From contig CP178758.1 in assembly GCA_047651235.1 (NCBI GenBank), forward strand, positions 3,510,001 to 3,542,000: 32,000 bases of DNA, written 5' to 3'. Below the pieces are notes generated by a model, which ran no database searches, was not told the origin of the DNA, and saw nothing but the letters and a program-made list of their open reading frames with translations. This DNA comes from Candidatus Electrothrix yaqonensis. GTDB taxonomy: Bacteria; Desulfobacterota; Desulfobulbia; Desulfobulbales; Desulfobulbaceae. A program made the position numbers and the translations under genes. This document shows, piece after piece, positions 1 through 32,000 of the stretch. How positions within the stretch are numbered: the stretch's first letter is position 1; each line of letters opens with the position of its first letter.

Positions 1-504
1 GCCTTCAAACCCGGTATGAAAAACAACACTGGCAAAACTGACCGAACTTACCTGTTCTATGGCTTCCTGCGCGGTTGTCACGGTAACCACCTGATAGCCC
101 AGTGCTTCCATAGCCGAGCCGAGCTGATGCCGGATTCCGTCATCATCGTGCAGCACCAGACTCGTCGGGACATCCCGGGCAGTATCTTCCAATAACCCGG
201 CCTGCTTTTCTTCATCCAGCCAGTTTGTATTGGGCGGCGGCGGCGGCTTGATGACCGCAGCAGACTCTTCCTTTTTTTTTTCCGGCGCCTTGGCCTTATC
301 AACGGCTTTCCCGGCAGTTTTCGGCGCGGCAGCAGCACCCGCTGCCTCACCGGCGGCATCAAGCTGCATGGGCTTTTTACAGTGCGGGCATTTCAGCGGC
401 AGCCTCTGGCCTGATTTGAGTTTTTTCAGGGCCTGTTCTATCTTGGCCAGCTGGGCCGCATTAAATTTAAGCGCACCCTGACAGTGGGGACAGTTGCTGA
501 TCAT
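1..504 (-). CDS. Zinc-ribbon (two CPHC pairs) protein with a C-terminal receiver (REC)-like domain; partial, its 3' end lies beyond the window
   Basis: Absent from the supplied ORF track because it has no stop inside the window. The reverse frame from the ATG at 504..502 is open for all 168 codons down to position 1. It reads MISNCPHCQGALKFNAAQLAKIEQALKKLKSGQRLPLKCPHCKKPMQLD, then an Ala/Lys/Pro-rich linker (includes PPPPP), then SLVLHDDDGIRHQLGSAMEALGYQVVTVTTAQEAIEQV, which looks like the start of a CheY-like fold. An AGGAGA Shine-Dalgarno sits in the 10-nt gap after the pilT-like stop (TAA aggagaaaat ATG). Confidence 0.7.
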   Translation of the reverse strand, partial: MISNCPHCQGALKFNAAQLAKIEQALKKLKSGQRLPLKCPHCKKPMQLDAAGEAAGAAAAPKTAGKAVDKAKAPEKKKEESAAVIKPPPPPNTNWLDEEKQAGLLEDTARDVPTSLVLHDDDGIRHQLGSAMEALGYQVVTVTTAQEAIEQVSSVSFASVVFHTGFEG

Positions 505-514
505 ATTTTCTCCT

Positions 515-1690
515 TTATTCTTCCTCTTCCTGCTCCATTGCAAGACCGGTTATAGAGGTCGTACTTTTCCCTTGAGAAGCCTTGATATTATCCATTCCCC
601 GTTTGATCACGCTGCGGTTGCTGCAGTAGGTCAGGGCCGCTTCTTCGGTAATCTTGCCCAGAGTAAACAGCCGCAGCAGATCCTGATCAAAGGTCTTCAT
701 ATCAAGCGTACTGCCGTCCTGAATGACATTATAAAAGGTTTTTTCCGCTGCCACATCCTCCCCGTTGAGCAGCAGATCCGTGACCCGGAGACTGCTGCGC
801 AGGATTTCCTGGGACGCCACCCGGCCGCCGCCGACCTTGGGCAGCAGCCGCTGACTGACCACCCAGCGGATGGTATCAGCCAGGCGGACCCGGATCTGTT
901 CCTGTTCATCATGTTCAAACATACCGATGACCCGGTTCAGAGTCTGGCCGGCATCAATGGTATGCAAAGAGGAAAAAACCACATGGCCGGTTTCTGCCGC
1001 AGTAAGGGCAATCTCCAGGGTAACCCGGTCACGGATCTCACCCACCAGAATAACCTTGGGCGCCTGCCGCAGGGCAGCCCGCAGGCCGTTGGCAAAGCTG
1101 TCAAAATCATCTCCCTGTTCCCTCTGATTGAAGGTCGCCTTTTTATGCGGATGGACGTATTCGATCGGGTCTTCCAGGGTAACAATATGCACGGACCGGG
1201 TCTTGTTAATCTGATTCAGGATAGACGCCAGTGAGGTGGTTTTGCCGGTTCCGGTGCCGCCGGTAAAGAGAATAAGACCGTTCCGTTCTTCGGCCATATC
1301 GTAGAAACAATGCGGAAATCCGAAGTCTTCAATGGAAGGAATCTTGGTTTCCAGTTTTCTCAGTACTGCGGAATAACATCCCTTCTGCGTAAAAATATTG
1401 ACCCGGAACCGGACGCTGTCTGCCCCCCGCTCCAGAACATAGGAGAGGTCACAGGAGCCTGTATTGACCAGATCGTGCAGCAGGCGCTGGTTGCCGTTGA
1501 TCAGATTGAGGGCAAAAACCTCGGCCTGAAAAGGGGTGAGTTCCTTGACCGGCGGCTCGACGTCAACCGGTGTCAGCTGACCGTCGATCTCGACCTGCAG
1601 ACTTTTACCCACTGTGATGTTCAGGTCGGAGACTCCTTTTTTCATGCCCAGCATGGCAGCGACCCAGTAGGCGTTTTCCGGCTGTTTCAT
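515..1690 (-). CDS. pilT: PilT-family type IV pilus retraction (twitching motility) ATPase
   Basis: Walker A in LFTGGTGTGKTTS, Asp box VILVGEIRD and His box TGHVVFSSLHT, with an N-terminal GVSDLNI motif typical of PilT/PilU. I prefer the ATG at 1690 (MKQPENAY..., GAGG 6 nt upstream) over the track start at 1762, which adds 24 Arg/Cys-rich residues. The C-terminal tail is acidic (EQEEEE). Confidence 0.88.
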   Translation of the reverse strand: MKQPENAYWVAAMLGMKKGVSDLNITVGKSLQVEIDGQLTPVDVEPPVKELTPFQAEVFALNLINGNQRLLHDLVNTGSCDLSYVLERGADSVRFRVNIFTQKGCYSAVLRKLETKIPSIEDFGFPHCFYDMAEERNGLILFTGGTGTGKTTSLASILNQINKTRSVHIVTLEDPIEYVHPHKKATFNQREQGDDFDSFANGLRAALRQAPKVILVGEIRDRVTLEIALTAAETGHVVFSSLHTIDAGQTLNRVIGMFEHDEQEQIRVRLADTIRWVVSQRLLPKVGGGRVASQEILRSSLRVTDLLLNGEDVAAEKTFYNVIQDGSTLDMKTFDQDLLRLFTLGKITEEAALTYCSNRSVIKRGMDNIKASQGKSTTSITGLAMEQEEEE

Positions 1691-1877
1691 ACATGACCTC
1701 GCTGTATCAGGTTGACCTGCCCGGCACGGACAGGAACGGGAGAACCGTTTCCGCATTGACAAAAACGATCATTATTGAATACTATCCCCGGCGGATGCTG
1801 TAATAAGTATGAAACTGATATCGGCAAACTGCAAGTGTTTTTTCAGACGGGACAGGGGACAACAGGAGAAATCAGGT

Positions 1878-2069
1878 ATGGAACTTTCTATCAGTGACGA
1901 GAAAACCAAAGAGCTGCTCACGGAAGTGGTCATTGAGCTGCTGAAAAGCAAACGAGATCTTATTCATGATATTCTGCTGGAAGCACTGGAGGAGGTCGGG
2001 CTGGCAAATGCTATAACGGAGGGCAGAAGCGACGATTTTGTTGCGGAAGACGAAATTTTTAATCCTTGA
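1878..2069 (+). CDS. Small acidic hypothetical protein (63 aa)
   Basis: ATG at 1878 is preceded by GGAGA (ggagaaatcaggtATG). It reads MELSISDEKTKELLTEVVIELLKSKRDLIHDILLEALEEVGLANAITEGRSDDFVAEDEIFNP and is predicted helical and acidic. From memory it resembles small orphan proteins with an ...EDIGL.NAI.EG....FV..EEI... signature, of unknown function. The track start at 1809 adds an implausible Cys/Arg-rich leader. Confidence 0.55.
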   Translation: MELSISDEKTKELLTEVVIELLKSKRDLIHDILLEALEEVGLANAITEGRSDDFVAEDEIFNP

Positions 2070-2119
2070 CGGGAAGGCAGTTCCTGCCCACCGTTGAAAC
2101 GCCGGGCTATGTTCGCAGC

Positions 2120-2155
2120 GTCCCTCCGGGACGTAACTCCCTGTCCCGGAGGGAC
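2120..2155. repeat. Perfect 13-bp inverted repeat (gtccctccgggac / gtcccggagggac) with a 10-nt loop
   Basis: Read directly: 2120..2132 is the exact reverse complement of 2143..2155. It lies in the gap between the small acidic ORF and the ROCO gene. A second 6-bp GC hairpin (gccccg..cggggc) follows at about 2167-2188. Neither has a U-tract. Confidence 0.6.
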
Positions 2156-2238
2156 AAGCGACAATAGCCCCGTGATGTATCGCGGGGCGGGGTGTGGGGC
2201 ATTCAGTCTTCTTTATCAAGGAATGAGGGACACAGGTT

Positions 2239-4404
2239 ATGACAGATGAAGAATTGTTGCAGGTGATAGAGGAGGCTAAAGCAAGCGGGGCGACTTGGCT
2301 TGATCTACGGAGAAAAAATATAACTTCATTGCCTCCAGAAATTGGTCAGTTGACGGGGTTAACTTTTCTTTATCTTAATAGCAATCAACTCACTACCCTA
2401 CCAGAAGAGCTGTTTTATCTAACCAATCTAACGAGGCTCTATCTCCATGACAATAAGCTTTGTACTCTGCCACGAGAAATTGGCCAATTAAGCAATCTCA
2501 ACCATCTTAATCTTGCTCACAATCAGCTTACTAGCCTGCCGTCTGAAATTAGCCAGTTAATTAATCTGACAGAGTTTGATCTCAGCTGTAATCGCCTGAA
2601 TAGTCTCCCCAAAGAAATTGGTCTGCTGACTAAGCTGATATATTTATGGCTTGAGTATAATCAACTGACTCTACTCCCTGTAGAGTTGGCACAGTTAACC
2701 TCCCTAACAAGACTCAACCTAAAAAGCAATCGACTAACCATCCCACCACTAGAAATCATAGGACAAGGAATAGATGCTATTCGCCTGTACCTCGCATCTC
2801 TCCAACAGGAGGAACGTCCTCTCAACCAAGTCAAACTCCTCCTCATCGGTGAAGGTGCGGCAGGCAAGACATCACTTGTCAAACAGCTCTTCAACGAAGA
2901 CTTTGATGCCCACGAGGACACCACCCACGGTATCAACATCCGTAATTGGAAGGTGGAGGAGAACGGGGATACGCCTCTGCGGGTCAACATCTGGGACTTC
3001 GGCGGGCAGGAGATCATGCACGCCACGCACCAGTTCTTCCTTTCCCGGCGCAGCCTCTACGTCCTGGTGCTGGACGGTCGTCGGGACGAACGCCCGGAAT
3101 ACTGGCTCCGCCATATCGAGAGCTTCGGCGGCGACTCGCCGGTGCTGGTGGTCCTCAACAAGCAGGACAGCAACCCCTCATTCCAGTTGAACTACCCCTT
3201 CCTGCAGGCAAAGTACCCGGCCATCAGGGGCTTCTTCCGAACCTCCTGTGCCGACGGGCGCGGGATCGCCGAGTTCCGCAGTGCCCTGCTGCGCGAGCTG
3301 GCCTGGGTGGAGATGATCGGCATCCGCTGGCCCGGCAGCTGGTTCCGGGTCAAGGAACGCATTGAGCAGCTGGACCGACCGTATATCAGCAGCGAGGAGT
3401 ACAGCGATCTCTGCGCTGAGGCGGGCATCGGCGAGCCGCAGAGCCGGGAGGTGCTGGTTGACTTTCTCCATGATCTGGGTGCGGCTGTTCACTTCAAGGA
3501 CTTTGTTCTCAAGGCCATGCACGTCCTCGACCCGGTCTGGGTCACCGAGGCGGTGTATAAGATCATCAATGCCGAGGAGGTGGCGGACGCCCGAGGCACC
3601 CTGGGCCTGAACAGTCTCGGCAATATCCTGCCCTACGCCAGGGACGAAAAGCTCTCCTGGCCCGAGTCCACCCATGTCTTTATCCTGGAGCTGATGAAGA
3701 AGTTCGAGCTGTGCTGGGGCCTCGGCGAACAGGCCGTGCTCATCCCCCAGCTCCTGCCCGTGGCCGAACCCGCGTTCAGCTTTGATTACGCAAAGGCCCT
3801 GGGTTTTGTCCTCCATTATCAGGACTTCCTGCCGCCCTCGGTCATGCCCCGCTTTCTGGTCAAACGGCACAGCCAGATCAGGAAAGGCCTCTGCTGGCGC
3901 ACCGGGGTGGTGCTGGAGGATAAGGAGAGCGGCACTGAGGCCGTGGTCAAGGCGGATCATGAGGCCCGGCGCATCTATCTCTGGAGCAACGGCCCGCGCC
4001 GTAAAGAATTCCTCACCTTTCTCTGGTTCTCCCTGCGGGCGATCAACGACAGCTTTGAAAAGCTTCGAGTTAGCGAACGTATTCCCATGCCCGATGATCC
4101 TGAGGTCACGGCTGATTATCAGACCCTGTTGAAGTATGCAGAACGGGGCCATAACATGTATATTCCGGAAGGAAGCGACAAAGAGTACAGCGTGCGGGAG
4201 CTGCTGGGCCTTGTCGAGCCGAACAGGGAAGATGAGCAGTTGGAGCTGCTGCGGATGATTAAGGAGCAGATGGATGAGAAGGATTCAGGGGCGGAGGTGG
4301 TCAACAGCCTGTTTGATGTAAAACCAGGTCTTTTCGGGGTCAACATAAACCTCAACGAAGTTTTCAAACGTATCCTCGCCCGCGAGAAGCAGAAGCGAGG
4401 ATAG
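2239..4404 (+). CDS. ROCO-family GTPase: N-terminal leucine-rich repeats, Roc (Ras-of-complex) GTPase domain, COR domain and a short C-terminal tail
   Basis: About 7 LRRs of 23 residues (L..L..L.L..N.L..LP.EIGQL). Roc motifs are G1 LIGEGAAGKTS (nt 2848-2874), G3 WDFGGQE and G4 LNKQD. A roughly 400-aa COR-like region follows (WFRVKERIEQL...LIPQLLP...YSVRELLG). The architecture matches bacterial Roco proteins and the LRRK2 core. Confidence 0.85.
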   Translation: MTDEELLQVIEEAKASGATWLDLRRKNITSLPPEIGQLTGLTFLYLNSNQLTTLPEELFYLTNLTRLYLHDNKLCTLPREIGQLSNLNHLNLAHNQLTSLPSEISQLINLTEFDLSCNRLNSLPKEIGLLTKLIYLWLEYNQLTLLPVELAQLTSLTRLNLKSNRLTIPPLEIIGQGIDAIRLYLASLQQEERPLNQVKLLLIGEGAAGKTSLVKQLFNEDFDAHEDTTHGINIRNWKVEENGDTPLRVNIWDFGGQEIMHATHQFFLSRRSLYVLVLDGRRDERPEYWLRHIESFGGDSPVLVVLNKQDSNPSFQLNYPFLQAKYPAIRGFFRTSCADGRGIAEFRSALLRELAWVEMIGIRWPGSWFRVKERIEQLDRPYISSEEYSDLCAEAGIGEPQSREVLVDFLHDLGAAVHFKDFVLKAMHVLDPVWVTEAVYKIINAEEVADARGTLGLNSLGNILPYARDEKLSWPESTHVFILELMKKFELCWGLGEQAVLIPQLLPVAEPAFSFDYAKALGFVLHYQDFLPPSVMPRFLVKRHSQIRKGLCWRTGVVLEDKESGTEAVVKADHEARRIYLWSNGPRRKEFLTFLWFSLRAINDSFEKLRVSERIPMPDDPEVTADYQTLLKYAERGHNMYIPEGSDKEYSVRELLGLVEPNREDEQLELLRMIKEQMDEKDSGAEVVNSLFDVKPGLFGVNINLNEVFKRILAREKQKRG

Positions 4405-4427
4405 ACTGGTTTTCTGCCTGCGGGGTT

Positions 4428-4445
4428 CCGGTGCTTCAGCACCGG
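4428..4445 (+). other. 7-bp GC hairpin (ccggtgc ttca gcaccgg) 24 nt after the ROCO stop; possible terminator, but followed by an A-run rather than a U-tract
   Basis: Read directly; perfect stem with a tetraloop. Confidence 0.3.
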
Positions 4446-4563
4446 GAAAAAACTATACACCGCCCGATGCGGCAGGATATAATATATAAAACATATGATT
4501 TTTCAAATACATTGCAGGCAGCAGGAAATTACTTCCGCTGCTTTGCGAAAAAGGAGGATATGA

Positions 4564-5139
4564 ATGGACCGGAATACCTGGTTAAAGCTGGTCAACCAGA
4601 GCGGTAAGGGGTTGTACAAAAAGGGGTATCTCGGCCGGGAGGTTTATGAGTTTGAAATTCAGGCCGCCCTTGAGGCCCAGAAGGTCTTTGCCGAAACAAC
4701 CCATACAGAGAGAGTCCGGATTACCGGCATGGAATTCACCACGCCGCCGGAAGGGTCAACCTATCGGAGCATCACCGAATCTATCCACCGGAGAATCACG
4801 GCCGCGCCCAGCCTGATGGATTCTGCCTGGATCAACATCTGGCACAGTGTTGCCGAGGCGAGTTTCCTCATCACCGCCGGTGTGCCCAAAGTTGCGACCT
4901 TCCTGGATGATCATGGTATTGTCGGCATGGCTGCCTACCTTGCCTATTGCCGGGAATGCCGCGACTGGGTGCCAGCGCCGCCGATGTTTTCCGAACTGCC
5001 GCTGGAGGAGCAGAGCGCGTGGCGGGAAGTTGAAATTATTGCCGGACAGATGATGGCTGCCGGATTCACGCAACTGGGCCATGAAGCACATAAGAGATGG
5101 CCGAGCAGACAGGACAAGCCGGACCGGACGGACCAGTGA
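4564..5139 (+). CDS. Hypothetical protein (191 aa), no family recognised
   Basis: Strong AAGGAGG Shine-Dalgarno 7 nt upstream of the ATG at 4564, and a TATAAT hexamer at 4478-4483. Codon composition is coding-like. The alternative ATG at 4560 terminates after 16 codons. Confidence 0.6.
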   Translation: MDRNTWLKLVNQSGKGLYKKGYLGREVYEFEIQAALEAQKVFAETTHTERVRITGMEFTTPPEGSTYRSITESIHRRITAAPSLMDSAWINIWHSVAEASFLITAGVPKVATFLDDHGIVGMAAYLAYCRECRDWVPAPPMFSELPLEEQSAWREVEIIAGQMMAAGFTQLGHEAHKRWPSRQDKPDRTDQ

Positions 5140-5165
5140 ATCTGAGGTAATGAAGTTATTTTTTC

Positions 5166-5239
5166 TATAATCAGCTGATGTTACGAGACACTCAAAGCGT
5201 AGACTCTGCCGATTTTGCGTTTCGGCTGCGTAACATCAG
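5166..5239 (+). promoter_or_regulatory. Putative ilvD promoter -10 (TATAAT 5166-5171) and a leader stem (11-bp arms 5175-5185 / 5229-5239)
   Basis: ctgatgttacg (5175-5185) is the exact reverse complement of cgtaacatcag (5229-5239). The right arm ends 5 nt before the ilvD SD AGGAGA (5245-5250). Confidence 0.35.
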
Positions 5240-5256
5240 TAAACAGGAGAACAAGC

Positions 5257-7089
5257 ATGGCAATTCCTCTTCGCAGCAACGAGACAACCCAGGGCCGGAG
5301 AATGGCCGGAGCCCGTGCTCTGTGGCGGGCCAACGGCATGACCGAAGAACAGATGGGCAGACCGGTAATCGCAGTGGTCAACTCCTTTACCCAGTTCGTG
5401 CCCGGACATGTGCATCTGCACGAGATCGGCCAGCAGGTCAAGCAGTACATTGAAAAGCAGGGCTGCTTTGCCGCCGAGTTCAACACTATTGCCATTGACG
5501 ACGGTATCGCAATGGGGCACGACGGGATGCTCTATTCCCTGCCTTCCAGGGAGCTGATTGCCGACTCGGTTGAGTACATGTGCAATGCCCACAAGGTTGA
5601 CGCCATGATCTGCATCAGCAACTGCGACAAGATCACCCCGGGCATGCTGATGGCAGCCATGCGGCTGAATATCCCAGCGATTTTTGTCTCCGGTGGACCG
5701 ATGGAGGCAGGCAGGATCAAGGGCCGGGAGCGGGGCTACGACCTGATCGATGCAATGGTCATGGCCGGGGACAAGTCAGTGTCGGATAACGAGATTGCCG
5801 CGATTGAACAGGCAGCCTGCCCGACCTGCGGCTCCTGCTCCGGCATGTTTACGGCTAACTCCATGAACTGCCTGACCGAGGCCCTGGGCATGTCCCTGCC
5901 CGGCAACGGAACCGTGGTTGCCACCCATACCAACCGGCGGGCTCTGTTTGAGCAAGCTGCCAAGCGTATCGTGGCCATGTGCAAAGCCTGGTACGGGAAG
6001 GAAGATGCCTCAGTCCTGCCACGCTCCATTGCCACCAAGGCTGCCTTTAACAACGCAATGGCGCTGGATATCGCGATGGGCGGGTCCACCAACACGGTTC
6101 TGCACATCCTGGCTCTTGTCCATGAGGCCGGGGTGAAATTCACCATGCAGGATATCGACGCCCTGTCCCACCGGGTGCCCAACCTGTGCAAAGTCGCGCC
6201 TTCCTCGCATTATCATGTGGAGGATGTCAACCGGGCAGGCGGCATCCTGAGCATCCTCGGTGAACTGGACCGAGCCGGGCTGCTGGACACCACAGTGAGC
6301 AGGGCAGACGGCCTTACCTTGGCCCAAGCCTTGGATCAGTTTGACATCATGCGGGACAGCGCAACCCAGGCTGCCCGCAATCTCTGTGCAAGCGCTCCGG
6401 GAAATAAGGGCCGCAATCTGGTCATGGGATCCCAGGGCACCCTGTACGACAGCCTTGACACAGACCGGGCAAAAGGCTGCATCCGGGATGTTGCTCATTG
6501 TTATTCCGAGGATGGCGGGCTGGCGGTTCTGTACGGCAACATTGCTGAGAACGGCTGCATCGTCAAGACAGCCGGTGTGGACCCGTCCATCCTCCACTTT
6601 GAGGGAACAGCCAAGGTCTATCATTCCCAGGAGGCAGCCTGCGAAGCTATCCTCGACGGGGAAATCAAGGCAGGTAATGTGGTGTTTATCCTTTACGAAG
6701 GCCCTAAAGGCGGACCGGGTATGCAGGAGATGCTCTATCCGACCTCCTATCTGAAATCTATCCACCTGGGGGCGGAATGCGCCTTGGTCACGGACGGCCG
6801 GTTTTCCGGCGGCACCTCCGGCCTGTCCATCGGACACGTTTCCCCGGAAGCAGCCGGGGGCGGGACTATCGGCCTGGTGCGCAACGGCGACCCGATCGAT
6901 ATCAATATCCCGGAACGCAGCATCAGTCTACGCATCAGCCCGGAAGAGCTTGCTCAGCGAGAACAGCAGGAAATGGAGCGAGGCGCTGCCGCCTTTACTC
7001 CGGACCGCAGCCGCGAGGTACCCAAGGCTCTGCAGGCCTATGCCCGTTTTGCTGCTTCAGCGGACAAGGGTGCAGTGCGGATGCTCTGA
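5257..7089 (+). CDS. ilvD: Dihydroxy-acid dehydratase
   Basis: 610 aa. [28 protein letters not shown]..., [13 protein letters not shown] and [17 protein letters not shown] (Fe-S ligand region) are classic IlvD/Edd signatures. The ATG at 5257 follows AGGAGA; the track start at 5215 adds 14 non-conserved residues. Confidence 0.95.
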
Positions 7090-7165
7090 TTGCCCGACTG
7101 TATGGGGCCTGTCGATATTCCGAAAAATACTACGCGGCAGCACTGCCGGATAACCGGATAAACAT

Positions 7166-8515
7166 ATGGATGATATTGTAAGAAAAATAGAACAGCGAGA
7201 CCCGGAGCAGAAAGAATTTCTCCAAGCGGTTTCCGAGCTGATCGAAACGGTGAAACCGGTCCTGGACCGCAATCCGGAATACCGGCATCAGGCAATTATT
7301 GAGCGGATTACTGAGCCGGAGCGGGTCATCATGTTCCGGGTGCCCTGGATGGACGATCAGGGTAGGGTACAGGTCAACCGGGGCTTCCGGGTGGAGATGA
7401 ACTCGGCCCTCGGCCCGTACAAGGGCGGGCTGCGTTTTCATCCTTCAGTGACCCTGTCGATCATCAAGTTTCTCGCCTTTGAACAGGTCTTTAAAAACAG
7501 CCTGACCACCCTGCAGATCGGCGGCGGGAAGGGCGGGGCAGATTTTGATCCTAAGGGCCGTTCCGACGCTGAGGTCATGCGCTTCTGCCAGTCGTTTATG
7601 GCGGAACTGCAGCGGCATATCGGCCCGGATACCGATGTCCCGGCCGGAGATATCGGGGTCGGAGCCAGAGAAATAGGCTACCTGTTCGGCATGTACAAAA
7701 AGCTGCGCAACGAATTTACCGGAGTGATCACCGGCAAAAGTCTGAACTGGGGCGGCAGCCTGATCCGGCCCCAGGCCACTGGCTACGGCGTGGTCTATTT
7801 TGCTGCAGAAATGCTGGCCCGCAGCGGCGACTCGCCGGAAGGCAAAACCTGCCTGATTTCCGGGTCCGGCAATGTGGCCCAGTACACGGCGGAAAAGCTG
7901 CTCCAGCTCGGCGCCAAGGTACTGACCATGTCCGACTCATCAGGGTATATTTACGACGAGGAAGGCATTGATGCGGAAAAGCTGGGTTTCATCATGCAGC
8001 TGAAAAATATCCGCCGGGGCCGCATCCGGGAGTACTGCGAACAGTACCCGGCTGCCGTGTACACAGCAGTTGATCCTGACGCGGAGCATAATCCGCTCTG
8101 GAATCACAGGGCCGACTGCGCCATGCCCTGCGCAACCCAGAACGAAATCAATGCACAGGACGCCCGGAATCTGCTCGATAACGGCGTGCAGCTCGTCTGC
8201 GAAGGGGCAAATATGCCGAGCACGCCGGAAGCCGTTGATTTGTTTCTGGAGAGAAAAATTCTCTACGGCCCTGGCAAGGCGGCCAATGCCGGAGGCGTCG
8301 CGGTGTCCGGTCTGGAAATGGCCCAGAACTCCATGCGGCTTTCCTGGCCGGAAAAAGAGGTGGACGGTCGTCTGCGGCAGATCATGAAGTCCATTCATAC
8401 CACCTGTATAGATGCAGCCGAAGAATACGGTCTGCCGAAAAACTATCTGGCCGGGGCCAATGTGGCCGGGTTTGTCAAGGTGGTCAATGCCATGCTGGAT
8501 CAGGGGCTGGTCTAA
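7166..8515 (+). CDS. gdhA: NADP-specific glutamate dehydrogenase
   Basis: 449 aa. Carries the Glu/Leu/Phe/Val dehydrogenase signature QIGGGKGGADFDPKG and the Rossmann motif ISGSGNVAQY, and is colinear with GdhA over its full length. Confidence 0.93.
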   Translation: MDDIVRKIEQRDPEQKEFLQAVSELIETVKPVLDRNPEYRHQAIIERITEPERVIMFRVPWMDDQGRVQVNRGFRVEMNSALGPYKGGLRFHPSVTLSIIKFLAFEQVFKNSLTTLQIGGGKGGADFDPKGRSDAEVMRFCQSFMAELQRHIGPDTDVPAGDIGVGAREIGYLFGMYKKLRNEFTGVITGKSLNWGGSLIRPQATGYGVVYFAAEMLARSGDSPEGKTCLISGSGNVAQYTAEKLLQLGAKVLTMSDSSGYIYDEEGIDAEKLGFIMQLKNIRRGRIREYCEQYPAAVYTAVDPDAEHNPLWNHRADCAMPCATQNEINAQDARNLLDNGVQLVCEGANMPSTPEAVDLFLERKILYGPGKAANAGGVAVSGLEMAQNSMRLSWPEKEVDGRLRQIMKSIHTTCIDAAEEYGLPKNYLAGANVAGFVKVVNAMLDQGLV

Positions 8516-8618
8516 GGGGGAGGAGCCGGTAGTCGGCAGAAAAAGAAAAGGGGCGGTGGTGGAAACGGGGCAGGCACATCCCCGGAAAAACATCCCAGGA
8601 AAACAGGCAATCCGTTTT

Positions 8619-8651
8619 GGCAGGTGCTCCCGCCGCCCCTGCCTTTTTTTT
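8619..8651 (+). terminator. Rho-independent terminator downstream of gdhA
   Basis: ggcagg (8619-8624) pairs with cctgcc (8638-8643), followed by T8 (8644-8651). Confidence 0.7.
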
Positions 8652-8672
8652 ACAAAGGAACAAATGTCAGTT

Positions 8673-8879
8673 CTACTGATATTGCAGTTTTAAGCAGTCA
8701 AATTTATTAGGGTTCAGGTAGAAGTCATCTGCTATGAACATGCGACGTCCCATGATAACTCTAAAGTAACCTTCAACCCACTGACCTTTGGAATACAGTT
8801 TTTTTCCATTAATCCCTATGAAAAAGAAGCTCCTCTTTACCCGAGCGAGGCATTTTTCATTATTCACGTTATCCTCCAT
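8673..8879 (-). CDS. Hypothetical small protein (68 aa) in an AT-rich islet; coding status uncertain
   Basis: It is the only ORF in the low-GC 8.66-9.0 kb stretch (MEDNVNNEKCLARVKRSFFFIGINGKKLYSKGQWVEGYFRVIMGRRMFIADDFYLNPNKFD...). No clear Shine-Dalgarno and no family recognised. Confidence 0.3.
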   Translation of the reverse strand: MEDNVNNEKCLARVKRSFFFIGINGKKLYSKGQWVEGYFRVIMGRRMFIADDFYLNPNKFDCLKLQYQ

Positions 8880-8995
8880 AGTAGTATAAAAAATTATACC
8901 TAAAGTTTAGATTATTCTACATTGGACATTTTCTAAACTCAAGAATAAATTTAAGGATGATCTTTTATTTGGTATAATTCCTTTTATACAGACTA

Positions 8996-9047
8996 TATAG
9001 ATGGAGAAGGAAAATGTGATCTGCCGAAAAACTACCTGGCCGGATCC
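8996..9047 (+). pseudogene. Relic copy of the gdhA 3' region
   Basis: 8996-9047 aligns without gaps to gdhA 8407-8458 at 41/52 identity, with a 23/24 core (tctgccgaaaaacta[c/t]ctggccgg, 9020-9043 vs 8431-8454). In frame this is IDGEGKCDLPKNYLAGS vs IDAAEEYGLPKNYLAGA. Confidence 0.6.
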
Positions 9048-9219
9048 GATCTTATGTCCCTGCATCTGATTGACGCGGATATGGCACGATCATGTTCTCG
9101 GTATTGCGGATTATGATATAAACTCAATTGAAAATGCTATAGGATACATCGCCAATGGCGTTCCCAATGTAACAACTAACAACTATGCATCATTTCCGGT
9201 GCGCAAGGAGGAGAAGTAT

Positions 9220-10476
9220 ATGCGGGAAAAGAAAAAGGATCACCTGACGTGGTATATTCTAGGGGCAATCGTTATTGCTGTTGTTTTTGCGCTTGTTTTC
9301 CCCCACGCAGCGATGAAGTTCCATATCGGCGGGGAGGTTTTTCTCAATCTGCTGAAAATGATGGTTGTGCCGCTGGTGGTCTCCAGTGTTATGAACGGGA
9401 TACTCGGCTTAGGGGATATCCGCAAGCTCGGGCGTCCAGGAGGCGCCGCACTGCTCTATTATTTTTCCACCACGGTCATGGCCGTGCTGGTCGGGCTTGT
9501 GGTGGTCAATATCATTCAACCGGGGAACGGAACCATTGATCAGCAGACCCTGAACGAAATTGCCGCGCAAGGTGCCGAAGGCAGCATGAACAGCGATGCC
9601 GATATCGGAACTATTCTGAATAATCTTGTTCTGATGCTGTTTACAGACAACCTGTTTGATTCCGCTGCCAACACAGACCTGCTGCCGCTGATTGTCTTTT
9701 CCATCATCTTTGCCGGAATGCTCACTACTATGGGCAGCCGGGTGGAAATCATCGTCAATATTATTGACCAGATAAATGACGCTTTTATAGCCTTTGTCCT
9801 GCTGCTGATGAAGGTGGCTCCTGTCGGAATTTTCTGCCTGGTCGCCTCCAGATTCGGCGAAGCACAGGCAGAAGGAGAGTTCTTTAAGGTTCTGCAGCAG
9901 TTGGGGCTGTATATGCTCACCGTGCTTGCCGGACTGGGTATTCATGCCTTTGTAACCCTGCCCCTGATTCTCCGGTTTGTCACCAAACGAAATCCGCTCC
10001 AGTTTATGTATCAGATGTCGCAGGCCCTGCTGACCGCCTTTTCCACGGCCAGCTCCTCAGCAACCCTGCCGGTCACGATGGAATCAGCGGTCGAGGAAGC
10101 AGAGGTTTCCGAACAGTCTGTGAATTTTGTTCTGCCTCTGGGCGCAACCGTGAATATGGACGGCACGGCCCTGTACGAGGCTGTGGCCGCGATTTTTATC
10201 GCCCAAGCAATCGGGATCGAGCTGAGCCTGACGGCCCAGTTGACCGTGGCGGTCACAGCCACGCTGGCTGCCATCGGCGCCGCAGGTATCCCGGAAGCCG
10301 GACTGGTCACCATGCTCATCGTCCTGAATGCGGTCGGCCTGCCCACGGAATATATCAGCCTGATTCTGGCAGTGGACTGGCTGCTGGATCGTTTCCGGAC
10401 AACGGTCAATGTCTTCGGGGACGCCATCGGTGCAGCTGTGGTTGAAAAAATATTCCCAGCCAAGGATACAAAATAA
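9220..10476 (+). CDS. Dicarboxylate/amino acid:cation symporter (DAACS / glutamate-transporter family)
   Basis: 418 aa and polytopic. Carries the Ser-rich HP1 motif FSTASSSATLP and the TM7 motif VNMDGTALYEAV, both diagnostic of the family. The ATG at 9220 follows AAGGAGGAG; the track start at 9070 adds 50 non-membrane residues. Confidence 0.88.
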   Translation: MREKKKDHLTWYILGAIVIAVVFALVFPHAAMKFHIGGEVFLNLLKMMVVPLVVSSVMNGILGLGDIRKLGRPGGAALLYYFSTTVMAVLVGLVVVNIIQPGNGTIDQQTLNEIAAQGAEGSMNSDADIGTILNNLVLMLFTDNLFDSAANTDLLPLIVFSIIFAGMLTTMGSRVEIIVNIIDQINDAFIAFVLLLMKVAPVGIFCLVASRFGEAQAEGEFFKVLQQLGLYMLTVLAGLGIHAFVTLPLILRFVTKRNPLQFMYQMSQALLTAFSTASSSATLPVTMESAVEEAEVSEQSVNFVLPLGATVNMDGTALYEAVAAIFIAQAIGIELSLTAQLTVAVTATLAAIGAAGIPEAGLVTMLIVLNAVGLPTEYISLILAVDWLLDRFRTTVNVFGDAIGAAVVEKIFPAKDTK

Positions 10477-10477
10477 A

Positions 10478-10603
10478 CCTCGTCGCCGGGTTGTTGAGCG
10501 TATTTTTTCATGGTTGAATTTGCACTGGAGATTGAGCAAGGAGTATGAAGTGCTTCCTGGCTCCTCGGAAGCAATGATCCGTGATCCGAATTGCCATCAT
10601 TGA
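10478..10603 (+). mobile_element. IS5-family (DDE) transposase C-terminal relic, 5'-truncated
   Basis: Reads PRRRVVERIFSWLNLHWRLSKEYEVLPGSSEAMI, matching the conserved IS5-family C-terminus (..VVER.F.WLN..RRLSKDYE.LP.TSEAMI..). It begins 1 nt after the transporter stop (TAA 10474-10476) and no upstream transposase sequence remains. The IS end probably lies within about 30 nt after 10603. Confidence 0.7.
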
Positions 10604-10847
10604 GGATTATGCTCAACTTTTCAGACAGCTTCTGGTGCTCCTCTGTTCAAGATTAACTGCTTCGGGTGAGCTGTACCGTAGACTGAGAGCAGGAAAGGCG
10701 TGGTCCTCCGCAGGGGTTGTTCTCTTTTCTGTCTCCGTGTACAATGGCCGGAAAGAAAGGCCAGCTTCCTGCAGAGGTATATCCAGGGAATGCGGCACCT
10801 GCAGCCTGCCCCCTTTCCGAATTATTCGTAGAATACTCGTTGATGGT

Positions 10848-11867
10848 ATGAATATTTCTTTTCTGCACCTTTCCGGTGCATTCGTTTTGCTGCCCGTCAT
10901 CTTTATGGCAGCAAAATTCTCTTCCCGTCGCATTCTTTGCAGGATAGAAATCCCCGGCAGTTCAGCCAGGATTGTAGACAGGATTCTCTCTTTTGCTTTC
11001 TTTATTATATATCTGGCGGCCCTTTTTGTTCTGCATGTCATAGTGACCCTGCACCAGGCAGATAGTCTTGAGTATATTTCTGTATCTCCGCTGCCGCCCC
11101 CGCCCTTGTCCAAAGTTGTCCTTCCTTCCTCTCCTGCCGTAGAACTTGAAATACCACAAGGGAAATTATCCTTTGAAAAAGTCAATGACCGTCTGTTTCA
11201 GGTTGCATTTGACCGAAAGGCTCTGAACAACGTAATATATAATCTGCCGTTCTTTCCTTCCCGCGTCATTGCGGCATCACAGGGAAATTTTTCCTTTGAA
11301 GAACTTGACGACCGTCTGGTTCAGGTTGAGCTCGATCAGAAGGCTCTAAACAACGTAATATATAATCTGCCGTTCTTTCCTTCCCGCGTCATTGCGGCAT
11401 CACAGGGAAATTTTTCCTTTGAAGAACTTGACGACCGTCTATTTCAGGTTGAATTCGATCAGAAGATTCTGAACGAAACGATACATAACCTGCCGTTCTT
11501 TCCGGAAGATAAAGAGAGAACTGATGATCAGGCCAAGATGATACAACAGTGTCAGGAGAGACTGGCAGAATTACAATCTGCTGCGGGTCAGGAGAAAGGA
11601 GGACAATACACTCAAAGAAATAAAGTAAATATAATATGTGATTCCATGAGTGCAAAAGACCATCAGCGTTTTTATGATGCCCTGCATACTCTGCCGATCA
11701 ATACATCTGATTCCTGGACAAATCAAGAAAATAAAAATCGTTACACAGTACGTCCGATCAACAGCTATACTGAAAAAGATAAATCTTGCCGGAATTATAT
11801 CATTGAAGCTGCTGTTGACGGAGTATCTTACAGATATGCAGGACATGACTGCAGGATTTCGGACTAA
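10848..11867 (+). CDS. Membrane-anchored repeat protein with a C-terminal domain resembling the 17-kDa surface-antigen type
   Basis: Two N-terminal hydrophobic helices, a Pro-rich linker (PLPPPPL) and 2.8 tandem 41-aa repeats. The C-terminus NRYTVRPINSYTEKDKSCRNYIIEAAVDGVSYRYAGHDCRISD recalls, from memory, the ..Y.V.P......G..CR.Y........G......G.ACR..DG.W surface-antigen domain. The start is uncertain (ATG 10848 or 10905). The track start at 10581 reads through the IS5 relic. Confidence 0.6.
   Translation: MNISFLHLSGAFVLLPVIFMAAKFSSRRILCRIEIPGSSARIVDRILSFAFFIIYLAALFVLHVIVTLHQADSLEYISVSPLPPPPLSKVVLPSSPAVELEIPQGKLSFEKVNDRLFQVAFDRKALNNVIYNLPFFPSRVIAASQGNFSFEELDDRLVQVELDQKALNNVIYNLPFFPSRVIAASQGNFSFEELDDRLFQVEFDQKILNETIHNLPFFPEDKERTDDQAKMIQQCQERLAELQSAAGQEKGGQYTQRNKVNIICDSMSAKDHQRFYDALHTLPINTSDSWTNQENKNRYTVRPINSYTEKDKSCRNYIIEAAVDGVSYRYAGHDCRISD
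11157..11505 (+). repeat. Tandem 123-bp (41-codon) in-frame repeat, about 2.8 copies
   Basis: Copies start at 11157, 11280 and 11403. The last 54 nt of copies 1 and 2 are identical, and the first 38 nt of copies 2 and 3 are identical. Confidence 0.9.
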
Positions 11868-11905
11868 ATCCGGTAAAAGGTCGCTATCCTTTTCACCGGA
11901 TTTTC
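11867..11905 (+). terminator. Hairpin terminator between convergent genes
   Basis: aatccggtaaaagg (11867-11880) pairs with ccttttcaccggatt (11888-11902) with one bulge, followed by a short T-run. It starts at the last base of the TAA stop of the repeat-protein gene (TAA 11865-11867). Confidence 0.6.
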
Positions 11906-11969
11906 GTAGCCCGTCACATCGTGAGGAACAAAGCGGAGCTTTCCGGAGTCCGGTCTTGTGAGGCGCGAA

Positions 11970-12215
11970 TCACTGCGGACGGTTCACGCACTCATACTTT
12001 CTTTTGATGCCCCTGCTCTTCTTGCCGCCAGTGACTTTAATGACTTGACCGGTATCGCAGCGACCGTCATTTTCCACGTACACAATGTGATTATAGGACA
12101 GGGTGTAGTTTGCAGGCATTGCTTTCAGCACCTTTTTCTGACTGTCCTGCTGACAGCCTGCAAGAAACAGCATGCTGGAAAAAATGACCACTGCATTCAG
12201 TAGGGAGCATTTCAT
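11970..12215 (-). CDS. Small lipoprotein (81 aa; mature part about 60 aa with 2 further Cys)
   Basis: Signal peptide plus lipobox MKCSLLNAVVIFSSMLFLAG|C. The mature part is QQDSQKKVLKAMPANYTLSYNHIVYVENDGRCDTGQVIKVTGGKKSRGIKRKYECVNRPQ. An alternative start at 12227 (MGNAMKC...) would lie 1 nt after the upstream stop (TGAcATG). The track start at 12407 overlaps the radical SAM gene and is rejected. Confidence 0.7.
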   Translation of the reverse strand: MKCSLLNAVVIFSSMLFLAGCQQDSQKKVLKAMPANYTLSYNHIVYVENDGRCDTGQVIKVTGGKKSRGIKRKYECVNRPQ

Positions 12216-12228
12216 AGCGTTTCCCATG

Positions 12229-14097
12229 TCAGTTGTTGTCGTCAGAAACATGCATCTCGGATAACTCGCTTCTGTGCCAATAGAATTCAATATTCTGAAA
12301 CGGCAGATTGATCGCCTGAATATGATAGAAGGCGTTCTTGCGGTGCTTGATGTAATGGTATTCCCGCAGGGCCTTGGTAGTGATGAATAAATTATTCCGT
12401 ACTCCATCTAAATAGAACTGGGCGTGACTGATCAGCAGCCAGGAAATGTCCAGCAGGGCATAGTTTCCTTCCACTTGGGCAGCGGCAAAGAAGGCGTTCT
12501 TGTAGAGCGAATAGTCAAAAATATGCTCCTGCTTGCTGCGCTGTTCGTCGCCATAGACCACTGTCGTGTCACGCAGGAGCATCAGATGAAGATAATTTTT
12601 GATTTCGTCAGCGCAGGCGAGACGGAACACATCCTCCCGCACACCAAGCAGTACCGTACTGCTCTCGTCCAGTACCTCAATCTCCATCTCATTTTTGAGA
12701 ATCGCTGAACGCAGGCGGTATTCCACGCCATTGACCCGAAGGAAGAACAGCTCGTCGCTGTACAGAGCCTGCAGATTGGCATCACGGTGGATGATCTCGA
12801 TCAGCCGGTTAGTATCGGCAAACAGCTCCGGGGTGATCACCCGTTCCTTTTCCGTATAAGTTTGCTGCAGCTTCTTCAGGTTGTTATTCAGGAAAAAACG
12901 CTGTGCATAGGCGGAGATTCTTTCCGCAGGCAGAGGTGGCCAGCGGTCGGGCGCATCCTGATAGAGCTGCTTCTGCAGCAGACAGGTATAGCTTTTCTTC
13001 AGCCCTGTCTCCTGCCGGACAAAGGTGCAGCCGAGGTTGCAGTGCGGCAGCCACGGGCAGCGGGCGCAGCCGTCGTCAATGTCGAGCAGGTTTTCATTGC
13101 GCTCAATCACGTTCCAGCCATTGTTGATCACCGCCTCCACGCCGTCTGTGAAGATGTTGCCGTAGCGGTACGCTGGCGAGGACTGGCCGCGCGGACAGGA
13201 GAAGACCTCGCCGTCAAACTGGAGCAGGAAGAACTTGCCCCCGCAGTTGACTGAGGAGCAGCAGAACTCCGGGGAGAACTCCTTGAACCACTCTGTACGC
13301 AGGGCGTTCTCCAGCGGGCTGCCGACAAAAGCCTTCTTCACCGCCTGATAGAACTCGACCTGTTCGGCATCCGTGAGCATAGCCGCGCCTTCGTCCTGTT
13401 GAGCAAATTTGCTCCTGTTTTTGCCGGAGTCAAAGCCGAACATGACATTGAAGCGGCTCATGTCCAGGCCGACTTCATAATGGAGCTGCTTGATCTCGAT
13501 AATGAATTCATCTACCGCTGCAAGGTGAGCGCGGGTGACCACGCAGGAAATCTTCTTGTTGTGCGGATAGGTGGCCAGCAGCTTGAGATTTTCTCTGATC
13601 CGGGCCAAGGTGCTGCGGCCCTGTTTATCCCGGCGGAACTGCTCGTGCAGGCGGAGGGGCAGGTCCACGCTGCCGCTGATCGAAACCCGGTGCTTGACAA
13701 AGATATCCCAATGCCGCTGAAAATCAAAGAGATTGGTTTTGATATGCGGCGGACTGACCCGGAAGCCCTGCGCCTTGATCTCCTCGCCATAGGCCGCGTA
13801 ATGGCGGGCGGCAATGCTGAACAGGCCGTCTAACAGCTCTGAAGACAGGGTGGTGACTTCGCCGCCATGAAAGGAGAGATTAAAGGGCAGATAACCGTGC
13901 ACTAGGAGCTGCTCCAAGGCAGTGTTCAGGGTGCCGAGCACTTTATCCGGCTCCGGCTTGGCAGCGGTCAGGTCGCCCAGGTAGCAGTACCGGCAGCTCA
14001 TATTGCAGAACTTGGTCGGTACATAGAGCAGATGGATGGCTTTCTTGAGCTGCATTGCAGGCGAAGCTGCTTGCTCAGTGGTGTGAACTGCTGACAT
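12229..14097 (-). CDS. Radical SAM / SPASM-domain enzyme with a roughly 250-aa C-terminal extension of unknown function
   Basis: CxxxCxxC cluster motif FCNMSCRYCYLG (aa 31-38, nt 13984-14007). Canonical SPASM cysteine pattern: GEVFSC (G-x4-C) and CARCPWLPHCNLGC (C-x2-C-x5-C-x3-C), aa about 279-372, nt 12982-13263. Residues about 375-622 match nothing I recognise. The start could also be the Met at 14055. Confidence 0.8.
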   Translation of the reverse strand: MSAVHTTEQAASPAMQLKKAIHLLYVPTKFCNMSCRYCYLGDLTAAKPEPDKVLGTLNTALEQLLVHGYLPFNLSFHGGEVTTLSSELLDGLFSIAARHYAAYGEEIKAQGFRVSPPHIKTNLFDFQRHWDIFVKHRVSISGSVDLPLRLHEQFRRDKQGRSTLARIRENLKLLATYPHNKKISCVVTRAHLAAVDEFIIEIKQLHYEVGLDMSRFNVMFGFDSGKNRSKFAQQDEGAAMLTDAEQVEFYQAVKKAFVGSPLENALRTEWFKEFSPEFCCSSVNCGGKFFLLQFDGEVFSCPRGQSSPAYRYGNIFTDGVEAVINNGWNVIERNENLLDIDDGCARCPWLPHCNLGCTFVRQETGLKKSYTCLLQKQLYQDAPDRWPPLPAERISAYAQRFFLNNNLKKLQQTYTEKERVITPELFADTNRLIEIIHRDANLQALYSDELFFLRVNGVEYRLRSAILKNEMEIEVLDESSTVLLGVREDVFRLACADEIKNYLHLMLLRDTTVVYGDEQRSKQEHIFDYSLYKNAFFAAAQVEGNYALLDISWLLISHAQFYLDGVRNNLFITTKALREYHYIKHRKNAFYHIQAINLPFQNIEFYWHRSELSEMHVSDDNN

Positions 14098-14104
14098 CAG
14101 CGTA

Positions 14105-15076
14105 TTATCGGTTTTCCTGCTCCTCGATCACCTTACGAAGCAATTCTCGATGTGAATCCTTTTTTATATCTGCAAATCTAGGAACAGCATGTTGGTGGAG
14201 AAGATCAGATATGTCAAAGTCGGTTACAATCGAGCCAAATTGACTGTTTGATTCCGCCGCATCTAATACTTCTATTATTTCTTTGAGAGAGAAATAACTG
14301 TATTTATCTAACTTTTCTATAATGTTGTGAGTTTGGGCAAAGCTTCCTGAACTTGATAACTGCTCAATAAGTTCCTGCTTTTCCTTGTCATATGAAAAAG
14401 CAATTCCATCAAAATGCTTGTTAGTAAACTCAGACAATGTTCGATATACGAAAACATTCCCATTTTTCTTCTGCTTCCATTCCTTAATAAGGAATGCGTT
14501 CGGTTTGTTTTCATCTAAAACGGAGTAGTAATCGCCATCCGCAGAAATGATGTGAATATCGTTTTTATCTGGAACGTTCTCTGTAAGTATTTCCCAATTT
14601 ATTGCATCGCCTAAACTTCTTCCTTTTTTACCTGGAGGGTTCCCCCGTGCCAAGCGTACATTTGCAGCTTCCATGTGTTTAGCGGTGACCTTTTTACAAT
14701 CAGAATCTTTAAATATTTTTGCAGTCAATTTATCGGCTGGAAGCTCTTCATTTGCGATAGCTTCATTGATCTTGCTCAGTATCGATTTGCTAACCTGTCT
14801 TGCCTCCTTTGCAATTTCTTGCAACCGCTTGTACTCTTCGTACCCTTTCATGAAAGACGGAAACTGTGGATGCAGTCTGGAATTGTTGAATTTTTTCAGA
14901 GCATCCTTGATCTTCCCATCCCGATTCCGAACAAATTCATCTTTTACCTGCTCCGTTACATACACTGTAGCTGCTCCATGTTCATGATCGGTGAACACTT
15001 CATTCAGTGAATCTAGCTCGTCGTTTGAGTAATGGTAGAAACTCAACAATATGTTTGTATCTACGAAAACATGCAT
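14105..15076 (-). CDS. PIN-like (DUF4935-type) putative nuclease with a C-terminal helical domain
   Basis: Starts with MHVFVDTNILLSFY (h-h-D-T-N, the first PIN acidic motif). Later candidate motifs are RGNPPGKKGRSLGDAINWEIL and IHIISADGDYY. Sampled 60-nt windows give about 30-38% GC, against 57-67% in the flanking genes. Confidence 0.6.
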   Translation of the reverse strand: MHVFVDTNILLSFYHYSNDELDSLNEVFTDHEHGAATVYVTEQVKDEFVRNRDGKIKDALKKFNNSRLHPQFPSFMKGYEEYKRLQEIAKEARQVSKSILSKINEAIANEELPADKLTAKIFKDSDCKKVTAKHMEAANVRLARGNPPGKKGRSLGDAINWEILTENVPDKNDIHIISADGDYYSVLDENKPNAFLIKEWKQKKNGNVFVYRTLSEFTNKHFDGIAFSYDKEKQELIEQLSSSGSFAQTHNIIEKLDKYSYFSLKEIIEVLDAAESNSQFGSIVTDFDISDLLHQHAVPRFADIKKDSHRELLRKVIEEQENR

Positions 15077-15097
15077 AGCTTTTTCACGTACCTAATG

Positions 15098-15901
15098 TCA
15101 CCACCAGAAATAGATAAGCAGCCCGGCATTGAGGAGCAGGAAGGCAACGTTGATCCGTTTGCTCCATGCGGCATCCCAAGCGTCGCTTATGAATTGATCA
15201 GCTTCGTGCTGCACGGCGATGAAGGACGGAAACTCAAAGCGTCGGGTTGGTTTGATGAAGAGGCGGCCGTCCCTGCCGCAGGATAGACGGCCCTGCACCG
15301 TGACGCTGTCACCATGGAACAGGAAATACTCCGTCAGATGGTATAGTTTGTACTTTCTGTCAGCGTTGCTCTTCAGTGCTGTCGGGCAATGCACTTGGGT
15401 GCTCTCCTTGCTGCGTAACCCTAAGCATCTTTTGGTGAACTCCTCAACCTTGACATGGACCCGGCAGTCCTTGTCTGCCAGCTCAAGTGTTGCAGAAGAT
15501 TGCTCGCGCAGCAGCGGCTTGCGCACGGTTTCCCAGCCCTTGCTTGGTTTCTTCTTCTTGACCTGTCGTTCTCCGACCACCAGTGCAGCATAGTAAACGC
15601 ACTCGCTGCCGCTCAGAGGCAAGCGGCATGGCCGTTCTTCCGTCACTTTGCCGGTGAAGCGGACATAGCAGTCAATCAGGTCTGGATTAAACTTGGCCGG
15701 ATTCTCAGCCATCCATGCCCTTCTCTTGAATGCGCCAATCTTGCGCCACTGCCAGCAGGCCAGAAGAAACAGCACGGTCGGCAGAACATAACAGAATATA
15801 ATCTTAGAATCAGGTAAATCGTGCGATTTAAGCCCGATATGCTGCACTCCTGCGGTCAGCAGAAGAAAAAAGATGCTTCTCAAGAATATATTCGCAGTCA
15901 T
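15098..15901 (-). CDS. Membrane protein with a GIDE-like central domain
   Basis: Two N-terminal hydrophobic helices and one C-terminal (INVAFLLLNAGLLIYFWW). The central VRFTGKVTEERPCRLPLSGSECVYYAALVV resembles, from memory, the GIDE-domain signature (..G.v....l.sPlsg..CvyY...). A GGAGG Shine-Dalgarno lies 8 nt upstream of the ATG at 15901. Confidence 0.5.
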   Translation of the reverse strand: MTANIFLRSIFFLLLTAGVQHIGLKSHDLPDSKIIFCYVLPTVLFLLACWQWRKIGAFKRRAWMAENPAKFNPDLIDCYVRFTGKVTEERPCRLPLSGSECVYYAALVVGERQVKKKKPSKGWETVRKPLLREQSSATLELADKDCRVHVKVEEFTKRCLGLRSKESTQVHCPTALKSNADRKYKLYHLTEYFLFHGDSVTVQGRLSCGRDGRLFIKPTRRFEFPSFIAVQHEADQFISDAWDAAWSKRINVAFLLLNAGLLIYFWW

Positions 15902-15921
15902 CGCAGCAGCCTCCGGTTGGC

Positions 15922-16347
15922 TTATCCGTTATTGTTATTGCCGTTGTTATTATTGTTATTATTATTGTTATTATTATTGTTGTTGCTGCTAAAACCGGAA
16001 TACCCATAGTCGGCTGCTCCGGTATTTTTTTCACCCTCTGGGCCAAGGTAATAGAGCGGGTCAAGCCGGGTTATTCGCTCACCGTCAAAACGGAGGTAGT
16101 CAGCACCGGATGCGCTGCCCAAGGTTTTCGCTGTGTTCATGCCGTAGGCAGTGAAGAGGTAGAGGGTGCCGCTCCGGAAAAGGACAGAGGGATATTCCGA
16201 GGCATGGGTCTGCAGATGTTTGGCAATGAGGTGCCGCGCTTTTGCTCTGTCTTTGATGCCGGTCTGCTGCAGATAACTGTCCAGCTTTTGTCTCAGCGCC
16301 TCATCATTTTTGACCGCTGAGGACGATTCCATCTCCAAATTTATCAT
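15922..16347 (-). CDS. Hypothetical protein (141 aa) with a G/Y/S-rich segment and a poly-asparagine C-terminal tail
   Basis: An AGGAGGAG Shine-Dalgarno lies 6 nt upstream of the ATG at 16347. The C-terminus is ...GAADYGYSGFSSNNNNNNNNNNNNNNGNNNNG*. No family recognised for the first roughly 115 aa. Confidence 0.6.
   Translation of the reverse strand: MINLEMESSSAVKNDEALRQKLDSYLQQTGIKDRAKARHLIAKHLQTHASEYPSVLFRSGTLYLFTAYGMNTAKTLGSASGADYLRFDGERITRLDPLYYLGPEGEKNTGAADYGYSGFSSNNNNNNNNNNNNNNGNNNNG
15928..15984 (-). repeat. AAT/AAC (Asn) codon tract: 18 Asn codons interrupted by one Gly codon
   Basis: The plus strand reads gttattgttatt gcc gttgttattattgttattattattgttattattattgttgtt. The (aat)3aac unit recurs. 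Confidence 0.9.
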
Positions 16348-16998
16348 GACGTGCTCCTCCTGCGTAGGAAAAGTTCAATTGCATCCTTCCGCATTGTCCT
16401 GTCCTCCCATAAGTTCTTCCAGAGTGTCATTGTGACTCCGCCTCTTTTTGTACCAGCGAAATCAGCATATTGTCAAGCGGTTTCTGTAAACCTCCCCTCC
16501 GGAGCACCATTTTCACCTCATTTTGAGGGAGGTTTCCCGGATAGTAGGTTTTGGGGAATAATGACGTAGGATCAATGAGATACTTTGCTGGTAAAAAAGT
16601 ACTGCAACTTGTTGATCTGTAAAGTATTTTCTGCATTTCAACTCTGAAGAGCCCTTTTTTACCCCCTGAGCAGGGCAAAAACGGCCAAAAAACGACCCAG
16701 GTTCTCCAAAGGCTATCTAAACTTTCAGGACAACAGAGGATACGAGCGATTTTTTACCCCTACAGCCCGCCCCTGATGGCCGGGCGGGAGGAAACGGGGC
16801 GGCCCTGGTATTTTTATTCGCAATAGATTCAAAAGAACGTTATTTTTACAGGGCGGCATAAAATTCCAATATTAAAAATAGGATACTGTCTCGCTACCCC
16901 TCTTGCTGGTGCTGAACGTTATGAAAAAATGATTCTTCCAGGCAGCAGAGAGCAGGCCTGCACCGCATAATCAGACATCCTCCCGATAAAACCAGTCT

Positions 16999-17679
16999 AT
17001 GCAGATCATTCTGTTGCCCGGAATGGACGGAACAGGGCTGCTGTTCAGGCCCCTCCTGAAAGAGTTCCCGCCGGATATTGAGGCCCGGGTGATTAGTTAT
17101 CCCTGTGATACAAAACTAAGCTATAGCCAGTTAGTCAAATATGTGCGCAGAAGGCTGCCGGAGAACAAGGCCTTTGTCCTGGTAGCAGAGTCCTTTTCCG
17201 GTCCGATCGGCTATGCTCTGGCATCATCCAACCCGCCTTCAAATTTACAAGCAGCGGTCTTCGTCTCAACCTTTATAAGCCCGCCCAAAAGTTGGCTCTG
17301 GAGAATCCCTCCGTTTCTTCTGGTGCTGCTCCTCAAACTGCCATTGCCTTCATCTGTGCTCAAACGGTTTCTCTTTGGTAAGGACGTTGAAAATCAGACG
17401 GTCGATCTGTTCAAAAAGGCGCAGAAGATGGTCAGAAGCAGCATGCTCGCCTATCGGATAAGAGAGACAAGCAGGCTTGAAGGCGGAGAAAAGCAGATTG
17501 ACATACCATGCAGGTATATAGTCGGAGGGAAAGACAGATTGGTCTCTCCCATTCATTTTGAAGAATTCAGACGATTAGCTCCGGGAATTAAACTGACTGA
17601 AATCCCCGGACCTCATTTTATCATGCAGGCAAAACCCAAAGAATGTGCTCAGATAATTCAAGGATATATCAAGAGATAA
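16999..17679 (+). CDS. Alpha/beta-fold hydrolase
   Basis: 226 aa. Starts MQIILLPGMDGTG and has a nucleophile-elbow-like VLVAESFSGPIG. A His near the C-terminus (GPHF) is consistent with a Ser-Asp-His fold. Confidence 0.65.
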   Translation: MQIILLPGMDGTGLLFRPLLKEFPPDIEARVISYPCDTKLSYSQLVKYVRRRLPENKAFVLVAESFSGPIGYALASSNPPSNLQAAVFVSTFISPPKSWLWRIPPFLLVLLLKLPLPSSVLKRFLFGKDVENQTVDLFKKAQKMVRSSMLAYRIRETSRLEGGEKQIDIPCRYIVGGKDRLVSPIHFEEFRRLAPGIKLTEIPGPHFIMQAKPKECAQIIQGYIKR

Positions 17680-17969
17680 CGCTAAGCTCGCCCACCCGTT
17701 AATGCAGAACCGCGATACGCAGTGCGGGACAGGAGGCTGCAGTAAACACCGAGTTCCGCTATCGGCAGCAGGTCTGGTGCAACGGCTGGTTAAGACTTGG
17801 ATTCAAGTGATAAAGTGTATGTTTGTCGGGCAGCGTGTCAAACCAGGAACTTTGCAATAAAGATCTCGGATCGCGTAATACTTGCCTACGCAGAAAAATA
17901 GCGTTATAACTACTAATTTACATTACCAGCACCAGTTTCCTTTCTACCCGGTAAAACCAACCAAAGCGT

Positions 17970-20369
17970 ATGAATCGTCCTGCAATGAAGTTCCGCCCTT
18001 TTCTTTTCCTCTTCCTTTTTTTTCTGCCTGCCGTTACTGCTTTCTTTTTTTCTGGTACAGCTTCGGCAACCCCGGCTCTGCCCGATATCCCTGAACCTGT
18101 TGAGCTGAAAATGCACAGCGGAACCGCAGAGGAGGCATTGGCCTTCATTGAACAGCGGCAGAAAAAAACCGAAGAGCTTGCCGCAGACTCTGCACTCCTA
18201 CTGGATCAGAGCGTGAATATGGAGACGAAGGAGACGGACATCCGGGAAGCGTTGACCAATGCCGGGGAACTGTTTCGGGAAGCAGTTTCGCAGCTGCAGC
18301 GGCTGAAGGCGGAATGGAAAAAGTCTGCAGAAACCTACATCAAGCCGCCACAGCTCGGTCAAGAACCATATTCTCTGACCCTGTTTAATGAAATCAGAGT
18401 GTTTCAGAAGGAAGTTCATCTGCATCTGGGCCAGTGTACCCGGAATATCGAAGCCCTCGACAAACGGCTTGCCACCCTGAAAAACAATATCGATCCCCGT
18501 TTTGCTGATTATTCCCGTCTGAAGCAGAAAAAGGAGGACAGGCCTTTTGCTTTGGAAAAATCTGCATATATCTTCAGTATGCAGGCAAAATACTCTCTGC
18601 TTGCCCTGCGTCAGTCCCGGCTGAAGAAACAGAAGGAGAATCTCGCTGCGCTTGAAGAACAGGGCAGCGAATTGATTCAGCGGACTTTCGAGCATCTCAA
18701 TATTCTGCAGGAAGAGCTTGCCAAGCGAAAGAAAGAGAAAGAACAAGCTCTGCTTGAACAGGAACGCCTTGCTGCGTTAGTGCAGAAAAAAACGAACAGG
18801 CTGGATAGTGAGCTGCTGCAGTCTGAAGTAGACTTGGAGAAGCTGGAAGAAAATCGGGACAAGACAGCAGAAAATCTGCATATTCAGGATCTCCTCAAAG
18901 TTGAGCAAAGGCGGCTTGCCTCAAAACAGGAGACCCTGAATGTGGAGCGGTCCGGCTTTGAACAGGAAAAACTCAAACAGAAGATAAGTACCCTCATGTC
19001 GGTCCTGGTTTATGCCCAGGTCAGATACTATGCCGATGAAAAACAGGAGGAACCTGCGGACAAAATTCAATACTGGAGCGAAAAGCAGGAAGAATTTCAG
19101 GGAACGTACAAGTCGGTAGGCGAAGAGCTGCTCCTGCTCAGCCGGCAGAAAAATCAGGTGCAGCAGAATTTTCTGCTTGCTGAGGATGAGCTCGAAAATA
19201 CGACAGATCAGAAAGTCAGAAATGCCTTGGCCAAGCTAAAAAAACAGCTGGACGAAGAACAGGAACTGCTTGATTCAGCTATTGCCGCGCTGCTCGATAA
19301 TCAGCAGAACCTCAAAGCGCTGCTTAACGAGATTAACTGGTATCTTGATTTCCGTCGTAACCAGATGCCCTGGTATACAACCCTTTCTGTTGATTTTGAA
19401 CAAAATCTCCGTAAATTTAAGGATAATGCTCTGGAAGTTGTCTACCATCCGCTGTTTTCCTTCAGTCAGGTTGAGGTCAATCTTGCCGTTATCCTGAAAT
19501 TCATTTTTCTGCTGCTCCTCGGCCTGCTTCTGCTCCGTCTGACCCGGAACCATGCAGTCAAGATTTTAGAGAAGAATACCAGAATGTCGCACGGCTCTGT
19601 AAACTCCCTGACCACGCTCGGTTACTATCTTGCTCTGGCTCCGGTTTTCTTTATTGTTCTCAGTGCGCTGGGTATCAATCTGACCCAGCTGACCGTTATT
19701 TTCGGTGCCCTGGGTATCGGGATCGGTTTCGGCCTGCAGACGATCATGAATAATTTTATCAGCGGCATCATTCTGCTGGCGGAGCGTGCTGTCCGGACCG
19801 GGGATATTGTCAACCTGGAAAGCGGGGTCACCGGTGAAGTGAAAAAGGTGGCGATCCGGTCAACGATTATCAGGACGGTGAACGGGGATGATATCATTGT
19901 GCCCAATTCCGAATTTGTCTCCGGCAGAGTCAATACCTGGACCTACAGCGATGACTGGCGCAGACTCACGGTTCCTTTCGGGGTTTCCTACGCTTCCGAC
20001 CCGGATGAGATTGTCCGCCTGGCCACGGAAACGGCCAGAGAGGTGGATACAACCAGAGAGGACAAGGAGCACCCGATCCGGATCGTTTTTGAAGGATACG
20101 GCGAAAGCAGTCTTGATTTTTCTATCCGGGTGTGGTGCCGTATACATCAGCTCCAGGCATTTTCCGGCCTGCGCAGCCCGTACTACTTTGTCCTGTTCAG
20201 GAAGCTCCAGGAAGCCGGGGTGGAAATTCCCTTTCCCCAGCGGGATCTGCATCTGCGCTCCGTGGCGCCGCAGGCGGCTGCTTTGTTCCGGCAGCCGGAA
20301 AAACAGGAAACAGAAAAAACAGAAGACAACAATCCGCAGGGTAATTCCGCTCAGGTGCGTTTTTCCTGA
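17970..20369 (+). CDS. Mechanosensitive ion channel, MscK/MscM-like (MscS family) with a long coiled-coil periplasmic N-terminal domain
   Basis: Signal peptide (FLFLFLFFLPAVTAFFFSGTASA), about 480 aa rich in coiled coil, then TM helices. The MscS pore/beta-domain signature is FGALGIGIGFGLQTIMNNFISGIILLAERAVRTGDIV...G.V..V..R.T.IRT. Confidence 0.85.
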   Translation: MNRPAMKFRPFLFLFLFFLPAVTAFFFSGTASATPALPDIPEPVELKMHSGTAEEALAFIEQRQKKTEELAADSALLLDQSVNMETKETDIREALTNAGELFREAVSQLQRLKAEWKKSAETYIKPPQLGQEPYSLTLFNEIRVFQKEVHLHLGQCTRNIEALDKRLATLKNNIDPRFADYSRLKQKKEDRPFALEKSAYIFSMQAKYSLLALRQSRLKKQKENLAALEEQGSELIQRTFEHLNILQEELAKRKKEKEQALLEQERLAALVQKKTNRLDSELLQSEVDLEKLEENRDKTAENLHIQDLLKVEQRRLASKQETLNVERSGFEQEKLKQKISTLMSVLVYAQVRYYADEKQEEPADKIQYWSEKQEEFQGTYKSVGEELLLLSRQKNQVQQNFLLAEDELENTTDQKVRNALAKLKKQLDEEQELLDSAIAALLDNQQNLKALLNEINWYLDFRRNQMPWYTTLSVDFEQNLRKFKDNALEVVYHPLFSFSQVEVNLAVILKFIFLLLLGLLLLRLTRNHAVKILEKNTRMSHGSVNSLTTLGYYLALAPVFFIVLSALGINLTQLTVIFGALGIGIGFGLQTIMNNFISGIILLAERAVRTGDIVNLESGVTGEVKKVAIRSTIIRTVNGDDIIVPNSEFVSGRVNTWTYSDDWRRLTVPFGVSYASDPDEIVRLATETAREVDTTREDKEHPIRIVFEGYGESSLDFSIRVWCRIHQLQAFSGLRSPYYFVLFRKLQEAGVEIPFPQRDLHLRSVAPQAAALFRQPEKQETEKTEDNNPQGNSAQVRFS

Positions 20370-20511
20370 TTTTCGGCATAAAGCAAAAGTTTCGCATCCC
20401 GTGTGACAGCAACCTGTCGAGACAATCGTAGCTCACTGAACCTACAAGAGGTGAGGTATCGGCCACTATCATCTTGCTTCTTTTCGCATCTCCGCTGTCA
20501 TTACCAGATTC

Positions 20512-23112
20512 GTGCAGCCATGCATCTGCTGGTGTGACCGTAACATTCTGCTGCCGGTTACTCTGTGTTTTCTTGCGGGCACAGCAGCAGGCAATTCCAG
20601 CTGTTCCAGCTCACCGCTGTTATCTGAAGGGGCAGCGGTCATCGCCCTGCTCCTGCTGTCCGCTGCTGCTCTGCTTCTATTTCTGTACCGCCGATACAAA
20701 GCGCTTTCCCTTTTCCTTAGCCTGCCTCTGTTTTTTCTGATCGGGTATCTCAATGCTGCTGCACATCTTCAAATCCCCCGGGCTGCCGGGCATATTGCCG
20801 CTCTGCTGCAGGAACAGCAACAGGTCACGCTGGTCGGCACCTTGGTTACCATGATTGAAGAAAGCGGTACGCCGGATGTTGAAGATGAAGAGCAGGAGGT
20901 ACGGTCCCGCTTTGAGCTTGAGGTACAGGATATTTTGCTTCATGACGGCAGGCAGAGCTGGCAGCCGACTCACGGACGTGTCCGGTTGTCCATGCGGGGC
21001 AGTATGAACAGGAGGAAGAACAGGATGCAGCCGGGCGTGACCCTGATGGTCTCGGCGCGGGCCGGGCCGGTCACCGGTTTTCAGGTTCCGGGCGCTTTTG
21101 ATTATCCCGCCTATCTTGCGGCCAAGGGAATATATATCAGCGGTTACATACGATCCGACCGGCATATCGCTGTGCTCCGGGAGCAGAAACGAACCGCGCT
21201 GCAAAAACAACTCAGGAACCAGCTCCGCAGGCTGCGTTATCTGCCGGAACAGATACGGCAGCGGGTGAGCCTGTTTCTCCGCCAGCATCTTAATCCGTCC
21301 GTAGCCGGAACCTATCAGGCCCTGCTGATCGGCAGCCGGGCCGGGGTGTCTCAGGAAATCCAGGAGCAGTTCAAGGCCACAGGCACCATGCATCTGCTGG
21401 CCATTTCCGGACTGCACATGGGCCTGCTCGGCATCATGGTCGGAGGGGGCATCAGCCTGCTGCTGAAACGCTCCGAACGGTTGCTGCTCCACGTTCATGT
21501 TCCCACGATCAGTATGCTGGCTGCCCTGCCTGTGCTGTTCAGCTACAGCCTGATTGCCGGGCTGAATACCCCGGTTGTGCGGGCCCTGATTATGGCGGTT
21601 GTTCTCCTTGCCGCAGTGGTGCTGCGCAGACAGGGAGCCATGCTGCATCTTGCGGCAACGGCGGCTCTGGCCGTATCTGCGATCAACCCGTTGACCGTAC
21701 AGACCGCCTCGTTTCAGCTTTCGTTCAGCGCGGTTACGGCCCTGGCCTTATTTCTCCCGAAAATCCTCTCATCCTCTGTAGAGGAATCGGGCAGTGCGCC
21801 GGATGATCCGCAACAGGATCGGTTAAGGAAGATTCTGCACCGCTATCTTCTGCTGCCTGTGCTGGTCTCCGTCACCGCCACACTGGGCACGCTGCCCTTT
21901 ATGCTTTTTCATTTTCACCGCTTTTCCCTGATCGGCCCGGTGATGAATCTGCTGGTGGAGCCGTTTTTCTGTTTCTGGGCCCTGCCTTGGGGACTTGCGG
22001 CTGTTCCCTGTATTTTTTTTGCCCCGGAGGCTGCAGCGGTTCTGCTGCGCATCGGCGGTTTGGGAATTACTGCCGGGCAGTACTGCACCGCTGCAGGCAG
22101 TGCGCTGCCTTGGGCCTCGCTGTGGACCATCACGCCTACTGGTGCGGAGATATTTTTCTACGGTCTGCTCATGCTGGTCTGGCGCTCTGGTTTTCGGGTG
22201 CTGTGGATCCGCTCCGCCGCCCTTGCCGGTTCAATCCTGCTTCTGATTCATTTCACTTGGAATCTCTGGTTCCCCACTGTATCAGAGACCAGTCAGGTCA
22301 CCTTTCTGGATGTCGGCCAGGGATCGTCCTGTTTTTTGCGTCTGCCGGACGGGATACGCATTCTTGTAGACGGAGGAAGCGGCAGGGGGGAACGTTTCAA
22401 TATCGGTGAGCAGGTTATCGGGCCGTACCTCTGGAAGCAGCGAATATGGCGGCTGGATCAGGCGGTGATCAGTCATCCGCACAGCGATCACTTCAACGGC
22501 ATGGATTTTGTTCTGGCCCATTTCAGACCGAAAAAACTGTATATCAACGGCGATGCCCATCGGGAAGAAACCTATCAGCAGATCCTGGATCAGGCTGCGG
22601 AGCAGGGGACGAGGATTATGATTCCGAAATCCGGTAACCGCATCGCCGGGGGAGAGAACGCTGCGCTTACTGTTATCGGCATGAACGGATTGCCCGGGTC
22701 CAGCTCCATAACATCGGTGAATGATGCCTCTCTGGTGCTGCGCTACCGGCACGGCAGGAGAACCTTTCTTCTGCCCGGTGATATCGAAGAGCCGAGCGAA
22801 CATGTTCTGCTTCAGCAGCGGGCCGATATAACAGCAGATGTGCTACTCTCTCCCCATCATGGCAGCAGCACGTCCAGCAGCAGAGATTTTCTTGCTGCTG
22901 TTGATCCCTCGCTGATTGTTGTTTCTGCCGGGAAGTACGGCAAAAAGTACTATCCGGCTCCGGCAAACCTTGCCTTCTGGCAGGCACAGAATATTCCGGT
23001 GGCAATTACCAGAGAGCAGGGTACAGTCACCTGCACAACAGACGGGAAGGAACTGCGCTGCGGCTCTGCAGAAGACCGGAGTGATGCCGCTGATCTCCTT
23101 TTCACGGATTAA
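20512..23112 (+). CDS. comEC: DNA internalization-related competence protein ComEC/Rec2 with a C-terminal metallo-beta-lactamase domain
   Basis: Polytopic membrane core (..TGTMHLLAISGLHMG..) and a C-terminal MBL motif (VISHPHSDHFNG, later LSPHHGS). The exact start is uncertain. Confidence 0.85.
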   Translation: MQPCICWCDRNILLPVTLCFLAGTAAGNSSCSSSPLLSEGAAVIALLLLSAAALLLFLYRRYKALSLFLSLPLFFLIGYLNAAAHLQIPRAAGHIAALLQEQQQVTLVGTLVTMIEESGTPDVEDEEQEVRSRFELEVQDILLHDGRQSWQPTHGRVRLSMRGSMNRRKNRMQPGVTLMVSARAGPVTGFQVPGAFDYPAYLAAKGIYISGYIRSDRHIAVLREQKRTALQKQLRNQLRRLRYLPEQIRQRVSLFLRQHLNPSVAGTYQALLIGSRAGVSQEIQEQFKATGTMHLLAISGLHMGLLGIMVGGGISLLLKRSERLLLHVHVPTISMLAALPVLFSYSLIAGLNTPVVRALIMAVVLLAAVVLRRQGAMLHLAATAALAVSAINPLTVQTASFQLSFSAVTALALFLPKILSSSVEESGSAPDDPQQDRLRKILHRYLLLPVLVSVTATLGTLPFMLFHFHRFSLIGPVMNLLVEPFFCFWALPWGLAAVPCIFFAPEAAAVLLRIGGLGITAGQYCTAAGSALPWASLWTITPTGAEIFFYGLLMLVWRSGFRVLWIRSAALAGSILLLIHFTWNLWFPTVSETSQVTFLDVGQGSSCFLRLPDGIRILVDGGSGRGERFNIGEQVIGPYLWKQRIWRLDQAVISHPHSDHFNGMDFVLAHFRPKKLYINGDAHREETYQQILDQAAEQGTRIMIPKSGNRIAGGENAALTVIGMNGLPGSSSITSVNDASLVLRYRHGRRTFLLPGDIEEPSEHVLLQQRADITADVLLSPHHGSSTSSSRDFLAAVDPSLIVVSAGKYGKKYYPAPANLAFWQAQNIPVAITREQGTVTCTTDGKELRCGSAEDRSDAADLLFTD

Positions 23113-23155
23113 TCCTGAGTGAAGGCGCAACATGCTCTTTTTTCGTCTCCTTCCC

Positions 23156-23184
23156 TTGACGAAGGAAGGGGCATAGATTATTAG
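23156..23184 (+). promoter_or_regulatory. Putative sigma70-type promoter for tRNA-Leu
   Basis: TTGACG (23156-23161), a 17-nt spacer, then TATTAG (23179-23184), ending 12 nt before the tRNA 5' end. Confidence 0.35.
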
Positions 23185-23196
23185 TATAGGCCTACT

Positions 23197-23282
23197 GCGA
23201 GAGTGGCGGAACTGGTAGACGCACTGGATTTAGGATCCAGCGCACCGAGTGCATGGGGGTTCGACTCCCCCCTTTCGCACCA
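23197..23282 (+). tRNA. tRNA-Leu (anticodon TAG), CCA encoded
   Basis: Cloverleaf folded by hand: acceptor gcgagag/ctttcgc (one G-U pair), anticodon stem ctgga/tccag with loop tt-TAG-ga, a long variable arm, and T-arm ggggg ttcgact ccccc. Confidence 0.92.
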
Positions 23283-23449
23283 TGCTGTGCATCGTCTGAT
23301 GCGCAACGCTGTCTCTGTTGTGTGGTTTACAGTAGGTAACGAAAAAACGAAAGCGGGCCGATGAGCAGAATGAACCTGCATTGCTGCTCTCCGCATTGAA
23401 GAAAAAATTCTGCCCGAGGCAGGCAACGCAAAGAAAGGACTATAAGGCG

Positions 23450-24793
23450 ATGGATATTGCGGTTGAAGAGATAAACGAATTAGCCCGGAAGGTAACGATC
23501 ACCCTGCCTGCAGAGGATGTCCGGAAAGAGCTGGATAAGGAATACAACAAGCTGAGAAAGGAAGTTGCCCTCAAGGGATTCCGTCGCGGCAAGGTGCCGC
23601 TGACTGTCCTGAAAAAGACCTTCAAGGACCGGGTGGAACCGGAGGTTGCGGAAAAACTGGTCCAGGCCACGTATTTTGACGCGGTTGAGGAAAAGGAAAT
23701 CGATGTGGTTGTGCATCCGGAAATTCAGGAGACCGCTTTCCGGGATGACGGGACGTTTGAATATACTGCTCTGGTCGAGATAAAGCCTCAATTCGAGTTG
23801 CAGGAATATAAAGGGCTGGAGATCGCGAAGCCGGACTGCACAGTGACTGACGCCGAGGTGGAGAAGCAGATTGAGCAGCTCCGGCGCAGCAAGGCCGTGC
23901 TCCGTTCAGCGGAAGAGGGCCATGAAGTCACGATGGACGATATCGTGACTATTGATTTTCAGGGATTTCATAATGAGCGGGCCATGAAGGAAGTCCGCAA
24001 CGAGAATTATTCTGTTGATATGGGAACCGGATATCTGGGAGAGGATTTTGAAGAACGGATGCTCGGCCTGAAAAAAGGCGAAACCGTACTGTACGAAGCT
24101 GATTTTCCGGCTGACTTCCAGAATCCTGTCATGGCCGGAAAAAAGATTGAGTTCAAGGTGGATGTCAAGGACATCAAGGAACGAATCAAACCGGAACTGG
24201 ATGACGAATTTGCCAAGGATATTGACGAAAAGTATGCAACCTTGGATGACCTTCGGGCAGCAATCGCTTCGGATCTTGAACAGAAAAAAACAGGTGCTCT
24301 TGAGGGAGACCTGAATGACCGGATTATGGCGAAACTGCTGGACCTGAATCAGTTCCAGGTGCCGCAGCGGCTGGTGGCCTATGAAATTCAGGAGATGATC
24401 CGGCAGACCGAGGAAACTTTGAAACGGGCCGGGCAGACTCTTGAATCTGCCGGAATTAGCAGGGAAAAGCTGGTCGAGCATAACCGGGAACCTGCCGAGA
24501 AGCGGGTACGGGGCGATTTTATTCTGAAGAAAGTCGCTGAGCTGGAGGAGATCACCGTCACTGATGAGGATATCGAGCAGGGGTATGCCCGGATTGCGGA
24601 TGAATACAAGATGTCTGTTCAGGAGGTAAAGGGCTATTTTAAACGGCGGGAAGAAGTGATGCCGTTTGTGGCTGAGCTGTTCAATGAAAAGGTGCTCGGA
24701 TTTCTGCGCGAAGCCTCGAATATTGTTGAAGCGGCTGACGATGCCGGAGAGGCCGGGGAAAACGGAGAAGAGGCAAAGCAGGAAGCGGCATAA
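23450..24793 (+). CDS. tig: Trigger factor (ribosome-associated chaperone / PPIase)
   Basis: 447 aa. Carries the N-terminal ribosome-binding signature GFRRGKVP and a central FKBP-like region. Conserved tig-clpP-clpX-lon synteny. Start at ATG 23450 (MDIAVEEINELARKV...). Confidence 0.93.
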   Translation: MDIAVEEINELARKVTITLPAEDVRKELDKEYNKLRKEVALKGFRRGKVPLTVLKKTFKDRVEPEVAEKLVQATYFDAVEEKEIDVVVHPEIQETAFRDDGTFEYTALVEIKPQFELQEYKGLEIAKPDCTVTDAEVEKQIEQLRRSKAVLRSAEEGHEVTMDDIVTIDFQGFHNERAMKEVRNENYSVDMGTGYLGEDFEERMLGLKKGETVLYEADFPADFQNPVMAGKKIEFKVDVKDIKERIKPELDDEFAKDIDEKYATLDDLRAAIASDLEQKKTGALEGDLNDRIMAKLLDLNQFQVPQRLVAYEIQEMIRQTEETLKRAGQTLESAGISREKLVEHNREPAEKRVRGDFILKKVAELEEITVTDEDIEQGYARIADEYKMSVQEVKGYFKRREEVMPFVAELFNEKVLGFLREASNIVEAADDAGEAGENGEEAKQEAA

Positions 24794-24874
24794 ATCTGGC
24801 TGCCTCGGACTGACCCGGACAGACGACCTGAAGGACAGTTGTTGACAGAAGAAAGAGAACAGAATAAACAGAAG

Positions 24875-24906
24875 AGCCGGGCAGGTCTGTCCGGCTTTCT
24901 TTTTTG
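24875..24906 (+). terminator. Hairpin plus T-tract between tig and clpP
   Basis: agccgg (24875-24880) pairs with ccggct (24891-24896), followed by ttctttttt. Confidence 0.55.
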
Positions 24907-24922
24907 CTGTGAGGAAAGGATA

Positions 24923-25525
24923 ATGAACTTGGTTCCAATGGTGGTTGAACAGAGTCCGAGAGGTGAACGGGCTTTTGATATTTATTCGCGGCTGCTCAAA
25001 GAGCGGATCGTGTTTCTCGGTACGCCGGTGAGCGATGATATGGCCAGCCTGATCGTGGCCCAGCTGCTTTTTCTTGAGGCCGACGATCCAGAGAAAGATA
25101 TCACCCTGTATATTAACTCTCCCGGCGGTGTGGTGACCGCAGGGATGGCTATTTATGATACCATGCAGTACATCAACTGCGACGTGGCCACGCTCTGCAT
25201 GGGACAGGCCGCCTCGATGGGCGCGTTCCTGCTGGCTGCCGGAGCAGAGGGAAAACGTTTTGCCCTGCCTAATTCCCGGATCATGATTCATCAGCCCCTG
25301 GGCGGCTTTCAGGGTCAGGCTACGGACATTGACATCCATGCCCGGGAAATTCTGCGGATGCGCAGCGACCTGAACCGACTGCTGGCCAAACATACCGGCA
25401 AACCGGTTGAAACGATCGAACAGGACACGGAACGGGATAATTTTATGGGAGCTGAAGAGGCGGTCAAATACGGCCTGATCGACAAGGTTCTGGAACGCCG
25501 TGAGGATGCCAAGGAGGAAGCATAA
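24923..25525 (+). CDS. clpP: ATP-dependent Clp protease proteolytic subunit
   Basis: 200 aa. [33 protein letters not shown] and the catalytic Ser context [21 protein letters not shown] upstream of the ATG at 24923. Confidence 0.95.
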
Positions 25526-26796
25526 TGAGTGATGACGCTGCAGGAGGTTCCACTGATCTCTGCGCCTGCTCGTTCTGCGGCAGAAACCAGAATGAGGTGA
25601 ACAATCTGATCGCCGGGCCGGATGTCTACATATGTGACGGATGTATTGAACTCTGCAACGGCATGGTCAAAGAGCAGAACGGCGAAGAAGAGGACAGCAG
25701 CGACCTCCCTTCGCCTGCTGTGCTGAAACCGAAAAAAATTCATGAGCATCTGGATGACTATGTGATCGGCCAGGATTTTGCCAAACGGGTTCTGTCCGTG
25801 GCTGTGCATAACCATTACAAGCGGATTGAATTCCGGTCCGACGCGACGATTGATGATGTGGAAATTCAGAAATCCAATATCATCCTGATCGGCCCGACCG
25901 GCAGCGGCAAAACCCTGCTGGCCCAGACTTTAGCCAGAATCCTCAACGTGCCTTTTACCATTGCCGATGCCACCACCCTGACCGAGGCCGGTTATGTCGG
26001 GGACGATACGGAAAATATTCTGGTCAGCCTGCTGCAGGCTGCAGATTATGACGTCAACCGGGCCCAGCACGGGATCGTCTATATTGACGAGATCGATAAA
26101 ATTGCCCGCAAATCCGATTCCCCCTCACTGACCCGTGATGTTTCCGGTGAAGGCGTGCAGCAGGCCCTGCTCAAAATTATCGAGGGCACAATGGCCTCAA
26201 TTCCGCCCAAGGGCGGCCGCAAGCATCCGCAGCAGGATCTGATCCGGATTGATACCACCAATATCCTGTTTATTGTTGGTGGAGCCTTTGTCGGTCTGGA
26301 CAAGGTGATCAAACGCCGCTCCGGGACCAAGGCTATCGGATTCGGGGCCAACATTGACACAGGCCCGGAAAAGACAGCCGGTGAACTGCTCCTTGATGTG
26401 CATCCGGAAGACCTGCTGAAATTCGGCCTGATTCCGGAGCTGCTCGGCCGTCTGCCGGTCATCGCGCCGATGAAGGAACTGGAGGAGGAGGATCTGGTCC
26501 GCATCCTGAAAGAACCGAAGAACGCCCTGACCAAGCAGTATATGAAGCTGTTTGAACTTGAGGAAATTACGCTCCGGTTTACCGAAGGAGCCCTGCAGGA
26601 GGCGGCCCGCAAGGCCATGTCGCGCAACTCCGGAGCCCGCGGCCTGCGGGCGGTCATGGAGGAGGCCATGCTGGAGGTGATGTATGAACTGCCCTCGGAT
26701 GAACATGCTGTTGAATGCGTCATCAATGAACAGGTGATTGCGGACGGCGAATATCCTGTTATTCTGTACGATACGGAAAACAAAAAGACCGCATAG
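25525..26796 (+). CDS. clpX: ATP-dependent Clp protease ATP-binding subunit ClpX
   Basis: N-terminal zinc-binding domain CSFCGR...CDGC and Walker A GPTGSGKT. The start overlaps the clpP stop (TAATG). Confidence 0.95.
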
Positions 26797-26915
26797 CATA
26801 AAATTCTGTACGCTGTACGGATCTGTGCGGAACTGGCGTGAACCAGGCAGAGGGATTTCTGTTTCCACTTGGTGCACCCTGTTTTCTCTCCTGTCTCTTC
26901 TTGTGATTTTTTCTC

Positions 26916-29327
26916 ATGTTTGATGCTGATGTAAAACGATACCCGATCATGCCCCTGCGGGATGTTGTTATTTTTCCCGGCATGGTTGCTCCCTTGGTGG
27001 TGGGCCGGAAGAAATCCGCCCGTGCTCTTGAATACGCCATGAAGGAACGCACGCTCATTTTTCTGGTCAGCCAGAAGGATGCCAGCGTTGAGGAGCCGGA
27101 AACCGAGCATCTCTACCGCTACGGCGTGCTCGCCTCGGTCATGCAGCTCCTGCGTCTCCCGGACGGGACCATCAAGGCCCTGATTGAGGGTAAACGCAGG
27201 GCTGTCGTGCAGACCTATATTGAAGGCACGGAGTTCTTCACCGCAGATGTTGCCGAAGCCCCGGATCGGGAGACGGGTGATGCCGAGCTGCCTGTGTACA
27301 GCCGTGAGCTGCAGCATATTTTTGAGCAGTATGCCGGTATCAATAAAAAGAATATACCGGTCGAGGTGCTCAAGTCGGTGACTGCCCTGCAGAATCCGGC
27401 CCTGCGGGTCGATCTGATCTGTGCTCATCTTCGCCTGAAAAATGAAGAAAAGCAGACCGTGCTGGAGATTCTGTCTCTGCCGGAACGTATCCGCAGAGTG
27501 CTGGAAATTCTCTATCGGGAATTGGAACTTCATGAGCTGGAAAAGACCATTGAAGTCAAAGTCAAAAAGAAGATGAACGAGCACCAGCGTAATTATTACC
27601 TTGGTGAAAAAGTAAAAGAGATTCAGGGCGAGATGGGCCAGGGCCAGGCCGGAGACGATCTGGACGAACTGCAGGAGGCCCTGGAGAACAAAGACCTGCC
27701 GGAATCGGTCCGGGAAAAAGCGTTCAGAGAGCTGAACAAGCTCCGGGCCATGCCGCCCATGTCTGCCGAAACCACGGTGGTGCGCAATTATCTGGATACC
27801 ATTATCAGCCTGCCCTGGCAGGAAAAAACCGAATCAGCCATTGATATTGACGAGGCGGAAACCATTCTGGATCAGGATCATTACGGCCTGAAAAAGCCCA
27901 AGGAACGGATTCTTGAATACCTTGCCGTCCAGACGCAGGTGGAAAAGATCCGGGGTCCGATCCTCTGTCTGGTCGGTCCGCCCGGGGTGGGCAAGACCTC
28001 GGTCTGCAAGTCCATTGCCAGGGCCATGAACCGCAAGTTTGCCCGGCTCTCTCTGGGCGGTGTCCGGGACGAGGCGGAAATACGCGGCCATCGGCGCACC
28101 TATATAGGGGCCATGCCCGGCAAGATCATTCATTCCATGCAGAAGGCCGGGGTGATCAATCCAGTTTTTTGTCTGGATGAAGTGGACAAGATGAGCGTTG
28201 ATTTCCGTGGCGATCCGTCATCCGCCCTGCTGGAGGTGCTGGATCCGGAACAGAACAATGCGTTTAACGATCATTATCTTGACCTTGATTATGATCTCTC
28301 TGAGGTCTTTTTCATTGCCACAGCCAACAACCTGCACGGTATTCCTCTGCCCCTGCAGGACCGGATGGAGATTATCCGGTTGAACGGTTATACAGAGGAG
28401 GATAAGTTAAAGATTGCCGGAGATTTTCTTGCGCCCAAGCAGCTGGAGCTTCACGGATTTGACCGGGATGATATCCAGTTTTCCGAACCGGCTGTGCTGG
28501 AGATCGTACGTCGCTATACCCGTGAAGCCGGGGTGCGTAATCTGGAAAGAAAAATCGCCGCTGTCTGCCGCAAGGTTGCCCGCGACCGTCTGAAAAAGAA
28601 AGAGCTGAGCAAAAAATATCATCTTTCCGATCAGTCGGTGGCCGAATATCTCGGGGTGCCGAAATACAGATACGGTCTGGCAGAAAAACGGAATGAGATC
28701 GGCCTAGTGACCGGGCTGGCCTGGACAGAGGTCGGCGGCGAACTGCTGCAGATTGAATCCTCGGTGATGCCGGGCACCGGCAAAATGACCGTGACCGGCA
28801 AGCTGGGCGATGTGATGCAGGAATCAGCCCAGGCCGCGCTTTCCTATGTCCGTTCCCGTGCCATGCGTCTGGGCCTAGACCCTGATTTTTATCGGAAGCT
28901 GGATATGCATGTCCATGTCCCGGAAGGAGCGATTCCCAAGGACGGGCCGTCCGCCGGTATTACTATGGCCACCTCCATTGTTTCCGCGTTACTGAAATGT
29001 CCTGTTGACCGGCATCTGGCCATGACCGGTGAGATAACCCTGCGCGGTCGGGTTCTGCCCATCGGCGGCCTGACCGAAAAGCTGCTGGCCGCAAAGCGGG
29101 GCAATATTACCCATATTCTGCTCCCTGCCGAGAACAGGCGCGATCTGGAAGATGTACCGGCCAAAATCCGGGACAGCCTTGATATCACCTTTGTTGACCA
29201 TGTTGATGAGGTTCTTGCCAGATCCCTTATCCTGCCGGAAGAGGCGCAGCTTTTCAGGGATATTCCCCTGGAATCCATCCTCAACGATGTCACCCTGTCA
29301 GCGCATAATACAGCGGTGCAGCAGTAG
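26916..29327 (+). CDS. lon: ATP-dependent Lon protease
   Basis: 803 aa. N-terminal LON domain ([22 protein letters not shown]), Walker [10 protein letters not shown] and catalytic Ser motif [14 protein letters not shown]. Confidence 0.95.
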
Positions 29328-29438
29328 CGGCATCAGCAGAGGATTGCGGCCGGGAGAAGAGGGTGTGTTTTTGCAGGAACCGTTTCCTGCTGATAAAACG
29401 TGATTCCGGTCCCCGTGCTTTTTTCTGCTTTTTTCTGC

Positions 29439-29467
29439 TTGACGCACCAAGGGGATGATGGTATAAA
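29439..29467 (+). promoter_or_regulatory. Putative sigma70-type promoter for the tRNA-Val/tRNA-Asp pair
   Basis: TTGACG (29439-29444), a 17-nt spacer, then TATAAA (29462-29467). It is preceded by the tandem 10-mer cttttttctg x2 (29419-29438). The tRNA 5' end is 18 nt downstream. Confidence 0.5.
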
Positions 29468-29484
29468 TCTTTCACCAAAACGAA

Positions 29485-29560
29485 GGGCGAATAGCTCAGC
29501 TGGGAGAGCATCGGCCTTACAAGCCGAGGGTCACAGGTTCGAGCCCTGTTTCGCCCACCA
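29485..29560 (+). tRNA. tRNA-Val (anticodon TAC), CCA encoded
   Basis: Acceptor gggcgaa/ttcgccc, anticodon stem tcggc/gccga with loop ct-TAC-aa, and T-arm acagg ttcgagc cctgt. Confidence 0.93.
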
Positions 29561-29566
29561 TCTTAC

Positions 29567-29643
29567 GGGGTCGTAGTTCAGCTGGTTAGAATGCCGGCCT
29601 GTCACGCCGGAGGTCGCGAGTTCGAGTCTCGTCGGCCCCGCCA
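29567..29643 (+). tRNA. tRNA-Asp (anticodon GTC), CCA encoded
   Basis: Acceptor ggggtcg/cggcccc, anticodon stem ccggc/gccgg with loop ct-GTC-ac, and T-arm gcgag ttcgagt ctcgt. Confidence 0.93.
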
Positions 29644-29654
29644 AGGGGAATCAA

Positions 29655-29689
29655 GGGTTTAGCGTTTTTTAACGTTAGACCCTTTTTTT
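29655..29689 (+). terminator. Rho-independent terminator after the tRNA pair
   Basis: 12-bp stem 29655-29666 / 29671-29682 (two G-U pairs), tttt loop, then T7 (29683-29689). Confidence 0.8.
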
Positions 29690-29750
29690 ATTCCCCACTA
29701 GCAACGTTCCCCCGGACGGAAGTGGAAGAGGTGTATGAACTGCACCCTGC

Positions 29751-30153
29751 ATGACTCTTGACGGCAGGGAAAATCCGTTGCCAAAGGCCGCTATCCGCTA
29801 TATTGCGGAATTCAAAGTGACGTATCCACAGGCTTGATCTGCCGCTGACCGTTCCATGCGCCCGACAGACTTTACCCTCCAGCCTTTCCTGCGGGACAAT
29901 TTCACTGCCCGGTTCCGGATCAGCGGTCGCGCTGCCCCCCAGTACTGGCGATCTGCATCTCCGGTATGAGCTGCGCGGCAGCTTGGCGGAACTCCTCCTG
30001 TCTGCATCGATTACCTCTCTAGGCCGCAAGCACGGCCTCTGGCAGAGCACCTGCTTCGAGTGCTTTGTTGCAGCCGTCGGTTCGCCGCAAGACAGAGAGA
30101 TCAACCTCTCGCCCTCCGGAGACTGGAATGTCTATACTGTTTCTATGCCTTGA
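29751..30153 (+). pseudogene. Frameshifted and 3'-truncated gene remnant; may be related to DOMON/CBM9-like proteins
   Basis: Three plus-strand frames each give protein-like stretches broken by stops: MTLDGRENPLPKAAIRYIAEFKVTYPQA*; ..TDFTLQPFLRDNFTARFRISGRAAPQYW..; and LHLRYELRGSLAELLLSASITSLGRKHGLWQSTCFECFVAAVGSPQDREINLSPSGDWNVYTVSMP*. The motif LW..TCFE.F.......Y.E.N.SPSG.W..Y is one I recall from DOMON/CBM9-like proteins; this is from memory and unverified. Confidence 0.4.
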
Positions 30154-30300
30154 GCCATTGCAGTTCCCGGCCGGATTTTCACCAACGGGAGAGTTTTCTG
30201 ATCAAGCTCTGACAGCCAAGTATCACGGCTAAGAAGGGGCAAGTAATACCATTATCGAAAACTATAGCCCCTTGTTGTCGGTCGAGGTATAACTCTGGTC

Positions 30301-31120
30301 ATGACACCTTATAAATACCCGCTTGAAGAGTTTGACTTCGTAGCGCTCGCGAAACAAAGTCGGGACTCAAAAGAAAAAGCGCGCCTTCTGATTCTCGCCA
30401 ATCTGCAGGATGGAAAAGGGCAAGAGGTGATCGCCGACATGTTCAAAATCGACGTGTCCACGGTCAAGCGGACGTTGAGAAATTTTAAAATATCAGGAAT
30501 TGGCGACTTATGTGATCGCTATCGTTCTGGTGCTCCGCGAAAATTAGCCAAGTCCGAGCATCCTGCGGTGAAAGAATACATCATACAAATGCAGGAGAAT
30601 TTACCTGGAGGCCGCATAACTGGTTATGACGTTCAGCAAGTACTGCTGGAAAAATGGGGTGTAGTTTATTCCTTGACCACGGTCTATGGGCTTATGCACA
30701 GCATGAATTTATCCTGGATAACCTCTCGTTCTCGCCACCCCAAACAGGACAAAGAGGTCCAGGAATCTTTTAAAAAAACTTCAGTGAACAGGCCCTAAAG
30801 GCTCTGCCCGAGGATGTTGATCCGTCCGATGTCGATATATGGTTCCAGGACGAGACGCGGGTTGGCCAGCAAGGCAGCATCACCCGTAGATGGGCGGAAA
30901 AAGGAACCCGTCCAAGGGTCATTCGACAGCGGCAGTTCAAGTACCACAAGTTTGGCAATGGCTTAAGCAAAAGTCTTTGTCCAACCGTTGTTACGAGACC
31001 TATGATGCCATCGTCGATGCCTGCTGCGAGGCATGGAACCGCTTTGTAGAGAGCACCCAAAGGATATCTCAAATCTGCACCCGTCAATGGGCAGATATAA
31101 AGAGGCAAAACTTGTTGTGA
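30301..31120 (+). mobile_element. IS630-family transposase remnant: intact HTH N-terminus, frame change at an A7 run, internal deletion of the catalytic core
   Basis: ORF 30301-30798 encodes HTH/winged-helix parts (..LANLQDGKGQEVIADMFKIDVSTVKRTLRNFK..). The -1 frame from the A7 run (30772-30778) continues ..DVDIWFQDETRVGQQGSITRRWAEKGTRPRVIRQRQFKY, the first catalytic-D region. At about 30943-30950 the sequence jumps, in yet another frame, to the extreme C-terminal part VWQWLKQKSLSNRCYETYDAIVDACCEAWNRF..ISQICTRQWA. Terminal inverted repeats were not confidently found. Confidence 0.75.
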
Positions 31121-31218
31121 TTGGTATAAATCAGAAGAAGCGCGGTTCAATGGCAAAAAAAAGTACCCCCGCCGCAATACTGCGACAGGGGTACGGGTAC
31201 CTTCAGTCCGCCATCACC

Positions 31219-31869
31219 TCACGGCTCAACCCGGCTCAACCGCGATACCTCGCCGATAGCGACAAAATTATCTCCTTCGTGAAACGCCTCAGTGGCTTTG
31301 GGGATGTAATGGTACCCTGTATCGCCACTTCTGCGTACAGCGATCACCTGAATGCCGAAGGTATTGGTCAGGTTCAGCTCCTGCAGGTTTTTTCCTTCCC
31401 ATGCTTTGATGGTAAATTCCTTGACCGCCATTGATTCGTCAAACGGCAGATAATCCATAAAACCCGGCATGGCGATCTGTCCGGCAATCTGTTTTGCAGC
31501 CATGTACTCCGGGATCACCACCTCATCAACGCCGATTTTGTAGAGCAGCTTTTCATGATCTTTATTGATGGCTTTGGCCCAGACTTTGGCTACGCCCAGC
31601 TCCTTGAGGTACATGGAGATCATGATGCTGGCGGCAATGGAATCCCCCACACTGATCAGCACATGCTCCAGATCCTGCAGGCGGATCTGTTCCAGCGCCT
31701 CCTGGCTCATGGCGTCCACCTGATATACCTGGGTCAGGACATGCTGAGCATTTCTCACCTTTTCCGGATCGCTTTCCACACCGAGCACCTCATGACCGAG
31801 ATCAATCAGGGTCCGGCCGAATTTGAGACCGAATTTTCCTAAGCCGATAATACCTATCTGTAACTTCAT
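31219..31869 (-). CDS. ktrA: Potassium uptake protein, TrkA/KtrA family (RCK N- and C-domains)
   Basis: 216 aa. Rossmann motif IGIIGLGKFG, with TrkA-N followed by TrkA-C (..AWEGKNLQELNL...GIQVIAVRR..). ATG at 31869 with GGAG upstream; the track start at 31872 is the preceding GTG. Confidence 0.88.
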   Translation of the reverse strand: MKLQIGIIGLGKFGLKFGRTLIDLGHEVLGVESDPEKVRNAQHVLTQVYQVDAMSQEALEQIRLQDLEHVLISVGDSIAASIMISMYLKELGVAKVWAKAINKDHEKLLYKIGVDEVVIPEYMAAKQIAGQIAMPGFMDYLPFDESMAVKEFTIKAWEGKNLQELNLTNTFGIQVIAVRRSGDTGYHYIPKATEAFHEGDNFVAIGEVSRLSRVEP

Positions 31870-31881
31870 CACTGCTCCGAA

Positions 31882-32000
31882 TCAGCCGACCGAAAGTTTT
31901 TCTTCCGGTCTGGAAAAGAGAATTGTCGTGCGCAGGGACTGCATTGAACTGAGCAGGACAAGGGGGCCGAGCCGACCGACAAACATGAGCAACATGATAA
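31882..32000 (-). CDS. ktrB: TrkH/KtrB-family potassium transporter, C-terminal 38 codons only (5' part outside the window)
   Basis: The reverse frame reads IMLLMFVGRLGPLVLLSSMQSLRTTILFSRPEEKLSVG*. MF(I/V)GRLGPLT(L/V) is the conserved KtrB/TrkH C-terminal motif. The stop is 12 nt before the ktrA ATG. Not in the ORF track. Confidence 0.7.
   Translation of the reverse strand, partial: IMLLMFVGRLGPLVLLSSMQSLRTTILFSRPEEKLSVG

Follow-up and report, generated by a model that had tools for sequence, protein, structure and literature searches.

A three-gene cassette that is conserved in many bacterial phyla and has remained undescribed lies within the window, the 32,000-nucleotide stretch of Candidatus Electrothrix DNA analysed here. 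Comparison of related loci shows that this core consists of a cytoplasmic radical SAM (rSAM)/SPASM enzyme, a protein with a poly-Asn C-terminal tail and a membrane protein. We consider the locus as a whole best explained, with reasonable though not strong probability, as a composite of this core cassette, an accessory DUF6719 lipoprotein gene and an inserted PIN_12 gene. From the adjacency and conservation of their genes, we infer that the enzyme acts on its partner protein by modifying the poly-Asn-Gly tail.

Organization of the locus

The five open reading frames (ORFs) all lie on the minus strand, in the order poly-Asn protein (15922–16347, 141 residues), membrane protein (15098–15901, 267 residues), PIN_12/DUF4935 protein (14105–15076, 323 residues), rSAM/SPASM enzyme (12229–14097, 622 residues) and DUF6719 lipoprotein (11970–12215, 81 residues from the second ATG, with an alternative ATG at 12227). 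The co-directional layout of the original prediction is real, with intergenic gaps of 20, 21, 7 and 13 nt, and the ribosome-binding sites that it placed before the first gene, poly-Asn (AGGAGGAG), and the second, membrane protein (GGAGG), were borne out. Two upstream mini-ORFs (16344–16678, minus strand) are also present and joined by ATGA overlaps. The first has 83 codons (16427–16678) and its TGA overlaps the ATG of the second, which has 28 codons (16430–16344) and a TGA overlapping the ATG of the poly-Asn gene at 16347. Both are placed outside the conserved block, because homology and synteny with Ca. Electrothrix scaldis and locus L002 end at 16375.

The surroundings required some adjustment. 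A hairpin with a stem of ~15 bp does fold at 11867–11905, between convergent gene ends, but the terminator role assigned to it is unproven: a minus-strand U-tract is absent and the terminator scan made no call there. A bidirectional terminator is possible. For the IS5 transposase relic proposed at 10478–10603, a 64-residue ORF gave only a weak DDE_Tnp_1_2 match (1.2e-4), below the Pfam cut-off, which is compatible with an IS relic. The stretch at 16680–16998, described as AT-rich, is only mildly so (GC of 0.473 versus a window mean of 0.525). The flanking genes are of housekeeping types, as had been noted (ilvD, gdhA, sodium:dicarboxylate symporter, MscS-type channel, ComEC and trigger factor).

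A conserved core cassette

The rSAM enzyme has 642 homologues, and the best matches, 85–88% identical, are found in Ca. Electrothrix. In 75 of 80 loci, drawn from at least ten phyla, the rSAM gene has the poly-Asn gene as its direct neighbour, with cassettes in Desulfobulbia, Thiotrichales, Alteromonadales, Campylobacterota, Myxococcota, Geobacterales, Rhodocyclales, Bacteroidota, Cyanobacteriota, Deinococcus and Fibrobacterota. In L025, L034 and L037, whose flanks are complete, no poly-Asn ORF lies within 8 kb. In enzyme clade A, to which the window enzyme belongs (31 loci), the membrane protein joins as third partner; its gene adjoins the poly-Asn gene in 31/31 type-A genome loci and the trio is kept in both gene orders. 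A reciprocal search from the membrane protein recovered all three genes in 10/10 contigs with enough upstream sequence. Clade B carries as its third partner a 2-TM protein unrelated to the clade A GIDE-like protein, and here the poly-Asn gene is the last of the cassette. Where the original prediction grouped five genes, the three-gene core recurs across genomes but the PIN gene is not part of it.

The combination corresponds to no named system, as the original prediction held. No NCBIfam equivalog covers the cassette, no PADLOC model matches the rSAM, poly-Asn or membrane protein meaningfully, and the cassette is not described in the literature searched. Its distribution across phyla is sporadic and HGT-like, with unrelated flanks, and two Electrothrix genomes carry it at different positions. 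Around the core in other genomes, the 134 sampled neighbour genes mostly have housekeeping, transport or regulatory roles, and a few have defence-type matches (type III REase, AriA, AbiLi, PtuA and SduA). Neither type A nor type B cassettes were found on viral contigs, and a plasmid search returned one distant homologue only. No conserved protease, ABC transporter, C39 peptidase or other exporter was found in ~90 loci, and no PqqD-like recognition element is present.

The poly-Asn protein

The poly-Asn protein comprises a conserved α/β N-domain of ~100 residues, a variable linker and the C-terminal tail SS-N14-G-N4-G, encoded at 15925–15990 on the minus strand by mixed AAC and AAT Asn codons. 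Partner proteins across the loci are ~105–160 residues long, with one copy of the gene per locus, and 75/75 rSAM-adjacent partners end in Ser-Asn(7–32)-Gly. No feature of the locus is more conserved or more informative than this tail, previously viewed as a low-complexity oddity. Its detailed pattern follows the enzyme clade, with an internal Gly in 28/31 clade-A tails and an uninterrupted Asn run in 42/44 clade-B tails. AAC and AAT are used at ~1:1 over the 75 family tails (602:544), and Tandem Repeats Finder detected only imperfect 3–12-nt periodicity in the tail codons. Among matches inspected from a whole-library search, all 18 full-length proteins have a poly-Asn-Gly terminus, and two further matches are likely to be fusions or a false positive.

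The N-domain is conserved across phyla, and clade A proteins share a (D/N)PxYYLG motif before the linker. No Pfam, NCBIfam or PADLOC match was found for the protein, and its AF2 model, of moderate confidence (pLDDT of 64) and with a disordered tail, has no PDB fold match. This small cytoplasmic protein is presumed to be the substrate of the rSAM enzyme.

The radical SAM/SPASM enzyme

The rSAM/SPASM label is secure. The SPASM model TIGR04085 passes its cut-off (38.6 versus 27), and the Cx3Cx2C (C31/C35/C38) and seven-Cys SPASM motifs are invariant in the alignment, with the SPASM cysteines complete (C279/C280, C285, C301, C344, C347, C353, C357 and C372). All NCBIfam equivalogs (DynA, anSME, DarW, GrrM and others) score far below their cut-offs, which places the enzyme outside any characterised housekeeping or named family, in keeping with the original prediction. 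A match to phrog_1802 spans the whole enzyme, anSME 4k36 is the closest solved structure, and every relative that could be detected is a protein or peptide maturase (anSME, DynA, DarE/DarW, GrrM, AmcB, PapB, CbpB, QhpD and HxsB). The family-specific C-terminal domain (residues ~393–622; 12232–12921, minus strand) is β-rich in a confident AF2 model (pLDDT of 88, pTM of 0.79) and contains invariant YGDExRxKQxH and NAFYHxQAINLPF motifs. This domain has no PDB sequence match and no solved relative, the best Foldseek TM-score being 0.31, and is presumed to dock the substrate.

Full-length rSAM homologues (33% identity, 2e-95) that keep the C-terminal domain motifs are encoded by Campylobacter Mu-like phages, two genes downstream of a tail-fibre gene. 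The C-terminal regions of these tail fibres diverge, and they end in STNNNNY, ATNNNNY, SSNNNNY, SCNNNNN, TGNNF, MGNNS, MGNNF or SGNNF, with 2–5 Asn. At one divergent phage locus (L103), none of the neighbours ends in Asn. The tail-fibre context provides an independent hint that the enzyme modifies the tail of its partner.

The membrane protein and lipoprotein

The membrane protein has three hydrophobic helices, two N-terminal and one at the C-terminus, flanking a soluble domain of ~190 residues, which contains a conserved KxKKPxKG(M/W)ET motif. The topology predicted from hydropathy and K/R distribution is that of an inner-membrane protein, with the soluble domain probably facing the cytoplasm. 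Its GIDE-like label stands only as a remote relationship: PF12483 matches 4/31 family members (best E-value of 4.8e-5), but no GIDE match in Pfam was obtained for the window protein.

The small-lipoprotein label was confirmed by a DUF6719 (PF20477) match above the cut-off (39.7 versus 27, E-value of 4.3e-10) and a LAGC lipobox. The DUF6719 gene lies downstream of the rSAM gene in L003, L004, L025, L088 and metagenome contigs L106 and L108, and was not found in cassette loci outside the cable-bacterial or cable-bacterium-like group. It is an accessory specific to these loci, always placed after the rSAM gene.

The PIN_12 gene

The predicted PIN-like/DUF4935 identity is supported by a PIN_12 match above the Pfam cut-off (61.7 bits versus 32, E-value of 1.5e-16). 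Among the loci compared, this gene occurs only in Ca. Electrothrix sp. YB6, the window strain. It is absent from 79/79 related genome loci and 14/14 metagenome loci, including the two closest loci with the same gene order, E. scaldis (L088) and L002, where the membrane-protein and rSAM genes are 2–12 nt apart; the PIN gene sits exactly in that gap. Its GC is 0.388 and its GC3 0.383, versus a GC3 of 0.58–0.71 for the neighbours. The family is large (1540 matches), and in each of four contexts sampled, which are mobile or mixed, the homologue is a solo gene, in some cases next to defence or toxin-antitoxin genes. Sampled homologues adjoin Tn7-like TniABQ and BrxR, recombinases and ParDE, or Abi_C; one from Blastocatellales is found with an AA permease, GNAT and a TonB-dependent receptor, close to another PIN-domain gene, and a fifth context, metagenomic, has IS transposases and McrBC. 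The PIN_12 gene is a candidate defence or toxin gene that is mobile independently of the cassette, and these comparisons point to a foreign, unrelated and recent single-gene insertion that is not part of the conserved cassette.

Thus, it is very improbable that the five genes make up a single conflict or defence module, with the PIN nuclease as effector and the remainder as sensor or regulator parts. Such a module would suit the 7–21-nt spacing and common direction in the window strain, from which co-transcription is likely, and the match of the PIN C-terminus to the PADLOC candidate PDC-S34 (1.2e-12). However, the absence of the PIN gene from related loci, its foreign composition and its solo homologues elsewhere largely refute it. 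The original prediction took adjacency to be incidental if homologues failed to co-occur in other genomes, and homologues of the cassette lack the PIN gene, whose adjacency is incidental on that basis. The PIN gene is probably co-transcribed with the cassette as a passenger.

Proposed mechanism and alternatives

We propose that the rSAM enzyme would dock its partner protein, perhaps through the extra C-terminal domain, since no PqqD-like recognition domain is present, and that the Asn-Gly tail would be threaded into the active site. The 5'-deoxyadenosyl radical may then take a hydrogen from the Asn Cα or Cβ, or from the terminal Gly Cα. As the tail contains no Cys or aromatic residues, plausible outcomes would be epimerisation, Asn-Asn or backbone cross-linking or oxidation, or oxidative processing of the terminal Gly. 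Without a conserved protease or exporter, the product would more likely stay a modified protein than be released as a peptide. The membrane partner (GIDE-like in clade A, an unrelated 2-TM protein in clade B) may dock the product at the membrane or use it there; as the two clades have unrelated partners, this role is guesswork.

An anti-phage or abortive-infection function of the core, in which the membrane protein would kill and the other two proteins trigger or regulate, could hold whether or not the tail is the enzyme substrate. It would fit the sporadic distribution with unrelated flanks, the differing positions in two Electrothrix genomes, the defence-type PIN gene inserted at the cassette, the few defence neighbours and the phage-encoded relatives. 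We nevertheless regard it as unlikely, given that no core protein has a meaningful PADLOC match, most sampled neighbours have no defence character, no type A or B cassette was found on viral contigs, and only one distant homologue was found on plasmids. Moreover, the phage homologues sit in the structural tail-fibre module, which indicates protein maturation rather than immunity.

Equally doubtful is a RiPP-type precursor, with the N-domain as a long leader, a modified tail that is cut off for export, and an exporter or immunity role for the membrane protein. The layout is like that of a maturase beside a precursor with a C-terminal core, proteusins have large leaders of ~100 residues, and the (D/N)PxYYLG motif precedes the clade A linker. 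However, conserved genes for a protease, an ABC transporter or a C39 peptidase are lacking in the ~90 loci, the membrane proteins span the membrane with just 2–3 TM helices, each locus has a single precursor copy, and the N-domain is predicted to be folded and is conserved, unlike a typical leader. Single-codon runs are classic stalling or attenuation sensors, and the clade A Asn run immediately precedes the membrane-protein gene; a translational device that senses tRNA-Asn or asparagine supply, or phage attack on tRNA-Asn, through ribosome stalling, with the run not being a substrate and the rSAM enzyme acting elsewhere, is conceivable on these grounds. This seems most improbable in view of the terminal position of the poly-Asn gene in clade B, the conservation of the N-domain, the phage analogues with only 2–5 Asn, and the invariant terminal Gly and clade-specific Gly pattern, which are protein-level features.

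Comparison with known systems

For tail modification by the rSAM enzyme, our preferred reading, the classical RiPP logic is incomplete, as there is no PqqD-like element, protease or exporter. The phage tail fibres end in an aromatic residue or Ser/Asn, whereas the bacterial cassette tails end in Gly. Thus, the chemistry of the phage enzymes may differ from that of the bacterial cassettes.

Organization of the gene cluster

The five minus-strand ORFs extend from 16347 to 11970, exactly as in the original prediction, and are separated by 20, 21, 7 and 13 nt. In order, they encode a poly-Asn protein of 141 aa with the C-terminus SS-N14-G-N4-G (15922-16347), a membrane protein of 267 aa (15098-15901), a PIN_12/DUF4935 protein of 323 aa (14105-15076), a radical SAM/SPASM protein of 622 aa (rSAM, 12229-14097) and a DUF6719 lipoprotein of 81 aa (11970-12215), all on the minus strand. 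The reported Shine-Dalgarno sites and the two mini-ORFs with ATGA overlaps were both recovered from the window sequence. The hairpin downstream of the cluster, read earlier as a terminator, is present but lacks a minus-strand U-tract, and the terminator scan made no call. The spacer that had been described as AT-rich has a GC content of 0.473 against a window mean of 0.525, while the DDE match of the reported IS relic is weak and sub-threshold. Rfam elements in or near the locus are limited to three distant tRNAs.

Other features of the window were also recorded. The 35 nt beside the hairpin and 3′ of the cluster (11904-11938) match positions 1265-1299 of a Desulfobulbaceae MAG locus (L002) at 89% identity in a non-syntenic position, and may be a small dispersed repeat. 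Convergent with the cluster is a 428-codon plus-strand ORF (10581-11867), which carries a 123-nt (41-aa) tandem repeat of 2.8 copies at 87% identity (11159-11503) and has no family in Pfam, NCBIfam or PADLOC. Because its 5′ end overlaps the IS relic, where this ORF really starts is uncertain. On the plus strand at 2239-4404, ahead of ilvD and gdhA, lies the gene of a 721-aa LRR-Roc-COR (ROCO-type) GTPase, an architecture uncommon among bacteria.

The PIN gene appears to be a passenger

We collected 79 loci from species-representative genomes, or 80 with the window's contig, and queried their ORFs with all five proteins of the cluster. The PIN protein was found on the window's own contig only. 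It is 100% identical to an NCBI entry for Ca. Electrothrix sp. YB6, the cable bacterium from which the window derives. It matches PIN_12/DUF4935 (PF16289) at 61.7 bits against a cut-off of 32, and PIN_8 also passes (37.2 against 26.1). The corresponding block of Ca. Electrothrix scaldis contains GNAT, poly-Asn, membrane protein, rSAM and DUF6719 genes, where 12 nt separate the membrane-protein gene from that of the rSAM; in the Desulfobulbaceae MAG this gap is 2 nt. Apart from the PIN segment, the window and E. scaldis are syntenic at the nucleotide level from 16375 to 11970. The window PIN gene occupies exactly this gap. Its GC content is 0.388 and its GC3 0.383, against a GC3 of 0.58–0.71 in the neighbouring genes. 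No direct repeats or target-site duplication are visible at the junctions of the insert.

The PIN family returned 1540 matches, with at least 50% identity between unrelated phyla, and the homologues were solo in four sampled genomic contexts. One is beside a Tn7-like TniABQ and BrxR, one beside recombinases and ParDE, one beside Abi_C, and the last, from Blastocatellales, lies with an AA permease, a GNAT and a TonB-dependent receptor and has a second PIN-domain gene nearby. Mobile-element, defence or toxin-antitoxin neighbours are present in three of these four. A further, metagenomic context contains IS transposases and McrBC, and the rSAM is absent from all five. The C-terminal 70 residues of the PIN protein match the PADLOC single-gene candidate PDC-S34, a match confined to the C-terminal part of that profile.

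We read the PIN gene as a candidate defence or toxin gene that moves independently; it entered the operon in this lineage, and the two are probably transcribed together. Judged by synteny and co-occurrence, it is not a member of the system, and the original prediction, which treated the five genes as a single conflict, defence or envelope module, was partly mis-assembled. The close packing of the genes speaks for such a module, but tight operon spacing by itself is weak evidence of common function. We are confident that the locus is composite, and hold out almost no prospect that the five-gene model is correct. For annotation, the true conserved module can now be separated from the passenger PIN gene.

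Proteins with an invariant Asn-Gly tail accompany the enzyme

The poly-Asn family adjoins the rSAM in 75 of the 80 loci, the window contig being counted. Alignment of the 75 tails reveals that an Asn run and one final Gly form the C-terminus of every family member. The run comprises 7–32 Asn (median 15) and is usually preceded by Ser. The form of the tail follows the enzyme phylogeny. An internal Gly is found in 28 of the 31 tails from clade A, the rSAM branch that includes the window (N10-14-G-N2-7-G), and the Asn run is uninterrupted in 42 of the 44 tails from clade B, the branch with a different membrane partner. Sequence comparison thus establishes that the enzyme is adjacent to an Asn-tailed protein, that the tail is invariant, and that its form covaries with the enzyme clade. 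A profile search of 1.84 billion representative proteins returned 61 clusters of the poly-Asn family; we inspected 20, of which 18 are full-length and all end in poly-Asn-Gly, and the remaining two are probably fusions or a false positive.

The N-terminal domain of the poly-Asn protein was predicted with moderate confidence to form a small α/β fold, followed by a disordered tail. A fold search with this domain gave no match at E<0.3, and PADLOC-DB v2 returned nothing for the poly-Asn protein, the membrane protein or the lipoprotein. Between the N-terminal domain and the Asn tail, clade-B partners (for example L063:9873-10313 and L038:9833-10315) contain a hydrophobic stretch of 15–17 residues, such as LILLGTTGLVLTMPG, which is absent from clade-A proteins. 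This may be a membrane-associating segment that partly substitutes for the clade-A membrane protein. In three database entries (P0279, P0315 and P0134) the poly-Asn N-domain is fused directly to the membrane protein, probably through a frameshift or assembly error across the AAY repeat. Read in an alternative frame, this repeat gives the Ile/Thr-rich ‘ITTTII’ that opens long membrane-protein ORF calls.

A radical SAM/SPASM enzyme with its own C-terminal domain

The rSAM family is well conserved over about 600 aa and has 642 homologues. The best 120 of these, from Gammaproteobacteria, Campylobacterota and Myxococcota, show 47–88% identity over ~95% of the length, and the closest matches are Electrothrix proteins (85–88% identity). 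The AdoMet-cluster motif, C31-x3-C35-x2-C38, begins ~30 residues from the N-terminus and is invariant in all 18 aligned homologues; the window enzyme scores 25.1 bits against Pfam Radical_SAM, slightly under the cut-off of 29.5. The SPASM signature, CX9-15GX4C and CX2CX5CX3C followed by a further Cys, is a seven-Cys motif associated with two auxiliary [4Fe-4S] clusters. The equivalent set in the rSAM alignment is likewise invariant (C285-x10-G-x4-C301, C344-x2-C347-x5-C353-x3-C357 and C372), and the generic SPASM model TIGR04085 was the sole NCBIfam model to pass (38.6 bits against 27).

By sequence, the rSAM core is closest to the anSME structures (PDB 4K36, profile match 2e-17), and its other near relatives are DynA, DarW/DarE, GrrM, AmcB, PapB, CbpB, QhpD and HxsB. 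When clade-A and clade-B enzymes were scored against named maturase equivalogs, which comprised these families, anSME (TIGR03942), MftC and others, all 35 matches were far below the family cut-offs, the best being DynA at 79 bits against 450 and anSME at 73 against 349. PADLOC-DB v2 produced weak pVip matches alone (1.7e-4), over the cluster-binding stretch. The conserved motifs and profile relationships place the enzyme within a maturase-type ancestry.

The additional C-terminal region contains the invariant motifs YGDExRxKQEH and NAFYHIQAINLPF. It was modelled confidently as a β-rich domain (pLDDT 88, pTM 0.79), with no sequence match in the PDB and a top Foldseek TM-score of 0.31. No PqqD-like/RRE family was present among the Pfam and NCBIfam matches of the locus proteins, which makes this domain a candidate for docking the poly-Asn partner.

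Membrane partners and accessory genes

The membrane protein is found in 31 loci, precisely those with an rSAM at least 50% identical to that of the window. These clade-A loci are ordered rSAM, poly-Asn, membrane protein or poly-Asn, membrane protein, rSAM, and belong to Desulfobulbia, Thiotrichales, Alteromonadales, Campylobacterota and some Myxococcota. In clade B, a two-TM protein of ~165 aa precedes the rSAM, which is followed by the poly-Asn gene. This protein has the motif EKFPTNARK...KI.ANK.AKF.KV and no Pfam family, and clade B is found in Geobacterales, Rhodocyclales, Bacteroidota, Myxococcota, Cyanobacteriota, Deinococcus and Fibrobacterota. We considered whether the two membrane partners are homologues, and hhalign found them unrelated.

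The clade-A membrane protein has hydrophobic helices at both ends (TM-domain-TM) and a K/R-rich stretch past the second helix. This arrangement suggests that its soluble domain probably lies on the cytoplasmic side, the compartment in which the oxygen-sensitive rSAM has to act. The earlier label of GIDE-like may apply to the family as a remote similarity: 4 of the 31 members match Pfam GIDE (PF12483, best E 4.8e-5), and the window protein itself has no match at E≤0.1. A profile of the family found no relative in the PDB. Reciprocal searching of metagenome contigs from the membrane protein, using a narrowed alignment, yielded 14 loci, none with a PIN gene. All ten with sufficient upstream sequence are arranged as rSAM, optional DUF6719, poly-Asn and membrane protein. 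All-against-all clustering of 1125 neighbouring ORFs identified no conserved fourth gene.

The DUF6719 lipoprotein (PF20477, 39.7 bits against the Pfam cut-off of 27) has the N-terminus MKCSLLNAVVIFSSMLFLAGC with an LAGC lipobox and was found in four loci, all from cable bacteria. Its gene comes after that of the rSAM in the window, E. scaldis, Ca. Electronema aureum, Electronema sp. JC and Ca. Electronema halotolerans, as well as in two metagenome contigs, and none was found outside this group of loci. DUF6719 is a lineage-specific accessory. In Ca. Electronema halotolerans (OW818675.1, L025:7977-10095), an rSAM-DUF6719 pair that is 89% identical to that of the window stands alone in a housekeeping neighbourhood, with pgsA-like and adenylate-cyclase genes to one side and ahcY and metK to the other. 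Neither a poly-Asn nor a membrane-protein gene was found within 8 kb of this pair, whose partners may have been lost or be encoded elsewhere in the genome.

Immediately upstream of the cassette, E. scaldis (L088:4096-4623) and four clade-B loci (L037, L041, L043 and L062) encode a GNAT acetyltransferase. The position is probably a coincidence, since phmmer detected no relationship of the E. scaldis GNAT to the other four.

A phage branch of the enzyme family

Searching plasmids and phages by tblastn revealed full-length rSAM homologues (33% identity, 2e-95), which retain the C-domain motifs YGDEKREK and NAFYHAQTINLPF. They are carried by the temperate Campylobacter phage CAM-P21 (MW462221) and by a prophage on a C. 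coli plasmid. The window rSAM aligns over its full length with phrog_1802 (E 5.4e-45, residues 9-608 to profile positions 32-552 of 556), a family of Campylobacter Mu-like phage proteins. These enzymes are annotated only as ‘radical SAM’ or ‘hypothetical’, and in PHROGs as ‘radical SAM domain-containing protein’. Neither the type A nor the type B cassette was found on viral contigs.

In 12 of the 13 IMG/VR loci of this branch the gene order is tail fibre, a 211-aa protein, rSAM and a DUF1353 ‘tail assembly chaperone’. The C-terminal regions of the tail fibres diverge strongly and end in STNNNNY, ATNNNNY, SSNNNNY, SCNNNNN, TGNNF, MGNNS, MGNNF or SGNNF. The same enzyme family is therefore found again near an Asn-ended protein, in an entirely different genetic setting. 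Tail fibres two genes upstream of the rSAM homologue were seen in CAM-P21 (L091:2235-3341) and in the IMG/VR loci L092, L097-L102 and L104; the distant viral locus L103 is without the Asn-ending pattern. The 211-aa protein was considered as a homologue of the poly-Asn N-domain and found by hhalign to be unrelated.

The phage enzymes share the C-domain motifs and a nearby Asn-run-ended protein with the cassette, but belong to a tail-fibre/chaperone module, lack both the GIDE-like and the clade-B membrane partner, and have a candidate target of N2-5 followed by Tyr, Phe, Ser or Asn, in place of N7-32 followed by Gly. The phage setting suggests that the tip of a structural protein is matured or stabilized, a role that would bear on tail-fibre engineering and the host range of Campylobacter phages.

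A candidate modification of C-terminal Asn runs

Much new peptide chemistry has come from radical SAM/SPASM maturases. To our knowledge, all well-studied members target Cys, aromatic, Lys/Arg or aliphatic positions in mixed sequences, and we are aware of no case in which a homopolymeric Asn-Gly tail is the target of radical-SAM chemistry. This tail is conserved across cable bacteria, Geobacter, Myxococcota, Bacteroidota and Cyanobacteriota, and would indicate chemistry on Asn or the backbone. We propose that the poly-Asn tail serves as the rSAM substrate, an assignment that we consider rather probable. The radical would attack the Cα or Cβ of Asn, or the Cα of the terminal Gly, and the modified product would remain protein-bound and act at the membrane together with the third cassette protein. 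As the tail has no Cys or aromatic partner, epimerization, Asn-Asn or backbone cross-linking and Gly-dependent oxidative processing are each plausible chemistries, with no confident ranking among them.

Other readings of the trio were weighed against this. It might be a defence or abortive-infection system, and a handful of PADLOC or defence-type matches do occur among 134 sampled flanking proteins; the majority are housekeeping, transport and regulatory proteins, and with so few PADLOC matches a defence-island context was judged unconvincing. We regard a defence role as unlikely. We give a similarly low chance to a released peptide, which has in its favour the genetic arrangement of a RiPP cluster, with a maturase beside a precursor with a conserved core (75 of 80 loci, invariant Asn(n)-Gly tail). 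Two other components of such clusters, a recognition element and a leader peptidase or exporter, were not found; near the cassette the neighbours are heterogeneous and no peptidase or exporter is conserved. Both readings are compatible with the tail as substrate and could hold alongside it. That the Asn run is a translational sensor seems to us very improbable. Summed over the 75 poly-Asn genes (L001-L080), AAC and AAT codons are mixed at ~1:1, and their alternation may tune translation speed or limit replication slippage. The mix is consistent with selection on the amino-acid run rather than with repeat expansion.

Returning to the tail as substrate, we tentatively extend the proposal, with considerable doubt, to a new post-translational modification system. 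In this system, an rSAM/SPASM family with its own C-terminal domain would rewrite the C-terminal Asn runs of partner proteins by epimerization, Asn cross-linking or Gly-dependent processing, serving free-standing three-gene cassettes in at least 10 bacterial phyla and tail-fibre maturation in Campylobacter Mu-like phages. If true, homopolymeric Asn would add a class to the known radical-SAM substrates and a new type of tag at protein C-termini. With two soluble proteins and one membrane protein, the system is small and thus directly testable, and despite the mis-assignment of the PIN gene the original finding leads to an interesting case.

Comparison with known systems

The core proteins gave superfamily-level or sub-threshold matches only in Pfam, NCBIfam and PADLOC, and the system is absent from the NCBIfam equivalogs, the PADLOC models and the full-text literature searched. 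Its closest solved structure is anSME/AtsB (PDB 4K36, TIGR03942), which is also among the two best NCBIfam matches of the rSAM core (1.7e-20). Both have an AdoMet cluster and two auxiliary SPASM clusters, and the rSAM is predicted, like anSME, to act on a protein side chain. However, the rSAM falls far short of the anSME cut-off, adds a C-terminal domain of ~230 aa, and has no sulfatase or Cys/Ser-type target motif nearby, the candidate substrate being the Asn-Gly tail.

The top NCBIfam match is DynA (3e-22), which with DarE belongs to the dynobactin and darobactin maturases; other rSAM/SPASM RiPP maturases, among them three-residue cyclophane formers (GrrM/OscB, AmcB, YhhB and XyeB), match at 1e-15 to 1e-9, all far below cut-off. 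They share a common genetic logic with the cassette, in which a maturase adjoins a partner with a conserved C-terminal target. However, DynA/DarE and the cyclophane formers cross-link aromatic residues, whereas the cassette tails contain Asn, Gly and Ser only. The RiPP partner is a short peptide, whereas that of the cassette is a folded domain of ~100 aa with a tail, and the cassette is without a protease or exporter.

Proteusins such as polytheonamide combine a large leader and an Asn-rich core with the rSAM epimerase PoyD. They pair an N-terminal region of ~100 aa and an Asn-rich C-terminal core with radical SAM epimerization of residues that lack a reactive side chain, a logic that is a possible model for the cassette. 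In contrast to proteusins, the cassette has a homopolymeric core and lacks methyltransferases and further tailoring genes; homology was detected neither to PoyD nor to the NHLP leader, and the cassette enzyme is of the SPASM type related to anSME and DynA. By these comparisons, the cassette would work like a radical SAM/SPASM protein or peptide maturation pair, one that stands outside every named family.
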